IMG/VR virus record: IMGVR_UViG_3300019762_000001 | Coordinates: 1 to 64,000 of that record | Origin: a virus | DNA length: 64,000 nt | Strand: one strand, 5' to 3' | Part shown: positions 1 through 64,000 of the stretch, in pieces | Numbering within the stretch: the stretch's first letter is position 1 | How the letters are laid out: every line of letters starts with the position of its first letter | Translations under genes and position numbers: made by a program | The notes under the pieces: generated by a model | What the model saw: only the letters and a program-made list of their open reading frames with translations | The model's database searches: none | What the model was told of the DNA's origin: nothing

Positions 1-125
1 ATGCTGGGGTGGGCATTGACCTCTTCCACGGTATAGCACTTGATAGTATCCGGCAAATGTTTGTTCATGTATTTAACAGCCTGGCCTAAAGTTTTAGGTA
101 ATCTGGGTTTGAATAGCTTAAGCAT
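1..125 (-). CDS. hypothetical protein, truncated by the window edge (MLKLFKPRLPKTLGQAVKYMNK...)
   Basis: ATG at 125 overlaps the stop of the upstream small ORF (ATGCTTAA), AGGAG just upstream; frame open to position 1. Confidence 0.5.
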   Translation of the reverse strand, partial: MLKLFKPRLPKTLGQAVKYMNKHLPDTIKCYTVEEVNAHPS

Positions 126-246
126 TGTCAGCTCCTTTCCCCTTATCCTCGGTGGTATTAAAAGCCTCGAGTTTACCCCTTAACTTGGCTTCCTCAGGGG
201 CCCAAGCTGGGTTCCAGGCAAAGCCATGCATGTTGTACCTTTTCAT
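118..246 (-). CDS. small hypothetical protein, 42 aa (MKRYNMHGFAWNPAWAPEEAKLRG...)
   Basis: hand-translated ORF just downstream of the promoter at 272-302, A-rich leader. Confidence 0.55.
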   Translation of the reverse strand: MKRYNMHGFAWNPAWAPEEAKLRGKLEAFNTTEDKGKGADNA

Positions 247-271
247 TTCTTTATTTTATTTATAGTTTACA

Positions 272-302
272 CAAATATAATAACAAAAATAACCCAGTGG
301 TG
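272..302 (-). promoter_or_regulatory. Bacteroidota sigmaA-type early promoter (-7 box; -33 degenerate)
   Basis: TATATTTG plus the CACTGGGTTAT spacer motif shared with the other copies. Confidence 0.65.
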
Positions 303-322
303 ATTTCCTATAATCTAACCCA

Positions 323-778
323 CTAAAGTTTAGAGCATTCATCTATTCTGCGGAATTTATTAGCTACTTCCTTGAGTTCTTTGGTTAACAGAATCTTCCT
401 TAGATCCTCTGAAACATTAATAGAGTATGTGGCATGGGAAAGTACATGATATAATTGTTGTATAACCTGCTTATCATCATAATAGGCTTTTAAATCCCCG
501 CACCATAGGGGCATTACAGAAAAGTCGAGATCAGCCCCTAGGAGATTAGCTCCTTGGAGATTAGCCCCTCTGAGATCAGCTCCTCTGAGATTAGCATCTT
601 GGAAATTAACCCCTATGAGATTAGCCCCTCTGAGATTAGCCCCTCTGAGATCAGCTCCTCTGAGATCAGTACTATGGCTAGGGTTATAACTAAAGCAAAA
701 TGATTGGTACCTATTAAAGGTTTTGGTATCCCCCTGCTTTAAGATGGAGATTAGACGGGTTTTTAGGTCTTTTTTCAT
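323..778 (-). CDS. pentapeptide repeat protein
   Basis: about 10 A(D/N)LxG repeats; start moved to MKKDLK (778) because the longer ORF runs through the promoter. Confidence 0.9.
526..669 (-). repeat. 15-bp tandem repeat encoding pentapeptide units
   Basis: repeated gagat(t/c)agc(c/t)cctct units. Confidence 0.9.
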
Positions 779-802
779 ATCTATTTTTATTGTTTGTTTA
801 TA

Positions 803-833
803 CAAATATAAGAACAAAAAAATCCCGATGCAA
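803..833 (-). promoter_or_regulatory. sigmaA-type early promoter
   Basis: TTG-N20-TATATTTG. Confidence 0.8.
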
Positions 834-845
834 CACACCGGGATC
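813..845 (-). terminator. intrinsic terminator overlapping the next promoter
   Basis: ATCCCGGTG...CATCGGGAT hairpin followed by a T run, after the 875-1753 gene. Confidence 0.65.
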
Positions 846-874
846 CAACCATTCTTCTAGCCTTTTATTATACT

Positions 875-1753
875 CTATTGATCTATATACTGATCTTCAT
901 CGAGTTGTTCTTCTACCTCTCTTCTATTCTCATGAGATTTTCTTTTAACTGCCTTCTTTTTGGGAGCTTCTAATACCTTTTGGGTGATCTCATTGATTAC
1001 CTCAGCTTCCTGGTCCTCTTCCTCATCCCTATGAATAGGTACTCCGCCCGGGGTAAGCTTAAGGAATGTATTCTTATCTCCCTCAATATTCTGGCCATTA
1101 TAGTTTACCTCTGGGGTACCCAATTCGATATCATATTCCTCATATAGGGATTTCATCTTAACCTCATCCTCTTTTAATGGCTTAGCAGCTTCTGGGGCAT
1201 TAAGCATTGCAATTGCATCCTCAGTGGTAAGTACATCAGCATCCTCTGTCTGTTTTGGTTGAAAGATTTGTATCTTAGTGGATGTATCCTTAAAGAAATT
1301 GGAGTATACTTCACCGATGGATTTAGTGGAATCGAAAAGGTTTTTCATGGCCTTATTTACCTCTGCTGATATAAAGGGTTTATATACTCCGCCCTGTGCC
1401 GCAGCTAATAGGTCATGTTGGTTTTTGGCCTTACCGTAGTTATCCATTGTGGCCTGAATAGAAAGGGCAGCAAGAGTTTCTAGGGTACCCCCAAGGTTAT
1501 CAGCGGATACTAATCCAGATATAGCTCTGGCACCCTCTGACATGTAGGGATATAGTTCACTAAGTGGTACCTGGATGGTATGTGATAGCTGTTGTAGGTT
1601 CATGGATTGTCCCTGATAATGTAGTCCATCCATCACGTATTGCTGCATGAAATACCTAAGGACTTTGTCCCTATCCTCTTGTGATTTTGTCTTCTGATAT
1701 TGCATACTTAAGTGGGTCATCCCAAGTGGTCTGGGTACTCGTTTTTCTTCCAT
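875..1753 (-). CDS. hypothetical protein, 292 aa, helical with charged C-terminus
   Basis: long ORF with A-rich leader; no catalytic motif recognised. Confidence 0.8.
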   Translation of the reverse strand: MEEKRVPRPLGMTHLSMQYQKTKSQEDRDKVLRYFMQQYVMDGLHYQGQSMNLQQLSHTIQVPLSELYPYMSEGARAISGLVSADNLGGTLETLAALSIQATMDNYGKAKNQHDLLAAAQGGVYKPFISAEVNKAMKNLFDSTKSIGEVYSNFFKDTSTKIQIFQPKQTEDADVLTTEDAIAMLNAPEAAKPLKEDEVKMKSLYEEYDIELGTPEVNYNGQNIEGDKNTFLKLTPGGVPIHRDEEEDQEAEVINEITQKVLEAPKKKAVKRKSHENRREVEEQLDEDQYIDQ

Positions 1754-1856
1754 TTCTTGTTTGTTTTATAGTTAAAATGTAACTAAAGGTTGCAATAGTA
1801 GTGGTAGCTGTGGCAATAGGGTATACCCTTAGGTATAGTCTATAAACAGGTAACTC

Positions 1857-1897
1857 TAAAATAGCCAGCACCTTAGAGAGGATACTGGCTATAAAAA
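1857..1897 (-). terminator. intrinsic terminator
   Basis: ATAGCCAG/CTGGCTAT inverted repeat followed by a T run on the - strand. Confidence 0.6.
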
Positions 1898-1938
1898 CAA
1901 ACTTCAAACTTATAGAAAAACAAACTAAATATTTTGTG

Positions 1939-2217
1939 TTATGGGTTATCCCCGTGATAGCTAGTGATAGCATCTGCCCCGAAGTTGAACTGAGAAAAGT
2001 AATCATCGATCTGTTCCCTTACCTCTCCCTCGTTAAACATCTCTGAAAATTCCCAGTTAAGCTTAGCATTAGAGGTATGGAGATATAGGCTAAACTCATC
2101 CATCCTTACCAATTGGGCCCTGTCAAAAGGGATTAGTGTAATAAGCTCCTCATCGTTGGATCTAATAATGAAAGCATCATGTTTGAGGATTGTGGTACTA
2201 TTGTTGTTATTACTCAT
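1939..2217 (-). CDS. hypothetical protein
   Basis: ORF; start MSNNNN at 2217 is coupled to the upstream stop. Confidence 0.7.
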   Translation of the reverse strand: MSNNNNSTTILKHDAFIIRSNDEELITLIPFDRAQLVRMDEFSLYLHTSNAKLNWEFSEMFNEGEVREQIDDYFSQFNFGADAITSYHGDNP

Positions 2218-2533
2218 CTTCTTCCCCCCCTTTTGGTAGTTGAACATAGGATGTTTGTTTCTGAAGTTCCAGCAGTTTCATCCCATCTGGGTCTGTAAGG
2301 GCAATGATGAATGTGCTCATGGGATGGGTAACTAAGCTAATGATGTTATCCTTATCGATTAGCTCATCATAGATGTCGCAAATGGTTTTTCTGATTTTTA
2401 GTTTGAAGATGTGTTCCTTGGATTTCATGAACTTCATCATCCTTGATTTGTGTTCCTTTAGTAATTGTTCTTCGTAAGCGTACTTAGCAGTAGGGTGGAC
2501 GAAGTTGGTAAGAAATTCTGAGTTATCAGCCAT
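2210..2533 (-). CDS. hypothetical protein
   Basis: ORF; start MADNSE at 2533 lies downstream of the promoter. Confidence 0.7.
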   Translation of the reverse strand: MADNSEFLTNFVHPTAKYAYEEQLLKEHKSRMMKFMKSKEHIFKLKIRKTICDIYDELIDKDNIISLVTHPMSTFIIALTDPDGMKLLELQKQTSYVQLPKGGEEDE

Positions 2534-2577
2534 GGTATTAAATTTTTTGTTTATTTTATTTTGTTGTTTCTTCAATA

Positions 2578-2608
2578 CAAATATAAATAAAAAATTTAAT
2601 ATATTATA
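2578..2608 (-). promoter_or_regulatory. sigmaA-type promoter (-7 box only)
   Basis: TTTATATTTGTA in an intergenic AT-rich stretch. Confidence 0.55.
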
Positions 2609-2630
2609 CTACCAAGTACCAACCCAGTTA

Positions 2631-2918
2631 CTAACCGGGTAACATCCAATAAACTAAATACCCAATTAAGGCTTGAGCAACAACTAAGATTAGGGAAAAC
2701 AATAACATCCCATATCCATGTTCTCTCCAGTAATAAGCGAATTGTTTTAGGACATCATTACTTGATAGAGAGTTTGATATGAACATGTGGTACTGTACAA
2801 AGATAATAGCATCCATCCAAAGATAACTGTAGTAATTAGTAGTTAAAAAACGTAGTATTAGATAGGTACCAATTGAAGCTTTTACTAGTGTATGGAATAT
2901 TAGGTGGGTTGATTTCAT
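2631..2918 (-). CDS. small membrane protein
   Basis: two to three hydrophobic segments in 95 aa. Confidence 0.7.
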   Translation of the reverse strand: MKSTHLIFHTLVKASIGTYLILRFLTTNYYSYLWMDAIIFVQYHMFISNSLSSNDVLKQFAYYWREHGYGMLLFSLILVVAQALIGYLVYWMLPG

Positions 2919-2935
2919 GGCTTTTAGGTAAATTA

Positions 2936-2961
2936 GAGGAGGGGTGGCGGACCCCCTCCTC
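2936..2961 (-). terminator. GC-rich hairpin, probable terminator or RNA-stability element
   Basis: GAGGAGGGG/CCCCTCCTC-type inverted repeat after the 2986-4125 gene; weak T tail. Confidence 0.5.
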
Positions 2962-2985
2962 GTTGATAGCTACTTGGTGAAAATA

Positions 2986-4125
2986 TTAACAATATTCGGC
3001 CATAATGATACCGGCACCTTGGGTTGAACTACCCACGTTAAAGGTAGCAACTACCATGGTGTCCTCGGTTAAAGGTATAATCATGTCGTTTCTACTGTGT
3101 GCAATATGGTGTAGGTCAATATTGCTGTCAGCCAAGTAAGCATCAGCATCCCCCGCTTTACCAATATCAAGGGTAGTGGTAAGACTGTCGAATACCTCAG
3201 TGATCTGTATTCTGATACCAGTTAGGCGTTTCCCACTTGGGATAGCTAAATCCTGGATATTGAAAGTAGCTGGTGATTCATGGGTAAAGGTTTGAACTCT
3301 ACACATGTTACTTTGCATATCAGTATTCACAGCCTCAATCGCAGTCTCAAGAGAATCCAAGGCACCAGATACTGTGGCATTCTCAGGAATGGTAGTACCA
3401 TTGGTGTTAGTACCAAGATTAGTTGCTCCACCTGATCCTAGGAAGGAAGTAAGGTTAGAGATATCTGTAGCCATACTAGCAAGCTTAGTATCTAAGTCTG
3501 CAAATACAGCCTGAGCAGTAGCCCCTGAAATCTGAGTAAACCCAGAATCATCCACAGATACATCTGCAGCAGTAATAGCATCAAGAGTAAATTCCCCTGT
3601 ACCAGAATTATAGGTAATACCCGATCCAGCTGAGAACATAGATCTGATTACTGCCTCTGATAAATCCGATTGTAATGCAGAGAAGTCATTTACATCACCC
3701 TGGTTGTCACCATTGTGAATATATGATCTCTTTGAATCGGTAGCAGTAGTCAGAATAACTACGTCTCCCTCTTGGAACTCAGTACCAGTGTAAGAAGCTG
3801 CTACAAAATCTGCTATAGTGGAGTGAGTTACATCCACTGTCACATCTGCAATAGCTAAGTCAGAAAGAGCAATTTCGTTGTTAACGATAGAAACTCTATT
3901 TTGACTACCAGCTGCTACTGATAATTGATCCTGTTTAGCATCTAATTGGGACTTTATAACAACCGAATCATCAACTGTTCCGGCTAAAGCTTGAATTTCT
4001 ACCAAGGCAGTTTCGGCATTGTTCATTGCCTTTACTCTGGTGCCATCGTTAATGACTTTAAAGCCACCTTTTCCTAATTCGACTTTGGCACCTAATCCGG
4101 TTAAACCATAGTTTTTGTTTTCCAT
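2986..4125 (-). CDS. putative virion fibre/decoration protein
   Basis: G/S/T/A/D-rich; 'SAGSGITYNSGTGEF' shaft-like motif, coiled coil, C-terminal beta domain. Confidence 0.6.
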   Translation of the reverse strand: MENKNYGLTGLGAKVELGKGGFKVINDGTRVKAMNNAETALVEIQALAGTVDDSVVIKSQLDAKQDQLSVAAGSQNRVSIVNNEIALSDLAIADVTVDVTHSTIADFVAASYTGTEFQEGDVVILTTATDSKRSYIHNGDNQGDVNDFSALQSDLSEAVIRSMFSAGSGITYNSGTGEFTLDAITAADVSVDDSGFTQISGATAQAVFADLDTKLASMATDISNLTSFLGSGGATNLGTNTNGTTIPENATVSGALDSLETAIEAVNTDMQSNMCRVQTFTHESPATFNIQDLAIPSGKRLTGIRIQITEVFDSLTTTLDIGKAGDADAYLADSNIDLHHIAHSRNDMIIPLTEDTMVVATFNVGSSTQGAGIIMAEYC

Positions 4126-4143
4126 GTTACTAATGTTTTAGTG

Positions 4144-4761
4144 TTAAAATGTGAGTAATTTATACTTAAACTCAAAAGCCTTTGTAGGATCTCCTGAGAT
4201 TATTAAGTTGATTGAATTGCCAGTGAGTTCCACATTATACTCTACTCCTAGTAGGTTATCATTGAAGAATCTCTCTGGCCCTATACCAATGGCTTCCCCA
4301 TTGATAATGGTAAGCTTACCAGCCTCTACCCCAGTTCCCTGCAATAAGCAGTAATCTATAATAATGGTTTTGGCAGTCGTTTCTCCCACTTTAAGAGTGG
4401 TAGAACCGGTAAATAAATGTTTGAGTATTTGCTCAGTTGGTAAGGGGCTAGAAGTTCCACAGGTATCACTATTATTTACGTTGATAGTGATGTTGTTAGC
4501 ATCTCCGGGATTTGTTGGAGTTGTTTCTCCAACCCCCAGCCAAGAGTACTTGGCATACCCCATAAAATTCTCTAACCCAAAGTCAATGACGATAGAACTA
4601 TGGGTAAGGAATACGCTATAATCAAAGTCTGTAAGGGGCTCCCTATTAAGCCCGAATACGCAGTCAACCTCGGGGAATAGCATATCAAAGGCCAAGGGTA
4701 TCTCCCATTTATCGGAGGGAGTTTTCTGTTCGAATATTTCTACGTGTTGTATCTTGCTCAT
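4144..4761 (-). CDS. hypothetical protein of the fibre-like module
   Basis: beta-rich ORF between fibre-like genes. Confidence 0.65.
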   Translation of the reverse strand: MSKIQHVEIFEQKTPSDKWEIPLAFDMLFPEVDCVFGLNREPLTDFDYSVFLTHSSIVIDFGLENFMGYAKYSWLGVGETTPTNPGDANNITINVNNSDTCGTSSPLPTEQILKHLFTGSTTLKVGETTAKTIIIDYCLLQGTGVEAGKLTIINGEAIGIGPERFFNDNLLGVEYNVELTGNSINLIISGDPTKAFEFKYKLLTF

Positions 4762-4771
4762 AACTTAATTA

Positions 4772-7700
4772 TTAAACGTAAAAACCTAATACTATCCTAC
4801 CTGTTAATGCTACTGCCCCAAAGTGGAATTGTAGGGTTTTACCCACTGGGTCATAAAGGTAATCTGGATCCTTGATAGGCCTTACCTTATTATCAGCATC
4901 CTTCTTATGTACAGATAAAATGGCTAGTTCCACATCTACCGGGATATCAAGAGGAATAGATAGTTGGACTACATTATCAAAGTCATATCTTACTATCTGC
5001 TGATAATCGAACACCTTGTTAAAAGCAGAGAAATCCATTCCTAGATCTGGTACATCACTTGAAGCAATAACCTCTTCAAAATGGATGTCGGTGTCTACCA
5101 TAGGTTTACTATCATTCACACATTCAATAAATGCCCCGTCATCTACATCTGATTTACCAAATAGAGCAATCCGATCATCTGGCTTAACACCTATCTCAAA
5201 TTCAGGCATTTTTAATAGCATAGATGAAGTATGCTTAGGGATTACTGCGGTAACATCTGAATCCGCTATTTTAGTGGATGTACTTCCATCAGAGCTAACC
5301 CTAGCGTACCAGAACTGTACGTGATAATCCGATGATTGCTCACTCCATACTCTCAGGGTAGTAGCAATAGTGGCATTACCCGATTTCTTAAACTGTATTG
5401 CACCTTCGCCCCCATTGGCTTTACTGCCAGTAATGATGTTTATAGTGGGGTCTAGTATAATATCGGCTAACCCACCATCTATTTTCCCTACTGGGAGTGG
5501 TGTATCGGCTTGATTAATGGTATATCTTATACCCGGATATCCATGAGTATCTTGTTGTAGGTGTTTATACTCTTTATCCAAATATAGATGGCCTTCTGAC
5601 AATGGGTTAGTAGAATGTAAGAAATAACCACTAAAAGGATTTAGAACATCCACTTTAAACTCCTTAAGTAGAATCTCGGCATTACCCAAATCTGATTCTG
5701 GGTAAAGGATAACCGCATAGTTAGAGATATCATTTGGGATAGTAAAATTCTCCTCCACTGTATGGAAATCATTTACCACATCCACATTAATGATCTTCTC
5801 TGTTACCAAGGCCCAACCAGTATCAAATATTGGGGCTAGGGCATTACGGGATTTAAAGATATCCTTAGTATATACATCAGGCTTACCAACATGTTTTACT
5901 AATGCCAGAATATACCCGGTTTGTTTGTTGGTTAATTCAACGGTTACTTTAATATCCTTTCCCCATAGAGCTCTCGTCTCATCTGCGGTAAAGATATGGT
6001 GTATATTAAAGTCCCCATCTATTTTAATATGGCCATTTGAGACTTCCCATCGTAATTGACTAATTGGTACAACTCCCCAGCCATCTAATTGTTGTACAAC
6101 TGAGCCCTGAAGGATAGTTTCTGCAGCTACATTCTTTTTGTTAAGGTATTGCAGGGTACATCTTGATTCTCCAAGGTAAGCAGCGGTATAATTTATATCC
6201 TGCTTAGTGTCAGCTTCATATTGGAGAAGAGCTTGGCCAGTTTTCTCAACTGAGTTTAGTGATTGGATCATTAGCCCAGAAAGGCCATCTTCTTTACTGT
6301 TGATGTAAATCTCATCCCCAGTTATATCCGTGATAACTACGCATTTAAACTCTTCTAAGCCAGAGGTATTAACTACTCCCAGTATCTCCAAGTCCCCAAA
6401 GGACTCTCCTATTTTATAATAACGCTGGGCTATCATAAAATTACCATCCTTATCCTTGATATATGTATTTTCTGCTGTGTCCCCCTCTACAGCGGTCTTC
6501 TTAATCAACATGATACGGATAATACCACTGCTCCTAGCAATGCCCTCGAAAGATACTCTCATGGCTATCATGAAATCAGTACCACCAGTAACGTTAGGAT
6601 CCTTTCCATCGTATTCCTGGATACCATAGGCCTTATTACTACGGTCCTTCTTTATCCCAATGCCATCAGCATCTATTACCACATCATCGAACCATAATGC
6701 CCCTTTATGGTATTTGTCTGTGGCTCCATAAATACCCATAATATACTCCAGATTAGAAAGGTAAGCTAAGAACCCGGGATTATGCTGTTTCTCGTAAGCT
6801 AGCCTATCTATCTCAAGGTCTACTCCCAAATCTTTATTTGGGTCACTGAATGCTCTCAGCGGGGGTAGGAGCATTATATCATTGGCTTTAAACTCTTGGG
6901 GTAATTGTGGGGCTTCTCCCTCTACCTGTGGGATAGGAACTCTTACGTTAGTGTATGGTTTTATGACTGCAGTGGTGTTATCCATTGGGTCAACCTCTAC
7001 AATAGAGCTAGGCATTACCAAATCAGTAATACCCAGTGTTAAATCTGTAGGGTCATCCCCCTGTACCCCAATACCATCATTGGTAGCCTGGTTAAGATAA
7101 TATTGGAATTCAACTTTAATACTATCACCTGGGGTTATAGTGGTAGGTATAATGATTAACCCATAACTCTCATTCCCTATAGCATAACCCTGAACAAGTA
7201 GTTTATGCACATCAGCTCCAATCTTAACCGAGCTTATATGTGAGCATAAGATTGCGGGTACCAAAAGGGCTAAATATGGATCTGCACCCGATGGGATATT
7301 AATATCTGCTGGCTCTAGCATAGTTATGTTACTGACTATCCAGGAATTATCGGATGGCTTATAATCAGATGCAATAAACCCATAGTGAGCCCTAGCACTC
7401 AAATAACCCGCAGAATCCAATTGATGTATGATATCGGGTATAGTATGGAGTTGATCTTGGAATTCAGTTTGTATCTCCCTAAAAGTATGTAGTTTATCCT
7501 TTAGAGCTGCCTCAATAGAGGCAATGCTAAGTGATAGACCTGGGACTTTCGACTTGATAATAGAGATTAACCCAGTTAGGGAATCAGGTATAAAACCAGA
7601 GAAAGCTTTAACCCAACCTCCTGTGACTTTACTCAAGAATATCATATTACCAGCTGGCACATTAATAGAGGTTGTACCAATTGACCCATCTAGGGTTTCA

Positions 7701-8236
7701 CCAGTGGGAATGCCAATAAAAACATTGTTATTACTATCCTCATTGATAAAACAGAATGGAGAATCATTAACCACTCCCATACTTGTAGCGGGTAGGGTTA
7801 TGGTTTGGCTGTTTGACTTTAACCCATAGACGGAGATATAGTAAGCCTTTTTAGCTGTACTGGGTAGTGTTGGTAAGGTATTACCCCTGTAATTATACAC
7901 CTCGTTAGGAAGTGCGGTTGGGTGGGTTTTTAATCTACCAATATCACTGGTGTTCTTAGCAATTGAATCCAGTACAGATTGTGATACACCAGCATTACCC
8001 ACTGAAGTCTCAGCCCAAATAGTCCCATTGTGGGAATAGAACTTTGAAGTGGCTTTTACATAAACTAGTTTATCTAGCTTTCTTTCATCCGAGATGTTAT
8101 CCCGGTCGGCTTCAGTCTCTACTATCTGAAGTCCACCCTTTCCAAATTTAGCATCATGAGTAGGCCATGTGTTCTGATCATCCGTGCCGGGAGTAAGAAC
8201 CGCTGATATGGGGGTACCATTTAGTATTTGTGTCAT
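4772..8236 (-). CDS. large putative fibre/appendage protein, 1154 aa
   Basis: N-terminal 'PTHDAKFGKGGLQIVETEADRDNI..LVYV' segment typical of phage fibre proteins; many beta-rich domains. Confidence 0.6.
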   Translation of the reverse strand: MTQILNGTPISAVLTPGTDDQNTWPTHDAKFGKGGLQIVETEADRDNISDERKLDKLVYVKATSKFYSHNGTIWAETSVGNAGVSQSVLDSIAKNTSDIGRLKTHPTALPNEVYNYRGNTLPTLPSTAKKAYYISVYGLKSNSQTITLPATSMGVVNDSPFCFINEDSNNNVFIGIPTGETLDGSIGTTSINVPAGNMIFLSKVTGGWVKAFSGFIPDSLTGLISIIKSKVPGLSLSIASIEAALKDKLHTFREIQTEFQDQLHTIPDIIHQLDSAGYLSARAHYGFIASDYKPSDNSWIVSNITMLEPADINIPSGADPYLALLVPAILCSHISSVKIGADVHKLLVQGYAIGNESYGLIIIPTTITPGDSIKVEFQYYLNQATNDGIGVQGDDPTDLTLGITDLVMPSSIVEVDPMDNTTAVIKPYTNVRVPIPQVEGEAPQLPQEFKANDIMLLPPLRAFSDPNKDLGVDLEIDRLAYEKQHNPGFLAYLSNLEYIMGIYGATDKYHKGALWFDDVVIDADGIGIKKDRSNKAYGIQEYDGKDPNVTGGTDFMIAMRVSFEGIARSSGIIRIMLIKKTAVEGDTAENTYIKDKDGNFMIAQRYYKIGESFGDLEILGVVNTSGLEEFKCVVITDITGDEIYINSKEDGLSGLMIQSLNSVEKTGQALLQYEADTKQDINYTAAYLGESRCTLQYLNKKNVAAETILQGSVVQQLDGWGVVPISQLRWEVSNGHIKIDGDFNIHHIFTADETRALWGKDIKVTVELTNKQTGYILALVKHVGKPDVYTKDIFKSRNALAPIFDTGWALVTEKIINVDVVNDFHTVEENFTIPNDISNYAVILYPESDLGNAEILLKEFKVDVLNPFSGYFLHSTNPLSEGHLYLDKEYKHLQQDTHGYPGIRYTINQADTPLPVGKIDGGLADIILDPTINIITGSKANGGEGAIQFKKSGNATIATTLRVWSEQSSDYHVQFWYARVSSDGSTSTKIADSDVTAVIPKHTSSMLLKMPEFEIGVKPDDRIALFGKSDVDDGAFIECVNDSKPMVDTDIHFEEVIASSDVPDLGMDFSAFNKVFDYQQIVRYDFDNVVQLSIPLDIPVDVELAILSVHKKDADNKVRPIKDPDYLYDPVGKTLQFHFGAVALTGRIVLGFYV

Positions 8237-8242
8237 TTTGAG

Positions 8243-9580
8243 TTATTTTTGTAGGGTTCGAAAAGTAGGACTACTATCGTATAATCTGTGAGGACTACGG
8301 ATGGTTGTATAGCTTACACCGTCCACCAATACAGTTGCTTTAGTCCAAATAGAGCCAAGATTGGATGGGGCTTGAGCCACATACCCAATATGGGCAGCAT
8401 CTACTGAGGGTAAGCAAATATAGAAGTAATTGGGGGGTACAGCCTGGTGTGCATAGAAATCCCCTAATGGGTTAGTTAATTCCTTATGTGTAAGGAGCTT
8501 GATAGCAGAACTAGGTATAGTATCACCATGATAAAACCCATAATAAATATCGAATTTATTACCAGGATGGGAACCACCTTGGCCCAGCACATCAACTATA
8601 ATTTGGAGGGGATTATTTGGGTCTTTATACACATCCACGTTACCCATAAACTTTATGGTATCTGCATTTTTTATCTCAGTACCTTGGTTATTAAAATACC
8701 GGGTTGGGAGATGTCTACGGGTTAAGTCAAGGTCCCTTATGACTATAGCCCCAGTCTGAATATCAAGTACAACAAATCCAAACTCTTCCCCAGAGGGTAA
8801 TACTAGGTTAGGCCTAACCTCTACTCTACCATCTGATAATGTTAGCTCCCTATTATAAAGAGCCATCTCGTTAGAGGCTATATCAGTGGGCTTTTCTCCC
8901 TTAATTAGCCTAAGTGTATCTACTATAATAGATTTACCTATCTCAGCCTTTATTGCCCAGGTACCGTCTGGTTGCTTTACCTCAAAATAATAATGGAGGT
9001 TAGTGGGGTTAAACCTTACCCTACCATCAGTCCCATAGTATTTGATTAAAGCTAAAGGATCACCACTTGCCTTTACTCCGGTATCTACTGTACCTATATA
9101 CCAATTGCCATTGGCTCCAATAGAGGGAGAAGTTCCCGAAGGCCCTCTTGCCAATAGCATTTGATCTACCCAGGCTGGTGATTTATATTTTTGTACTAGG
9201 TAATTTCCAGTGGGTTGTTTTATAGCAACCAATTCTCCCTCTGCTGGACTGGGTAGGGCGGCATCTCGTTCAGCTTCAGTATCGAAAAAATGATCCTCTG
9301 GGAGAGAGAGAACACCTGAACTAGATCCGCCCTTAAAAAAATATTCAGAAAGTTTTTGGATTAGATCCGCTCTACCGGTATGGGCAGGGGATGTAACTTC
9401 GGATACCTTTATAGTAAACCCCTTTTTCTCATACTCCGTTGGGACTATTTCTGGGGTTATTACTATGGCATCCAGTTTTTCGGGATGGGGGAAGACGTTA
9501 TAGCTTGGCAAAAAGCTGAAAGACTGAGTGCCAGACGTATAAACTACACTTCCCTTACTACTTGAGGTGAATGTACTCAT
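8243..9580 (-). CDS. putative fibre protein with short collagen-like segment
   Basis: 'GPSGTSPSIGANGNWYIGTVDTGVKASG' and 'FDTEAERDAALPSPAEG' motifs seen in phage fibres. Confidence 0.6.
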   Translation of the reverse strand: MSTFTSSSKGSVVYTSGTQSFSFLPSYNVFPHPEKLDAIVITPEIVPTEYEKKGFTIKVSEVTSPAHTGRADLIQKLSEYFFKGGSSSGVLSLPEDHFFDTEAERDAALPSPAEGELVAIKQPTGNYLVQKYKSPAWVDQMLLARGPSGTSPSIGANGNWYIGTVDTGVKASGDPLALIKYYGTDGRVRFNPTNLHYYFEVKQPDGTWAIKAEIGKSIIVDTLRLIKGEKPTDIASNEMALYNRELTLSDGRVEVRPNLVLPSGEEFGFVVLDIQTGAIVIRDLDLTRRHLPTRYFNNQGTEIKNADTIKFMGNVDVYKDPNNPLQIIVDVLGQGGSHPGNKFDIYYGFYHGDTIPSSAIKLLTHKELTNPLGDFYAHQAVPPNYFYICLPSVDAAHIGYVAQAPSNLGSIWTKATVLVDGVSYTTIRSPHRLYDSSPTFRTLQK

Positions 9581-9611
9581 GGCTATTTGTATTACGGTTC
9601 AATTAATTCTA

Positions 9612-9645
9612 CAAAAATAGGGATACCAGCCTTAGCCAATATCCC
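9612..9645 (-). terminator. intrinsic terminator
   Basis: GGGATATTGGC-TAAG-GCTGGTATCCC then TATTTTTG. Confidence 0.65.
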
Positions 9646-9705
9646 CAGAATCAAAAACAAACAATAAACAAACAAATCATTTAGTACTCACCAAGTGTTA
9701 CTATT

Positions 9706-9749
9706 TAGTAGGGGGATAGGGATTCGAACCCATGAGATTTTACCCCCCA
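9706..9749 (-). ncRNA. tRNA-like minihelix (acceptor-like stem plus T arm only)
   Basis: GGGGGG-TA-AAATCTC-ATGGG-TTCGAAT-CCCTAT-CCCCCT-ACTA. Confidence 0.5.
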
Positions 9750-9761
9750 GTGGTGGTATGC

Positions 9762-10169
9762 CTATACCGCCTTTTCAGCGAAGTTCACTTTGCAGAACTC
9801 TTCATATTTAGCTTTTAACTCTTTCTTGTCTTTAACCTTGGCGGAGGCTATTTTAGCAAGAAAAGCAGTATTTTGCTTTCTGATTTTTTGGCGGTGTGAT
9901 TTTCTAGCTTGGGTATCGATACAGCCCTTAGGATAAACGTACTTTAGCGGTTTATTAAGTACTGTTTTTTGTGTTGCTGCAATTGCAACAGCTTCCTTGA
10001 TTGAATCGACCTCACCCTTGTTTTTCTGTAATTTCTTTTTCGGTTCTTTGGCAGCGGTAGCCTTAGATTTAATTGGGGTGGTCTTCTGTTTAGAAGAAGG
10101 TGATAGGTTAGATACTGCCTTTTTAAGGTCATTGTCTGTTGCCTGTTTAACTTTTTTAGTAGTTGCCAT
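9762..10169 (-). CDS. Lys-rich basic protein with KYxYP module
   Basis: very basic; KYVYPKGCIDTQARKSHRQKIR. Confidence 0.85.
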   Translation of the reverse strand: MATTKKVKQATDNDLKKAVSNLSPSSKQKTTPIKSKATAAKEPKKKLQKNKGEVDSIKEAVAIAATQKTVLNKPLKYVYPKGCIDTQARKSHRQKIRKQNTAFLAKIASAKVKDKKELKAKYEEFCKVNFAEKAV

Positions 10170-10194
10170 GTCTTTAAATTTTTATTAGTTATAC

Positions 10195-10244
10195 TGATTA
10201 ATTATTTATACTACAAATATAAATAAAATAATAACTCGATGCAA
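10195..10244. repeat. 50-bp direct repeat, copy 1 (contains promoter)
   Basis: 49/50 identical to 12355-12404. Confidence 0.95.
10214..10244 (-). promoter_or_regulatory. sigmaA-type early promoter
   Basis: TTGCATCGAGTTATTATTTTATTTATATTTG (TTG-N20-TAnnTTTG). Confidence 0.85.
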
Positions 10245-10268
10245 GGATCTTCAGGGCCAACCAAGATC

Positions 10269-11021
10269 CTACCGTTTAGCCCTCTTTTTCTTTTTTCTCC
10301 TTTTTGCTATTGCTTTTTTATTAAAGCCAGATTTTGAGGAATTTCCACGGTCGTAAGGGGGATTATTATGAATAAGGTCTTTCTTTAAGCCCTCATGTTC
10401 ATACCCCATAGGGATATCATTCATGATAGATTCCCTGATGCTAAGTTGTAGATTTTTCATGGTATTACCGGATTGTCTAGCCTTCTCTACCATTAGGATT
10501 CTCTCAGTTGCTTCTACCAGAGTAAAGTTGGTAGTTCTTGATAATTGTATTGCTGCCTCCCTAAGGTTTTCTGCAGCATCATGGGCAGTCATTCCAACCC
10601 CTATTATCCTCCCCTTGGTATCCCAAGTTATTACCCCCCTAGTTTCAAAGTCTACCCTTGGGAGTTCATTATCCCATACTGTTGGTAAGGTTTTATGGCC
10701 ATTAACTTTTTCCCAAGCTTTTTCCCAGACTTCTTTTAGCCAAATATCTTTTTCTTGACTTGGTGTGAGACATATGAGTCTATCATGGCCAAGGCATTCC
10801 CCAAGCCTAGATACAAGCTCCATATTGTATTTCCCCATACCCCTATGGGCTATCATCTCAGCCCGTGTAATGTCTAATACCTTTTTCTCCGCAGCTTCAA
10901 AATCTGTGATTATGGCCTTGGGTAATGGGCCCACCCCCCCATAACTATCCACCGGGTATATAGCTTTTTGGTATTTATGGAGTCTTCTGCCTTTTAGGCT
11001 TTTATCGTTGTTCTCGCTCAT
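10269..11021 (-). CDS. motif-mosaic protein (PolA, terminase/helicase, tape-measure and MTase signature fragments), basic C-tail
   Basis: the ORF is clear; the motif reading is given in the findings. Confidence 0.75.
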   Translation of the reverse strand: MSENNDKSLKGRRLHKYQKAIYPVDSYGGVGPLPKAIITDFEAAEKKVLDITRAEMIAHRGMGKYNMELVSRLGECLGHDRLICLTPSQEKDIWLKEVWEKAWEKVNGHKTLPTVWDNELPRVDFETRGVITWDTKGRIIGVGMTAHDAAENLREAAIQLSRTTNFTLVEATERILMVEKARQSGNTMKNLQLSIRESIMNDIPMGYEHEGLKKDLIHNNPPYDRGNSSKSGFNKKAIAKRRKKKKRAKR

Positions 11022-11322
11022 ATTGAATGGGTGTTAAGTCATACTCATCTCCGAGGTATTCTCTCATATAATCTTTGAATTCATCCTCATCCATAAGTAA
11101 GATGTCGTTGTCTTTGGTTGTTTGCCTAGAGGGATCAGGCCCCATTGGGGTGTATTTGAAAGAGTCTACCCTTTCTCTTTTGGGTAGACTCTCCCTATAC
11201 TTGATTATCTCCATATCCTCTCTGTCGTATTTAGCATCTAGTCTCAAATTTGCATATGCGAGTAGAATTACTCCGATTAGTACAAAAATGAATGCTTGCT
11301 CAGATTGATTTGGTTTTGCCAT
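11002..11322 (-). CDS. membrane-anchored hypothetical protein
   Basis: N-terminal TM segment AFIFVLIGVILLAYA; acidic C-terminus. Confidence 0.75.
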   Translation of the reverse strand: MAKPNQSEQAFIFVLIGVILLAYANLRLDAKYDREDMEIIKYRESLPKRERVDSFKYTPMGPDPSRQTTKDNDILLMDEDEFKDYMREYLGDEYDLTPIQYEREQR

Positions 11323-12338
11323 TAGTCATTAAAATAAGCGGTTAATTCCTCTGAAGTCTTTTGTATAATGCCCATGGCTTTTTCATATTCAGCTACCTTT
11401 GGTTTTATAGCCTTAAGTTTATTTATAAAATCCTCCAAGGGAGCTACCACCTCATCAGAGTATTCCTCCACGAAATCTCCGGATTGGATTACTTTAATAG
11501 CCAGGGCAGTTACGTTTACCTCATTATCTATATCATCTCCCCCGAATAGATACTTTAGGGAGTCGATAGCATCATCTAATTCATCTTCATCGGGTAATCC
11601 TCTAAAGGGGGGAGTATTTCTTATGATTTTTTGGAGATTTAGGTCATCCTTTATAGCCTCTATTCTTTCTTTAACCACCTCCCCAAGATATTCTATAGTA
11701 TCTTCTGAATGTTCCAAAACGAACCTTTTAAAGTTAGCTTTAACCTTTTTTTGTACCGGGCCCAAAGGTATCTCAATTGGTAAATGGTTGTTCAGCACGC
11801 TATTATCATGGAGCACCCTATCCATTTCTATCCCCAATTGCATAGCATTACCAAAGCTTCCTAGGATTAGGGATACTCTTTTGGTATCCATCAGGGGCTT
11901 AGCTCGTTTAATTGGCGCGGGCTTAGCTGGTATAGGGGTATACTCATATTTAAAGCCTATCTCCGGAAATCCCGAAAGATCAATATTTTGTACCATATCC
12001 GTAGGAGGGCTTTGGAAGTGTAGAGAATCTAACCCATAGGCTTTTTGGAATGATTTCACCAACCCGGTTTTTAATTGAGTTTCTAATTGATTGAACCAAA
12101 ATTCCACAGTATCCTCTGTAGATAGGGTTAGTTCCAGACTGTTATATAGCTCAATATACCAAGCAGATGAGGGATAATCCTTCACCTCATGTATAATGAA
12201 ATTGGGGTTAATGACAGTGTTAGAGCCCATATCTGCCAAGTCAAGGGCTTTTTCTATTGCTTCCCTTACTGTTTTGGTGTGTCCGGAAATTGTGGGTATT
12301 GCCAAGAATACCATCTTGTAGTTAGCTTCAATATTCAT
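11322..12338 (-). CDS. hypothetical protein, possibly motif-mosaic
   Basis: 338-aa ORF directly after a promoter; contains DDAIDSLKY and NTPPF. Confidence 0.75.
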   Translation of the reverse strand: MNIEANYKMVFLAIPTISGHTKTVREAIEKALDLADMGSNTVINPNFIIHEVKDYPSSAWYIELYNSLELTLSTEDTVEFWFNQLETQLKTGLVKSFQKAYGLDSLHFQSPPTDMVQNIDLSGFPEIGFKYEYTPIPAKPAPIKRAKPLMDTKRVSLILGSFGNAMQLGIEMDRVLHDNSVLNNHLPIEIPLGPVQKKVKANFKRFVLEHSEDTIEYLGEVVKERIEAIKDDLNLQKIIRNTPPFRGLPDEDELDDAIDSLKYLFGGDDIDNEVNVTALAIKVIQSGDFVEEYSDEVVAPLEDFINKLKAIKPKVAEYEKAMGIIQKTSEELTAYFND

Positions 12339-12354
12339 TTTGTTTGTTTTAAAT

Positions 12355-12404
12355 TGATTAATTATTTATACTACAAATATAAATAAAATAATAACCCGAT
12401 GCAA
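12355..12404. repeat. 50-bp direct repeat, copy 2 (contains promoter)
   Basis: 49/50 identical to 10195-10244. Confidence 0.95.
12374..12404 (-). promoter_or_regulatory. sigmaA-type early promoter
   Basis: TTGCATCGGGTTAT...TATATTTG, N20 spacer. Confidence 0.85.
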
Positions 12405-12433
12405 TATTCCACCGGGTTAACGGTTGACCAGCC

Positions 12434-12799
12434 TTATCTTTCTCTTAGTATAGCCTTTAAGCCTGGTCTATTTTTACTATCCCCGATGGTAAAGCTAAAG
12501 CTATCATCCAGGCAGCACCCATCAAAGTCATCATCTTTTCTGTAGCCTTTGCCCGTCCATAGGGAATAAGAAACATAATCATCAGGGGCATTCCTGTGGA
12601 AGGTTAGAGTAAAAGGATTGAACCTTATTGGAGCATCCCAGCAGTTATGGAAGTGGAGATCTCTCATAAGAACTTTACGTACATCCCAGTAGGTATTCCA
12701 GTTTTTATCTCTCCAAAGGCATAGGATTATTATGGCATGAAGGAATATGAATGATACCACTACTATAGCTATTACCACTCCGATATCTTGGATCATCAT
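12434..12799 (-). CDS. membrane-anchored hypothetical protein
   Basis: N-terminal TM helix; overlaps the upstream stop. Confidence 0.75.
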   Translation of the reverse strand: MMIQDIGVVIAIVVVSFIFLHAIIILCLWRDKNWNTYWDVRKVLMRDLHFHNCWDAPIRFNPFTLTFHRNAPDDYVSYSLWTGKGYRKDDDFDGCCLDDSFSFTIGDSKNRPGLKAILRER

Positions 12800-13032
12800 A
12801 ATATTCGATATTGGTTTAGTAATTCCATCACTTGGAAATCCTCTTGATTCTCCATCAATGTCTCAGCAGTTTCCTTGGCTGATAGCCCACTGTCTGAAAG
12901 CTCTTCCTGGAGTATCTCAATTTCCATTATCTCTGAAATTGGTATTTCATAATGCTCTTCAGTGTAATCCTGCCTCTTACTAGTAAAAGACAGATTAGTT
13001 GGAGTAAGTTTACTATGGGTAATAGTGCACAT
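12796..13032 (-). CDS. small acidic hypothetical protein
   Basis: ORF within operon. Confidence 0.65.
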   Translation of the reverse strand: MCTITHSKLTPTNLSFTSKRQDYTEEHYEIPISEIMEIEILQEELSDSGLSAKETAETLMENQEDFQVMELLNQYRIL

Positions 13033-13053
13033 AATACTAGATTTTAATGGTGT

Positions 13054-13293
13054 TTAATGAGTTTCCCTATTTTTGAGGGGGCAATATTTACAGTTTCCGA
13101 GATTCTCTGCTATATCCTGGGGTAGTACCAGTACTACTTGTTCAGCATCATTTAAAACGTCTGGCTCTCGTAAGTATATCGACTCAGCCGGGTAAATGCA
13201 GGATCCTATTTGTATGTTGAATACAGAGTTAGTATTCAGGTGGGGGGTCCCCATCAGATCTATTACTTTTGGTTGGGTTTTATTGTTTGCCAT
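13054..13293 (-). CDS. hypothetical protein with C-terminal CxxC
   Basis: CKYC; GGAGG upstream of the start. Confidence 0.7.
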   Translation of the reverse strand: MANNKTQPKVIDLMGTPHLNTNSVFNIQIGSCIYPAESIYLREPDVLNDAEQVVLVLPQDIAENLGNCKYCPLKNRETH

Positions 13294-13295
13294 GA

Positions 13296-13577
13296 TTATA
13301 CCTCCTTTATGTATTCTTCTTTTAATAGCTTTTGTAGGATCTTATCATCCTCTGTTCGGGCATTTCTACTGGCTACTCCAAATACAACCCTATACCGGGC
13401 AAGTTCTTGGGAGCTTAACCCCATCCAATGGTAACTACAGAATTCCCCATTTAGTTTGGCATGTTGGGTAGCTAAGTTATCCCTCTTGTAGCTATTATGG
13501 AATTTCATTCCCTTTTGGGTTAATTTAATCCCAATGTCTGTTTTCTTGTTTTGGTCTTTTTTCTTACGTAAGTCCAT
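13296..13577 (-). CDS. hypothetical protein
   Basis: ORF within operon. Confidence 0.7.
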   Translation of the reverse strand: MDLRKKKDQNKKTDIGIKLTQKGMKFHNSYKRDNLATQHAKLNGEFCSYHWMGLSSQELARYRVVFGVASRNARTEDDKILQKLLKEEYIKEV

Positions 13578-13588
13578 GTTGTTAATGT

Positions 13589-14074
13589 TTATTCAATGTT
13601 AAACCTTCGTTTTAATATAAGATGGAAGTGGGGATGCTGAAATAGTTTTATAGACTCCTCAGTGGTAATCTCCCTACCGTAATATCTATTTGGGGTTTTA
13701 TACCCATTTATCCTTTCGATTAGCCTTTCCTCGATAGCCTCAAATCCATGGGGTTGGCTTGGTACAGTATTATAATACTCCGGATACTCCTCATAGATAT
13801 CCCAATTAGCTGAGTAATCAGTGAATGAGAATCCACGTAGTATCATTTCTTCTTGTAGGAGTAAATATCTATTGTAAGTATACTCCCCTTTGTCTAGGAA
13901 GTATAATACGTGCCCCTTATTTAGTGTGAATCTCTCAGGGATATCATCCATTGGTATACCCCTCTCCAGTCGTAATCGTAGATTGCCAGGTACTCGTTTT
14001 ATTTCCCTAAGCTCTGCTTTTACTAGCTTATCAATTAAGTCGCATGGGTGAACCCCATAATTAATTCGAGTCAT
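13589..14074 (-). CDS. denV: pyrimidine-dimer DNA glycosylase (T4 endonuclease V family)
   Basis: MTRIN N-terminus, L.D..AE.RE..RV, F.L..GH..YF.DK..Y...RY..L..EM..RG. Confidence 0.9.
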   Translation of the reverse strand: MTRINYGVHPCDLIDKLVKAELREIKRVPGNLRLRLERGIPMDDIPERFTLNKGHVLYFLDKGEYTYNRYLLLQEEMILRGFSFTDYSANWDIYEEYPEYYNTVPSQPHGFEAIEERLIERINGYKTPNRYYGREITTEESIKLFQHPHFHLILKRRFNIE

Positions 14075-14096
14075 ATTATTTATTTGTTTTGTTATA

Positions 14097-14127
14097 CAAA
14101 TATAATAAAAATAATAACTCAGTTTAG
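14097..14127 (-). promoter_or_regulatory. sigmaA-type promoter (-33 degenerate)
   Basis: ACTGAGTTATT...TATATTTG. Confidence 0.7.
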
Positions 14128-14156
14128 GTTCTCAGGTCCATCCCAGATCCAACACT

Positions 14157-14187
14157 AAAAAGGCTTCTCATGATAGAGAAGCCTTTT
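14157..14187 (-). terminator. intrinsic terminator (bidirectional shape)
   Basis: AAAAGGCTTCTC/GAGAAGCCTTTT. Confidence 0.8.
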
Positions 14188-14229
14188 CTATTTCTTATTA
14201 CCAGAAATAAAGCAGTTACAGAAAATAAC

Positions 14230-14832
14230 CTAAATATTTAGTTCGGCTAGGGCATTAGCTCCGAACATCTTGTGATATATCTGCTTTAGTTTGGTTGTGT
14301 ATAAAGGATCTGTTGCATACCTTAACCATCGACCTCTATTGTCGCGGGTTAAGCGATTTAAGAAGTCGAAGTAATCCCCCTTTCTTGTTGGCGTGTACAG
14401 TTTATCCTGCCATTTCTTGTAGTACTTGAGAGATTCGGTTTTGTCGTTGAATCTCATGTTCCTGTGATGGTCACCACCTAACCCCAATAAGTTGTTGCGG
14501 TGATGGTAAGCATGGCTTGAGAAATGGCCGGTTTCGAGTATAACTTGGCAAAGAACTATGTCTGGATGCTGAATATCCAACTCTTGTAGTTGGTTGTATA
14601 CAGCCTGAGCAGTTTGCATATCCTTTGCCCATTTTATGCTAGGCTGCTCAGTTGAGGTCCGAGGACTCTCTATAGTCCAGGTATTTGTAGTGTCTACATC
14701 AGGTTCAGGCATCTCGGCTTGAACTTGGGTAAGGTGTGGGGTATTGGGATTATTCTTGAAGGCATATAAACCAGTAATTAGGTTTGATACCAATAATAGA
14801 ATTACAACCCCATGTCCTGTTCTCTTACTCAT
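14230..14832 (-). CDS. GH73 glucosaminidase-family peptidoglycan hydrolase with N-terminal signal/anchor
   Basis: Q.ILETG catalytic Glu, NNLLGL, YATDPLY motif; hydrophobic N-terminus. Confidence 0.85.
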   Translation of the reverse strand: MSKRTGHGVVILLLVSNLITGLYAFKNNPNTPHLTQVQAEMPEPDVDTTNTWTIESPRTSTEQPSIKWAKDMQTAQAVYNQLQELDIQHPDIVLCQVILETGHFSSHAYHHRNNLLGLGGDHHRNMRFNDKTESLKYYKKWQDKLYTPTRKGDYFDFLNRLTRDNRGRWLRYATDPLYTTKLKQIYHKMFGANALAELNI

Positions 14833-14976
14833 GGTTTTGGTTTTTGGTTAAACTTACTTCCCTTTCATCACCAAATGCCCGGTGTTACCCGAGCTTTGGC
14901 TTTTTTGCATGATACTTAATTATGATTTATTCTGCTCCAATGGAGTCCTTGAGTATATCAATAGTAGATTTGGTTC

Positions 14977-15014
14977 TAGCATGCTACTCCCCATTGGGGG
15001 TTTTTCCAGGCCCA
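14977..15014. repeat. 38-bp imperfect direct repeat, copy A
   Basis: 35/38 identical to 15300-15337. Confidence 0.9.
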
Positions 15015-15017
15015 GGA

Positions 15018-15305
15018 TTATGGGTATCTTGGCTCTATGATAGCTTTGTGCATACCCATCATTGGGATGATTAGTAGTCCCAGGAATACCCATGAAGCAT
15101 ATATAAGGGCCTCACCCAGTAGCTGCATAGATGTTAACCTACCAACTTTATGGGTTATTTTGGGGGTTACCTGGTCTAAGAAATTTGTCTTTCGTTTCCA
15201 TGCACAGTACCTGATTCGGATGGACCATGTTACTAAGAAGATTAGGCCTGGTATATAATATACCAGTACCCAAGTCCTAGTATCAGAGATAATTTCACTT
15301 AGCAT
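15018..15305 (-). CDS. two-TM membrane protein
   Basis: two hydrophobic helices; start MLSEII at 15305 coupled to the upstream stop. Confidence 0.7.
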   Translation of the reverse strand: MLSEIISDTRTWVLVYYIPGLIFLVTWSIRIRYCAWKRKTNFLDQVTPKITHKVGRLTSMQLLGEALIYASWVFLGLLIIPMMGMHKAIIEPRYP

Positions 15306-15574
15306 GATACTCCCCATTGAGGTTTTTTCCAGGCCCATTTGATAGCCAGGCATATTCTCCTAAATCGGTTAGGGATTTTGGGAGGTTTAAGATATCCGGT
15401 ATTACCCTGGTAGCCTTTGTATATCAGTAGTTCCTTGATATACTTAGCCTCAGCCTCGGTTACCTTATCATATGGTTTCTGGAAGAACTTAGAGGCATTA
15501 ACCTTGTAGGTGCTAACCACTTCCAGACCCGAACCCATGTCATGTATAGCCACCACCAAGTCTGAATCTAACAT
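15299..15574 (-). CDS. small protein resembling the family-A DNA polymerase fingers/O-helix segment
   Basis: YKVNASKFFQKPYDKVTEAEAKYIKELLIYKGYQG. Confidence 0.65.
   Translation of the reverse strand: MLDSDLVVAIHDMGSGLEVVSTYKVNASKFFQKPYDKVTEAEAKYIKELLIYKGYQGNTGYLKPPKIPNRFRRICLAIKWAWKKPQWGVSC
15300..15337. repeat. 38-bp imperfect direct repeat, copy B
   Basis: 35/38 identical to 14977-15014. Confidence 0.9.
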
Positions 15575-15849
15575 GCCATTTCCTCCACTTTGTTACCCCC
15601 CTTTTCCTTAACCTGGACTACCTCCAGTTTCTTGTTTGCCCGGATGGTTTTAGAGAATTCGGCTCCTACTGATTCCGCACTCAGTAGGGCCTTATAAATT
15701 CCCCTTGTTACGGGGTAGTACGTATACTCAGCCCCGGTTGTAAATTGTACCTTAAGTACATTATTCGATTTTGAGTGGCCTATAGCCTTGATGTTAGATG
15801 ATTCTACATCGTGCATCTTAAATTTTAATACTTGTGGTGTTTTGCTCAT
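15568..15849 (-). CDS. KTSC domain protein
   Basis: VESSNIKAIGH..LKVQF..GAEYTY..V...IY..LL.AES.G. Confidence 0.9.
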   Translation of the reverse strand: MSKTPQVLKFKMHDVESSNIKAIGHSKSNNVLKVQFTTGAEYTYYPVTRGIYKALLSAESVGAEFSKTIRANKKLEVVQVKEKGGNKVEEMAC

Positions 15850-15851
15850 AA

Positions 15852-16235
15852 CTAGTTAATTCTAAGTTTAGGTCTATCATTTACTAATATTCGTTTCCAG
15901 AGTTTAGCTAGATTCTCCCGGTTTATTTGAGTTTCCATGAATCTATTCTCTATAGCATTGAGGGCAGTGGAGAATAGCGATTTCTCAACCCCAACCGGTA
16001 AATTCCTTATATCAGAGGGCTCTGCCATAAGGTCTTCGAAGGTTTTTCGAATCAGGTTTAAGGAATTATCAAAATCCCCAACAGTGCAACCCCTTTGTGA
16101 TATGATATCAAGGAACTGATCGGTATATTTTTTGTCCTCATTAATAGAATCTAAGGACTTGATAAGCTCCGAGCATACTTCTCTAGTGATTTGATCCACT
16201 GTGGTACACTGGCTAGATAATCTAATTATTTTCAT
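15852..16235 (-). CDS. hypothetical protein
   Basis: ORF directly after a promoter. Confidence 0.75.
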   Translation of the reverse strand: MKIIRLSSQCTTVDQITREVCSELIKSLDSINEDKKYTDQFLDIISQRGCTVGDFDNSLNLIRKTFEDLMAEPSDIRNLPVGVEKSLFSTALNAIENRFMETQINRENLAKLWKRILVNDRPKLRIN

Positions 16236-16264
16236 ATTATTTTTATTGCTTTTTAATTATGAAA

Positions 16265-16295
16265 CAAATATATAAATAATAATAACCCAATGCAA
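16265..16295 (-). promoter_or_regulatory. sigmaA-type early promoter
   Basis: TTGCATTGGGTTAT...TATATTTG, N20 spacer. Confidence 0.85.
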
Positions 16296-16316
16296 ATCTT
16301 GGAGGGTACTTTTTTA
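16291..16316. repeat. 26-bp perfect repeat at the upstream edge of a promoter
   Basis: tgcaaatcttggagggtactttttta, identical at 22046-22071. Confidence 0.9.
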
Positions 16317-16323
16317 CCACGTT

Positions 16324-16353
16324 AAAAGGGGAGCCCCGTAGTAGCTCCCCTTT
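16324..16353 (-). terminator. intrinsic terminator
   Basis: AAAGGGGAGC/GCTCCCCTTT. Confidence 0.8.
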
Positions 16354-16356
16354 ATG

Positions 16357-17115
16357 TTATTTTGGCATTTTTACGAATGGTTCCCACCTTCTGTAGAACT
16401 TGGATTTTGCAGGTTTACCGTTTGCCAGTTCTCTACATTCTTTTCGGAATTTTTCCCTTTCCTCTTCTGTCATGGCCCTATCGAACTTCATAGCACCATT
16501 ACTCTTGATCACCTCAGTAGCATGTTTAGGTATGGATAGCTTTACCTTTTTATATAACTCTCCATTTAAGTAAATACTCAAACGCTCTGAACGTTTTCCA
16601 ATGAGTCTAGCACATATAACCATTTGCGGGTCATATTTATCATTAGCGGGATCTTTAGCAAACTTGATAGCTCTCATCATATAGGAATATTTCTCATCCT
16701 GATGAATCTTGCTTAACCCTAGTTTATCCCATAAGCCCAAGGCCTGTAGAAAGGATTTATCTACGAATCTGAAGTCCCCCTCGTTTCGTAGGTAGTCGAA
16801 AAAGGAGTTCTGATCCTTTTTGGTACATGCAACATCTAATAGTTCTTTGCGTTGATCTGCTGACATTTCCGGTTCTGGTTTGTTTATAGCTGTTCTTCCC
16901 CTCCCTCTTGGTGATTCTAGGTTACCAACTAGTTGGTCCAGGTATATCTTGGCTTTTTCTACATCGGCAGTTGTGAGCAGGGTGAACTCTACTCGGAATT
17001 TACCATTATGTACATCTTTGGGCCCAGCATAGAATTCAGTTGCCTGATCCACCAGTCTATCCTGGGTAATTACCCCCTCCTCATTAAATAGCTGTAATCT
17101 CAGTTTAGATTTCAT
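16357..17115 (-). CDS. hypothetical basic protein
   Basis: 252-aa ORF between two terminators. Confidence 0.8.
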   Translation of the reverse strand: MKSKLRLQLFNEEGVITQDRLVDQATEFYAGPKDVHNGKFRVEFTLLTTADVEKAKIYLDQLVGNLESPRGRGRTAINKPEPEMSADQRKELLDVACTKKDQNSFFDYLRNEGDFRFVDKSFLQALGLWDKLGLSKIHQDEKYSYMMRAIKFAKDPANDKYDPQMVICARLIGKRSERLSIYLNGELYKKVKLSIPKHATEVIKSNGAMKFDRAMTEEEREKFRKECRELANGKPAKSKFYRRWEPFVKMPK

Positions 17116-17132
17116 TTATTTCCCTTTAAATT

Positions 17133-17167
17133 AAAAAAGGCTTACCCCGGTTAAAGAGTAAGCCTTT
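17133..17167 (-). terminator. intrinsic terminator
   Basis: AAAGGCTTAC/GTAAGCCTTT followed by a T run on the - strand. Confidence 0.8.
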
Positions 17168-17202
17168 CTACATTATGATTCAGATTATAAGCTTACCAGA
17201 TA

Positions 17203-17781
17203 TTAATCGTCTTGATCTTCTTCTGCTTGAGCTTTTTTCTTACCTTTCTTCTTTGACTTCTTCTCTACCTTGGCAGCAGCCTGTGAAGCTTCTTCTAAGT
17301 CCTCCTTAGAGACCTTAGCTTTCTTTGATTTCTTTTCCTTTTTGCCTTCCCCAGCATCTTCTTCTTTAGCCTTCTTAGCCTTCTTCTCCTTTTTAGGAAC
17401 ATCGGTATCTCCGGCAGCTTCTCGTCGCATTTTTGCACGATATTTCTTTTTCTCTGCATCGGAAAGCCCCTCTGGGTACTCATACTTAGTGTTTCTCTCA
17501 CCAGCTTCTCGTTTAGGCTTAATAGCCTCGTATTGCTCCTTAAGAGAATCCAACTTAGCCACCTCAACAGTTAAGGTTTTTTCTAACTCAGCTAATTCCT
17601 TAGCTACCTTTTTGTCAGATGGTACTGAACCCGACTTCATGCACTTGTGCTTCATTCGGATTGATTTGCAAGGTTTACGGGCTGCAGCAACTACTGCTTT
17701 TTGCTCAACGATTGCCTCTTTTAATTGTTCTGGGTTTAAAGCCTCTGCTTCAGTAGCTTTTGGTGCTTTTTTCTTAGCCAT
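17203..17781 (-). CDS. Lys/Ala/Glu-rich histone-like protein with KYxYP module
   Basis: composition; KYEYPEGLSDAEKKKYRAKMRR. Confidence 0.85.
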   Translation of the reverse strand: MAKKKAPKATEAEALNPEQLKEAIVEQKAVVAAARKPCKSIRMKHKCMKSGSVPSDKKVAKELAELEKTLTVEVAKLDSLKEQYEAIKPKREAGERNTKYEYPEGLSDAEKKKYRAKMRREAAGDTDVPKKEKKAKKAKEEDAGEGKKEKKSKKAKVSKEDLEEASQAAAKVEKKSKKKGKKKAQAEEDQDD

Positions 17782-17861
17782 CTTTTGTAATGTTTAATTA
17801 ATGAAACTTGTTTATAGTTTAGTGGGATCCTTTGTTCCCATTGATAATATCCAATAGTATT

Positions 17862-18233
17862 TTATTTACCAGTATTACTGGAATAGATAATACCGGGTTT
17901 TAATTCTCTGCAGGTAACCTTGATTCTAGGGTGTTCCGCAATGGTTGGCTCATGTATTTGGAATAAAGCTAAAGCCTCAGATTCTGAAGCAAGTCCTGTA
18001 TACATCTTAGACCATTTTTTATTTTGATACTTCCACTCTAAAAGGTATATAGTATGTGTTGTACCATACCTTTTCAGATGTTCTCTGTGGGTTTGTATAT
18101 TACCTAATAGTTGATTTCTGCGAATCCTATATGTTTTACTAGTTGGGTTTTCATCTAAACCCTTTTGGTTCTCCTTGAGCATTTCTTCAGCCCGTTTGAG
18201 TAACTCTAATATTTCGAAAGCTCTTCTACTCAT
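17862..18233 (-). CDS. hypothetical protein
   Basis: ORF with ATGA overlap to the upstream gene. Confidence 0.75.
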   Translation of the reverse strand: MSRRAFEILELLKRAEEMLKENQKGLDENPTSKTYRIRRNQLLGNIQTHREHLKRYGTTHTIYLLEWKYQNKKWSKMYTGLASESEALALFQIHEPTIAEHPRIKVTCRELKPGIIYSSNTGK

Positions 18234-18994
18234 GGTATGAATCTTTTATTGTGCCATTTCCGGCTTAGTGCATGTTTTAGTTGTGGCTTGGTCTGGTAGT
18301 TATACTCCTTATAATCGAGTTTTATAGCACACGGTATCCATAGTTCTAATAACTCCGATCTAAACTTAGGCATAAGGTTAACTTTCTCGGATTCTAGTTC
18401 TTTCTCTATAGTATCAGAGCATAATTGGATTAACTCCCCAACTTTAGCACTAGCATAAGATGCAGCAGTGGGGAATAATTCACGGTTTACATTACCCTTA
18501 GATACCGCATAGGAGTAGTTAGCTCTATGATATTTCCGATATGTATCTAACTGCTTAAAGTAGTAATCCAGTATTATACCTGTAAGATATACATGATTCT
18601 CTGAACCCACTACCGTTATGCTCCTTATGGGGTTATCCCTTGACATAACGTATTCCCACATTATCCGGGTATGTGTTACCTTGCAGATCCTAGATAAGAA
18701 CTCTACATGTCTCTCTGTTACCTCCTCATGGAAGTATTTTTGGCATTTTAGGATGTTTACCGGTGAGGTGTATTTTACTACGATACGGGTATTAGTATAG
18801 GATATTCCCTTGGAATAGGTGGGAGTGTTGAATCCCCTATGTTCTTTTCCTTGTTCCTCTATAATAGCCCTTAGAGCAGCCACCATCCTATCGGGTATTT
18901 TCCAGGAGTGTTTTTCTGTCAACTTTAAGTACGGTACAAACCTTTGGCAGGCCTGAAAGGAATACTTAGGAAGTCGAGTTTGTTTAAAAGGCAT
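18230..18994 (-). CDS. hypothetical protein
   Basis: ORF; start moved to MPFKQ (18994) because 19027 lies within the -7 box. Confidence 0.75.
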   Translation of the reverse strand: MPFKQTRLPKYSFQACQRFVPYLKLTEKHSWKIPDRMVAALRAIIEEQGKEHRGFNTPTYSKGISYTNTRIVVKYTSPVNILKCQKYFHEEVTERHVEFLSRICKVTHTRIMWEYVMSRDNPIRSITVVGSENHVYLTGIILDYYFKQLDTYRKYHRANYSYAVSKGNVNRELFPTAASYASAKVGELIQLCSDTIEKELESEKVNLMPKFRSELLELWIPCAIKLDYKEYNYQTKPQLKHALSRKWHNKRFIP

Positions 18995-19024
18995 ATCTTG
19001 TAGTTTTTTATAATTATTATAATA

Positions 19025-19055
19025 CAAATATATATAAAAATATAACTCAGTGCAA
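19025..19055 (-). promoter_or_regulatory. sigmaA-type early promoter
   Basis: TTGCACTGAGTTAT...TATATTTG, N20 spacer. Confidence 0.85.
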
Positions 19056-19091
19056 TAATCCCTGGATCTAACCCATAGTGGGTTAAACTAA

Positions 19092-19124
19092 TATGGGCTT
19101 TGAGTGATTAGCCCAAAGCCCATA
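19092..19124 (-). terminator. hairpin, probable terminator after the tRNA-like RNA
   Basis: TATGGGCTTTG/CAAAGCCCATA. Confidence 0.65.
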
Positions 19125-19155
19125 AGACATGTTACTAAAGTTACCATTGGCATGA

Positions 19156-19265
19156 TGGTGTAATCGGAGAGGGATTTGAACCCCCGACTGACCCTAGGCC
19201 TTACGAATTTGCAATTAAATTCAGTGTACCTAGACTGCTCTGACCAGGCTGAGCTATCCGATTAT
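19156..19265 (-). ncRNA. tRNA-like RNA with about 28 extra nt in the anticodon arm
   Basis: AATCGGA/TCCGATT acceptor, TA, GCTC-AGCCTGGTCA-GAGC D arm, GGGGG-TTCAAAT-CCCTC T arm, 3' ACACCA; no 7-nt anticodon loop. Confidence 0.75.
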
Positions 19266-19268
19266 AGT

Positions 19269-19293
19269 GGGGAGGGACTTCGAAACCCTCCCC
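19269..19293 (-). other. hairpin with T-loop-like TTCGAA loop immediately 5' of the tRNA-like RNA
   Basis: GGGGAGGG-TTTCGAAGT-CCCTCCCC-ACTA. Confidence 0.6.
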
Positions 19294-19378
19294 GATCTAG
19301 TCTATATTTCCCAATTAAGACTCGAATGTTTAGTTTCTAATAAATAATACTGTTTAATACTAGGTTAATTACAAGGGC

Positions 19379-19975
19379 CTATTTTTTACCCTTTTTCTTT
19401 GACTTCTTTTCCTTTTTCTTCTTAGGAGCTTCAATATCAAGTTCCTCTGCGATTGCTCTTCTCAAGCCATCCTCATCACCATCGAAATCTTCTGGATCAG
19501 TTTGAAGATCGTTCTCATCACAGAATTCTTCTAGTTCCTCATCGTCCATTCCGGCAAGGTCTTCCCAGGTAGTTTCCTCTTCTTCCTCGTCTCCATCCTC
19601 GTCCTCATCATCGTCTCCATCCTCATCCTCGTCTCCATCCTCGTCCTCATCCTCATCTTCTTCCTCGTCCTCATCTTCTTCCCCATCCTCGTCCTCATCC
19701 TCATCCTCGTCCTCATCCTGGTTCTCCTTGAAAAGCTCGATGATATCTTCATCACTCATGCCTTTCATTTTCTTTTTGGTAGCCAGCTTGTTCTCGAATA
19801 AGAATGCCTTAGCTTCCTCTACATCGATTTCTTCTTCTTCTGAGTCAGCTCCTGTTGAAGGTAGGGTACCACCATTAAGTACTACCTGACGGTGATTGCC
19901 TTCAAAAGAAAGGATCATCATACCGTTTTCCAATTCCTCAACGTTAGTTAGTTTTTTACCTGTAAGATTTTTCAT
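19379..19975 (-). CDS. highly acidic protein with poly-D/E tract and basic tail
   Basis: about 50-residue D/E/G run; helical C-domain; KKKKEKKSKKKGKK end. Confidence 0.9.
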   Translation of the reverse strand: MKNLTGKKLTNVEELENGMMILSFEGNHRQVVLNGGTLPSTGADSEEEEIDVEEAKAFLFENKLATKKKMKGMSDEDIIELFKENQDEDEDEDEDEDGEEDEDEEEDEDEDEDGDEDEDGDDDEDEDGDEEEEETTWEDLAGMDDEELEEFCDENDLQTDPEDFDGDEDGLRRAIAEELDIEAPKKKKEKKSKKKGKK

Positions 19976-20035
19976 TTTGTTACGTGTGTTACGTGTGTTA
20001 ATAATTAATTATAGTTCTCAATAGAATTTCCAATT

Positions 20036-21001
20036 CTAGTAATTCATATCCTGTGTGGCCCTTGTGTACCCGGATAGCCCCCATCTCTCATGGTGAAGGT
20101 AGATATCCATTAGGTCCTCATCATTATCCCCATTTACCGGGCTACAGATTAGGGGGTGTGTTAGTTTACGATCTATAGATTGTAGTACTGACCCATTCCC
20201 AGGTGTAAACCCTATCTGGCTTGATGGTAAAAATCCCCTAGCGATTAACTCCTTGTGAGCTTCCTCTGGGGTATGGTTAGGGCTCATTGCCCTACCATCT
20301 GATGCTAGTGCCTTATAATACCGGGATTTTCTTGATTTTATCTTATCCCCGTATTTCTTATATAGTTTAATAGCAACCGGAGTTCTAGAATAATTCCCCG
20401 GATAGAACCTATCCAGTACCCTGATGATGTTTGTCATGATAACGAACTCACTTGGGTAGAATCTACCCTCCTTTCGTAGGGCCTTTTTAATCTTATGGAA
20501 ACAATTTACCGGGTTACTATAAGCCAGTTCATTATTCCAATAGTACTTAACATACCTGGTGATAAACAGGTTTGGCTTATGTTGTATGACTTCTTTTGGG
20601 TTCATCTCCTTGTATTGTTTTTGGTTATAAATGTTTTTCCTCCTGATCTTAGTTCTGTATTGTAGCTTTTGCCTATCAGTTAAGCCGGGTGGGTATTTAT
20701 ACTTAGAAACTCTGTACCTCTCGTCGAACCACTTAGCAGATAGTATGAACATTGGAGTCCTGATCCTTAAGTCTTTAACCTTGTTGTATGGAAGTATTAC
20801 AAAGGAATCAAGATGGGCTTTGAATTTTGGATGTAATGCCAAATTCTCTATCCATACATTAGCAAGTTCCTTAGTGTAGAAATGTCTACGTACTAAGACT
20901 GGGCTATTTGGGTTTTTAAAATCCACGGCATAGAAATACCCCAGCTTAATCTCGAAATTGCTGTCATACCTTTTATTCCATACTACCCCCTTATTTGCCA
21001 T
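20036..21001 (-). CDS. hypothetical basic protein with KYxYP module
   Basis: KYKYPPGLTDRQKLQYRTKIRR. Confidence 0.8.
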   Translation of the reverse strand: MANKGVVWNKRYDSNFEIKLGYFYAVDFKNPNSPVLVRRHFYTKELANVWIENLALHPKFKAHLDSFVILPYNKVKDLRIRTPMFILSAKWFDERYRVSKYKYPPGLTDRQKLQYRTKIRRKNIYNQKQYKEMNPKEVIQHKPNLFITRYVKYYWNNELAYSNPVNCFHKIKKALRKEGRFYPSEFVIMTNIIRVLDRFYPGNYSRTPVAIKLYKKYGDKIKSRKSRYYKALASDGRAMSPNHTPEEAHKELIARGFLPSSQIGFTPGNGSVLQSIDRKLTHPLICSPVNGDNDEDLMDIYLHHERWGLSGYTRATQDMNY

Positions 21002-21557
21002 CTCCCATGCTCTTTATAGCTTTATTAAACCAGATACCTATTGATTTTTCCCGGGCATCCGGAAATTCCTCTAATACCATTTTAATCACATCAGCTTTTG
21101 GAGTACCTTTAGTGGCAAGTTCATAAGTTAATGCTTTCTTGGTACCTTTAAATACTCCTTGCTCGCTACGTTCACGTTTTTTCTTTACGGTTTTAAACCC
21201 TTTTATTCGTGCAACTCTAGGAGCTCTGTCTGAGTCTTCTCCAGCATATGATAACCTTAGTGATGGATGTGCTAAACTAGGCTCCATAGTTTTACCAAGT
21301 TTCTCATTACGTTTCTGGATAAGTTCCATTACCGCCTTATCATGTTCGATTAGGTTTTGTGGTACTCTATCATCCAGGAAATGCTCCAGGAACCAGCTAG
21401 ATAGTTTGGGTACATCCCATTTTACTACCCGCCTTGGGGATAATCCCCTTAGAGCACATTCCTTTTGAAGAGCCCTAATATTCATATTCTCAAGTTCCAC
21501 AGCAGCTCTACCCTGCATGGTACCAGCTTTTACCTTTTTAACCTTCTTTCTTGCCAT
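20991..21557 (-). CDS. basic putative DNA-binding protein
   Basis: SAP-like 'MNIRALQKECALRGL' and a C-terminal HTH-like helix bundle. Confidence 0.6.
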   Translation of the reverse strand: MARKKVKKVKAGTMQGRAAVELENMNIRALQKECALRGLSPRRVVKWDVPKLSSWFLEHFLDDRVPQNLIEHDKAVMELIQKRNEKLGKTMEPSLAHPSLRLSYAGEDSDRAPRVARIKGFKTVKKKRERSEQGVFKGTKKALTYELATKGTPKADVIKMVLEEFPDAREKSIGIWFNKAIKSMGDGK

Positions 21558-21990
21558 GGTTATCCTCTATTTGTATAGTGATAATATCCTGTATAAACTT
21601 CTCAACATGTTCACAACCTGTGATGTTTTTTATCTTGGTAAGGTGTACTATAACATCCTGTGAGTTTAGGTATACCTCCCCAGTATCTACCGCACTTATG
21701 ATTGATATTCCCGTACTTGGTGAGATGGGTGGTACTTCGAGATTATGTCTTACTACCAACCCAAGGTCTTCTAATTTTGTAACCAATTCAGATACCTCTT
21801 TTAGAGGTGCATCCACATATACTTGTACCCGTATCTTTTTACATGCCCCATGTAAGACAGAAGCTGAAATAACTTTACCTGTTATAGGTGAGTCATTTAG
21901 TAGGTTAAGTACTTCTTTCGATTTGCCTAATTGAAAGAATCTGGGAGTTTTTTTAAACTCGAAAATGTTAAAATCTTTAGTATTACTCAT
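21538..21990 (-). CDS. hypothetical protein
   Basis: ORF directly after a promoter. Confidence 0.75.
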   Translation of the reverse strand: MSNTKDFNIFEFKKTPRFFQLGKSKEVLNLLNDSPITGKVISASVLHGACKKIRVQVYVDAPLKEVSELVTKLEDLGLVVRHNLEVPPISPSTGISIISAVDTGEVYLNSQDVIVHLTKIKNITGCEHVEKFIQDIITIQIEDNHGKKEG

Positions 21991-22019
21991 ATCTTTAGTA
22001 TATGTATTAATTAATAGTG

Positions 22020-22050
22020 CAAATATATATATTATAATTACTCAGTGCAA
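22020..22050 (-). promoter_or_regulatory. sigmaA-type early promoter
   Basis: TTGCACTGAGTAAT...TATATTTG, N20 spacer. Confidence 0.85.
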
Positions 22051-22068
22051 ATCTTGGAGGGTACTTTT

Positions 22069-23055
22069 TTAGACATGGAATTTTTCATCCTCGGTTCTTT
22101 CGGCTCCCTCTAATTCCATCTTTGAATCTCTAGCTTTAGACCTATTAGCTTTATCATTAAAATCTACTGTTCGTAGAATATGAGCTCTAGTTTTCTTGAT
22201 ATGCTCTATGGATTCATAGTTTATAGCTTCCTTTAGCATTAGTCTAAAGTTTTGCCAGAACTTCTGACCAAGCCTTGGAGTTTTTGTTTTCTCTACGAAA
22301 TAGTAATTAGCTATGAGCTGGCCAAAGTCTGTTGCTTTACCCTGTTTTATATACATTGGGATCCCAAGCTTACCAAAATAATCCCGTACTGTTTGGGTAT
22401 TCTTTACTGTTATTATTTTATACATGGTTGGCTGGTACTCAGGGTTTGGAAGAGCAACATAGACTCTATCGTGAGTTCCAGTATATTTGTATTTTTCAGT
22501 GATTAAGAAAAGTGTGGTTGAGGGTAGGGTGGTTATATTCTTTAGGTATTTCTGGAACCTAGCCTTAGCCCGTCTCTTGAATGCAGATGGTTCTTGTAAG
22601 TCATCCGGTAATATCCTAAAGTTATTCCATCTGTCGAACTCCATGATGAGTTGGAATAGATCCTCGCAAGCCTCATTGTCGGTATTAATAATGTTGAACA
22701 TTTCTTGGTATACCTTTCGATCCCTAGCAGTTCGTATCATATACCTTTTATCATCCAGCCTTCTTACAGCAGCTTTCATTGGAACTCTATCCTCCATGAG
22801 GTAGGCTAGGTATAATTTGAAGTTCTCTGATACTGGGATTCCCTCCGGGATAAGGGTATGATACTTATTATAATGCAATGTAAAAATCCGGATAAAGGTT
22901 TTAGCTCTATCCAGAATCTCCAGGTATTTATAATGTGATTTTTTCATTATCTCCCCAGCTTGCCAGGTGGATTTCCCAAATTGCACGGATAGGTTAAGGG
23001 CTGTTTGCTCTTCCTCTGTTAGTATTTTCCATGCCTCAATTCCATTCATCTTCAT
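22069..23055 (-). CDS. putative transcription factor with N-terminal sigma70 region-4-like HTH
   Basis: AWKILTEEEQTALNL...GKSTWQAGEIMKKS....EILDRAK pattern. Confidence 0.55.
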   Translation of the reverse strand: MKMNGIEAWKILTEEEQTALNLSVQFGKSTWQAGEIMKKSHYKYLEILDRAKTFIRIFTLHYNKYHTLIPEGIPVSENFKLYLAYLMEDRVPMKAAVRRLDDKRYMIRTARDRKVYQEMFNIINTDNEACEDLFQLIMEFDRWNNFRILPDDLQEPSAFKRRAKARFQKYLKNITTLPSTTLFLITEKYKYTGTHDRVYVALPNPEYQPTMYKIITVKNTQTVRDYFGKLGIPMYIKQGKATDFGQLIANYYFVEKTKTPRLGQKFWQNFRLMLKEAINYESIEHIKKTRAHILRTVDFNDKANRSKARDSKMELEGAERTEDEKFHV

Positions 23056-23761
23056 TAGATTCTTCGTAAGTTAGGTTAGCATATAATTTATCTAATACTC
23101 TAGGACCTAGCTCGCATAGTTCATCTAAGCTATCCTCTCGCATTGATTTCTCCTCGTAATCCTCATAGACAGTGTAAAATATATTTTCGAAGTCCACTGT
23201 TACTTGGGTTGGGTTATCCCCCAGCATTAAGTCTAGTATTACTTGTTTATTTTTGTGGTCTATCTTTATAATAGTACCAACTAGACCTTCATAGGGATAA
23301 CCTTTTAAAGAGATTTCGTCACCTTTTTCTATCTGTCCAATTTCTAAGTCATTGAATATAGACTTACTCCTACAGGCTCTCTTTACTGCAACTATTTCCC
23401 TAGATGAAACTATGGAGATGTTATGGATCCCGATAGATGAGTCAGCTTCTTCATCATATAACATTCTTGCAGGATCTTTTACCCAGCTGTGTATCCCAGG
23501 TATTTGGTCCTTTAACTTTCTCAAGAAGTCAGGGCTAAAGATAAATTGCTCGGGTATTTTTAAGAACCCATAGTTTAGTAGGAATGGTATGTCCTCATAC
23601 TCCTTTTTGTTTTTGAAGCATTTCTTAAGGACTCTGACCATTGGTATGTATACCGTTATGTCAGAATATCCATTCTCTATTAAGTCCTGTTCGAAGGTAT
23701 CAAGAGCTTTACGGTTTACATGTACCGCTACCCAGATCCGGCTAAGTTTAGAGTCTTTCAT
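23036..23761 (-). CDS. NusG/UpxY-like transcription elongation factor
   Basis: NGN-like WVAVHV..VYIPM..PFLLNYGFL plus KOW GDEISLKGYPYEGLVGTIIKID. Confidence 0.8.
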   Translation of the reverse strand: MKDSKLSRIWVAVHVNRKALDTFEQDLIENGYSDITVYIPMVRVLKKCFKNKKEYEDIPFLLNYGFLKIPEQFIFSPDFLRKLKDQIPGIHSWVKDPARMLYDEEADSSIGIHNISIVSSREIVAVKRACRSKSIFNDLEIGQIEKGDEISLKGYPYEGLVGTIIKIDHKNKQVILDLMLGDNPTQVTVDFENIFYTVYEDYEEKSMREDSLDELCELGPRVLDKLYANLTYEESNEDEWN

Positions 23762-24306
23762 CGGTAAATACGTTTTTTATAAGCCTTAGCTATTTTGTGG
23801 AATTTTTTGTAGTCCATTGAGAAGAAGTCTCTGGAATTTAGTAGGACTACAGTTTCATGGTTTGGGTCTTGGAATGATAGTATGCCATGTTTACATTTGA
23901 AGATAGGCCCTATAGCTTGGAAGAATTCTCCAGATATAACCACAAAGTGCATGTCCTTTGGCATTCTGTCATATCTCATGAATACTATTGGGATTAGTCT
24001 ATGGTCTAATCCATCAGAACTGGATTGGGCCCAGAATTCTTTTATCTTAGTTTTCTTACTACCCACTGACCCATCTATTAACCCCTCAAATGAGATGTCT
24101 TTATGATGCTTAGCCTCTATAGATAGTGTGAAATATCTCGAGTGCTTCTCATCGGTACAGATTATATCCCCAGAGGAATTTTTAGATTGCCAATGTAGAC
24201 CCCCGGATTGGGGGACTCTAGAGAACTCTAGCCCTGTCCAACTCATAAATAGTTTGGATAGGGCCAGTTCATTTTTGTTTCCTTTGTTTTTTGAGTTTAC
24301 CGCCAT
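23758..24306 (-). CDS. Holliday junction resolvase (PD-(D/E)xK, Hjc-like)
   Basis: NSKNKGNKNE, RVPQSGG, GDI, IEAK. Confidence 0.85.
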   Translation of the reverse strand: MAVNSKNKGNKNELALSKLFMSWTGLEFSRVPQSGGLHWQSKNSSGDIICTDEKHSRYFTLSIEAKHHKDISFEGLIDGSVGSKKTKIKEFWAQSSSDGLDHRLIPIVFMRYDRMPKDMHFVVISGEFFQAIGPIFKCKHGILSFQDPNHETVVLLNSRDFFSMDYKKFHKIAKAYKKRIYR

Positions 24307-24361
24307 AGTATATTGTGTATAGTTTATATACTAATAGCCGTCTAGTGTAACAGTATTGTAG

Positions 24362-26236
24362 TTACGGTCTATCATATTGAGTAACACCTTGATGTAACCT
24401 TAGAGCCAACATACGTGCATTGGTAGGCGCAAAGGATTTTTGGTGTGTGATTAATGTAACAGATTTAGTCTCAGCTTTTTTCTGGATTATCTCAGATACT
24501 ACCTCTATATTATGGGCATCCAGAGATTCAAAGGCTTCATCTATGAATAAGATATTGGTATTCAGTACCTTGTTAACCACATCATGTAAAGCAAAGGCTG
24601 CAGCTATATTAACCAGTTGGCCCTGGCCCCCGGATAGATCCTTTTGGGGTATCTCCATACCATTCTTTAGTATGTAGGCATCTATTGATTTCCTAGCTGA
24701 GTCCATGTTTACTTCGAACTTAACCTGGAACCCAAGTATATCTGCATACTCTAGTAGTAAGTCATTGAAGTCACCCATCATTTGATCAAAGATGAAAGCC
24801 TTGATACCATGGTTTGATAGTGGATCATTTATGCACCATTCTAAATCCTCAACCAATTTTCTACTCTTCCTGGCTAATTTCTTTATTGGCTTAACTTCTT
24901 CTTTTAATTTTTCTATTTGCTTCTCTACCTTACTAATATCCCCAGTAAACTTCTCTTTCTTAATAACCTTAATCTCAGATTTATATTCTTTTATTTGAGA
25001 TTCGTACTCACTCCTTAACCCCTCATTAGAGTTAAAGCTATCCCGTTGTTTTTCTAGTACTTTCTTTTCTTTAGTAAGTTGTTTTTCTTTGCTTATAAGT
25101 TTATCTTTACTAGCAATTTGTTGAGTTAGCTCATTAATCTCCGATTTACTTTTGGTTATAGTATCCCCGGTAATCTTTAAAGAAGTTTCAAGGGCTTTGT
25201 GATTTGCTTTTAATACCCCCTCCCTTTGTTTTCTTTCTGACTTAGTATAGGGTTTACCGCATTCCATACATGAAGTAGGGATATGTTGTAGTTTCTCCCA
25301 AGATTCATCCCTCTCTTTCTTTATACTCTCGTAAGTCCGTTCCTCGAATTTTAGACTACCATTTAACCTGGCCAACTGGGTTTCTAGTTTCCTCCTTTTG
25401 TCTTTAGCTTTAGTTATGCTCTTTAGGCTTTTGTCTATAACTATGATCTTGGAGTTGGGTATGCTCCATTTTACTTTATTCCCAACGCATGACTTTAGTT
25501 TTTCTTCAGCCTCCTCAATTTTAGCTTTAAGTTTTTTAATCTGTTTCTTCTTGTTTGTGTCGAAGGTGAGACTCTGCTCTTTAAGCGATTCAAGTAGTTC
25601 TTCCTTTCCTTCTTGTTTTGAGCTATAGCCCAGTAGTTCAGACTCAAGCTTGGATAACTTTTCTCTTTCATTCTTTAGTTTAGTTTTACCTATTTCCTTT
25701 GCTTTATTTATATAGGCCACGTCAAAGGCTTCTTCAAAGATCTTAACCCGGGATGAATTATCTTCTTCTACTAAACCCTTAACCTTCTGACCCATTGCCA
25801 GTGCACTTTTGAATAACCCATAGCTGAAGCCAAGGATCTCTTGTAGCATTTCTTTTGCTTTACCTTTTGACTTAGCTTCCCCTATTTCCTGTCCGTTTTT
25901 CAGGAGTATTAGCCGGTTCTTACCCTTTGAACCCTGCACTTTGCCGGTAAAGTCTTTACATCTGATGGCCTCATAGGTATCATCGAACTTTTCAAAAACT
26001 ACTCTTACTCTAGTTCCCCGCCATAGGTTAGTTCTTAGCCTTTCCCAAGTCTCAATGGTAGCCCCCTCTTTGAGAGGGTAACCCGTACATACCCAGGATA
26101 GTGCGGATAGTATAGTGGTTTTTCCTGTACCATTTGGAGCCTTGATGGCTGTAAGGCCAGGGTGGTCCAATCTAAACACGAAAGGGATTTGGAATGAACC
26201 AAACCCCTCTATCTCGAGCTCTTTAAAATATAACAT
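24362..26236 (-). CDS. SbcC/Rad50-like (gp46) recombination ATPase
   Basis: Walker A PNGTGKT, coiled coil with CMEC hook, LSGGQ signature, ILFIDE, ITH. Confidence 0.95.
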   Translation of the reverse strand: MLYFKELEIEGFGSFQIPFVFRLDHPGLTAIKAPNGTGKTTILSALSWVCTGYPLKEGATIETWERLRTNLWRGTRVRVVFEKFDDTYEAIRCKDFTGKVQGSKGKNRLILLKNGQEIGEAKSKGKAKEMLQEILGFSYGLFKSALAMGQKVKGLVEEDNSSRVKIFEEAFDVAYINKAKEIGKTKLKNEREKLSKLESELLGYSSKQEGKEELLESLKEQSLTFDTNKKKQIKKLKAKIEEAEEKLKSCVGNKVKWSIPNSKIIVIDKSLKSITKAKDKRRKLETQLARLNGSLKFEERTYESIKKERDESWEKLQHIPTSCMECGKPYTKSERKQREGVLKANHKALETSLKITGDTITKSKSEINELTQQIASKDKLISKEKQLTKEKKVLEKQRDSFNSNEGLRSEYESQIKEYKSEIKVIKKEKFTGDISKVEKQIEKLKEEVKPIKKLARKSRKLVEDLEWCINDPLSNHGIKAFIFDQMMGDFNDLLLEYADILGFQVKFEVNMDSARKSIDAYILKNGMEIPQKDLSGGQGQLVNIAAAFALHDVVNKVLNTNILFIDEAFESLDAHNIEVVSEIIQKKAETKSVTLITHQKSFAPTNARMLALRLHQGVTQYDRP

Positions 26237-26237
26237 G

Positions 26238-27236
26238 TTAATCCTCCGTTTCTTTAAGTAGGTTAGTTAATGTCCTTACCTTAGTTTTACTTTTTACTTT
26301 CTGAGCTTTGCAGTATGCACTTCCAACCTTAGCCCTATCCTGTGGGTTTTTGATTTGTATCTCTGTCTTTCTCTCAATGGTTTTAGGGGTAGGAACCATA
26401 GTCCAATAATTATAATCATCCTCTGGTTCTTCTCCCTCTTTATAGTATTTAAAGGTAGGTGATTCATATGGTTGAAATCTCATTGACCCATCATTATAAG
26501 CTACCCAGTACCCCATCTGACAACCAGCATCACTTCTTCGTTGTTGATCCGGTGACCCAACCATGTATAGGTTTTTTCCCAATTGTTGTGGCTTATGTAT
26601 ATGACCAGCTGCAACTATATCGAATTTCTTAAATACCATTCTCATTTGACGGTTGATGTTCTCGGTAGAACCCACCTCCCTACCAGAAGGATCCTTTGCT
26701 CCATAAAGGTCTGTGTGAATTAATAGGATGTTTACTTTATCCTTATCTAATTTCAGGCCCTTTACATAGTCTACGAATCCAACGTTATGGTCTATGTATG
26801 GTAACCCATATACCACCATATTCTGGTTCTTAAATTCCTTTGATTTAAAGTCAAGGTTATGGAATAGGTTAGGAAATAGTATAGAATTAACATTCCATAA
26901 TGATGGTGATCTTTTGTTTGGGTTTGGGCTATTTATTTCGGGTTGGTCATGGTTACCAGAAATACCCCAGATAGAAAATAGTTTGTTTTCTATATTAGAT
27001 TCCATCTCCTTTAGCCTTGGCATTACATGCTCCATTAACTTTGTAGTTAAATGTTCTGGGGTATGCCAAAAATCTCCAGTATGTAGGATAGGTATCTTAT
27101 ATCTTGCTGATAGGGCTAAGACAGTTTCTAAAAACTGAAGAGTTACTTCGGTTCTCCTAAAGTCCATGTTAAACTGATTCCAGTTATTTAGGTGGACGTC
27201 TCCGATAAGTATCCCTATTCTTTTTAATTTACCCAC
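26238..27236 (-). CDS. SbcD/Mre11-like (gp47) nuclease
   Basis: DVH, GDFWH, GNHD, GHIH metallophosphoesterase motifs. Confidence 0.95.
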   Translation of the reverse strand: MGKLKRIGILIGDVHLNNWNQFNMDFRRTEVTLQFLETVLALSARYKIPILHTGDFWHTPEHLTTKLMEHVMPRLKEMESNIENKLFSIWGISGNHDQPEINSPNPNKRSPSLWNVNSILFPNLFHNLDFKSKEFKNQNMVVYGLPYIDHNVGFVDYVKGLKLDKDKVNILLIHTDLYGAKDPSGREVGSTENINRQMRMVFKKFDIVAAGHIHKPQQLGKNLYMVGSPDQQRRSDAGCQMGYWVAYNDGSMRFQPYESPTFKYYKEGEEPEDDYNYWTMVPTPKTIERKTEIQIKNPQDRAKVGSAYCKAQKVKSKTKVRTLTNLLKETED

Positions 27237-28137
27237 GGCTTATCTTTTTAAAGTTTTCTTTAAAGTCTTTATTCTTAGTAAATAAGCTGATATTGTACTC
27301 AGCTGCAATATCTAATACTGTTGGCCAGTCGAACTTTGGCCTCCTGCAGGCAAATGGTACTTTCTTACCCTTTTGGAATTTGTTGTAGAAATGTTCTAAG
27401 TCGATAAGCTTATAGTGTAGGTCTTTTATCTCCTTAAGTTTTTCCCTATCTACTCTAGGAAATTTCTCTGTGGCATCGGGGTGGATATACCTATCTATAC
27501 TGTCCCATTCGCTAAGAAACTCTATTGCAGTCTTTTCTCCACAACCCGGTAATCCAGGTATCTTATCAGACTTGTCTCCAAGTAGAGTTAGATAATCCAC
27601 TGTTTGCTCAGCTCGGTACCCATAATGCCTAAGTATGGTTTTATGGGTGATCTTAGCCTGTTTACTTGGGTGGTAAATAGTGATGTCCTTGTGAATTAGC
27701 ATTTGATTAAAATCCTTATCCCCAGATACTATGATAACTTTGTACCCCTTATGGATATGCCGTATGGCTAAGGCATAGATTAAATCATCTGCTTCCCCAT
27801 TTGGGTCACTCGCAACGGGTATACCAAGTGCAACCATTAATCTTTGTACAGTAAACTTTTGATTTTGGAAGTCCTCATAATCAAAGTCTACCCTAGCATT
27901 ATGGGATCTATCTCTATACCCATCTAATAAATTCTTTCTGTACTCATGGCTGTGGCCATCGAATGCAGTGATTATTTTGGTTGGTTCAAATTTATTAACC
28001 ATTGATTGTAATACAAGGGGAAAACCATAGATGCAAGCACTACCTTTACCATCCATTGATTTAAAACCCTTGAACTTATGGTAGGACCTGTGTAACAGGT
28101 GATTCCCATCCATAAGTAAAAGTGTTTTGTTTTTCAT
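27229..28137 (-). CDS. 5'-3' (flap) exonuclease
   Basis: LMDGN, EADD, SGDKDF, LLGDKSDKIPGLPGCGEKTA. Confidence 0.95.
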   Translation of the reverse strand: MKNKTLLLMDGNHLLHRSYHKFKGFKSMDGKGSACIYGFPLVLQSMVNKFEPTKIITAFDGHSHEYRKNLLDGYRDRSHNARVDFDYEDFQNQKFTVQRLMVALGIPVASDPNGEADDLIYALAIRHIHKGYKVIIVSGDKDFNQMLIHKDITIYHPSKQAKITHKTILRHYGYRAEQTVDYLTLLGDKSDKIPGLPGCGEKTAIEFLSEWDSIDRYIHPDATEKFPRVDREKLKEIKDLHYKLIDLEHFYNKFQKGKKVPFACRRPKFDWPTVLDIAAEYNISLFTKNKDFKENFKKISRG

Positions 28138-28138
28138 G

Positions 28139-29269
28139 TTATTCCTTTTTAGCTAACTCAACCACCTTATTAGTGATTGGGTAAAGGTTACCTTCTAGTT
28201 TTTCTATTACTCGTTTAGTTTTGGATATAGTATTTATACCCGCCTTTCTGAGTAGTAGTTTCCTTAAACCCTGGTCTGTTGCGAGCACTTCTAGTAGTTC
28301 ATCTTTACTCGTTGCAATTACTTTCTTCTTAAAGTAAATCTTTCTCGCTGTAGCAGATTCTTTTGTTAAAACCCCCTCCTTAAATAAGATCTCTTCCAGG
28401 CCTAAGTATTTATCAAATCCAATTTTATAACCCTCATGGAAGTATACCTCGGTTTTGAAGGTTGGTTTGGGAGCAGCAACCTTATTTTTTTTAATTCTAA
28501 CAGAAACGTTTCTACCTACCCTTTCCTCGAAGCCATGGATCTTCTTTTTAATTTGCTTACCCCCATAAACTCCCACTCTTTGAGAAGCAAAGAATTTCAT
28601 AGCGGCCCCACCTGGGGTTGCATCCGGATCTTCCCATTGGGTTGCTCCTACTTTTTTACGTAGTTGATTAATGAAGATAGATGTGATACCAAGTTCAGCA
28701 AAGAGTTGGTTTCGGATTCTAAGGAATTTGTATATTGCCTTAGCTCTGTTACCCATCTCCGCTTTTGCTTCGGTTTGTTCTGAATTGATATTGGCCAGGC
28801 AGTCCAAAGCTGCAACTGAATCAAGTACGAATAGTATCGGTTCATTATTGGTTAGTTTAGACCTCCAGTATAGGGCCATATCAGCAGCCCAGTCAGAGAT
28901 TGGTTCTACAGCAGTTTGATTCCATACTACAAGTTGATCCATGTTTAAGCCATTCTTCTCCATCCAGAATCTATCGAATGCCTGCTCAGCATCTTCCCAT
29001 ATAACCATACCACCAAGCTTTTGACAGCAATATGCAAAGTCAATAGCGGTAAGGGATTTACCTGAGGATTCTTCTCCGAAAAGTTCCAGGATTTTACCAA
29101 AAGGAATGCCCCCACCTAATGTATAGTTGAGGGCCATATTCCTGGATGGTAACCATGGCAGGTTTTCGGGTAGAAGAGATATCTCACTTGCAATACCGAA
29201 TCCAGGATATTTTTTCTTAAGATCCTTATCACTCAGTACTTTTGTTTTCGATTTCTTTTCTTTAGCCAT
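28139..29269 (-). CDS. recA: RecA/UvsX recombinase
   Basis: GEESSGKS, DSVAAL, IFINQLR, TPGGAAMKF, KNKVAAP. Confidence 0.95.
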   Translation of the reverse strand: MAKEKKSKTKVLSDKDLKKKYPGFGIASEISLLPENLPWLPSRNMALNYTLGGGIPFGKILELFGEESSGKSLTAIDFAYCCQKLGGMVIWEDAEQAFDRFWMEKNGLNMDQLVVWNQTAVEPISDWAADMALYWRSKLTNNEPILFVLDSVAALDCLANINSEQTEAKAEMGNRAKAIYKFLRIRNQLFAELGITSIFINQLRKKVGATQWEDPDATPGGAAMKFFASQRVGVYGGKQIKKKIHGFEERVGRNVSVRIKKNKVAAPKPTFKTEVYFHEGYKIGFDKYLGLEEILFKEGVLTKESATARKIYFKKKVIATSKDELLEVLATDQGLRKLLLRKAGINTISKTKRVIEKLEGNLYPITNKVVELAKKE

Positions 29270-29280
29270 GTTGAGTTATT

Positions 29281-30090
29281 TTAGAATGGTAAATCATCTT
29301 CTGCTACTTCCGACTTAGACTTCTTCTTTTTAGTCTTTACGCTTTTTTTTACCGGCTTCTTCTTCTTTGAAGATTTATCCTCCTTAGCACTGGACTTTTT
29401 CTTCTTTTTCTTCTTAGGCTCATCATCTGAAGAGTCAATACCCAAGAATTGATTAAGTTTCTCTTCAGCAGTTTCATAAGAAGGAACTATCCCCTGAATT
29501 AGCTTTGTAAGGTTTATCGGTTTATGATATGCCTTATCCTTTATTTTGGTTTTAGGGCAAGGGCTCATAGAATACTCAGTGTCGAATTGTCCAGAGCCTT
29601 TACGGGTAAGTTTGATGTCATACCCATCTTTAGGATCAGTCATATCTCCCCAATCATCCTCATCCAACCAATGGTCAATTAGGTCATTGTAAAGAGAGGG
29701 AGTAACCTGTACAAGAGTGATCCCCTTTTCTTTATCAATCTCTTTACCTTTCTGATCCTTGTAGATAATACAAGGCATAAGGTACTTGGTTTTTGGCTTC
29801 AAAGATTTTGCTAATTCCTTATCGTCATCATCATCCGACTCCATTAGCTCTCTGTACTTATCCTGTAGAGGGCATTCGTTACCAAAGGTAGATTGTGAGA
29901 ATACCCCTTTGATCTCTGCTCCCAGGTAGAACTGTACTACTTCCTGAGCAAATTCTTCTTCTCCCTCTAAGGGTAGGATACGGACTCTCATTGTGCCCTC
30001 TTTGATGTACGTAATATTACTTGAGCCTCCCTTTGACTCTAGTTTCTTCTTACGTTTTAGCATTTTTTCTTTTAAAGATTCTTTAGCCAT
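29281..30090 (-). CDS. single-stranded DNA-binding protein (gp32-like)
   Basis: VRILP, CPL, GDMTDPKDGYDIKLTRKG, acidic DDLPF end. Confidence 0.85.
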   Translation of the reverse strand: MAKESLKEKMLKRKKKLESKGGSSNITYIKEGTMRVRILPLEGEEEFAQEVVQFYLGAEIKGVFSQSTFGNECPLQDKYRELMESDDDDDKELAKSLKPKTKYLMPCIIYKDQKGKEIDKEKGITLVQVTPSLYNDLIDHWLDEDDWGDMTDPKDGYDIKLTRKGSGQFDTEYSMSPCPKTKIKDKAYHKPINLTKLIQGIVPSYETAEEKLNQFLGIDSSDDEPKKKKKKKSSAKEDKSSKKKKPVKKSVKTKKKKSKSEVAEDDLPF

Positions 30091-30109
30091 TGTATTATAG
30101 TATTAGTGA

Positions 30110-30574
30110 TTAAACTTGTTTTCTGACATTAGCGGATATAGTTTGAATTAAATCCTTTCTTTGTTCGAAGGATTTTAAGCAAGTGTATAGAATACCGGTT
30201 TGATATTTTAACTCATCTAATTCCTGCAGCTTACTTTGATATTCTTCATTCAGTTCTGCTTCTGCTTCAGCCAATTCTTTTGGCTTAGTCCTGAGGGTAA
30301 GGGGGTCCGCCACCCCCTTAGCCCTGACTAAAGCTAATGACCTCAATCTATCGACTTCTCGTTGAACCTCAGCTCGTAGCCGAGTTAGTTTCTGGTGAAC
30401 CATGCCCAAATAGCCATAGAGTAAGGGCTGCTCTAACGATTCATCGGTTAGATTGTTTTCATTAACTACTAACTCATCAAAAAGATTGAACCGAATAATC
30501 TCTTTTCCGAGTTTGATTTTTATGCGGTTTAGCTTAGAGCCTCTAGCTAACTCTAGTAATTTCTTTTTTCCCAT
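30110..30574 (-). CDS. UvsY-like recombination mediator (coiled coil)
   Basis: helical, position next to SSB/RecA, 'SFEQRKDLIQTISAN' end; start MGKKK. Confidence 0.6.
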   Translation of the reverse strand: MGKKKLLELARGSKLNRIKIKLGKEIIRFNLFDELVVNENNLTDESLEQPLLYGYLGMVHQKLTRLRAEVQREVDRLRSLALVRAKGVADPLTLRTKPKELAEAEAELNEEYQSKLQELDELKYQTGILYTCLKSFEQRKDLIQTISANVRKQV

Positions 30575-30616
30575 TGTGTAGCATTTATTATACAATAGTA
30601 CTTTGGTGAAATAGTA

Positions 30617-31249
30617 TTATTCTGCTAGGATAAACTTCTTAGCCAACTCAGCCCTGTCCTGTGGATCATCCGACCAAGTGTCAATTACTAAGACCTTAGG
30701 ACCACATTCAGTGGTACCCTGCAGCTCAGTTAAGTAATACTCGAATACTCGATCTACCATACGCTGATAGTAGAGGTTAGCTACTCGAGAATTATTAACC
30801 TCAATATCTGGGCATACAGATTTAACGTAGATAAGATGAGTTAAATTCTCGAAAGCCTCTAAAGCTTCTTCAAAGAACTTCTCAAACTCTTTTTCTGTAA
30901 AATTATGCCCGCATTGTAATGAAGCATAAGTTAGGTTATCTACCGGGCTTCTATCCAAGATCATTTGGTCAGCCCCATAAGATAATATATTAGCCCTAGC
31001 CTCCAGTGCATACTGCTGAAAGGTTTTACCAAATTCGGGGTTAGCATTAGATAGGTTAATCACGTTTTGATGCCCCATGTTCTTATACCCGAACTCAGCT
31101 AAGTGTTCTTTTTGTTGGTCTGTAAAGATTAACCCAACAGATGATGGTATAAATCTCAAATGTAACTGTTCTGATAATAGGTTACATAATGTGGTTTTGC
31201 CCGAACCCGATGGTCCACAGCATGCGACTTTAATGTTCTTTGCATCCAT
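30617..31249 (-). CDS. P-loop nucleotide (dNMP) kinase
   Basis: GPSGSGKTT, DRSPVD. Confidence 0.8.
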   Translation of the reverse strand: MDAKNIKVACCGPSGSGKTTLCNLLSEQLHLRFIPSSVGLIFTDQQKEHLAEFGYKNMGHQNVINLSNANPEFGKTFQQYALEARANILSYGADQMILDRSPVDNLTYASLQCGHNFTEKEFEKFFEEALEAFENLTHLIYVKSVCPDIEVNNSRVANLYYQRMVDRVFEYYLTELQGTTECGPKVLVIDTWSDDPQDRAELAKKFILAE

Positions 31250-31269
31250 TTGTAATGTAGTTTTAGTGT

Positions 31270-33495
31270 TTAGTCATAATCTTCTACTTGAGTGTCACCG
31301 TATAGTTCCATCTCCCATTTCTTAGCTAGCTCAACGTAATCAGTTTTAGGATCATAGTCGTGGTAATTACCCCACGTTGGACCCAACTCGCAACTAACTT
31401 TCATGTTAACATGCTTAGCCTGAAATCCAAACCATTTCTTAGTTTGGGGGTTAGCACATATATCAATCATGGGAGGTACTATCTTATGAACATCTTTTGG
31501 TTTTATATAAAATCCTAAAGAGTCATGAACAGTATAGCACTGTTGGAAATACTCTGGGAAATACCCCTGTAGTCTTTTTTCTCTTACTAAGATACTCGAG
31601 AATTGAGTGTAATCTGAAGAGGTTCCCTGAATGGGAGCATTCACTGATTGTCTCTCAGCCTCTGATCTTATCCCTATTACGTTAGAGTATATATTTGGTA
31701 GCCTTCTTTTTCTACCAAAGTATGTTCTTACATAGCCATCTCTGGCAGCTTTCTTGTGTTGGTTCTTAATCCATTTCTCAACCTTTGGGTAAGCAGCATA
31801 CCAATCCCGTTTGAACTGACCGGCTTCATCTGCAGTACATCCAATTGTCTCTGCTAGCATTGGATCTGATTGGCCATATAGGATACCGAACCCAATAGTC
31901 TTAGCTCTTTTCTTACGCTTAGTCCAATAGATATGTTCTGGATGTGATTCATCCTTGGTTATCTCATATACCTCCTCGTATTTTTTGTAAAGCTCATCTC
32001 CCTTTAAATGGGGGAACTCAGCTCTGGTGGCAGTATAAACGTGTAATGAAAGCCCAGATCTAAATGCTTCTATTAGATTCTCATCTTTAGACATCTCAGC
32101 TACCACTCTCATCTCAGCCTGTGAGTAGTCAAACTCTATCATAAGCATACCCCTAGGTGGCCTGAACATGGGTTTAATATCAGAATTTGTTGTAGCCCTT
32201 GGGATATTCTGAAGGTTAGGTTCTACCGAGGATAATCTCCCAGTTACCGTTCCAAAGATTTTATATGAAGTATGGAGTCGGTTATCTTCTCCAAGTATCT
32301 CATACATACCTTTGATGTTAGTGGAGTATAGTTTGGATAATCCCCTATGTTCTAGCATCCTTGCCACAAACCCATCTTTGTCTTCCCCAGATTTACGTAT
32401 CTTAAGCAGAGCCGATTCAGCTGTGGATACTACCCATTCCTTCTTCTTATTCTTCTCCTTAACCTCAGTAAATCTAAAACCATGTTTGTTGTAGTATAGA
32501 AGTTCTTTTAGTTGGGTTGAACTACTCAAATTCAGGTTTGCTATTGCATTTCTTTCCTTATTCGTAGTAAACTCTCCAGCTATATACTTGCTAACTTTAT
32601 CTTCTCTAGTTTTGATCTTTCTAGAGTTATCTATACTATCATCCTCTTTCTCTTCTTTTTTAAGAGCCTTGATTTCCTTCTTGGTATCCTTAATGAGTTT
32701 CTTTTTGGCCTTCTCAACCTTCTTAAGGTTATACTTCTGAATTACCTTCATCTCATATAACCCCTTTTCAGATTCCTCAATCTTTTTACCATATACTTCT
32801 ACCAAGTTCTTAAGGTATGGCCTATCTACAATCATACCCGTATACTCGGACTCTGATAGAACTCGTAGGTTCATCATCAGAAGGTTCCTGAATAACGGGT
32901 AGAAGCCAAGGCTCATTAGCTTTGGTTCAAAGAATAGCCATAATCTAAGAGTAGAGTCACAGTCCTTTGCACAGTACTTAGATAAGCCCTCAAGTGGTTT
33001 TTTATTCCAAGGTAATTTGCTCCCCTCGTAATCTTCATAGCCATCAAATTCTGGTATAAACCTACCAACCTGCTCTTTCAAACCATGGGGTCTTTCCTCA
33101 TCTAATAGGTATTTTGCTAGGATAGTATCAAACCAATATCCTTTTGGAATAATGCCATACCTCTTAAACCATTTCATTTCAAAAGAGGCATTGTGGGCTA
33201 TCTTGACTATATTTGGATCTGCCATTACCTCTCTTCCAAATTTCTGTAGTAGTTTTATCCACTTATCGGATTTTTTGAATGGCGAATCGAAATGACCTAA
33301 AGGTAATACCCAACCAGATCCAGGTTGGAAACTACAACCCAATACTGTGGGATATCCCCCTGGATCACAGAAGGCTCCATCATCATCCCGGGTGGTAGTT
33401 TCGAAATCGACAGAAGCATAACCGGTCATCTTGCAATAACGGATAAGCTTATCCAGCTCTTTCTCTTTGGTTATTATTTTGTAGATTGATTTCAT
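31270..33495 (-). CDS. polA: family A DNA polymerase with 3'-5' exonuclease
   Basis: VDFET, HNASFE, TGRLSS.EPNLQNIP, DYSQAEMR, RAKTIGFGILYG, NAPIQG, VHDS. Confidence 0.97.
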   Translation of the reverse strand: MKSIYKIITKEKELDKLIRYCKMTGYASVDFETTTRDDDGAFCDPGGYPTVLGCSFQPGSGWVLPLGHFDSPFKKSDKWIKLLQKFGREVMADPNIVKIAHNASFEMKWFKRYGIIPKGYWFDTILAKYLLDEERPHGLKEQVGRFIPEFDGYEDYEGSKLPWNKKPLEGLSKYCAKDCDSTLRLWLFFEPKLMSLGFYPLFRNLLMMNLRVLSESEYTGMIVDRPYLKNLVEVYGKKIEESEKGLYEMKVIQKYNLKKVEKAKKKLIKDTKKEIKALKKEEKEDDSIDNSRKIKTREDKVSKYIAGEFTTNKERNAIANLNLSSSTQLKELLYYNKHGFRFTEVKEKNKKKEWVVSTAESALLKIRKSGEDKDGFVARMLEHRGLSKLYSTNIKGMYEILGEDNRLHTSYKIFGTVTGRLSSVEPNLQNIPRATTNSDIKPMFRPPRGMLMIEFDYSQAEMRVVAEMSKDENLIEAFRSGLSLHVYTATRAEFPHLKGDELYKKYEEVYEITKDESHPEHIYWTKRKKRAKTIGFGILYGQSDPMLAETIGCTADEAGQFKRDWYAAYPKVEKWIKNQHKKAARDGYVRTYFGRKRRLPNIYSNVIGIRSEAERQSVNAPIQGTSSDYTQFSSILVREKRLQGYFPEYFQQCYTVHDSLGFYIKPKDVHKIVPPMIDICANPQTKKWFGFQAKHVNMKVSCELGPTWGNYHDYDPKTDYVELAKKWEMELYGDTQVEDYD

Positions 33496-33791
33496 TTATT
33501 TCCATTCTTTATCCGTTCGGTGAATAGGGTGAGCTTATCTCTGTGCTCTCTTTTCCTAGCCTGTTTCTCTAGAGGTTTATCAAATACATGCTCTTCTAGA
33601 ACTGTTAGGTATATCCTAACCTGAGCCATTTCGGCTTGCAGGTTAGGATCTTGGAAGTCTTTATTATCATTTAAGCCCTTTGCTAAGCATTGTGTAAGCT
33701 CAGCCATTTCCTCTATGAGTTTTGGTATAAAATATTTCTTACCCCTCAGCTTAACATAGGACTTAAGTATTTTAACATCAGCCTTGTTCAT
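33492..33791 (-). CDS. MazG-like NTP pyrophosphohydrolase (small)
   Basis: KLIEEMAELTQ...AEMAQV. Confidence 0.7.
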   Translation of the reverse strand: MNKADVKILKSYVKLRGKKYFIPKLIEEMAELTQCLAKGLNDNKDFQDPNLQAEMAQVRIYLTVLEEHVFDKPLEKQARKREHRDKLTLFTERIKNGNK

Positions 33792-34506
33792 ATAGTTGGT
33801 CTATGCAGGTTTTTAATCCCTCCCAATCTCTCCGGTAAGAGTGAAGTGAGGCAATGTTGTGATATAGGAAGCCAGGTTCAACTCCTACCATTTCAGCCAC
33901 GTATTCCATTAGCTCCCATGCTAACCAAATATCATTTCCGAAGTGTAGGAATACATCAGCAGATCTTTGTGAGTAGATAATGTGCATTTTACCATTTCGT
34001 ATGATAAACTGATAGCCCAGTGTACAAGGTACTCTCTTCTTACCCCCGATAAAGCTTGGATCTCTAGGGTGGAATACTGGTAAATAGCATTGCCTAGAGT
34101 CACCGTGAACCCTTAGTTCATCGATTATCTTTTCCAAGTTATGGTATCTGTTTAACCTTTCATTGTAGGTATAACAAAATTCACCAGCTTTGCTAAGGAA
34201 TGGTTCCCAAGTATCTTTCCTAATTAACCAAGCCTTTCCCGGGTTAACCCAGCTACGAGATATTCTCTCAGAGAATTCTGATTTACACCAGTAAAAGTTT
34301 TGCTTTGGGTTAGATATAAATAGGTTCTCCTGGTCAGCTCTACTGGTTAAGCAGTAACTGTAGTTAAGGAGCTCCTTTGTTTGGAACTCCTCGTTATCAG
34401 CTACTCTCTGGTTTTGCATTGTCTGGGGATGAACTATTGTACCTTGTTCAGATACATCTCTCATTATCTCAGATAACAATTCTCGACAGTTACTAAATAT
34501 CCTCAT
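33778..34506 (-). CDS. thymidylate-synthase-fold enzyme, dCMP hydroxymethylase/methylase type
   Basis: DSRQ, VPCT catalytic Cys, QRSADVFLHFGND, SLHSY. Confidence 0.85.
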   Translation of the reverse strand: MRIFSNCRELLSEIMRDVSEQGTIVHPQTMQNQRVADNEEFQTKELLNYSYCLTSRADQENLFISNPKQNFYWCKSEFSERISRSWVNPGKAWLIRKDTWEPFLSKAGEFCYTYNERLNRYHNLEKIIDELRVHGDSRQCYLPVFHPRDPSFIGGKKRVPCTLGYQFIIRNGKMHIIYSQRSADVFLHFGNDIWLAWELMEYVAEMVGVEPGFLYHNIASLHSYRRDWEGLKTCIDQLYEQG

Positions 34507-34805
34507 TATTTCTTAGGGTTAAGTACGTAAATGATATCAGTGTAGTCAGTGATATCAAAATTCTCAATAGCAGTTAAATTGCTATCGGAGCTAATCTTCA
34601 TATCAAATGGGAAAGCTGTAACAGAGTTCTCATGATACATAACTCTAGTACCTTCATGGTAGTTTTCGGGTACATCCTCTCCAACCTGTACAATAGTACC
34701 CCATTTAGACTTAGTTACATCTCCCTGAGCTTTTATTTCATCAGCTTTGATTATTACTCTTTTGCCCTGTATGGCTCCGTCCTTAATACTGTCTAATTTT
34801 TGCAT
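34506..34805 (-). CDS. GroES/Cpn10-like co-chaperonin
   Basis: GKRVIIK...GTIVQVG...EGTRVMY...DII pattern, 99 aa. Confidence 0.7.
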   Translation of the reverse strand: MQKLDSIKDGAIQGKRVIIKADEIKAQGDVTKSKWGTIVQVGEDVPENYHEGTRVMYHENSVTAFPFDMKISSDSNLTAIENFDITDYTDIIYVLNPKK

Positions 34806-34842
34806 GTTCTATAGTTTATGTGTTTAAAATAGTGAATAGTAC

Positions 34843-35712
34843 TTACTTTCCTAGTTTTTTATTATACTCCCGTTTGAAAGCCCTACGCTTAGATGGGGAG
34901 ATACAGTCCTCTGGATATGGTATACTCTCTTTATATAACTTTAGATCTTTTACTAGAAGTGGTTTTCTTCCAGAGATCTTTTCCCCCTTATCATTTTCTT
35001 GTAGTTGATTAACACTTCTCAAGTGCACCTTGTACCTAATAGTTTTTGGGTCCACGGTTTTAAAGTAGTGTAAAGTTTCCAAGATCTTTTTCTCGAATTT
35101 GGTTGGGTTCTTTTTCTTTCGGAATAATCTGTCTATACTCTTGTGGTTATCATACATCACAAATGACTCAGCAACTAGGTATATGTTAGGACAAAACATT
35201 TCCAATGATACGCTTTGATCAATCCCATATACATATTCAGCTATCCTCTGTACTAAGAGGAAATCGAATAGTAACCTCTTAGTTACTTCTGAAGATCTCA
35301 GGGTCATGTATAATACAGGTACATCCCTATCCACTCTTCGAGAGAATGTCAAGGTTAATAAGCACCCCTTACCAGAACCATGGGAGTTGTCAAACAAGTA
35401 ACTGATATTGTAGTTAGTTGCTCTCTTTTTCTCCCTGGCTAGTATCTGAGATTTGATTAGGTCAAGATAATCTAAGTGGAGGTAGTTATTTATTAACTTA
35501 GTCCACTTAGCTGTAGTATACCCAAATGTAGAACCAAAGTCAAATTCAGGATCTACCCAGACCTTATTAATTTTGATGTAATGGTTATAGGCAATAATCT
35601 CTGGCCCATACAGTGAGCCTCCAGTTTCCATTACCTCATCAGATTTAAGGGCTAAGTATTCATTAATACCCTCCCAGGCTTCCTGAGTGTTTGAAAATTC
35701 TAGTTCTTTCAT
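34843..35712 (-). CDS. divergent second thymidylate-synthase-fold protein
   Basis: GCLLTLTF...LYMTLRSSEVTKRLLFDF parallels PC...QRSxD...ND. Confidence 0.65.
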   Translation of the reverse strand: MKELEFSNTQEAWEGINEYLALKSDEVMETGGSLYGPEIIAYNHYIKINKVWVDPEFDFGSTFGYTTAKWTKLINNYLHLDYLDLIKSQILAREKKRATNYNISYLFDNSHGSGKGCLLTLTFSRRVDRDVPVLYMTLRSSEVTKRLLFDFLLVQRIAEYVYGIDQSVSLEMFCPNIYLVAESFVMYDNHKSIDRLFRKKKNPTKFEKKILETLHYFKTVDPKTIRYKVHLRSVNQLQENDKGEKISGRKPLLVKDLKLYKESIPYPEDCISPSKRRAFKREYNKKLGK

Positions 35713-35715
35713 CGA

Positions 35716-36501
35716 TTAGTATTTAGATTTTACTCTGAATAGATTGATACGGTTCTTTTTATAGTATACCTGTATGAATCCTAGTGGAGTCATTTGCAAT
35801 GTACCTAAGCATAGTTTAAAATAGATCGTAGCAGCTTCTATTAATCTACTCTTAAACTTATTCTCATCGGTCATTACCTGATGCTGTTTCCAGGGTTTAT
35901 TCTTTAGAACATTCTTGGCCATCTGGAGTTTGTAATTGAATTGCCAGTGGGATTCTATGAGTAATGCTGTGTACTCGGAATCTACCTCTCCAAGTATATC
36001 CCCAGCGGATAGGTAATCAATATGATTCGGGTATTCTCCGGCCAGGTTAAAGAGTTTGCAGGTAGAAACTGGTTTAGCAAACCCCCCATAGTACATTGTA
36101 CTCATAGGGTCTAGGTTGGTTTCATCACCCGCCATAGCTATTTCTAACTCCCTTGGTGTAACCCCAACATAAATCAGGGTCTCAAGTAGGAATGCAGTAG
36201 TATCCGCAATTTCCTCATTGAAACCAGCAAGGTTAGCTAAACTTCTTGTACCTAAGCTCATTAGCTTTTCGTAGTATTCCCAACCTTCCCCAAGTTCCTC
36301 AGCAATTCTGCCGATGAAATCTTTTAGGATAACCTGACTCTTAGGTTCGTGTGGATTGATTGGCCACTGTGGTAGTGATTCTACCCTTACATACTCAACC
36401 ATCAATTCTTTCTGAAGGTCGAATAACACTGATATACCATCCCCGTTGTGTATTTTACTTACCAATTCTTTGGGAAGATTAGGTGCTGATTGAATGTCCA
36501 T
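35716..36501 (-). CDS. all-alpha dNTP pyrophosphatase (dimeric dUTPase/dCTPase-like)
   Basis: LFDLQKEL, EELGE, EEIAD, KNKPWK, YYKKNRINLFR. Confidence 0.8.
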   Translation of the reverse strand: MDIQSAPNLPKELVSKIHNGDGISVLFDLQKELMVEYVRVESLPQWPINPHEPKSQVILKDFIGRIAEELGEGWEYYEKLMSLGTRSLANLAGFNEEIADTTAFLLETLIYVGVTPRELEIAMAGDETNLDPMSTMYYGGFAKPVSTCKLFNLAGEYPNHIDYLSAGDILGEVDSEYTALLIESHWQFNYKLQMAKNVLKNKPWKQHQVMTDENKFKSRLIEAATIYFKLCLGTLQMTPLGFIQVYYKKNRINLFRVKSKY

Positions 36502-36503
36502 GA

Positions 36504-36956
36504 TTAGCTTACTATTTTAAAATTGGTTAACTTATAATACTCGGCTTTAGCTACCTCCTTGGTAACTCCATACCTTTTAACAGCCCTCTTTATGGTTAGG
36601 TCTGAGTTTAGTTTTTTAGCAATCTTCTTTTTCATCCATATCCTCATCTCATGATTAGCTGATTTGGGTTTTTCATAAGGTTGCTCAAGATCTTTAAATG
36701 CTTGTTTCTTTTCAACAGCTGATCTTTCATTGTGTAGTTTCTGGCCCATAACAGCCTGGCATAACTCATTATCCCCGCATCTCCTACAAATAGAATCTGT
36801 GAGGTCATGTAGTTTACCAAAGCATGGGTCCTCAGATGATCCTAATTTAAAGATATCTGATGAGATGGGTTTCAACAAGTCTACCCCAGTTTCTGAGATA
36901 GTATTTCTTGCTTCCCTTTCACCCTCTGGTTTATTTACTTTTTTCTTCTTAGCCAT
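36504..36956 (-). CDS. hypothetical Cys-cluster (Zn-binding) protein
   Basis: PCFG...CRRCGDNELC. Confidence 0.75.
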   Translation of the reverse strand: MAKKKKVNKPEGEREARNTISETGVDLLKPISSDIFKLGSSEDPCFGKLHDLTDSICRRCGDNELCQAVMGQKLHNERSAVEKKQAFKDLEQPYEKPKSANHEMRIWMKKKIAKKLNSDLTIKRAVKRYGVTKEVAKAEYYKLTNFKIVS

Positions 36957-38416
36957 TTTCTATATGCTTTTGTTTTTAATAGTACTTTCCTGTATAGTTG
37001 AATAACTTTAAACTTCTCTTGGATATAATAGTTAACCCTATGATTAGAATGTCTTTTAAGGTATGTTCCCTCATCCATGAAGTCTTCCATGTAGGTCTTC
37101 TTCTTTGACTCATGTTTTCTTTCACCTCGACCCATTATCTGTATTAGGTTCTCCTGTGAGTCACCAGCCCCGGCATTTAGGAGGCATTTCAGTAAGGGTA
37201 GGTTTTTACCGCGTTTAATGATCATGGATGAGATTAGTATGTCTATATCTCCATCCTTAAACATCTTTATAATGTCCTTTCTACCTTTAGTCTTATGGTG
37301 CACTGCAGCTATAGTATATTTACTCCCTAGCTGTTCTTCGAATAGTTCATGTAGTATTTCAATGTGCTCATGGAATTGAGCTACTACAAGTAATGGAAAT
37401 CTATTTCTCTGTAAGTTATATAAAGTTCTTATCAGTATCTTTAGATTTCTATCCCGGTTAGTAGTAATACCCTCATGGTATTGAGCCTGCCAATCATTAC
37501 CAGATAGCTTTTTGGTGTTACCAGGTGTTATCTTTATAACTAGTGGAGTGGAGTGCCCTAGTTTTACCAATTCTTCCTTTGTAATTACAAATCGTTCTGG
37601 CCCAAAGTAAGATTCTAAGTTAAGGTTTTTTGGTTTATCTTTAACCAACTTACTGGTAAAGATAGATCCTGATAATCCAACCCTGATTGTAGCATTTATA
37701 CAGGCTTCCAATACTCGTTTATAAGATTTGTTATCAGCAAGGTCAGCCTCATCTACCAGCACCATCTCATATTGAGCCAACATCCGTTTCATCTTTGCTA
37801 GGTTCTGTGAGATAGTTTGTACCATCCCAACTGTGAACCTGTTCCAGTCTTTCTCTTTACCCCTTACAAATCCAGCGTCATCCCCCACTAGCTCTGGTAT
37901 CTCAGTATGAAATTGGGTATAAAGATCTGAGTCATTGATTAATACTAGAGCTTTCTTTTTACGGCCAAAGGATTGATATATACCAGCTGTAATCATAGTT
38001 TTACCAGCATTTGTGGCAGCCTTTATAACCCCCCTATGCCATGGTATACTTGTACCTGGGATAGTGTTATGAACTATAGAGGAGATAGCCTCATGCTGAT
38101 ATGGTCTGGGAGTAAGTCCCCCGATTACGTCTGGGATAATAGGGTTCTTTTCTACATCATCTCGTTCATCAACATAGGTTATATCTACTTCGTACTTTTC
38201 TAAGAACTCAAGAACTCTATCCAGTAGCCCAGTCCTAAATGCCCCCCTATCATTTATATAGTGGAACATACCATCCCACCCTTTAGGCATATACCTCCGG
38301 ATATGGAAGGCGGATGGGTGTTTTACTGAGAAATACTTATAAGCTGCTAAGATAATCTTACGATCTCCGGTTAAGAAGCATTGCTTATTAGTGATACCGA
38401 TTTTTATTTTACTCAT
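36935..38416 (-). CDS. SF2 DNA helicase (UvsW-like)
   Basis: PRPYQ, AATNAGKT, DEAD, GLSGS, QIMGRGER. Confidence 0.93.
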   Translation of the reverse strand: MSKIKIGITNKQCFLTGDRKIILAAYKYFSVKHPSAFHIRRYMPKGWDGMFHYINDRGAFRTGLLDRVLEFLEKYEVDITYVDERDDVEKNPIIPDVIGGLTPRPYQHEAISSIVHNTIPGTSIPWHRGVIKAATNAGKTMITAGIYQSFGRKKKALVLINDSDLYTQFHTEIPELVGDDAGFVRGKEKDWNRFTVGMVQTISQNLAKMKRMLAQYEMVLVDEADLADNKSYKRVLEACINATIRVGLSGSIFTSKLVKDKPKNLNLESYFGPERFVITKEELVKLGHSTPLVIKITPGNTKKLSGNDWQAQYHEGITTNRDRNLKILIRTLYNLQRNRFPLLVVAQFHEHIEILHELFEEQLGSKYTIAAVHHKTKGRKDIIKMFKDGDIDILISSMIIKRGKNLPLLKCLLNAGAGDSQENLIQIMGRGERKHESKKKTYMEDFMDEGTYLKRHSNHRVNYYIQEKFKVIQLYRKVLLKTKAYRKWLRRKK

Positions 38417-39263
38417 TACTCATGGATTTTAAAGTATCCCAGAAATTACTGTTATCTTTCTTCTTTCTCTCAGGATTTACTTTTAAGTTGTTTTCATATA
38501 GATATTTAGATAATCTCTTCTTTGCTGCATCACCCACTAATTGTACAGGATCTGGTATACCATCTCTATAACTGAACCCAGCAAACTGAGCTTCTAGGTA
38601 ATCCTTATAGGTTACTCCTATCTCTTCAGCTATCATACGGGTTTTATAGAAGTATAGGTATTTCTCCCTATTGTCTAAGTAGGATTCTCCCATGCCAGTT
38701 TTCTGGTAAATCTTCTGAACGTAGTAATCGTGGATTGATTTGGTTGCATTTGGTTTATCATCATCCTTCAGTATTAGGTCAGCTTCATAGGAACTAGCTA
38801 TACCCTCGTACATATTAGGGATTTTGTTTAATGAGAATTTTTGCATTTTACTAAGGGCCTTAGTAATGTAGATAGTGAAGCCCTCTTTTTTTGAAAGCTG
38901 AAATGAATTGGAGAAGTCTAAGGCCTGTGCAGTTATTTCTTTTATTATACCCCATTCCCGGGCATTTTGGTTTATCAACCTAACCCCCCGGTGTTTAGCT
39001 TTTACTCTTGAGGCATGTATAATCTTGGACATTAGGTATGCGTCACTCTTATCGGATTTTAGTATGGTGTTAGCTTTTCTCTCCATCCTCTCATTGGTTA
39101 TTACCATTGATCGATTTACTAGGGAATATCTCTTGGACTCTGTAGATATGTCCATTGCTAGTTGTTTACTATTAAAGTTAAGTAGTTTATCCCCCTCTAA
39201 TAACTTCTCTAATACTAGAACTAAGTCCGATTCCTTGATATGTATGCTAGGATCTCTTCTCAT
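38409..39263 (-). CDS. hypothetical replication-module protein
   Basis: ORF coupled between primase and helicase. Confidence 0.75.
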   Translation of the reverse strand: MRRDPSIHIKESDLVLVLEKLLEGDKLLNFNSKQLAMDISTESKRYSLVNRSMVITNERMERKANTILKSDKSDAYLMSKIIHASRVKAKHRGVRLINQNAREWGIIKEITAQALDFSNSFQLSKKEGFTIYITKALSKMQKFSLNKIPNMYEGIASSYEADLILKDDDKPNATKSIHDYYVQKIYQKTGMGESYLDNREKYLYFYKTRMIAEEIGVTYKDYLEAQFAGFSYRDGIPDPVQLVGDAAKKRLSKYLYENNLKVNPERKKKDNSNFWDTLKSMSNE

Positions 39264-40209
39264 GTTGTAGCTGTATTTTAAGTTTTAATAAATCCATATG
39301 GCTCATCCATTCAGCCTGTTGCTCTAGGGCTTTAGTAGATGGTTTCCCTATATCATTAACATCCTTTTCTTCAGGTAATAGGAGTACCTTTAGTTTCTTA
39401 TGGAATGATAATTCCATGGCTAACTCGATAGCCTCTTTAAGAGCATCTGGGTCCAGTATGATAACTATCTTCTCAGCTTTTGAGGATAATATCTTATCCT
39501 TTTGCCATGGTGATAGTTTCTTACCACCGGCCCCTATTGCATGATCACCTAGGGTTTCCGCATTTATTGCCGACTCTACTAGGTAAATCTTTTTGTATAG
39601 GTTTAAAGCACTTATATTATATATAGCCATAGATTTACCAAGGCCAATATCTTCCTTTGTGGGGTTGTTAAACTTTGGGCCATTGCCTATTACCCTACGG
39701 GCATTAAAATATACTACCTTACCATTGACAAAGTATGGGATAATTAAATGCCCTTTATATTTACCCTTAGTACAGTATCCCCAGCCCTTTAGAGCAACTT
39801 TGTTTGGGTTAAACCCCCGCTTTTGAACATACCTCCTCATCACTTTAGCCATTTCACTTGAGCCTAAAGAAAGTATCCGATATGATTCTGGTAATATAGA
39901 ATCTACCTTTGGAGCAACTAGCTCATACTTTGGTTCTTTGTACTCGAGTTGTTCTTGCTTATTAAGTATTTTAAAAGCCTCGTTATACTCAACCCTTTCA
40001 AATTTTGCAATCAGTTCTATGAGTCGTGGCTTATGGCCACATACAAAGCAATTACTCTTATTACTTCCGATGTGAACTCCGAACTTATCATGCTTACCGC
40101 ACTTTGGGCAATCTCCCTTAAGCCAACCATTCCGATACTTGTGCATACCCATACGGGTTAGGAAGTATCGGAATAATTTATTTTTTGTTTCTCTAGTGAA
40201 CCTAGCCAA
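39247..40209 (-). CDS. DNA primase
   Basis: CPKC/CFVC Zn ribbon; TOPRIM LVES and LDPD; KDVND. Confidence 0.92.
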   Translation of the reverse strand: MARFTRETKNKLFRYFLTRMGMHKYRNGWLKGDCPKCGKHDKFGVHIGSNKSNCFVCGHKPRLIELIAKFERVEYNEAFKILNKQEQLEYKEPKYELVAPKVDSILPESYRILSLGSSEMAKVMRRYVQKRGFNPNKVALKGWGYCTKGKYKGHLIIPYFVNGKVVYFNARRVIGNGPKFNNPTKEDIGLGKSMAIYNISALNLYKKIYLVESAINAETLGDHAIGAGGKKLSPWQKDKILSSKAEKIVIILDPDALKEAIELAMELSFHKKLKVLLLPEEKDVNDIGKPSTKALEQQAEWMSHMDLLKLKIQLQHEKRS

Positions 40210-41638
40210 GATCCCCTCCTTTCTTTATCTTATCGTTACCCTCATCCGAGGTATTATAACCAGATAGTTTATCACCTGAGAATCCAGCCCAGTTCTCATT
40301 CCAAAGTTTCCTTTGATCAGAGGTAAACTCTGTCATAACCTGTGTAGCTTCTTTTACCATGAATAGAGCTCTTCCCTCCTGGAGTCCATCTCGTTGCTCT
40401 ATTAGTTCCATCCTCATTACACCCTGCTCAACTTCTTCTTCAGATCTGTTTAGTCCGAACATAGCATGTACATGTCTACCGATCTCTGTACACTTTGCTA
40501 AGTCATTTGATTCATACCTTGTTGCCCGTTTTTTGTAAGCATCTGCTTTAACATGATGAGGTGTCCAGGTATGTATGATATCTCGTTCATTGGCTAAGTT
40601 AGCTATATCCAGGTAAGCATCTGAGATACGATTATGGTCATCTATCTTTCCAGATATAGCAGCCATAAGCCCAAGGTAGTCAATGATTAGTATTTCTGGT
40701 TCAAAGTTGTTTTCCCTTTTCTGCTCATCGAGTACTGCCCTAAAGTCATTAGCTGTACTAAATGCTGGCATCCTTTTGATAAATACTTCTCCACCTAGCC
40801 TTTTATATTTACGTAACCTTTTCTGTACTTCTTTATCGTATTGGCCACTCATTAATTCACGTTTGTTTTTATTCATGATGGATTGTTCCAAACGTAAGGT
40901 AAATCCATCCTGGCCATTCTCAAGGTCAAATACTGCTATCTTATACTTCCTCTTGAGATAACCCCGGATAATATTAACCATTGCCCCCGTCTTAAACTTC
41001 TTTGGCCTATCGACTATTACTATGATAGAACCCCTTTCATAGCCACCGGCATTGGTTAGGTCGTTTATTTGCTTGAACGGAGTTGGTATAATAACTCCCT
41101 CTGTTTGCCTTTCAGCCTGACGATTCTTGATATCCTTGATTAGATAAGTTCCCTCATCTTTTTTCTGTTTAAGCTTTGGAGCAACAGCTTTTTGTACTTT
41201 CTGAGATAGCTGGCTATACTCGTGGTAATTGGTTAGATCCGCATTTTCTACTAAGTCTTTTAGCTCAACAAATTGAGCAAACTTTTCAGCTTTCTTTAGA
41301 ATCTCTAGACCATCTTCTGCGTGCTTAGAGTATAAATCTTTAACTATACCATTTATCTCACTAGTATCTTCCTTAGTTAAATGCTCAGCATATTCCTGCA
41401 TTAAGTAAACTTCTCTTAATTCCTCTAAGAGAATGGATTTACTTGGGATCTTTCTGTTTTTCTTAAAATACTTCTTTAGTGCATAGGCAATTATATTGTG
41501 TTGTAATAAAGTAAAATAATGATACTCATAAAGAGCTACCACTTTAGGGCCTAATACCCTGTCAGTTAAAGTAAACCTTAATAAGTCTTCTTGGAATTCC
41601 GAGGTAAACTCGAATTTAATTCCCTTATTTTTAGCCAT
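40202..41638 (-). CDS. DnaB-like replicative helicase
   Basis: FDLE, IIDYLGLM motifs; next to primase; atypical Walker A DRPKKFKT. Confidence 0.9.
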   Translation of the reverse strand: MAKNKGIKFEFTSEFQEDLLRFTLTDRVLGPKVVALYEYHYFTLLQHNIIAYALKKYFKKNRKIPSKSILLEELREVYLMQEYAEHLTKEDTSEINGIVKDLYSKHAEDGLEILKKAEKFAQFVELKDLVENADLTNYHEYSQLSQKVQKAVAPKLKQKKDEGTYLIKDIKNRQAERQTEGVIIPTPFKQINDLTNAGGYERGSIIVIVDRPKKFKTGAMVNIIRGYLKRKYKIAVFDLENGQDGFTLRLEQSIMNKNKRELMSGQYDKEVQKRLRKYKRLGGEVFIKRMPAFSTANDFRAVLDEQKRENNFEPEILIIDYLGLMAAISGKIDDHNRISDAYLDIANLANERDIIHTWTPHHVKADAYKKRATRYESNDLAKCTEIGRHVHAMFGLNRSEEEVEQGVMRMELIEQRDGLQEGRALFMVKEATQVMTEFTSDQRKLWNENWAGFSGDKLSGYNTSDEGNDKIKKGGDLG

Positions 41639-41697
41639 GTTTTAATAGTTTAGTATTGCAGTATCATAATAGTATTCCTGGATTTAGTATATATTCC

Positions 41698-41712
41698 TAC
41701 TGGAGTCCAGTA
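41698..41712. promoter_or_regulatory. palindrome in the divergent intergenic region (possible operator)
   Basis: TACTGGA-G-TCCAGTA. Confidence 0.4.
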
Positions 41713-41773
41713 AGTTAGCTATAGGTAGATTCAATTTATACCCTGTAATTCTTTTTTACTTGAGAATTTTAGA

Positions 41774-41781
41774 TATATTTG
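41774..41781 (+). promoter_or_regulatory. sigmaA -7 box for the + strand gene
   Basis: TATATTTG about 55 nt upstream of ATG 41837. Confidence 0.55.
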
Positions 41782-41836
41782 TAAAGTTATTAATAAACAA
41801 ACATATGCTTATATAGTATATAAAACTAAAGTTATT

Positions 41837-42478
41837 ATGGAATTACATCGATTAAAGCCCCTTAAGGATGGCTTCCCAGAAGAGCTCTTCAATAAGATCT
41901 ATCTGGAAGTTCAACCCCTTAAGCACAAACTAATCTCTGGCATAGACTGCAGGAGATTGGGAGTTTCAAAGGATATAGTTGAATCCTGGTTTGATGATAA
42001 AATACTTTATGTGTTTAATAAGTATTTTGATGAGAAGCCGGACACAATAAAAGGCTATGTGCTTAGCTCCCTATCAACATTTAAGTATAGGGTTTTGAGA
42101 AAAGCCTACCAGGCGGATATTCATGAGAATTTGGTAGAGCTAGAGGGTGAGAAAGAACTCATTAATATTATACCAGATGAAAGTGAGATGAATGAAGCGG
42201 AGTTATTCTTAGAGTTAGCCCATTCCTTTATGCAGAAGGCATTAACCGAGGATGCTTTATTGGTTTATGAACTCCAATTAAATCCCCCACCGTTTATTTT
42301 AAAACGGCTAAAAAACCCAAACTCAAGGATACCAACTTGTTTATTGTCGGATTTCTTGGGTTTGGGCGATAGTAGAGATTCTTTAGATTACGTTAATAGC
42401 TTGAGGGAGGAAATTACCATGGCTATAAAACAAGCTAGGGAGTACTTTAAAGAATCTGGTGTTTGCTTAGTTGAGTAA
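41837..42478 (+). CDS. putative phage RNA polymerase sigma factor
   Basis: only credible + strand gene; size and helical pattern like sigma70 r2 (FNKIY..P L..DIVES..GYV....YRVLRK) and r4 (LTEDALLVYEL). Confidence 0.6.
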   Translation: MELHRLKPLKDGFPEELFNKIYLEVQPLKHKLISGIDCRRLGVSKDIVESWFDDKILYVFNKYFDEKPDTIKGYVLSSLSTFKYRVLRKAYQADIHENLVELEGEKELINIIPDESEMNEAELFLELAHSFMQKALTEDALLVYELQLNPPPFILKRLKNPNSRIPTCLLSDFLGLGDSRDSLDYVNSLREEITMAIKQAREYFKESGVCLVE

Positions 42479-42481
42479 CCC

Positions 42482-44227
42482 CTAATATCTTTGGACTACT
42501 CTTACTACGGTTATGGTAGATGGGTCTTCTTTAGCTGATATTTGGATTAAAGCCGTCCTATCTACTCTAAGTGGATTAGATGTTATAGAGAATGTTATTC
42601 GGGGTTGGCCCGGTAAACCCCAAGCCCAGCTTACCCAGCCTGGTGCATTGAATGTACCATCTGGGTTTGGTGGGTAGGTAATAACTGGGGAATTAACTCC
42701 TCGGTCTGACCCAATAACATCGATATCGATGATGTTACCGTAGTGAGCCCCTCTATCAAATACAAAATCCCCTGGGGTAGCTGTAATAAATAGGGATGAT
42801 GATTCTTGTTTTACTGCTATATCCAGGGTAATAGATGGATCATCAGTAGACCTAATCGTTATTACTCCCCCTATGCCAGCTTTACCCGAGTTTGGAGTAG
42901 TTGGTATTACCTCAAGTGTATCACCTGTATTATAGTCTGTATCTAAGCTTTTATCTAGAGTTATAAATACTGGCTTAGCTATCACTCGCCATTTTTGGGT
43001 ATCACCACCGGTTACGCTTAAGGTGATTGTTTTAGGGAGCCCTGGTACAGCCTCAAATTCTAGCAGGTTTGAAGAAGTAGCTAAAGTAACAGGGTCTGGT
43101 AATGGGTTTGGAGTCCCAATTGGTGAAAAATTGTCAATAACCCATTGTTGTATATTTGCTATGAGGTCCGAGTGTTGCTTATTAATTTGAGCCCTGGTAT
43201 ATACATCATCAGAGTTAGCCTTCCTATCAACTGAGCTCCTTAAAAAATCCAGTTGCTTATGTATATAAGTATGTGCCGGTACCCATTTCTCAAGGTTATA
43301 AGCCAAGGAGATAGCCCCAGCAGGTCCTGTTAATTCTAACTTACCATAGTTAACCCCTGTACCCCCCAGTTTATCTAAGTTACCACCTATGGATAGATAT
43401 ACAAGTTTAGATGTATTGTTTACTAAGAATATAACAGTGTTAGCTCTAAGGTTAAAGCTATCAGCTACTATATTTTCTATAACACTATTTGTGGCTATAC
43501 TGGGGGGCAATTTAAAGATATTACCATCATCTCCTATAGTAAGGGTTTTAGTAGCTGAATCATAGGTACAAGTGCCCTCAGATTCTGTATTAGTTACTCC
43601 CTGATATAGGTTATAGGTTTTACCGTTAAGGGGTTGAGTTATAGCAGAACTTTGTATATCCTTCTCAAGTTTTGAAAGCCTGCCAGCATCTGAGAATTCC
43701 GGAGTTACTTCTGGGTGATAGAAAATTTGGTCGATAGTGTTTGCTCCTGCTGGTACATCTATTACACCAAGTACTACTTGAGAAAGTGGACTAGTGTACG
43801 CAGGGGCTACTGGTGTATCTGCTGGAGTACCCTTTATTACTAAGTAAGTTGGGGGGTTTACTCCAGGTATGTTGTCTTTATATAGGTGTTCTAATACCAC
43901 TATATCCCTACGACCTTTAGTATCTGTGTTATAGTCTATCACAAGAGAGGCTATACTAACCTCTCCCTCTTCGTGGATGATAGTACCTTGGGGAGTTATT
44001 GATATCCCGGTTCTATCACTTAATAGCCCATCTTTGGTTTTTATTATGACACCAGTGCTATCATGTGAGAGTTTAAAAGATATCTTACCCCCCACTGGAG
44101 TACCAGGTTTTATAGTGTCAAAACCACGATATCTACCTGGGGGCATTATACCAGACCTCTCTAATAGCCTATCCCAGGATAATACCGGATCTTTATACTT
44201 ACTGAATTGCCTTGAATTGGTTGACAT
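42482..44227 (-). CDS. tail/baseplate appendage protein with two C-terminal BACON-like domains
   Basis: RRDIVVL baseplate-attachment-type N-domain; W..(P)..W/F....N....R...I.I......V.Q Ig-like repeats. Confidence 0.7.
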   Translation of the reverse strand: MSTNSRQFSKYKDPVLSWDRLLERSGIMPPGRYRGFDTIKPGTPVGGKISFKLSHDSTGVIIKTKDGLLSDRTGISITPQGTIIHEEGEVSIASLVIDYNTDTKGRRDIVVLEHLYKDNIPGVNPPTYLVIKGTPADTPVAPAYTSPLSQVVLGVIDVPAGANTIDQIFYHPEVTPEFSDAGRLSKLEKDIQSSAITQPLNGKTYNLYQGVTNTESEGTCTYDSATKTLTIGDDGNIFKLPPSIATNSVIENIVADSFNLRANTVIFLVNNTSKLVYLSIGGNLDKLGGTGVNYGKLELTGPAGAISLAYNLEKWVPAHTYIHKQLDFLRSSVDRKANSDDVYTRAQINKQHSDLIANIQQWVIDNFSPIGTPNPLPDPVTLATSSNLLEFEAVPGLPKTITLSVTGGDTQKWRVIAKPVFITLDKSLDTDYNTGDTLEVIPTTPNSGKAGIGGVITIRSTDDPSITLDIAVKQESSSLFITATPGDFVFDRGAHYGNIIDIDVIGSDRGVNSPVITYPPNPDGTFNAPGWVSWAWGLPGQPRITFSITSNPLRVDRTALIQISAKEDPSTITVVRVVQRY

Positions 44228-44490
44228 TATTTAGAAGTTTTAAATAGTTTCTTTATAAGTTTCTTTAATAGTTTGTAGAGTTCTCCTACCAAAATACCCA
44301 CTAATGAACCAACAGCTGCTAGTATTATAGTATCGGTTAGCCCAGGTACTGTGATTTCTAGTAGGATTACTTTGTGACTGACCCCATACAGTACACCGCC
44401 TACCCCGCCGGAGCTGGATAGGAAATGTTTCTGTATTGCAGGGTATAGTTTTTCTGATAGTGGTTCTAAGAATCGGATTATTGAGTCCAT
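44227..44490 (-). CDS. holin-like membrane protein
   Basis: 87 aa, hydrophobic helices, basic C-terminus. Confidence 0.55.
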   Translation of the reverse strand: MDSIIRFLEPLSEKLYPAIQKHFLSSSGGVGGVLYGVSHKVILLEITVPGLTDTIILAAVGSLVGILVGELYKLLKKLIKKLFKTSK

Positions 44491-44562
44491 GTAGAGAGCG
44501 TTAAGAAGTTATGTATACTAATACATAATTGAGATTGTATTACTAGGCTTTATTGTGTAGCT

Positions 44563-45324
44563 TTAATCATTAAATACAAATTCTATTTTAGGTACATAGT
44601 AGGAACCCCTTTGTATCACCTCCACATCAAGTGAGTGATACCCGGTAGTAATCCTTGTATATCCCGATCCCTCTATCATACCCACTGGGGCTAAAAACAT
44701 ACTTGTCTTTGTCCTAAGGGTAGAAGCTTGCACGGTAGTAGTGGTTTTTCCGGGTGTGTTAGCTGGCATTGAAACTATGAAAGGTTGTATTGGGGTAACT
44801 TCCATTACTGCCTCTCCATACATCCCAGAAGGTGATGCTGTGGCGTAAAAAAGAGAATACCAGGCAGTACCAGTTTGATCTGTACTTGTAGCTCTTGAGA
44901 AATGTATGGTGATATCTACTGTAGTAGCTGAGGGTGGAATTGTTGGGATATTAAAGGATATTAATCTGTCAAGCTCTGTACTACCGGCATAGCCAAATCC
45001 AACATTTGGCATCTCAGCGGTTAATGGAGCCCTAGTAGTTGTCTTACCACCAAGTTGCTCTCGTCTAAAGTAATAGTTAGTAGGTGGTGGGTATATAGCT
45101 GAAACATAGTTCCTAAATTCAGATAGCCAATGTCCATCCTTAGCATAGGTGGGGTCAAATCCTGTATCACCAGCCTCAGTAAAACAATCTTCTAATGAGA
45201 ATGGAGCAGTAAGGCCTAGCTCTGTTCCCACCACGCTTAGAGTAACTATTGGATTATCTGGTACCTGAGCAAACAGCCCAATACTTAGTATCAGGCTGAT
45301 TAATAGAGTTTGTAGCTTTTTCAT
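44563..45324 (-). CDS. fibre-tip/adhesin-like protein with signal peptide
   Basis: MKKLQTLLISLILSIGLFA|Q; 'TLSVVGTELG..SL..CF..A...GFDP.Y....LSEFRNY' N-domain. Confidence 0.65.
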   Translation of the reverse strand: MKKLQTLLISLILSIGLFAQVPDNPIVTLSVVGTELGLTAPFSLEDCFTEAGDTGFDPTYAKDGHWLSEFRNYVSAIYPPPTNYYFRREQLGGKTTTRAPLTAEMPNVGFGYAGSTELDRLISFNIPTIPPSATTVDITIHFSRATSTDQTGTAWYSLFYATASPSGMYGEAVMEVTPIQPFIVSMPANTPGKTTTTVQASTLRTKTSMFLAPVGMIEGSGYTRITTGYHSLDVEVIQRGSYYVPKIEFVFND

Positions 45325-45326
45325 AG

Positions 45327-47633
45327 TTAGTTTAGTTTTCCATTGTTAGCTTTCATAAACTGCTGATCCCAGTATCCCTCCCCTCCATAGGGTAGTATCT
45401 CAGAGTTTTGGTTAGACTGGGGTACTTGTAAGATATCTTCTAATCTTTGTAATCTTTCTTCTAAGCTAGTAACCTTTTGTTTAAGTTTAGCATTATTATA
45501 CTGCATACTATCCTTGAGTTGTTCTAGCCGAGCAACTTTAGCACATAGAAGATCTATATAATTAACTGTCTTAGTTTTCATTGAATCTTGTAGAGTTAAC
45601 ACTAATTCAGGGTGAGTAAGAAGTATAGAATCAGCAACCACACCCACACGTCTTCTATCTGGGCTAGAATTCATGTGAAATTGTTTAATCTCAATCTTAT
45701 CGTAGGATTCTAGATTTTCAATATCTTTGATATCATGTTTAAGTCTGATATCTGAAGCTGTTGTAGATACATCTAATGCAGTAACTGTACCACTAGCTAC
45801 TATATTGCCAATTACATCTATACCGCTATCATCTATAGTAACTAATCCTTTTGAACCAGATGTTTCGTTGAGATTCTTGGTTATTCTTAATGCACCATTA
45901 ACATTATCTATTCCTATATTAGAGTTGTTGCCATGAGAAAATATCATACCTGGTGTATCTGATGTGCCATTGTTCATTTGTACATTGCCACTATCCCTGA
46001 AACTCCAGGCTGATCCATTTCCTACTATTACCCCATCACTAAAACTACCGCTACCTGTTACTTCGTGATTACCTGTTGTTTTAGTACCTAGTAGGGTTGT
46101 TTCAAATTTTAGGTCGCCTAAACCATATAACTGTTGATAAGTATTTGGAGTAAAGAGAGCCCCCAATCTACCCGAAATATTATCATATACTTGAAATGAT
46201 TTACCACCCGCTAAATCTTCAAGAGATAGATTAGTGCCACCAAGTGTACCTCGTTGCTTGAAATCCCAAGCTCGTTCAATATCCAGCTTAAGGACACTAA
46301 CACCATCACCTGTTGCACTAAAACTACCACTGCTAGCATTAATATCACCGCCAACTGCTATATCGCCTGTTATATCTATGCCGCTAGAAGATAGTGTTTG
46401 AACATCAGTCCCGCCAATATTTAGGTTTAGCTCAGAATTTGAGTGATTATATTCTAGATAAGCATCTAATCCACTTGATCCAAATGAAACTCTCCCGATA
46501 GAAGAATTCCCACTCTGGATAGCTATCCCGGCATTACCAGAGTTTACAATTGATACCTGTTTTAAAGAAGTCCAAGATGGGGGGTTTATGCCCCCTATAA
46601 TAACATTGCCACTAAACATACCACTACCCCCTGTAAAGTTACGAGAATCATCTATTGCTAGATTTCCCCCTACAGAGTAAGATTGAGCATTCCAGGGAGT
46701 TGTATTGTTGTTTGAGTTTTCTGAATGATAAAATTCCTTCCATGCCCCCCACGATGAACCATTATCGCCACTGTACCTCTTCCAAATACCTCCGCCTCTG
46801 GAATCAGAAGCGTAGAATATCTGATGTATCTCATTAGGATCATACCCTCTATATACATTCATAGTATGGCCATTATTAATAACCACAGGACTATCCCCTG
46901 TTGTTGAAGTACTAATCTGGTAATTACCAAGAGCTGTAACATCATTAATATTACCAGACGCAATACCCCTAAAATATTGAACGTTGGTTAAAGCCCCAAG
47001 GGTATTAAGTTCAGTTGTTGTAGAGTAATTTGGTTTATCGTTTAACCAGATTGGGTCTGTTTCTGAAAGATTAGCTTGTGTAAGAACTTCACTATATCCC
47101 GAAGAAGCACTTCCCACTTCTACCTTATCATTATCCTGACTTATCCTTAGAGCTAAGCTAGTACTTCCCCCATTATTATTAGCTAAGTAGGTAGTTCCGT
47201 CAGACCCAGTTGATAATACCGATTTATAGTTGGTAGGCCCCACAGTACGGGATTGGGCTATCTCTGAGTAGTCAGTGCCCTTTGACACCCCTATTCTATC
47301 ATGGAAGTAAGTTAATCCCCCGAAATGGGTTAATCCAGTAAAACTTTTATTACCTGTTAGAGTTTCTACACCATCCAGGGTTACATAGTTTGATAGGTCC
47401 CCAATAACATTTACCCACTGTGTACCATCTGACATATATAAGATATGGTTAGATGATACATAGAAGCTACCTGGTAATCCCACGGTGGGAGGGGTAGCGG
47501 AAGCTAATGGTACAACCCTAAACTCATAGGCTTTTAGTTTTTCATAGTATTCCCAGCCTTGCTGAGCATATACACTATTGATGGTGGCAATAAGAGCCAC
47601 CATTAAAATCAGTAATCTTTTCATCTGTTTCAT
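45327..47633 (-). CDS. tail-fibre-like protein with knob domain, S74 intramolecular chaperone and signal peptide
   Basis: MKQMKRLLILMVALIATINSVYA|Q; IHQIFY..IWKR..WGAWKEFYH knob; SDIRLKHDI plus coiled coil. Confidence 0.85.
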   Translation of the reverse strand: MKQMKRLLILMVALIATINSVYAQQGWEYYEKLKAYEFRVVPLASATPPTVGLPGSFYVSSNHILYMSDGTQWVNVIGDLSNYVTLDGVETLTGNKSFTGLTHFGGLTYFHDRIGVSKGTDYSEIAQSRTVGPTNYKSVLSTGSDGTTYLANNNGGSTSLALRISQDNDKVEVGSASSGYSEVLTQANLSETDPIWLNDKPNYSTTTELNTLGALTNVQYFRGIASGNINDVTALGNYQISTSTTGDSPVVINNGHTMNVYRGYDPNEIHQIFYASDSRGGGIWKRYSGDNGSSWGAWKEFYHSENSNNNTTPWNAQSYSVGGNLAIDDSRNFTGGSGMFSGNVIIGGINPPSWTSLKQVSIVNSGNAGIAIQSGNSSIGRVSFGSSGLDAYLEYNHSNSELNLNIGGTDVQTLSSSGIDITGDIAVGGDINASSGSFSATGDGVSVLKLDIERAWDFKQRGTLGGTNLSLEDLAGGKSFQVYDNISGRLGALFTPNTYQQLYGLGDLKFETTLLGTKTTGNHEVTGSGSFSDGVIVGNGSAWSFRDSGNVQMNNGTSDTPGMIFSHGNNSNIGIDNVNGALRITKNLNETSGSKGLVTIDDSGIDVIGNIVASGTVTALDVSTTASDIRLKHDIKDIENLESYDKIEIKQFHMNSSPDRRRVGVVADSILLTHPELVLTLQDSMKTKTVNYIDLLCAKVARLEQLKDSMQYNNAKLKQKVTSLEERLQRLEDILQVPQSNQNSEILPYGGEGYWDQQFMKANNGKLN

Positions 47634-47637
47634 GTTT

Positions 47638-48387
47638 TTAAAGTTGAGAATTTATTCTGTAATATAAAGTTCCATTTGGGTATCTCGTTGGGGGCATAAA
47701 TATGAATTTACCTATTTCTTTAGTTCCAAAACCCCAACCAGATCTAACCTTAGTCCCATCGGTAGCAGCATACTCTACCACCTCTATGTAATACCTATCA
47801 TTGGTTTGTCCCACTACAGTAACCTCTGTGTCTCCAGATATGGCTTTAGGGGTTATAGCCAATTGATTTTTTATATGGTTTACATCACTATCTACTTCAG
47901 GCTTACTATACACGTTTAGGTTTGTCCTAGCCACAGCCCTATCCGGTAAGTCCCCTAGGTTATTAGCTTTCTTTACATAGTCAGTTAGAGAAAAGTCTAT
48001 ACCCTCTTGCTCTGCTAACTTGTAAAATATATCGTTTGTCTTATCATACCTGTATATAGCCCAACCGGCATTAACAGTCGGATCATCAGAAGCATCCTGG
48101 ACAAATACGTTTTCCCCATTGGTTATATTAGCTTTATCCGCATCTCTCTCAGGGATATCTGGATAACCTTTATCTGCTGCCAAATGTAGATTGATACCAT
48201 TTAGTAGTACCTGCTTAGTAATATTCTTATTTACCCCTGCTTGTACTATGGTTAGTATATCCGGATCCTCAAAGGTATCAGCTGAGGGTAATTCTGATAT
48301 TCTAACCCTATTTAGGGATTGTTGTAGGGTATTAACTCGGTTAGTTAAGTTCTGTACCTGTAGTTCTAATTCTGCGTTACTGGCCAT
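47638..48387 (-). CDS. virion structural protein (fibre module)
   Basis: VRISELP and ERDA..VFVQDASDDPTVNAGWAIY motifs. Confidence 0.65.
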   Translation of the reverse strand: MASNAELELQVQNLTNRVNTLQQSLNRVRISELPSADTFEDPDILTIVQAGVNKNITKQVLLNGINLHLAADKGYPDIPERDADKANITNGENVFVQDASDDPTVNAGWAIYRYDKTNDIFYKLAEQEGIDFSLTDYVKKANNLGDLPDRAVARTNLNVYSKPEVDSDVNHIKNQLAITPKAISGDTEVTVVGQTNDRYYIEVVEYAATDGTKVRSGWGFGTKEIGKFIFMPPTRYPNGTLYYRINSQL

Positions 48388-48390
48388 GGT

Positions 48391-49086
48391 TTAAGGTTTT
48401 TGTGATTCAAGTTCAAAATGGGAGCCAGCTTCATCACTGAGTATTCCTAGCCCATTTTCTAAAGCTATTAATTTAGTCCCAGTGGTTATGGTCTTTAGCC
48501 TCATATCAATTGGCTCCATCCATCGTATAATTGGGTATATCTTAGAGATCAGAGTATCATCAACTGGTAAAGCTCCCTCGTGAGTAAATAAAATAGATAC
48601 ATCATAGGTTCCGAAGTCTGCAATTGGAGAATCGTAGTAATGGCCATCATCATATCTATGGTGGATTTTACCAATGTCTAGTGAGTCATAATAGAACTCT
48701 GTTTCTAACTTCTCATTAATACTTACTATGTACCCGAGATAAGCAAAAATCATTCTTATACCCTCATATGTACCCTTTAACTTTCTTAGACTTACATAGT
48801 AGTTCAATAGCCCACGGTTATATCGGTCTTTAAATACTGAACCAGAAGAGAGGAGTTCTGGGGGATTACCAAATTGCTCAGAGATAACCCATAAGAACCT
48901 TTCTGGTGTACCCAAAGCATCGTGTTTATCAAGGAAATTTTCTCCCTCTGGTATAATGTTCTGGGTTATTTCATCCTGGAATATTTCTATGTACCTCTCG
49001 AATAAGCCCTTACCATTACTATCCCTATAGGTATCTTGTGATTTATGGTAAGGCTCAAAAAAACTGTTGAATAAGTTATTTAGCAT
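48391..49086 (-). CDS. baseplate wedge protein (P2 gpI-like)
   Basis: follows gpJ; 'LRKLKGTYEGI' motif. Confidence 0.8.
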   Translation of the reverse strand: MLNNLFNSFFEPYHKSQDTYRDSNGKGLFERYIEIFQDEITQNIIPEGENFLDKHDALGTPERFLWVISEQFGNPPELLSSGSVFKDRYNRGLLNYYVSLRKLKGTYEGIRMIFAYLGYIVSINEKLETEFYYDSLDIGKIHHRYDDGHYYDSPIADFGTYDVSILFTHEGALPVDDTLISKIYPIIRWMEPIDMRLKTITTGTKLIALENGLGILSDEAGSHFELESQKP

Positions 49087-50762
49087 TATACGTTGGTTAT
49101 AGTTAGATTATTTACTGATAATACCGGTAGAGTATAGTCTGATATTTCCATATCATTGTTATATGGGTAAGTAGTAAACTCCCAAGAATCCCCCACAGTG
49201 TAGCTACCATCTGATAATTCTAATTGTATAGCTCCATCTACCGATAAATAGTTTGAGTAGAAAGAGATGGATGGTTGAGCTTTACCATCTTTATATAATA
49301 GGTATTGGTTACCGGCATATACTACCTTCCAATAAGCTCTTTGTGATGATCCTGGTAGTACTTCTATTAAAGATACATTCAATACATGGGTATTATCTCC
49401 TAAAGGTTTTGGTACTGGTTTAGTACTAAGCTTAGTAATGGTTACATACTCTGTAGAGGGTGAATTTTCTATAATTGCTATTATATCTGAATACCTGATA
49501 GCCTTGTTTATCCTAGACTTAGTAGCAGAATATTCAGCTAATAAAGCTAAAGCTACCTCGTTGGTATTAATCCCCTTATCATGCCTGAATTTAGTAGCTA
49601 AATCAAATGAAAGTAATAGCTCTGTTTGGCCAGCGGATTTTACAGTTATATTCCTACCCAATAATCTACGGCTAAAAATAAAGTTATAGGTACTTTCCAA
49701 TAGCTCGGTAGAAGCTTCTCCACCGTTTATTGGGCTTATAAATATTTCCAAGTATCTTGGGTGATAGTATCTTAGTACTGCATCAGCAACACCTGGAGCC
49801 AGTTTAGCTATATCTTCATGGTCTGATTCTGTTACTGCATACCATAGGGTCCTAAGGCTTAGTACAGAGTTCTTACGAATAGATTCCATAGATTCCACCT
49901 CTGAACCCCCAGTTGGGGCCATTGGATTTTTACATTTTAGATTATCGCTAGCTAACCCCGGTAGGGTTATTTGAGTTACGAAGTCTGTTATAGTTAGAGC
50001 CTTAACGTTATTCCCAGCATCACCAATTGTTGTTTTATAGGTAGCTATAATATCTTTATCTTTTGGGGGTATCTTGCCCTGTACTCCATTCCCGAATATA
50101 ATTGTTGGGACTTTATTTACTGATAGGGTAGTAGTAAAGTGGGCATCCATGAAATTAGAACTTGATAAGGTTTCTTTAAATACATAGATTTGCCCATCTA
50201 TTATTAACTGGATACTACCCTCTGCAACATCCTTTGGCATATCCACTATCTGTGAGGGTAATCCATTGGTCCTACCCACATTTTGATTAATCGCTGCCTC
50301 TACTTGGTAGGCTGATATAGTAGTTTCTGATGTACCATTTTCTATCGTAGCATCCGATACTGTCTGGAATTGTATACCCCCAGCTTCAATTATTGTACCA
50401 GAGGGAATAAGATGGTCAACAGCAGCTATTATAGGGCTTCCATCATTTGCTTCTAAGTAAAGGATTAAATCTACCGTAGCTGGTATACGAGAATTTATGT
50501 GGTAGTCATAAGCTCTAGCATGTTTTAAAACGCTACTAAACCTCCTTGCTGTAGGCAAGAAGGATTCCCTGGATAGGTTATCAAGGTAAGCATTTAGTAG
50601 TTCTGCTATCCCAGAAAACATCTCTATAATAACTATAAGGATATGGTTAGGAGAGAAATCTGTGATTTCAGGTACCTTTATCTTTAGCCGGGTTAGCAAA
50701 CTAGCTTTAACCTTTTCGTAGCTCCTATCAAAGTAAGTTACCCAGTCATTTGAAAATTTCAT
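49086..50762 (-). CDS. baseplate wedge protein (gpJ/T4 gp6-like)
   Basis: ESFLPTA, FGNGVQGKIP, GGSEVESMESIR, AVTESDHE. Confidence 0.92.
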   Translation of the reverse strand: MKFSNDWVTYFDRSYEKVKASLLTRLKIKVPEITDFSPNHILIVIIEMFSGIAELLNAYLDNLSRESFLPTARRFSSVLKHARAYDYHINSRIPATVDLILYLEANDGSPIIAAVDHLIPSGTIIEAGGIQFQTVSDATIENGTSETTISAYQVEAAINQNVGRTNGLPSQIVDMPKDVAEGSIQLIIDGQIYVFKETLSSSNFMDAHFTTTLSVNKVPTIIFGNGVQGKIPPKDKDIIATYKTTIGDAGNNVKALTITDFVTQITLPGLASDNLKCKNPMAPTGGSEVESMESIRKNSVLSLRTLWYAVTESDHEDIAKLAPGVADAVLRYYHPRYLEIFISPINGGEASTELLESTYNFIFSRRLLGRNITVKSAGQTELLLSFDLATKFRHDKGINTNEVALALLAEYSATKSRINKAIRYSDIIAIIENSPSTEYVTITKLSTKPVPKPLGDNTHVLNVSLIEVLPGSSQRAYWKVVYAGNQYLLYKDGKAQPSISFYSNYLSVDGAIQLELSDGSYTVGDSWEFTTYPYNNDMEISDYTLPVLSVNNLTITNV

Positions 50763-50765
50763 AGT

Positions 50766-51134
50766 TTATAGGTTTATTGTAGTAGTTAATGTATCGATTT
50801 GATTATAGGGTAATATTCTATACTCAAGTGTTGCTGAAATAGAAGTTTGGGTTACTCTAGAGGTTACTATGCTTTTAAACTCTACCCTTGGTTCCCATAG
50901 TTCTATAGCATCTATAACAAAGAACTTAACCAGAGACTGTGTAATGAAGTCGTTTGGTTCCTCTATTATAGTTGGTATTCTTGAGCCATATGTATTTCTC
51001 CTATACCTTTGCCTTATCTCCCAATTGAGCAGCATTAGTAATGAGCTTTTTATAAGCTCTACCCGATCGGATAACTCCAGTTTACCATCGGTTAAATACC
51101 AAGGGTAAGCTATTCCTTTTTCTTTTAAAGCCAT
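50766..51134 (-). CDS. baseplate gp25/gpW-like protein
   Basis: YGSRI...IEEP...AIELWEPRV. Confidence 0.9.
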   Translation of the reverse strand: MALKEKGIAYPWYLTDGKLELSDRVELIKSSLLMLLNWEIRQRYRRNTYGSRIPTIIEEPNDFITQSLVKFFVIDAIELWEPRVEFKSIVTSRVTQTSISATLEYRILPYNQIDTLTTTINL

Positions 51135-51170
51135 TGTGTTTAGTTTAATTTTAGTGGTTATGGTCTCTAC

Positions 51171-51950
51171 CTATTGGACTACTTCTTTATTTTCTATATC
51201 CGGGATAGAACTCTCTTTTAGGCTTTGTTCTAAATAGGGTTTAACTAATGGGGTAGTTGGTGATCCGGGTGAAGCTGAAGTATGTGTATGTACCTTATAG
51301 TCCTCAATCAATTTATTATGGGCTTTTTCCAGGGCGTTTAATTTTTTTATAACTTCCTCAGCTTTTGGTATACCATATAATTTACCACCATTAATAGTAA
51401 TCTTATCCTTAAACATTTCTATACTTTTCTCCTCGTATAGTGCTTTAATATACTCGTCATGTAGAATAATGCTGCATTTATCTGAGTGGTTTACTAGAAT
51501 ACGCTCTTTCTCCATTCTAATAACAGACCCATCTGCATGAGTTATCTCTATTATATTATCTAGGTCGCTTAGTAGTACTTTATGCCCAGAGGGAGTTTTA
51601 AAACCATAACTTTTTTCAGTGAACTCATGGGGTTTTTCCTCCTCAAGATATCCAGAGAATTGCCACCTTGGGAATCTTGAATCCCCGAAGTCAAACCTTA
51701 TCTCTACCTTATCCCCTACCTCTGGTAATATATGAGCTCCATAGTTTTTACCAGAGAATTGACCTAGGGTAGGTACCCATCTTGGGTGTTCCGTGCTTTG
51801 GGTAATATTTGGTATGATTACTTTTATCCTATTCCTATTCTCTGGATCATCTACCCTAGTAACTATCCCCTCATAATGGGAATAGTATTTACCTATAGAT
51901 TCTAATCCATGATATAGTAAAGTCCTTAGAAAGCCTATTACTGATTCCAT
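51171..51950 (-). CDS. baseplate spike (gpV/gp5 OB fold)
   Basis: DDPENRNRIKV, LPEVGDKV, KTPSGH, HTH apex motif. Confidence 0.92.
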   Translation of the reverse strand: MESVIGFLRTLLYHGLESIGKYYSHYEGIVTRVDDPENRNRIKVIIPNITQSTEHPRWVPTLGQFSGKNYGAHILPEVGDKVEIRFDFGDSRFPRWQFSGYLEEEKPHEFTEKSYGFKTPSGHKVLLSDLDNIIEITHADGSVIRMEKERILVNHSDKCSIILHDEYIKALYEEKSIEMFKDKITINGGKLYGIPKAEEVIKKLNALEKAHNKLIEDYKVHTHTSASPGSPTTPLVKPYLEQSLKESSIPDIENKEVVQ

Positions 51951-51952
51951 TG

Positions 51953-53920
51953 TTAGAAATTTTCGGAGTTAATTCTGTATAAGTTTTTATTGTTGTAGTT
52001 GTTAAGCAGGGTAGAAACATTCTCATCCAGAGTTCCACTTGGGTAACTTAGGATATCTACTGCTTTTAGTGTTTTGTATTCTCTCTGGTAATTAACACTT
52101 GTAGCTACTCCACCCTGTACCCTTATGTGGTCTGGGTCTAACTTGCCAGTTGGTATCTCAAGATCTACCCCAGGTTTGAATATCATCTTCTCCCTTTCAT
52201 ATCTCTTACTATAATCCTCTTTAAGGATATTACCATCTTTGTCTACTTTAGCTGGAGATATTACAGAGGTAATACCACTGAAAGGGATAGCTTTTATTAA
52301 GCTCCCTGTACATAGGTAGGATGAGGTTGGGCTTATGTGATGTTCTATCTCCTTAATATAGTAGTTACCCTTATCTTCATTAGCTACTCCCCCGATAGCG
52401 ATTGTATCTTTTGTTTTAAGTATAGGGTTCCCAATCACTTTTATAGTGGCTTTACTCTTTTCCATATCTATCTCCCTCTGCTTATTAGATACTGAATCCC
52501 GCTCTGCATCAGGGTCCTCTTCTCTACGGATATATACTCTGTGCATGTCCATTTTACCAAGCATCACATTATCTATTCCTTCCCAATCCTGTGGCCTATT
52601 CTCTGGACGTTTACCCTCGGGGTATTCTTTTAAAGATTCAACTCTCTGGAATATGCCATATTTGTCATGAGCTAAATATGCCATGTACCAAACTCTGATT
52701 TCTTCCTCTTTTAAGTTATCCCCTATAGTTGTATCTGCAAGAATTTCTGGTAAGGGCCTTAAGTTTTTTAATACATGAAGGTAATGGTACATGTTCGTAA
52801 ACCCCTTTTCCTTATCAAGTGAAGTAGTACGGAGGAAATTGTTAGATCGGTTTTGTTTGAATTTCATGTCAGGAGTAAATTCCTGCAAGTCTCCAGGCTC
52901 CTCCCTATACCCATAGTAGTACCTAGGATCTTTCTCCAAATGGCGATTATGTAGGGTTAATGTATCTCCATTTCCGTCTATATACCAAGGTCCATCTGGT
53001 GCTGATTTTAGATAAGCTTCTATAATTTGGTAGGGGGATGATGAGAATGGTACAATATCAAATTGCCTAGCAGAAATGTACCGACCAAATACAGAGTTTA
53101 GTTCTTTCTTTTCGGACTTAACTTTTAGCTTTTCTATCTCCTCATCTATCTTGGATTCAGCTAAGGTAAACTCTAAGACATTACGCCTTGCTTCAAATAT
53201 AGCTCCAACATCTCTATCCTCAAAGGCTACCCCCTCTGTTAGCTTAGCAACTTTCTTTTTATTATCAGCTATTTTTTCAGCAAGGATTCTCTTCTTTTCC
53301 TGGGCAGCTTCATAATCAGATAGTTCATCCCATTTTATTGGGTCCTCAAGGTATGAGTTAGATATACTAACCGCATAATCATCCTCAGCCTCTGAGTTCC
53401 CTGCATCCCTATGTGGTATCTCATCGGGTTGAAGCTCATGTACCTTTAGGGGTTTATAGTAGATAAGCTTACCCTGGTTTTCTATACGTAGGTTATATCT
53501 ACCCTCTGTAATACTCTCTAAGTATTCTAGTAAAGTAGTTTTTTTAGTACTGATGTCTTTCATGTACTTTAGCTGTGATACCATATCGGTACATGTAATG
53601 ATATAGAATATTCCACCAGTGCAGTATCTACGTTTATACTCCTTTACCATAACCGGTACTAATCCGGAATTAGCTTTCTTTAACCAGCCCCAGTTTAGGT
53701 ATAGCTTAGTCCTATGCTTTATATTAAGGTTGTTAAGATCTTGGGTACTCCTTAGGAATATAGTGATAGTACACTCATCATCATCAGCCTCTTTATACTT
53801 GTATGTGAAGTTAGTTATAAACCCCCTAGCGTCTGAGTCATTTGAGGCTAATGGCTTATCCTCGGAGTTATAAACAACAACAAAAGGGGTACCATACCCC
53901 TTGTTTATTACATTACTCAT
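51953..53920 (-). CDS. baseplate hub protein (gpD/gp27-like)
   Basis: LNWGW, IGNPILK..GNYYIKEIEH; position. Confidence 0.8.
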   Translation of the reverse strand: MSNVINKGYGTPFVVVYNSEDKPLASNDSDARGFITNFTYKYKEADDDECTITIFLRSTQDLNNLNIKHRTKLYLNWGWLKKANSGLVPVMVKEYKRRYCTGGIFYIITCTDMVSQLKYMKDISTKKTTLLEYLESITEGRYNLRIENQGKLIYYKPLKVHELQPDEIPHRDAGNSEAEDDYAVSISNSYLEDPIKWDELSDYEAAQEKKRILAEKIADNKKKVAKLTEGVAFEDRDVGAIFEARRNVLEFTLAESKIDEEIEKLKVKSEKKELNSVFGRYISARQFDIVPFSSSPYQIIEAYLKSAPDGPWYIDGNGDTLTLHNRHLEKDPRYYYGYREEPGDLQEFTPDMKFKQNRSNNFLRTTSLDKEKGFTNMYHYLHVLKNLRPLPEILADTTIGDNLKEEEIRVWYMAYLAHDKYGIFQRVESLKEYPEGKRPENRPQDWEGIDNVMLGKMDMHRVYIRREEDPDAERDSVSNKQREIDMEKSKATIKVIGNPILKTKDTIAIGGVANEDKGNYYIKEIEHHISPTSSYLCTGSLIKAIPFSGITSVISPAKVDKDGNILKEDYSKRYEREKMIFKPGVDLEIPTGKLDPDHIRVQGGVATSVNYQREYKTLKAVDILSYPSGTLDENVSTLLNNYNNKNLYRINSENF

Positions 53921-54182
53921 TTTCGATATTTGGTATTATAAGTGTAGTGCCCGGGGTTAGTTCCCAAGGCTTAATGATTTCGTTAGCTTGCATTATTATA
54001 AACCATGGCTCTGGACTACCATAATAATCCTCAGCTATTCTGGCCAGTGTATCTCCACTAACCACTACATGGGTTTTGTCTAGGTGGCTTGGTATGTATA
54101 CTTCGGGTAATATCTCTAAAGAGGAATCACCCTGTGGGTAGTTTACTACCAAACTTCTATCATACATTTTTCTGTCAGCCAT
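53913..54182 (-). CDS. LysM-domain tail protein (gpX-like)
   Basis: HVVVSGDTLARIAEDYYG..W..I..AN..L.PG..L.IP. Confidence 0.92.
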   Translation of the reverse strand: MADRKMYDRSLVVNYPQGDSSLEILPEVYIPSHLDKTHVVVSGDTLARIAEDYYGSPEPWFIIMQANEIIKPWELTPGTTLIIPNIENE

Positions 54183-54183
54183 T

Positions 54184-54939
54184 CTATCTTGTGTTTATAT
54201 TGGTTATTACTTCTTTAGACAACCGGTTAGTTTTAGTAACCCGTTTGAAGGTTAGTTTTTGCTCAGCCATTTGGGGTAATAAATCGGTACTTATAAATTG
54301 GCCATCCCTACCTATATACCCATTAGTGAATTGAGATAATTTGTATGGGGCATGTACTAATAGCCATTTATCTTTCTCAAATAGGGTAGCATTCCTACCC
54401 CACATAATCCTTACCGAATGTGGATCTTCTAAGTATCCATCGGCTTTGGTTAGAGCTTCTAGCCACCTACAGTTTTGTATTACATCTTTACGATCCTCCT
54501 GCTTAGAAAACCATTGTACCGTAAATTCAAGAGTATCCTCAGAACCATTAAATTGATAGTGAGGATTATTCCTTCCGGGTGAGGCAATAGCTTTAAAGCT
54601 AGAATTTGGATCCATATTGATTTCATCTGGGATATAGGGTAACTCCAAATACTGATATTTTCTTTCTCCTATCTTAGAGGTTTTAACATCCAGATCATAG
54701 ATAACTATCTTATCTATGTCAGCCCTTACCGGTTCATCAAATACTACATCCTGGCCTTTTTCTCTACTATCCTCTATTAGAGTTTCTTTACTATACCTGT
54801 ATGGTTGGGGCCCCTCCCCAATTACTGAAGTTCCTAATTCCCTACTGATTAGAATCGCAGATCTCTGTGCAACTCCCGTTATCTTGTGAAGACTTTTTAG
54901 TTTATTAAGCCTATCTATCCTTGGTATCCGTATAGCCAT
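54184..54939 (-). CDS. tail tube initiator / baseplate tube protein
   Basis: position after TMP; PGRNNPHYQF.G.E.TL.F. Confidence 0.75.
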   Translation of the reverse strand: MAIRIPRIDRLNKLKSLHKITGVAQRSAILISRELGTSVIGEGPQPYRYSKETLIEDSREKGQDVVFDEPVRADIDKIVIYDLDVKTSKIGERKYQYLELPYIPDEINMDPNSSFKAIASPGRNNPHYQFNGSEDTLEFTVQWFSKQEDRKDVIQNCRWLEALTKADGYLEDPHSVRIMWGRNATLFEKDKWLLVHAPYKLSQFTNGYIGRDGQFISTDLLPQMAEQKLTFKRVTKTNRLSKEVITNINTR

Positions 54940-54941
54940 AA

Positions 54942-57053
54942 TTATTCAGTTATATTCCCAAGGGCTTGGTCTAATGATCCCTGGAATAAGTTATCTATTG
55001 GAGCCCTGAAGATGGTTTCACCATCAGGCATCATAAGTATAAGGTCTCCGTTCTGTCTTTTTTGTTTAAACCCGTAGTCCTGAGCAAATGCTCCTTTCTC
55101 GAATACCTCTACCATATCCCTGGCCACTGCTACCACATCCCCCATAGCCTTATAGGTTTTAATATCATCAGTTTTACGATAATCAAAGTCGGATTGGTAG
55201 GTATAAGCTCCCTTGGGTATAGATAGTTGTTTTCTTCTTGTTTCTTCTTCCTGAGCTTTAGTGTTTTTACCGATTGAATCAGTTAGTAGGCTTATAGCTG
55301 AGGGTAATAAGAAGCTTATTGCCATACCCCATGGTCCTCCAAGGAATCCAAGAGTTCTACCAAGTAATGGAGCCATCTTAGAAAGTGGTCCTACCAGTTT
55401 TGACCCAACCCTAGCAGTCATACCAAGTTTAGATCCATACATAGACATCCATCTTGCTTGGGTAGCCATTGTCTTAGAAGCAAATCCTGCCCCGCCACCA
55501 GCAAATCTAGCCATATATCTCATACCAGCACGAGTTGACATAGGGGTAACAGATTGTACTCCTCTAGCTCTTAGTGCTCCACCAAAAGATCCATACCTTG
55601 CCATCCCAGCCATTCTTGGGGACATACCAGCCATTGACATAGCCCCGGAGGTCATTCCATAGCTTTTTGCTGCGGCACTCATTTGGGCATATCCGGCAAT
55701 TGTACTCCTTACCCTACCAGAAAAAGCAGATTGATTAGACATGGTGATTAACCTTAATCCAGCCTTTACTGCTTTGTAGGCAGTAGCAGCTGTTTTAATA
55801 GCTACCCATGATCCAACCATTGTTACCAAGCCTGGGCCTATGATTGGGGTATTTATTATCCCCACCAACACATCCATTATGCCAGTGAATAATTTTAGAG
55901 CTGGTTTTAATACAGGCTCTATACCCTTAGTAAAAGCAACCTTGAATGTCTCAATAGCAGAAGTTGCTTCCATGATATTACCCTGTAAGCTGGACATCAT
56001 CTCAGACATAAGCCTTGCAGCTTCACCAGGTGAGTCCTCTTTTACTTTCTTAAGTAGTTTATCATAGTTAGCCATAGAGTTAATCATCATTAGAGCATTA
56101 CGTTTACCACGTACTCCAAAGATGGCTTCAACAATTCCTTGTTTTTCTAAGGTACCCAGCCCTTGAGCTTGTTGTCCTATTATTTTAAAGATATCCGCTA
56201 CTGGTTTTAGTTCTCCAGATTTTGTTTTAAGATCATCTATCCCAAGCCCAAGTATCTTTAAAGCTTTACTCTGCCTACCAGTTGAGAAATCGGTTAGAGT
56301 TTTAGATAGGTACCTAAAAGAGTTATCTACCGAGGTACCAGCCATGGAGCCTTGTATACCGGCATTACCCATTAACATGAACATTGCTGCTGTATCCTCC
56401 AATCCAACATTTAATTGGTGTAGGGTATTAGCAGCATATTTTGTAGATTCTCCCAACATTGGTAAAGTAACGTTGGCAGCATTAGTTGCAGTAACTAAGA
56501 TATCAGATATTCGTTTGGATTGTGAAGTTGGTATATCAAAAGCTCTCATGATATTGGTCATGATATCAGCTGCTCCACCAACTCCCCCCAGTGCAGTACC
56601 AGTAGCACCAGCCAAGTCAACAGTTGATTTCAAACCAGTTATTATCTCATTTGCAGACATACCGGCTTTAGCCATAAAGTGTTCCGCAGATGCAACCTGT
56701 TGGGCAGTAAACATAGTGCTACGACCCAGTTTTAGGGCCATAGCATCTAGTTTGAGTAGCTCAGCATGAGTAACAGGCCCAGCTTTCTTGGTAACAGCTT
56801 CCACAAACTTCATAGTATAGCCAAACTTTGCCCCAACCTGTGTCCATTGAGCCATACCCCGAATAGCAGCAGCCCCAGTCATAGCCCAAGCAGCGTTTAT
56901 ATTACGTACAGTACGGAGTTGGGATTTCTCCCACTCCATAACTTCTTTACGTAAATCTTTCGCATTGGCTTTTATGGTACGAGCTGGCCCGGAGAATTGA
57001 TCTCTCAAAAACATCCCAACACCAATACCAATTGCTGAACTTGATCCTACCAT
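54942..57053 (-). CDS. tail tape measure protein
   Basis: TP901-type core (LGRSTMFTAQQVA, AADIMTNIM, GIQGSMAGT). Confidence 0.95.
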   Translation of the reverse strand: MVGSSSAIGIGVGMFLRDQFSGPARTIKANAKDLRKEVMEWEKSQLRTVRNINAAWAMTGAAAIRGMAQWTQVGAKFGYTMKFVEAVTKKAGPVTHAELLKLDAMALKLGRSTMFTAQQVASAEHFMAKAGMSANEIITGLKSTVDLAGATGTALGGVGGAADIMTNIMRAFDIPTSQSKRISDILVTATNAANVTLPMLGESTKYAANTLHQLNVGLEDTAAMFMLMGNAGIQGSMAGTSVDNSFRYLSKTLTDFSTGRQSKALKILGLGIDDLKTKSGELKPVADIFKIIGQQAQGLGTLEKQGIVEAIFGVRGKRNALMMINSMANYDKLLKKVKEDSPGEAARLMSEMMSSLQGNIMEATSAIETFKVAFTKGIEPVLKPALKLFTGIMDVLVGIINTPIIGPGLVTMVGSWVAIKTAATAYKAVKAGLRLITMSNQSAFSGRVRSTIAGYAQMSAAAKSYGMTSGAMSMAGMSPRMAGMARYGSFGGALRARGVQSVTPMSTRAGMRYMARFAGGGAGFASKTMATQARWMSMYGSKLGMTARVGSKLVGPLSKMAPLLGRTLGFLGGPWGMAISFLLPSAISLLTDSIGKNTKAQEEETRRKQLSIPKGAYTYQSDFDYRKTDDIKTYKAMGDVVAVARDMVEVFEKGAFAQDYGFKQKRQNGDLILMMPDGETIFRAPIDNLFQGSLDQALGNITE

Positions 57054-57055
57054 GC

Positions 57056-57240
57056 TTACTTCTTTTTGAGTTTTACTTTATTAATTTCCCTGTTAATATA
57101 TTCTTGGTGCTCATCACAGAGTTTTACAAATTTACCCCGTTGAGTTACCGGAAGTGATAGGAAGTGATCCCATGAAAAGTTCATCTTATTCTGTATAAGA
57201 TAAAACCATTCCCTCTCTAGATCTCCTCCGGAAAGTAGAA
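57056..57240 (-). CDS. tail assembly chaperone second ORF (-1 frame, gpGT-like extension)
   Basis: open -1 frame LSGGDLEREWFYLIQNKMNFSWDHFLSLPVTQRGKFV...KKK* spanning the chaperone stop and ending 2 nt before the TMP ATG. Confidence 0.7.
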
Positions 57241-57990
57241 ATCCTGAACCATTACTAATGGGATATTCTGAACTTCTCCATTATCACTAACTATCTGGGT
57301 GGTTAGTTCATATGCTGGGTCATGTAGTTTTACCTGAGCCCTGATCTCTCTCATATCCCTAGCAGAGAAATTAGTAAAACTTGTAATGGTTATCCAACTT
57401 TGTGATCCATCAAGTAGCATCTGGAAGCCCCTAGCATAAAGCTCTGTATTCTTTGTGTTAGTTTCTTCTGTGGCCTCCATCATATATATCTCGGATAGCC
57501 CATCCTGGAATCTAAACCTAAGTTGTTTACCAGAGGTTGTAGTAAACTCATGGTATCTATCTTTAGTTTTATAAGGGGGCATCAAGAATTCAAAGTATCC
57601 TGGCATATCCTCTGTATGTGGAAATAACTCAGGCTTGGAATAATCATAGCAATAACGATTTAAGTCCTCAACGTATTCTGTTGGAGCCCCATTTGGTGTC
57701 CATGACCAGTTGAAATGAAAGTCTGCTCCCAATGAGAAGATACGGGATTGTAATAAGATATAATACTTATCACGTAGCTTCATTTCTTTTACAGTTTGTA
57801 GTTTTACTTGGCTATCGCCATCGTATTCAACTAGAATACCCTGGATAAACTTATTGAAAGCTATGTGAGCTTTTACGTCTGAGGTTCTTGAGATTACCTC
57901 ATCATCATTACCATTCTGTTCTCTGATGATTGCTTTGATACCCGATGGAGTATAGAACTCATGGGTTTTTGGGGATTTAAAATTTTCCAT
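57217..57990 (-). CDS. tail assembly chaperone
   Basis: between tube and TMP; ends DFYFP; start MENFKS at 57990. Confidence 0.8.
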   Translation of the reverse strand: MENFKSPKTHEFYTPSGIKAIIREQNGNDDEVISRTSDVKAHIAFNKFIQGILVEYDGDSQVKLQTVKEMKLRDKYYILLQSRIFSLGADFHFNWSWTPNGAPTEYVEDLNRYCYDYSKPELFPHTEDMPGYFEFLMPPYKTKDRYHEFTTTSGKQLRFRFQDGLSEIYMMEATEETNTKNTELYARGFQMLLDGSQSWITITSFTNFSARDMREIRAQVKLHDPAYELTTQIVSDNGEVQNIPLVMVQDFYFPEEI

Positions 57991-58040
57991 TTCTGTAAGT
58001 GTAAGTGGGTTTGTGTTAAAAACATGAATAAGCAGTATAG

Positions 58041-58075
58041 AATAAAGAGCCCTCCCACTAAGGGGAGAAGCTCTT
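58041..58075 (-). terminator. intrinsic terminator after the tube gene
   Basis: AAGAGCTTCTCC...GGAGGGCTCTT hairpin, then TATT. Confidence 0.7.
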
Positions 58076-58100
58076 ATCAACTAAACTACTTACAGATGGT

Positions 58101-58565
58101 TTAGAGTTTATGGCAAGTATCAACACATATCTCTATGGATTCTATAGAGTTATCTGCATCTGATGTTCTATCAAATTCTTGTCCGTTTATCTTGCAAGGC
58201 CAGCAGCCCTCGCATACCCATTGATTTAATGGGGTTTGGCCATCCTGAGATATCTCAGTAACGATGATTACCTTTTTATAAACCTCTGGGATAGTACCCC
58301 CACCGATTAGTGGGTCGGCTACTGAGGCAGCCCAATTCCAGAAGTAAGTATCTGAGTCCTTAGCAGAGAGTAATTTCTCTATCATTAGGTTACTAAATGA
58401 TACCCTCCCACCGGTTTTTATATTGTGGTTAGTGTGGCCATGCTCAGCCACTGCAATGTCCATATCTGGAAGAGTTACTTTCTGGGATAACATTGGATTT
58501 ATTGGGTCCGGAGCTATCGATATAGAGAAGTTAAACTTCTTCCTAGGATCTACTTTATCAGCCAT
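58101..58565 (-). CDS. tail tube protein (T4 gp19-like)
   Basis: DPRKKFNF, KTGGRVSF, CWPCKI..EFD...SIESIEI. Confidence 0.92.
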   Translation of the reverse strand: MADKVDPRKKFNFSISIAPDPINPMLSQKVTLPDMDIAVAEHGHTNHNIKTGGRVSFSNLMIEKLLSAKDSDTYFWNWAASVADPLIGGGTIPEVYKKVIIVTEISQDGQTPLNQWVCEGCWPCKINGQEFDRTSDADNSIESIEICVDTCHKL

Positions 58566-58584
58566 ATCTTAAGAATTTATTTAG

Positions 58585-60105
58585 TTAGGAAATCTGAGCA
58601 CTTCCAGTGGAACTGTCCAGGATTATATTAAGTGAGAACTCCTGCATACTTGCTACAGGGATAATAGTAAGAGATACTTTGTACTTTCCTTGTAGTACAT
58701 CTGCTTTCTTATTAACCTGTAGGTTGTCAAGTGATGAGGCAAATTGGTCCCCCTCCCAAGAGTAGTCATAAAGAGCTCTGTTTTGTCCGGTTGATAATCC
58801 ATCAAAGAAAGGTTTTACTGTGTAGTAAATCTGACTCCAAGTTGGAATATCATTGGGCTCTTCTAGGTAATTCTCTAATGTTGGTAGTAAGGATTTACGT
58901 AGGTACATTACCAGTTTAACTACGTTAGCCCATTGTTCTTGGGAATTATAGTTAAGCCCAGTAAAGTTACCGGTTAGGAATACTTCTCCCCCCCTTTGTA
59001 CTACTAGGTTAATTTGAGAGTTAGCTAATGTATCCATATCAAGGGTACTAGCTGGAGACCCAAAGTTGTTTATAACTTTAGATACATTGCCAAGTACTCC
59101 CCTTTTCTTACCCGAGAAAGAAAGCCATGGGGTATAATTAACCTCGCTTAATACAGCTTTTGAGCATACATCAGCTAAGTTACCAACTTGAATATCAGAA
59201 CCTTGTGGTCCTTGATATTCTAAAGCCCCAGCAAAATACCTGATGTATTTAGAGTTGCTGTTTACTGAGTCTCTTTCGGCTTTAATGTCAGTTGTGGTTT
59301 TCTTGGTGGGATCTATTTCACAAAAATAGAATAGATCTTTTCTTTTGTTTGCATAGGCTATACCAATAACATGGACAGCACTATCATACATACCAAGAGC
59401 CGCTACATGATAAGCCTCATTATAGTTATTGAATGATTCGAAAGCAACAGCGGTATAATCCGCAGAAGATACTGCAGTACCATCTGAACCCCCAGAAAAT
59501 TGATACTCAGCTACCTTAGGTGGTTCTACTGTGATAGAGTAATCTATAGTCTCATATACTACATCAACCAAGTTACTGTTATCCACAATATCTTTCAGAT
59601 AGTTTTGGGGTAAATTATGATCTACTGTTGGATCACCGGTTATGGTTAAGTTTCTGTAATACTCGATAGTTTCAGAATTACCCGTATCGATCATAAGATC
59701 AAAGAAGTCATCTTCATCATTTGAGGGTTGTAGTATTTTAACCTTCCATCCATTCGCTTCTTCTCCCTCGTATTTGGGTACTATCTTAAATAACTCATCA
59801 GCACTAACAGAATCATCTAAGATAGCCACGGCTGCAGCTTTTGCTGCATCATTATGAAGTATTCTACAGATTCTGGCTGAACCCCCAGATTCTAGGTACC
59901 TTTTTACCATAGTGGAGAACTTATTGTCAGGTACTTCCCCACCAAATATTTTTACGTACTGGGGCCAAGAAGTTATCAAGTCCTTTGGGTCTTCCACAGG
60001 ACCCGTTTTAGTTGGCCCTATAAAGAATGATACTCCATTGGCCGGCTCTGTAACTCCCACTATCTTGTTAGTTACATTGATTTTTACTTTAGCTGCGTTT
60101 GCCAT
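58585..60105 (-). CDS. tail sheath protein
   Basis: FIGPTKTGP..ITSW..Y..IFG, FSGGSDG, EEPND..TW. Confidence 0.95.
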   Translation of the reverse strand: MANAAKVKINVTNKIVGVTEPANGVSFFIGPTKTGPVEDPKDLITSWPQYVKIFGGEVPDNKFSTMVKRYLESGGSARICRILHNDAAKAAAVAILDDSVSADELFKIVPKYEGEEANGWKVKILQPSNDEDDFFDLMIDTGNSETIEYYRNLTITGDPTVDHNLPQNYLKDIVDNSNLVDVVYETIDYSITVEPPKVAEYQFSGGSDGTAVSSADYTAVAFESFNNYNEAYHVAALGMYDSAVHVIGIAYANKRKDLFYFCEIDPTKKTTTDIKAERDSVNSNSKYIRYFAGALEYQGPQGSDIQVGNLADVCSKAVLSEVNYTPWLSFSGKKRGVLGNVSKVINNFGSPASTLDMDTLANSQINLVVQRGGEVFLTGNFTGLNYNSQEQWANVVKLVMYLRKSLLPTLENYLEEPNDIPTWSQIYYTVKPFFDGLSTGQNRALYDYSWEGDQFASSLDNLQVNKKADVLQGKYKVSLTIIPVASMQEFSLNIILDSSTGSAQIS

Positions 60106-60131
60106 AATATAAACAGGTTTTATTTACAGGT

Positions 60132-60392
60132 TTAGACTTTTTTATTCATACCTGGGAGGTTAGTGAACTTGATGTCTGCAATAGACTTTAGGTGTTGTGG
60201 GACAAATGCTGCTACTAATAAGATTAGCATCATACCAATAACGTAGAGGTTGAGGTCTACAGACTTAATCACTAAAGTCATCAGGAAGATAAATGAAAAG
60301 ATTAGGGTTAGAAAACTCTTTAATCTAGTTGAGCTTTTAGTACCATCTGATTCTTGTAGGTATCCCGCTGGTTTTTTAGTTGTAGTTTCCAT
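60132..60392 (-). CDS. two-TM membrane protein (holin-like)
   Basis: G.KSSTRL followed by two TM helices. Confidence 0.65.
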   Translation of the reverse strand: METTTKKPAGYLQESDGTKSSTRLKSFLTLIFSFIFLMTLVIKSVDLNLYVIGMMLILLVAAFVPQHLKSIADIKFTNLPGMNKKV

Positions 60393-60402
60393 GGTTTTTT
60401 TT

Positions 60403-61080
60403 TTATTTTTTGATAGTTATAGTATCTAAGTTATTTACAGTTACATCTATCTCGGTTATTGGAGATAGGTTTTCTGGACCTTGTTTAGGAATAGATTCCC
60501 ATAGATCTTTTATCTCAAAGGAATATATCCTCTCCATAATACCCCTCTCAGGGTCTTCAGGAGTAGTAGTATTTATTTCGTGTACAAATATTTTACGGCC
60601 TGGTACATCTGGTAAGTCTAAGTAGCCTCTTTTTGGTATAGCAGTAGCGATTACTCCATTTAGTAAGTTTTTTTGGCTAGCATCACCTGAAATAGCATGG
60701 ATATTGATATAATAATCAGAAGTCCTTGGCGGTAAAGTTTCAGTCTTATACCTATTAGTAGCTTGGTCTTTAATATACACGGGTTCAGGGTTATTCCCAA
60801 CATCTCCAGCTAAAAAGGCTCTACTTGCAACAACTATACGAGGATATTTCTCATACCCTTTATCATCGGTATTTCCAACGCCAAAAAGCCCAACGCAGTA
60901 TCCCCGGTTGGTTTTTATTTGTTGTATCATATTCAGTAGGTTATTATACCCGGCCTCAGTATCTGGGTAGTTAGTTGTATCTGTTATATCTGGGGTTATA
61001 CCCAACTCAACCAATACATCGAGTATAGCCTTATAAAAGGCATAATCTACCTGGTCCTCTATTTGTGGTAATGTGATCAT
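60403..61080 (-). CDS. tail terminator / neck protein
   Basis: position upstream of sheath; YPRIVV. Confidence 0.6.
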   Translation of the reverse strand: MITLPQIEDQVDYAFYKAILDVLVELGITPDITDTTNYPDTEAGYNNLLNMIQQIKTNRGYCVGLFGVGNTDDKGYEKYPRIVVASRAFLAGDVGNNPEPVYIKDQATNRYKTETLPPRTSDYYINIHAISGDASQKNLLNGVIATAIPKRGYLDLPDVPGRKIFVHEINTTTPEDPERGIMERIYSFEIKDLWESIPKQGPENLSPITEIDVTVNNLDTITIKK

Positions 61081-61655
61081 CGTATTTGTAATTTAAAGCC
61101 ATATCTACGTTTATAATACTGGCTAACATTCCGGGTTATAAACATCATAATTCTACGCTTACCCCCAAAATGACCTTTCCTTGTGAATGTATCTTTAAAC
61201 ACTGGGTAAGGTTTAGCATATTTTGTACCTTTCTCAAGCATGTAAGCTGCTTCATATACAGTGAGTCCTCCACGGCCCCTACTTGTATCTTTACGGGATA
61301 CTCCAACTACATAGTTACCTTTTTTTGTCCTAGTAACTTTTACTGAATTATGTAGTTTACCCGAGAACATAAGCAACCCCTGATGAGTAGCAAATCTCCG
61401 TTTGTATGAAAAATATGAACCTGAGATAGCAGAGCTAGATGGCACATACCCAAGTCTTACCCCATGAGTCCTAAGGTTTAATCTTACTTGCCTACGGTAC
61501 TCATTAGCTGCATTGTGCATTCCCTTGTCCACCTGCATAGCCATTTGTATTGGCATTTCATCTATCATATTCATTAACCTGTCCCATTCCCCCTCAAGTT
61601 TAACTGAGAGGTTACCGGACATACCTCTACCCCTTATTCTACTGTGTATTGCCAT
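61077..61655 (-). CDS. tail completion protein (HK97 gp10-like)
   Basis: SGKLHNSV, LEKGT...P.PVF. Confidence 0.75.
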   Translation of the reverse strand: MAIHSRIRGRGMSGNLSVKLEGEWDRLMNMIDEMPIQMAMQVDKGMHNAANEYRRQVRLNLRTHGVRLGYVPSSSAISGSYFSYKRRFATHQGLLMFSGKLHNSVKVTRTKKGNYVVGVSRKDTSRGRGGLTVYEAAYMLEKGTKYAKPYPVFKDTFTRKGHFGGKRRIMMFITRNVSQYYKRRYGFKLQIR

Positions 61656-62107
61656 TAGTGTGGTATATTGCCGGTTTCTACCCTATCCGGACACAGGATA
61701 AGATGTTCCATCATTGGGTTAATACCTACTTGTGAAACATCTGTGAATCCAGCATCTTTATAAGTTACTCCATTTATTATAAACTTATCCTCTCCAGGAC
61801 TATAATCCAGGTTACCCTTTGAGTTTACAAGGTTTTTTTCAACCAGGTAATCCTTATGGAACATTACAACCATATTTTGGTTATCGAAGTCACCTTGTAC
61901 ATCGTTTTTAACACTTGGCCAAGTCCTGAAAAAGTTGTAAGCTATTATACCCACTAGCTGTACACTGTCAAACTTTGTAGCATTGTCAGAACCCCTACGA
62001 GATATCCTTCTAGTTTTCTTTTTCCAGAGGATAGGTTGTAGGGCTTGGTCATCAAAGTATTCCTTATGGAGGCTCCTGAATAAGTCAAGAGAGGGTTTAG
62101 TAATCAT
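61655..62107 (-). CDS. head closure / head-tail joining protein
   Basis: position; DKFIINGVTY. Confidence 0.65.
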   Translation of the reverse strand: MITKPSLDLFRSLHKEYFDDQALQPILWKKKTRRISRRGSDNATKFDSVQLVGIIAYNFFRTWPSVKNDVQGDFDNQNMVVMFHKDYLVEKNLVNSKGNLDYSPGEDKFIINGVTYKDAGFTDVSQVGINPMMEHLILCPDRVETGNIPH

Positions 62108-62834
62108 GGGTATCTATTTTAGAAACTATGAATGGTATTACTGGTGTAGCTGGTTTAGAGCATATGCCAGGAATGTAAATAGTTAGTCGGCTTGCCAATG
62201 AACATATAGTTTGGGCCAAAGTATCAAATGTACCCCCAGGTGCAAAAATCTTAGAAAGAGTCTCTGATCCCTGGAACCATTCAGTTTCCATTGGGCCTTG
62301 TACCATTTTCTTTATTTCCTGCCCATTAGTTTTACCCTGGCTTATTAAATATTTAGAAGCTCCCTCTACTACTAAGTCATATGCAATTAATTGAGCAATC
62401 AGCGTATTTTCTAGTGCAGTATAAGAGAATTCATCATAAATATCGTCCAGTGCTATCTCATGGTTTACTAGAGGGGATAGATATAATTGCCATTTCTGTA
62501 TACGGATTTCTTTATCTTCTGGGTCCAAAGTAATACCTTCTGGAATGTATTGATCTACCAATTGATAAAGTGGTAGAGCTAATGGTTGCCCTATGTTTGA
62601 GGCCCCAATGGTCCTTTCAAAAGTGTAATCCGTTGAGGATTGGTTAATGGTTAATTTAACATCAAAAAACCCAGAGTCATTATAGGTATGCTCTGGGTTT
62701 TTATCAGTAGAGGTTTTACCGTCTCCAAAGTCCCAAGTGAAACTTGCAGTAGATATTACCCCGGTTGAAGTGTTAGATCTAAAATTAACCTTAAGCCCAT
62801 CCCCTTTATAACTAAAGTGAGCTTTTACTGCCAT
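62097..62834 (-). CDS. head-tail adaptor with N-terminal PKD domain
   Basis: WDFGDG.TST..NPEHTY...G.F.VKLT. Confidence 0.8.
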   Translation of the reverse strand: MAVKAHFSYKGDGLKVNFRSNTSTGVISTASFTWDFGDGKTSTDKNPEHTYNDSGFFDVKLTINQSSTDYTFERTIGASNIGQPLALPLYQLVDQYIPEGITLDPEDKEIRIQKWQLYLSPLVNHEIALDDIYDEFSYTALENTLIAQLIAYDLVVEGASKYLISQGKTNGQEIKKMVQGPMETEWFQGSETLSKIFAPGGTFDTLAQTICSLASRLTIYIPGICSKPATPVIPFIVSKIDTHDY

Positions 62835-63325
62835 TACTCAGTGGTATCTTCTAACTCCTTAAGATAGGCTTCCAGTTTGCCCTTATTGTTAGAAATCTTC
62901 TCAAGCTCAGCTTCCTGCTCAGCATCAAGTTCATACTCGGCTTTGATTTGGAAGTAAATAGCCTTTTTCTCTGCTGCTAATCTTTTTTCAGCTTCTTCTT
63001 CGGCTTTTTCTTTAGCCTCGTTAGCAATTTCAAGGGACTCCTTGGTTTTATTTTCCAAGTCTGCTATATAATCATCATCCTTGTCAGTTACTGTTGGTAC
63101 TGCAGGTTTTAGAGCTTCAACTGCCTCCAGATAAGATTTATAATCTCTTTCTGTAGCTACTTTTAACCCACCAGCCATAAGGTGTCGATTAACTTTTGTA
63201 GAGTCTGCTACTACTTGAGTAGTTTCTACTACTTCCCCGTGGCAAAGCTTGATACCGGTTTTAGGGTCATAGAATGAGGCAGCTTTTGGGCCCAGTTTTA
63301 AATATACTTTATCTTGAGTTTCCAT
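62834..63325 (-). CDS. hypothetical head-module protein
   Basis: ORF immediately after the capsid gene. Confidence 0.75.
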   Translation of the reverse strand: METQDKVYLKLGPKAASFYDPKTGIKLCHGEVVETTQVVADSTKVNRHLMAGGLKVATERDYKSYLEAVEALKPAVPTVTDKDDDYIADLENKTKESLEIANEAKEKAEEEAEKRLAAEKKAIYFQIKAEYELDAEQEAELEKISNNKGKLEAYLKELEDTTE

Positions 63326-63358
63326 TGTAAGTGGTATTAATCTTGGTTATAAACTATG

Positions 63359-63385
63359 TATGGGGGCTCTAATAGAACCCCCATA
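63359..63385 (-). terminator. hairpin after the capsid gene
   Basis: TATGGGGG/CCCCCATA. Confidence 0.65.
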
Positions 63386-63393
63386 GAATGGTA

Positions 63394-64000
63394 TTACTTA
63401 ATGATGGTGTTAGCTTCGAATTGTGCTACGTTTAAGAAAGCAGGGAATACGTTAGATCCAGTAAATGTCTTGCTTGAATCAAGTATGAAACAGGCATCAC
63501 GGAATAGTTTAGCAAACCCCAATTCAGTGGAAACATAGGTTGCCTCGAATTGAGCAGAAACGATTCTTTCAGACTCAACTGTTAAAGGCTTAGCAGTATA
63601 CTTAGCCATGGCCATGCCAGGGTCAAGTAAGATCTGCTGATTAGCCGGTACAGCATCATGAACGAAGAACTCAAGGTCTCTAGGGATAGCAGTACGGATA
63701 TTCAATCTGTGCATTGGAGATCCCTGTACCGGTGTTTTAAACTCTGGTAAATCAAGAGTATCCATCATGATCTCTTCTCCCCCGATAGACACGTTTGCTT
63801 TTCTACCCATACGTGATAACCTAGTCCAAAGTCTTAGGTAATCCTTGTATACAAGGTTGTTGGCAGTAGTTACCCCGATAACTGGAGATGATTCAGAACC
63901 ATCTGCCTGGTCACCATTTAATAGGCAGTCGATAGCCATATGATCAACCCCATGACCCATCTTAATACCAAAATCTCTCAAGAAGATAGACAGGATATTA
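63394..64000 (-). CDS. major capsid protein (C-terminal part; 5' end outside the window)
   Basis: frame open to the window edge; D..AI..LLNGD and L.VES.R....Q.EATY.S...GF HK97-fold pattern; followed by a terminator. Confidence 0.85.
   Translation of the reverse strand, partial: NILSIFLRDFGIKMGHGVDHMAIDCLLNGDQADGSESSPVIGVTTANNLVYKDYLRLWTRLSRMGRKANVSIGGEEIMMDTLDLPEFKTPVQGSPMHRLNIRTAIPRDLEFFVHDAVPANQQILLDPGMAMAKYTAKPLTVESERIVSAQFEATYVSTELGFAKLFRDACFILDSSKTFTGSNVFPAFLNVAQFEANTIIK

Follow-up and report, generated by a model that had tools for sequence, protein, structure and literature searches.

Phage tRNA genes are now explained either by codon supply or by the replacement of host tRNAs that defence nucleases have cut (PMC10264068; PMC11555353), and both explanations need a working anticodon. 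What, then, is to be made of a phage gene that keeps the whole body of a tRNA and folds shut the limb on which the anticodon should lie? Such a gene is found in the 64,000-nt stretch of viral DNA analyzed here (positions 1 to 64,000 of IMG/VR record IMGVR_UViG_3300019762_000001; hereafter the window). An earlier note, made from the letters alone, had described it as a tRNA-shaped RNA whose oversized anticodon arm resembles an archaeal bulge-helix-bulge (BHB) splice motif, and had proposed that it is a non-decoding tRNA mimic.

The tRNA-like gene and its genome

The gene and its parts are as follows.

19161..19263, minus strand: tRNA-like RNA gene (Rfam RF00005, 41.9 bits, full length)
19263-19257 / 19168-19162, minus strand: acceptor stem
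19254-19237, minus strand: D arm
19185-19169, minus strand: T arm
19161, minus strand: discriminator A
19193..19234, minus strand: over-long anticodon limb (7 bp, 4x4 internal loop ACAC/UAAG, 7 bp, loop AAUUGC)

When the whole window was compared with all Rfam families, the tRNA model RF00005 (gathering score 29) covered this 103-nt element from end to end (19161-19263 on model positions 1-71, 41.9 bits, E 1.7e-5); it is the sole tRNA-like match in the 80.7-kb genome. The minus-strand sequence quoted in the earlier note agrees with the window, and the three arms are as textbook as the note had said: the acceptor AAUCGGA/UCCGAUU has 7 of 7 Watson-Crick pairs, the D stem GCUC/GAGC 4 of 4, and the T stem GGGGG/CCCUC, with its loop UUCAAAU, 5 of 5. 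All 16 of these pairs are standard, and the stems as a whole, 21 of 21 pairs, are intact. Reading of the sequence also finds U8, A14, G18G19, A21, U54-U55-C56, A58 and the G15:C48 pair in place. The acceptor can be extended to 8 bp, as claimed, since U(-1) is able to pair with A73, both here and in the relative phage described below. The encoded CCA, which the note placed 2 nt out of register, is missing from that relative, and its position is probably due to chance.

What departs from the textbook is the limb. The D and T stems are 51 nt apart, where ~23 nt is usual, as the note had counted, and the anticodon arm holds 44 nt where RF00005 expects 15. Given the end-to-end model match, the textbook body and the 51-nt gap, the tRNA-like observation is real and well outside what chance would give. 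At its energy minimum the limb, whether folded by itself (-12.7 kcal/mol; z -2.3 relative to shuffles) or within the complete RNA, consists of 7 bp, a 4x4 internal loop, 7 bp and a 6-nt loop. No K-turn or loop-E motif was seen by eye in the internal loop. The succession of 6-bp, 3-bp and 6-bp helices separated by bulges that had been proposed earlier is an allowed alternative pairing, not the minimum-energy fold.

The gene does not offer a 5-bp anticodon stem with a 7-nt loop carrying U33 and a purine at 37, and ARAGORN in its default mode calls no tRNA in the window. When introns are allowed, it reports a tRNA-Leu(AAG) with a 25-nt intron (19228-19204) between positions 32 and 33. This call works only with a variable loop of 7 nt and two bases at position 26, and the intron can slide because a 3-nt repeat, GTA, flanks the insert; a tRNA-Leu that lacks the long variable arm is not credible. 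Intron-aware tRNA finders thus name such genes decoders without justification, here as Leu-AAG and in the relative phage as Cys-GCA.

Several other identities were tried and rejected. A class II tRNA does not fit, as the extra nucleotides sit inside the anticodon limb and the variable region measures 4-7 nt, depending on the frame. A group I intron in a bacterial tRNA is self-splicing and some 200 nt or more long; the insert here is 25-28 nt, and no Rfam family but tRNA reaches its threshold. The gene is not a tmRNA either. The source of the tRNA body could not be traced, the only matches being generic D-arm and T-arm similarities to phage, archaeal and viral tRNAs.

The source genome is rated complete; the virus record is 80,700 bp long and has direct terminal repeats of 123 bp. 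Its gene content identifies it as a lytic tailed phage of bacteria. Replication and repair are represented by a family A DNA polymerase (PolA), a gp32-like single-strand binding protein, a bacterial RecA, a DnaB helicase, a primase zinc ribbon, a Rad50/Mre11-like pair, a 5'-3' exonuclease and thymidylate-synthase-like enzymes, and the tail by a tape-measure protein, a baseplate J protein and a tail fibre with an S74 chaperone domain. The phage also encodes a NusG-like factor, and no integrase was seen among the ~50 ORFs scanned. Two further features, a BACON domain and a peptidoglycan glucosaminidase, are markers of the host.

A 31-nt motif, TTGCAyyGrG...TATATTTG, occurs six times in this genome and five times in the relative, with 0.3 copies expected (200 shuffles). 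In the window phage the copies lie at 833, 10244, 12404, 16295, 19055 and 22050, all on the coding strand and upstream of blocks of ORFs. Promoters of Bacteroidota follow the consensus -33 TTG / -7 TAnnTTTG, and the motif fits this type. The promoter motif, the glucosaminidase, the BACON domain and the bacterial RecA, DnaB and PolA together point to a bacterial host, which, from the repeated motif and the peptidoglycan hydrolase, is probably a member of the Bacteroidota. The sole public run that contains the sequence is a DNA run from a microbial-mat metagenome, probably the sample of origin.

Splicing, decay and a relative phage

Is the long limb an intron in disguise? We scanned for BHB motifs with the pattern helix-bulge(3)-helix(4)-bulge(3)-helix, the relaxed form of which needs only three of the four central pairs. 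Among cellular sequences that show this D-arm/long-gap/T-arm pattern, most of them from archaea, 55 of 120 contain the strict 3-4-3 motif; the scanner found none in the element. Two relaxed registers are present, each with three of four central pairs. One consists of a 5-bp stem, a central helix in which G32.A is followed by U33-A, A34-U and C35-G, and a 6-bp outer helix, with bulges A36-C37-U and G-G-C38 (ACU / GGC). Its 25-nt insert (19223-19199) lies at the canonical 37/38 position, so that excision would leave the 7-nt loop GUACACC; the earlier note had overlooked this register when it stated that splicing would give no 7-nt loop. When the 7+7 internal bases were randomised with the helices kept, the relaxed form arose in ~21% of trials and the strict form in ~3%. 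Because the strict motif is missing and the relaxed form appears this often in randomised loops, the likeness to a BHB is not beyond chance and gives no evidence of a splice site. The BHB geometry that the note had read into the limb fairly describes one drawing that the bases allow, yet it does no better than chance, and the relative phage lacks it.

The comparison with archaeal BHB pre-tRNAs (PMC4090602; PMC3241643) leads to the same result. The element shares with them extra nucleotides in the anticodon limb and, in one register, a 25-nt insert at 37/38, two 3-nt bulges and an outer hairpin. It differs in that the central helix has only three standard pairs and the product is non-canonical, and in that it belongs to a bacterial phage that has no splicing endonuclease and whose relative has no motif. 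Six-frame searches of both complete phage genomes with PF01974, PF01139 and PF09414 found no EndA (tRNA-splicing endonuclease), RtcB or Rnl2-type ligase, while the control genomes matched as expected. The data therefore do not support an archaeal-type BHB pre-tRNA, for which the strict motif, an EndA or ligase gene in the phages and a canonical product are all missing.

The genome of the relative (IMG/VR record 3300033186_000010, here G001) is 82.7 kb long with terminal repeats and is collinear with the window phage, with 42-77% protein identity across the region. It contains exactly one tRNA-like gene, in the same intergenic slot, which scores 58.8 bits with RF00005. The acceptor (GGAAAAU) and the anticodon stem (UUGCA) differ from those of the window gene: of the 21 pairs in the four stems, 12 have both bases replaced, and all 21 are paired in each phage. 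The pairing is conserved in the relative, in a comparison of two genomes only, which yields no real covariation statistic.

In G001, too, the anticodon loop is enlarged, to 19 nt, and folds shut (z -3.6) through a U32-A38 pair, a G-C pair, a 4-bp GUCG/CGGC helix and a GGGG loop. The closed helix of the limb totals 11 bp, compared with ~16 bp in the window phage. A BHB motif is absent, since the 12-nt insert is too short for one. Enumeration of all single excisions found none that gives U33 in the canonical frame, and the Cys-GCA that ARAGORN is forced to call, with a 12-nt intron, leaves A33 and C37. The two limbs are unlike in both sequence and detailed shape, which gives no indication of a common limb-reading partner. 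The genes may have been acquired separately and need not be orthologues.

These data bear directly on the possibility that the gene is a decoding tRNA with an archaeal-style 37/38 intron (25 nt, 19223-19199) spliced by proteins, presumably an unknown bacterial or phage endonuclease together with a ligase such as the host's RtcB. The relaxed register with its 7-nt product and the intron-mode ARAGORN call speak for such a tRNA, as does the distribution of the pattern: in cellular genomes, ~74 of 80 titled matches to the same D-arm/long-gap/T-arm pattern are archaeal, where the inserts are introns, and some phages carry long-limbed tRNA-likes inside normal tRNA arrays. A Bacteroides genome, used as a control, contains RtcB. 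In the window phage, a loop that is formally acceptable, with U33, R37 and the anticodon AAG, ACG or ACA, would result from several single excisions, which is not so in G001. These points are outweighed by the structure of the products and by the setting. The GUACACC loop has G32 and C37, which to our knowledge are essentially unheard of in working tRNAs, and it keeps 26 nt between the D and T stems instead of 23, and the register called by ARAGORN needs its two bases at position 26 and its 7-nt variable loop. The splicing genes are absent from both phages, the host is bacterial, and we know of no protein-spliced tRNA introns in Bacteria. A decoder with an intron is also disfavoured because the relative cannot be restored by excision. 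We consider this explanation highly improbable.

A second possibility is that the gene is dead: an insertion into the anticodon loop knocked out a working tRNA, and decay is still to come. This would account for the confinement of the insertions to the anticodon loop, for the GTA repeat that flanks the insert here, for the absence of the gene from more distant relatives, and for the fact that only two examples exist. It is harder to reconcile with the state of the two genes. Quite different bodies have been changed at the same place, with the 21 stem pairs and the universal bases all intact and G001 still at 58.8 bits, and both inserts fold into closing helices, not random loops. If so, the only two known members would by coincidence have suffered independent, recent insertions confined to the loop. 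Nor is the inserted hairpin a mobile repeat: IMG/VR holds 10 exact matches to it, every one in an unrelated context that is not a tRNA. A tRNA body kept flawless at one locus in two phages is not what neutral decay would predict, and we judge a dead gene to be decidedly unlikely.

The accessory status of the gene follows from two more distant relatives, which have only a terminator at this spot. Searches of viral contigs, metagenomes, proteins and cultured phages, with both flanking proteins, a conserved 321-aa neighbour and an 18-nt core of a conserved block (see below) as queries, found no further close relative than G001. An exhaustive profile search turned up one more homologue of this neighbour, the third (P0003, E 1e-86), which is not in IMG/VR.

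Operon setting and proposed RNA processing

The gene occupies a 350-bp gap between two co-oriented genes, in the following setting.

22020..22050, minus strand: operon promoter, a copy of the 31-nt motif of Bacteroidota type
19379..19975, minus strand: acidic last protein gene (198 aa, 43% Asp+Glu, pI 4.1, Lys-rich tail)
19269..19293, minus strand: G+C-rich hairpin with an 8-bp stem GGGGAGGG/CCCUCCCC and no U tract, 5 nt before the 5' end of the tRNA
19128..19153, minus strand: 26-nt block ATGCCAATGGTAACTTTAGTAACATG, one per genome, identical in the relative but for one inserted C
19092..19124, minus strand: intrinsic terminator, 13-bp stem with U-rich tail, the sole terminator-like site in 18800-22300
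19025..19055, minus strand: next promoter copy, which starts the following operon (ORF 18230-18994)

No phage-type promoter motif lies directly upstream of the tRNA-like gene; the nearest copy is the one at 22050-22020, four ORFs away. With this promoter, the sole terminator at 19124-19092 and the next promoter at 19055, the layout makes the tRNA-like gene the last cistron of a 3-kb early-type operon. The downstream hairpin that had been described as the element's own is the terminator of the whole operon.

The four operon proteins match no Pfam family. The sole PHROG match in the operon is that of the 198-aa acidic protein to PHROG 30618, of unknown function; this protein is 45% identical to the product of the gene at the same position in the relative. 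The structure of the conserved 321-aa neighbour could be modelled with confidence (pLDDT 83.5), but nothing in the PDB matched it at E <= 0.001, and the protein atlas held nothing usable for the downstream gene.

Both phages share the same order of hairpin, ~5 nt, tRNA-like gene, conserved block, terminator and next promoter, and both have U at -1. The 26-nt block is the most conserved non-coding sequence at the locus, though the tRNA-like genes next to it differ completely. It is not conserved as a peptide, since the indel shifts the frame. A wider search with its 18-nt core found only chance matches in coding DNA, and neither the block nor the insert or the relative's loop has antisense targets in the two phage genomes beyond chance or shared between them.

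This layout is the basis of the main rival to a mimic, a processing handle that acts in cis. Here the tRNA shape would do no more than tell RNase P and RNase Z where to cut, within a processing and stability module. The cut would end the early mRNA after the protective hairpin, the limb being irrelevant and free to vary, and it would free the 26-nt block with the terminator hairpin as a small RNA or a regulatory site. The shared layout and the strong conservation of the block beside wholly different tRNA-like genes are what such a module would lead one to expect. Bacterial RNase P favours U at -1, the base present in both phages. The downstream region folds as a single-stranded stretch followed by a terminator, the typical form of a small RNA, and the phage's NusG-like factor could read through the hairpins. 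A cutting signal, however, needs no elongated, paired limb, and both limbs are more stable than shuffled sequences (z -2.3 and -3.6). The more distant relatives make do with a terminator alone, searches of both phages gave the block no conserved target, and in G001 it lies 150 nt from the tRNA. We rate this explanation as unlikely.

Candidate roles and known analogues

Our preferred explanation, with a confidence that falls a little short of even, is that the element is a selected, non-decoding tRNA mimic, as the earlier note had suggested. It fits best in view of the closed limb of the relative, the missing splicing genes and the bacterial host. All the roles that the note had offered (a decoy for anticodon nucleases, a ligand for a synthetase, the ribosome or RelA, a processing element) are still candidates. 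Both phages keep a flawless body and a closed anticodon end while their sequences are free to change, and this pattern is what favours a mimic.

In the mechanism that we propose, the host RNA polymerase would transcribe the element as the last cistron of the early operon, from the promoter at 22050 to the terminator at 19092. Because its acceptor, D arm, T arm and elbow match those of a genuine tRNA, RNase P would be expected to cut before A1 and RNase Z, or trimming, to generate the end after A73. The product would be an L-shaped RNA of ~105 nt with an anticodon limb in the form of a closed rod of ~16 bp interrupted by the internal loop. Such a rod cannot present a 7-nt anticodon loop, so no codon would be read. 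The RNA would act in trans through its tRNA body, by tying up a tRNA-recognising factor of the host. The likeliest class of partner may be a tRNA-cutting defence nuclease, which would bind the body and find no single-stranded loop to cut; a host RNA surveillance protein of the Ro60/Rsr type is a second candidate. A decoy role against tRNA-cutting defences is plausible, and the early expression suggested by the operon, the accessory status of the gene and the limb without a single-stranded loop are all consistent with it.

Like ordinary phage tRNAs, the element has a full cloverleaf body that passes RF00005, is an accessory gene of a lytic phage and has no promoter of its own. Theirs, in contrast, is a 5-bp stem with a 7-nt loop that decodes, and they escape nucleases by point changes in the loop (PMC10264068; PMC11555353). 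In the element the loop is replaced by a closed helix, which rules out decoding unless the insert is excised. A tRNA that has no anticodon loop in two diverged genomes suggests that the tRNA shape itself is used, as a decoy, a ligand or a processing handle. If a partner is found, this would add an RNA-based mechanism to the conflict between phage and host, and it would explain the many tRNAs that phage annotations flag as 'pseudo' or intron-containing. Full-text literature searches brought up no account of tRNA mimics from phages whose anticodon limb is closed.

Are there others? A pattern scan of IMG/VR for D and T arms 44-60 nt apart returned 107 loci. Many of these are tRNA-Tyr genes of giant viruses with ordinary introns, and others lie on phage contigs, where the anticodon limb forms one continuous hairpin of 17-21 bp. 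In L004, for example, the 5-bp stem continues through a G.A pair into a 15-bp helix with a UUCG loop; further examples are L072, L027, L089 and L061. The six long-limbed phage examples that were scanned, as well as the pair L047/L087, pass the RF00005 threshold, and L089 has no match at the gathering score. The orthologues L047 and L087 have a common body and a common hairpin stem (GGGUGGUAAUG/CAUUACCACCC), while their single-stranded remnants differ, so that they share no anticodon. We found no kinship between these long-limbed phage contigs and the window phage. It is conceivable, though on balance doubtful, that this element and the long-limbed tRNA-likes of other phage contigs form one broad, undescribed class of 'capped-anticodon' tRNA mimics, a phage RNA counter-defence made of non-cleavable competitive inhibitors, in which the intact body would draw in tRNA-cutting nucleases or another tRNA-reading factor.

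A more specific version of the surveillance-protein idea treats the element as a Y-RNA-like partner of the host's Ro60/Rsr, that is, as a circular permutation of the YrlA design, which would recruit or block the host's Rsr-exonuclease machinery. YrlA RNAs are found in phages as well, and at least one of them is processed by RNase P and receives CCA (PMC4201824). Like the element, YrlA is a non-decoding RNA in which tRNA-like D and T arms and an acceptor sit on a long helix with internal loops. The topology is the reverse: YrlA is permuted, with its acceptor closed by a loop and its ends in the long stem, whereas in the element the acceptor is open and the limb closed (PMC4201824). Since it places a tRNA-like body on a long helix and is likewise found in phages, YrlA is, as far as the analogy goes, the nearest functional analogue.

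Identity is another matter. A search with 401 nt gave a weak, partial match to YrlA (RF02553; 23.7 bits, E 0.008) that is far below the cut-off of 69 and aligns the upstream hairpin, not the real T arm. Of the Rfam families to which the earlier note had pointed, tRNA is matched, which is trivial for a tRNA-shaped RNA, and YrlA is not. With this score, the different topology and no TROVE gene, YrlA identity is rejected. Six-frame searches of both complete phage genomes found no TROVE (Ro60) protein, although the control genome matched, and the two phages have no conserved Ro-binding sequence in common. In favour of the idea, that control, Bacteroides, does have a TROVE protein, and one unrelated phage with long-limbed tRNA-likes encodes TROVE as well. 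This is one of five such phage fragments; the other four, which are incomplete, show no TROVE gene, and no association of long-limbed tRNA-likes with Ro60 is established. We give a Y-RNA-like partner of Ro60 only a very slight probability and retain the non-decoding mimic of tRNA as the better reading.

A parallel in design comes from the laboratory. Engineered 'tRNA scaffolds' are constructs that carry a chosen hairpin in place of the anticodon loop, and we found no natural phage counterpart of them in the literature searched. The element resembles them in using a tRNA body for processing and stability and in continuing the anticodon stem into an inserted helix.

Conserved block at the operon terminator

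Directly 5' of the terminator of the operon that ends in the tRNA-like gene lies a 26-nt block, ATGCCAATGGTAACTTTAGTAACATG, present once in the window phage and once in its close collinear relative. The two copies differ by a single inserted C and are otherwise the same sequence, whereas the adjoining tRNA-like genes and terminator stems are wholly different between the two phages. The block contains the direct repeat GTAAC-N4-GTAAC, and comparison of the window phage with the relative revealed no peptide-level conservation of it. One possibility is that it serves as the seed of a trailer small RNA; another is that the phage's own NusG-like protein uses it as a site of antitermination or recruitment. 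The relative carries an additional 150 nt that separate its tRNA-like gene from the block; within this stretch the word GGYTAATC recurs and UAAUCCC pairs with GGGAUUA in a hairpin. A match in Rfam was not found for it.

The block and its surroundings (L110, locus in the relative)
19128-19153 (-), 26-nt block in the window
L110:3456-3482, counterpart of the block
L110:3302-3455, additional 150 nt

Promoters and proteins of the early region

Copies of a 31-nt motif, TTGCAyyGrG...TATATTTG, split the early region into short operons. The motif is a promoter motif of the type found in Bacteroidota (-33/-7) and is present five times in the relative. The operon of the tRNA-like gene encodes, among others, an acidic and a basic protein. 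The acidic one consists of 43% Asp and Glu, in part as long runs of D/E, and its C-terminal tail is rich in Lys. Its distant homologues in L108 and L109 resemble it only in the C-terminal third; it is possibly a nucleic-acid mimic. For the basic protein, about 30 distant homologues were found in a library of 1.8 billion proteins. Its AlphaFold model is confident (pLDDT 83.5, pTM 0.79), and a Foldseek search of this model against the PDB returned nothing at E ≤ 0.001; the fold is apparently new.

Promoter motif and protein genes in the window
803-833, 10214-10244, 12374-12404, 16265-16295, 19025-19055, 22020-22050 (all -), 31-nt motif
19379-19975 (-), acidic 198-aa protein, immediately 5' of the tRNA-like gene
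20036-21001 (-), basic 321-aa protein

Long-limbed tRNA-like genes on other contigs

Rfam-positive tRNA bodies in which a single 17-21-bp hairpin forms the anticodon limb were found on phage contigs unrelated to the window. In the orthologous pair L047/L087 the hairpin stem is retained and no anticodon is. Some arrays also contain tRNA matches of 130-134 nt. The phage fragment L087 combines several long-limbed tRNA-likes with a TROVE (Ro60) domain protein, and a DUF805b RNA motif (RF02914, 40.8 bits) lies directly downstream of its gene.

Features on other phage contigs
L004:5494-5596, L072:5573-5673, L027:7885-7987, L047:2432-2535, L087:14619-14722, long-limbed tRNA bodies
L087:13040-13169, L087:13548-13681, L047:2982-3114, 130-134-nt tRNA matches
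L087:555-2168 (-), 537-aa TROVE-domain protein (28 bits, cut-off 23)
L087:424-458 (-), DUF805b motif

Genome contigs L155 (or L189) from Lachnospiraceae and Leptospira, the former a MAG, provide rare bacterial examples of a tRNA body whose long anticodon limb is closed. Pattern matches L015, L018, L037, L070 and L106 are phage tRNA-Ile(UAU) genes in which the variable region forms a second hairpin; its loop, CUGAUAA, resembles a GAU anticodon.
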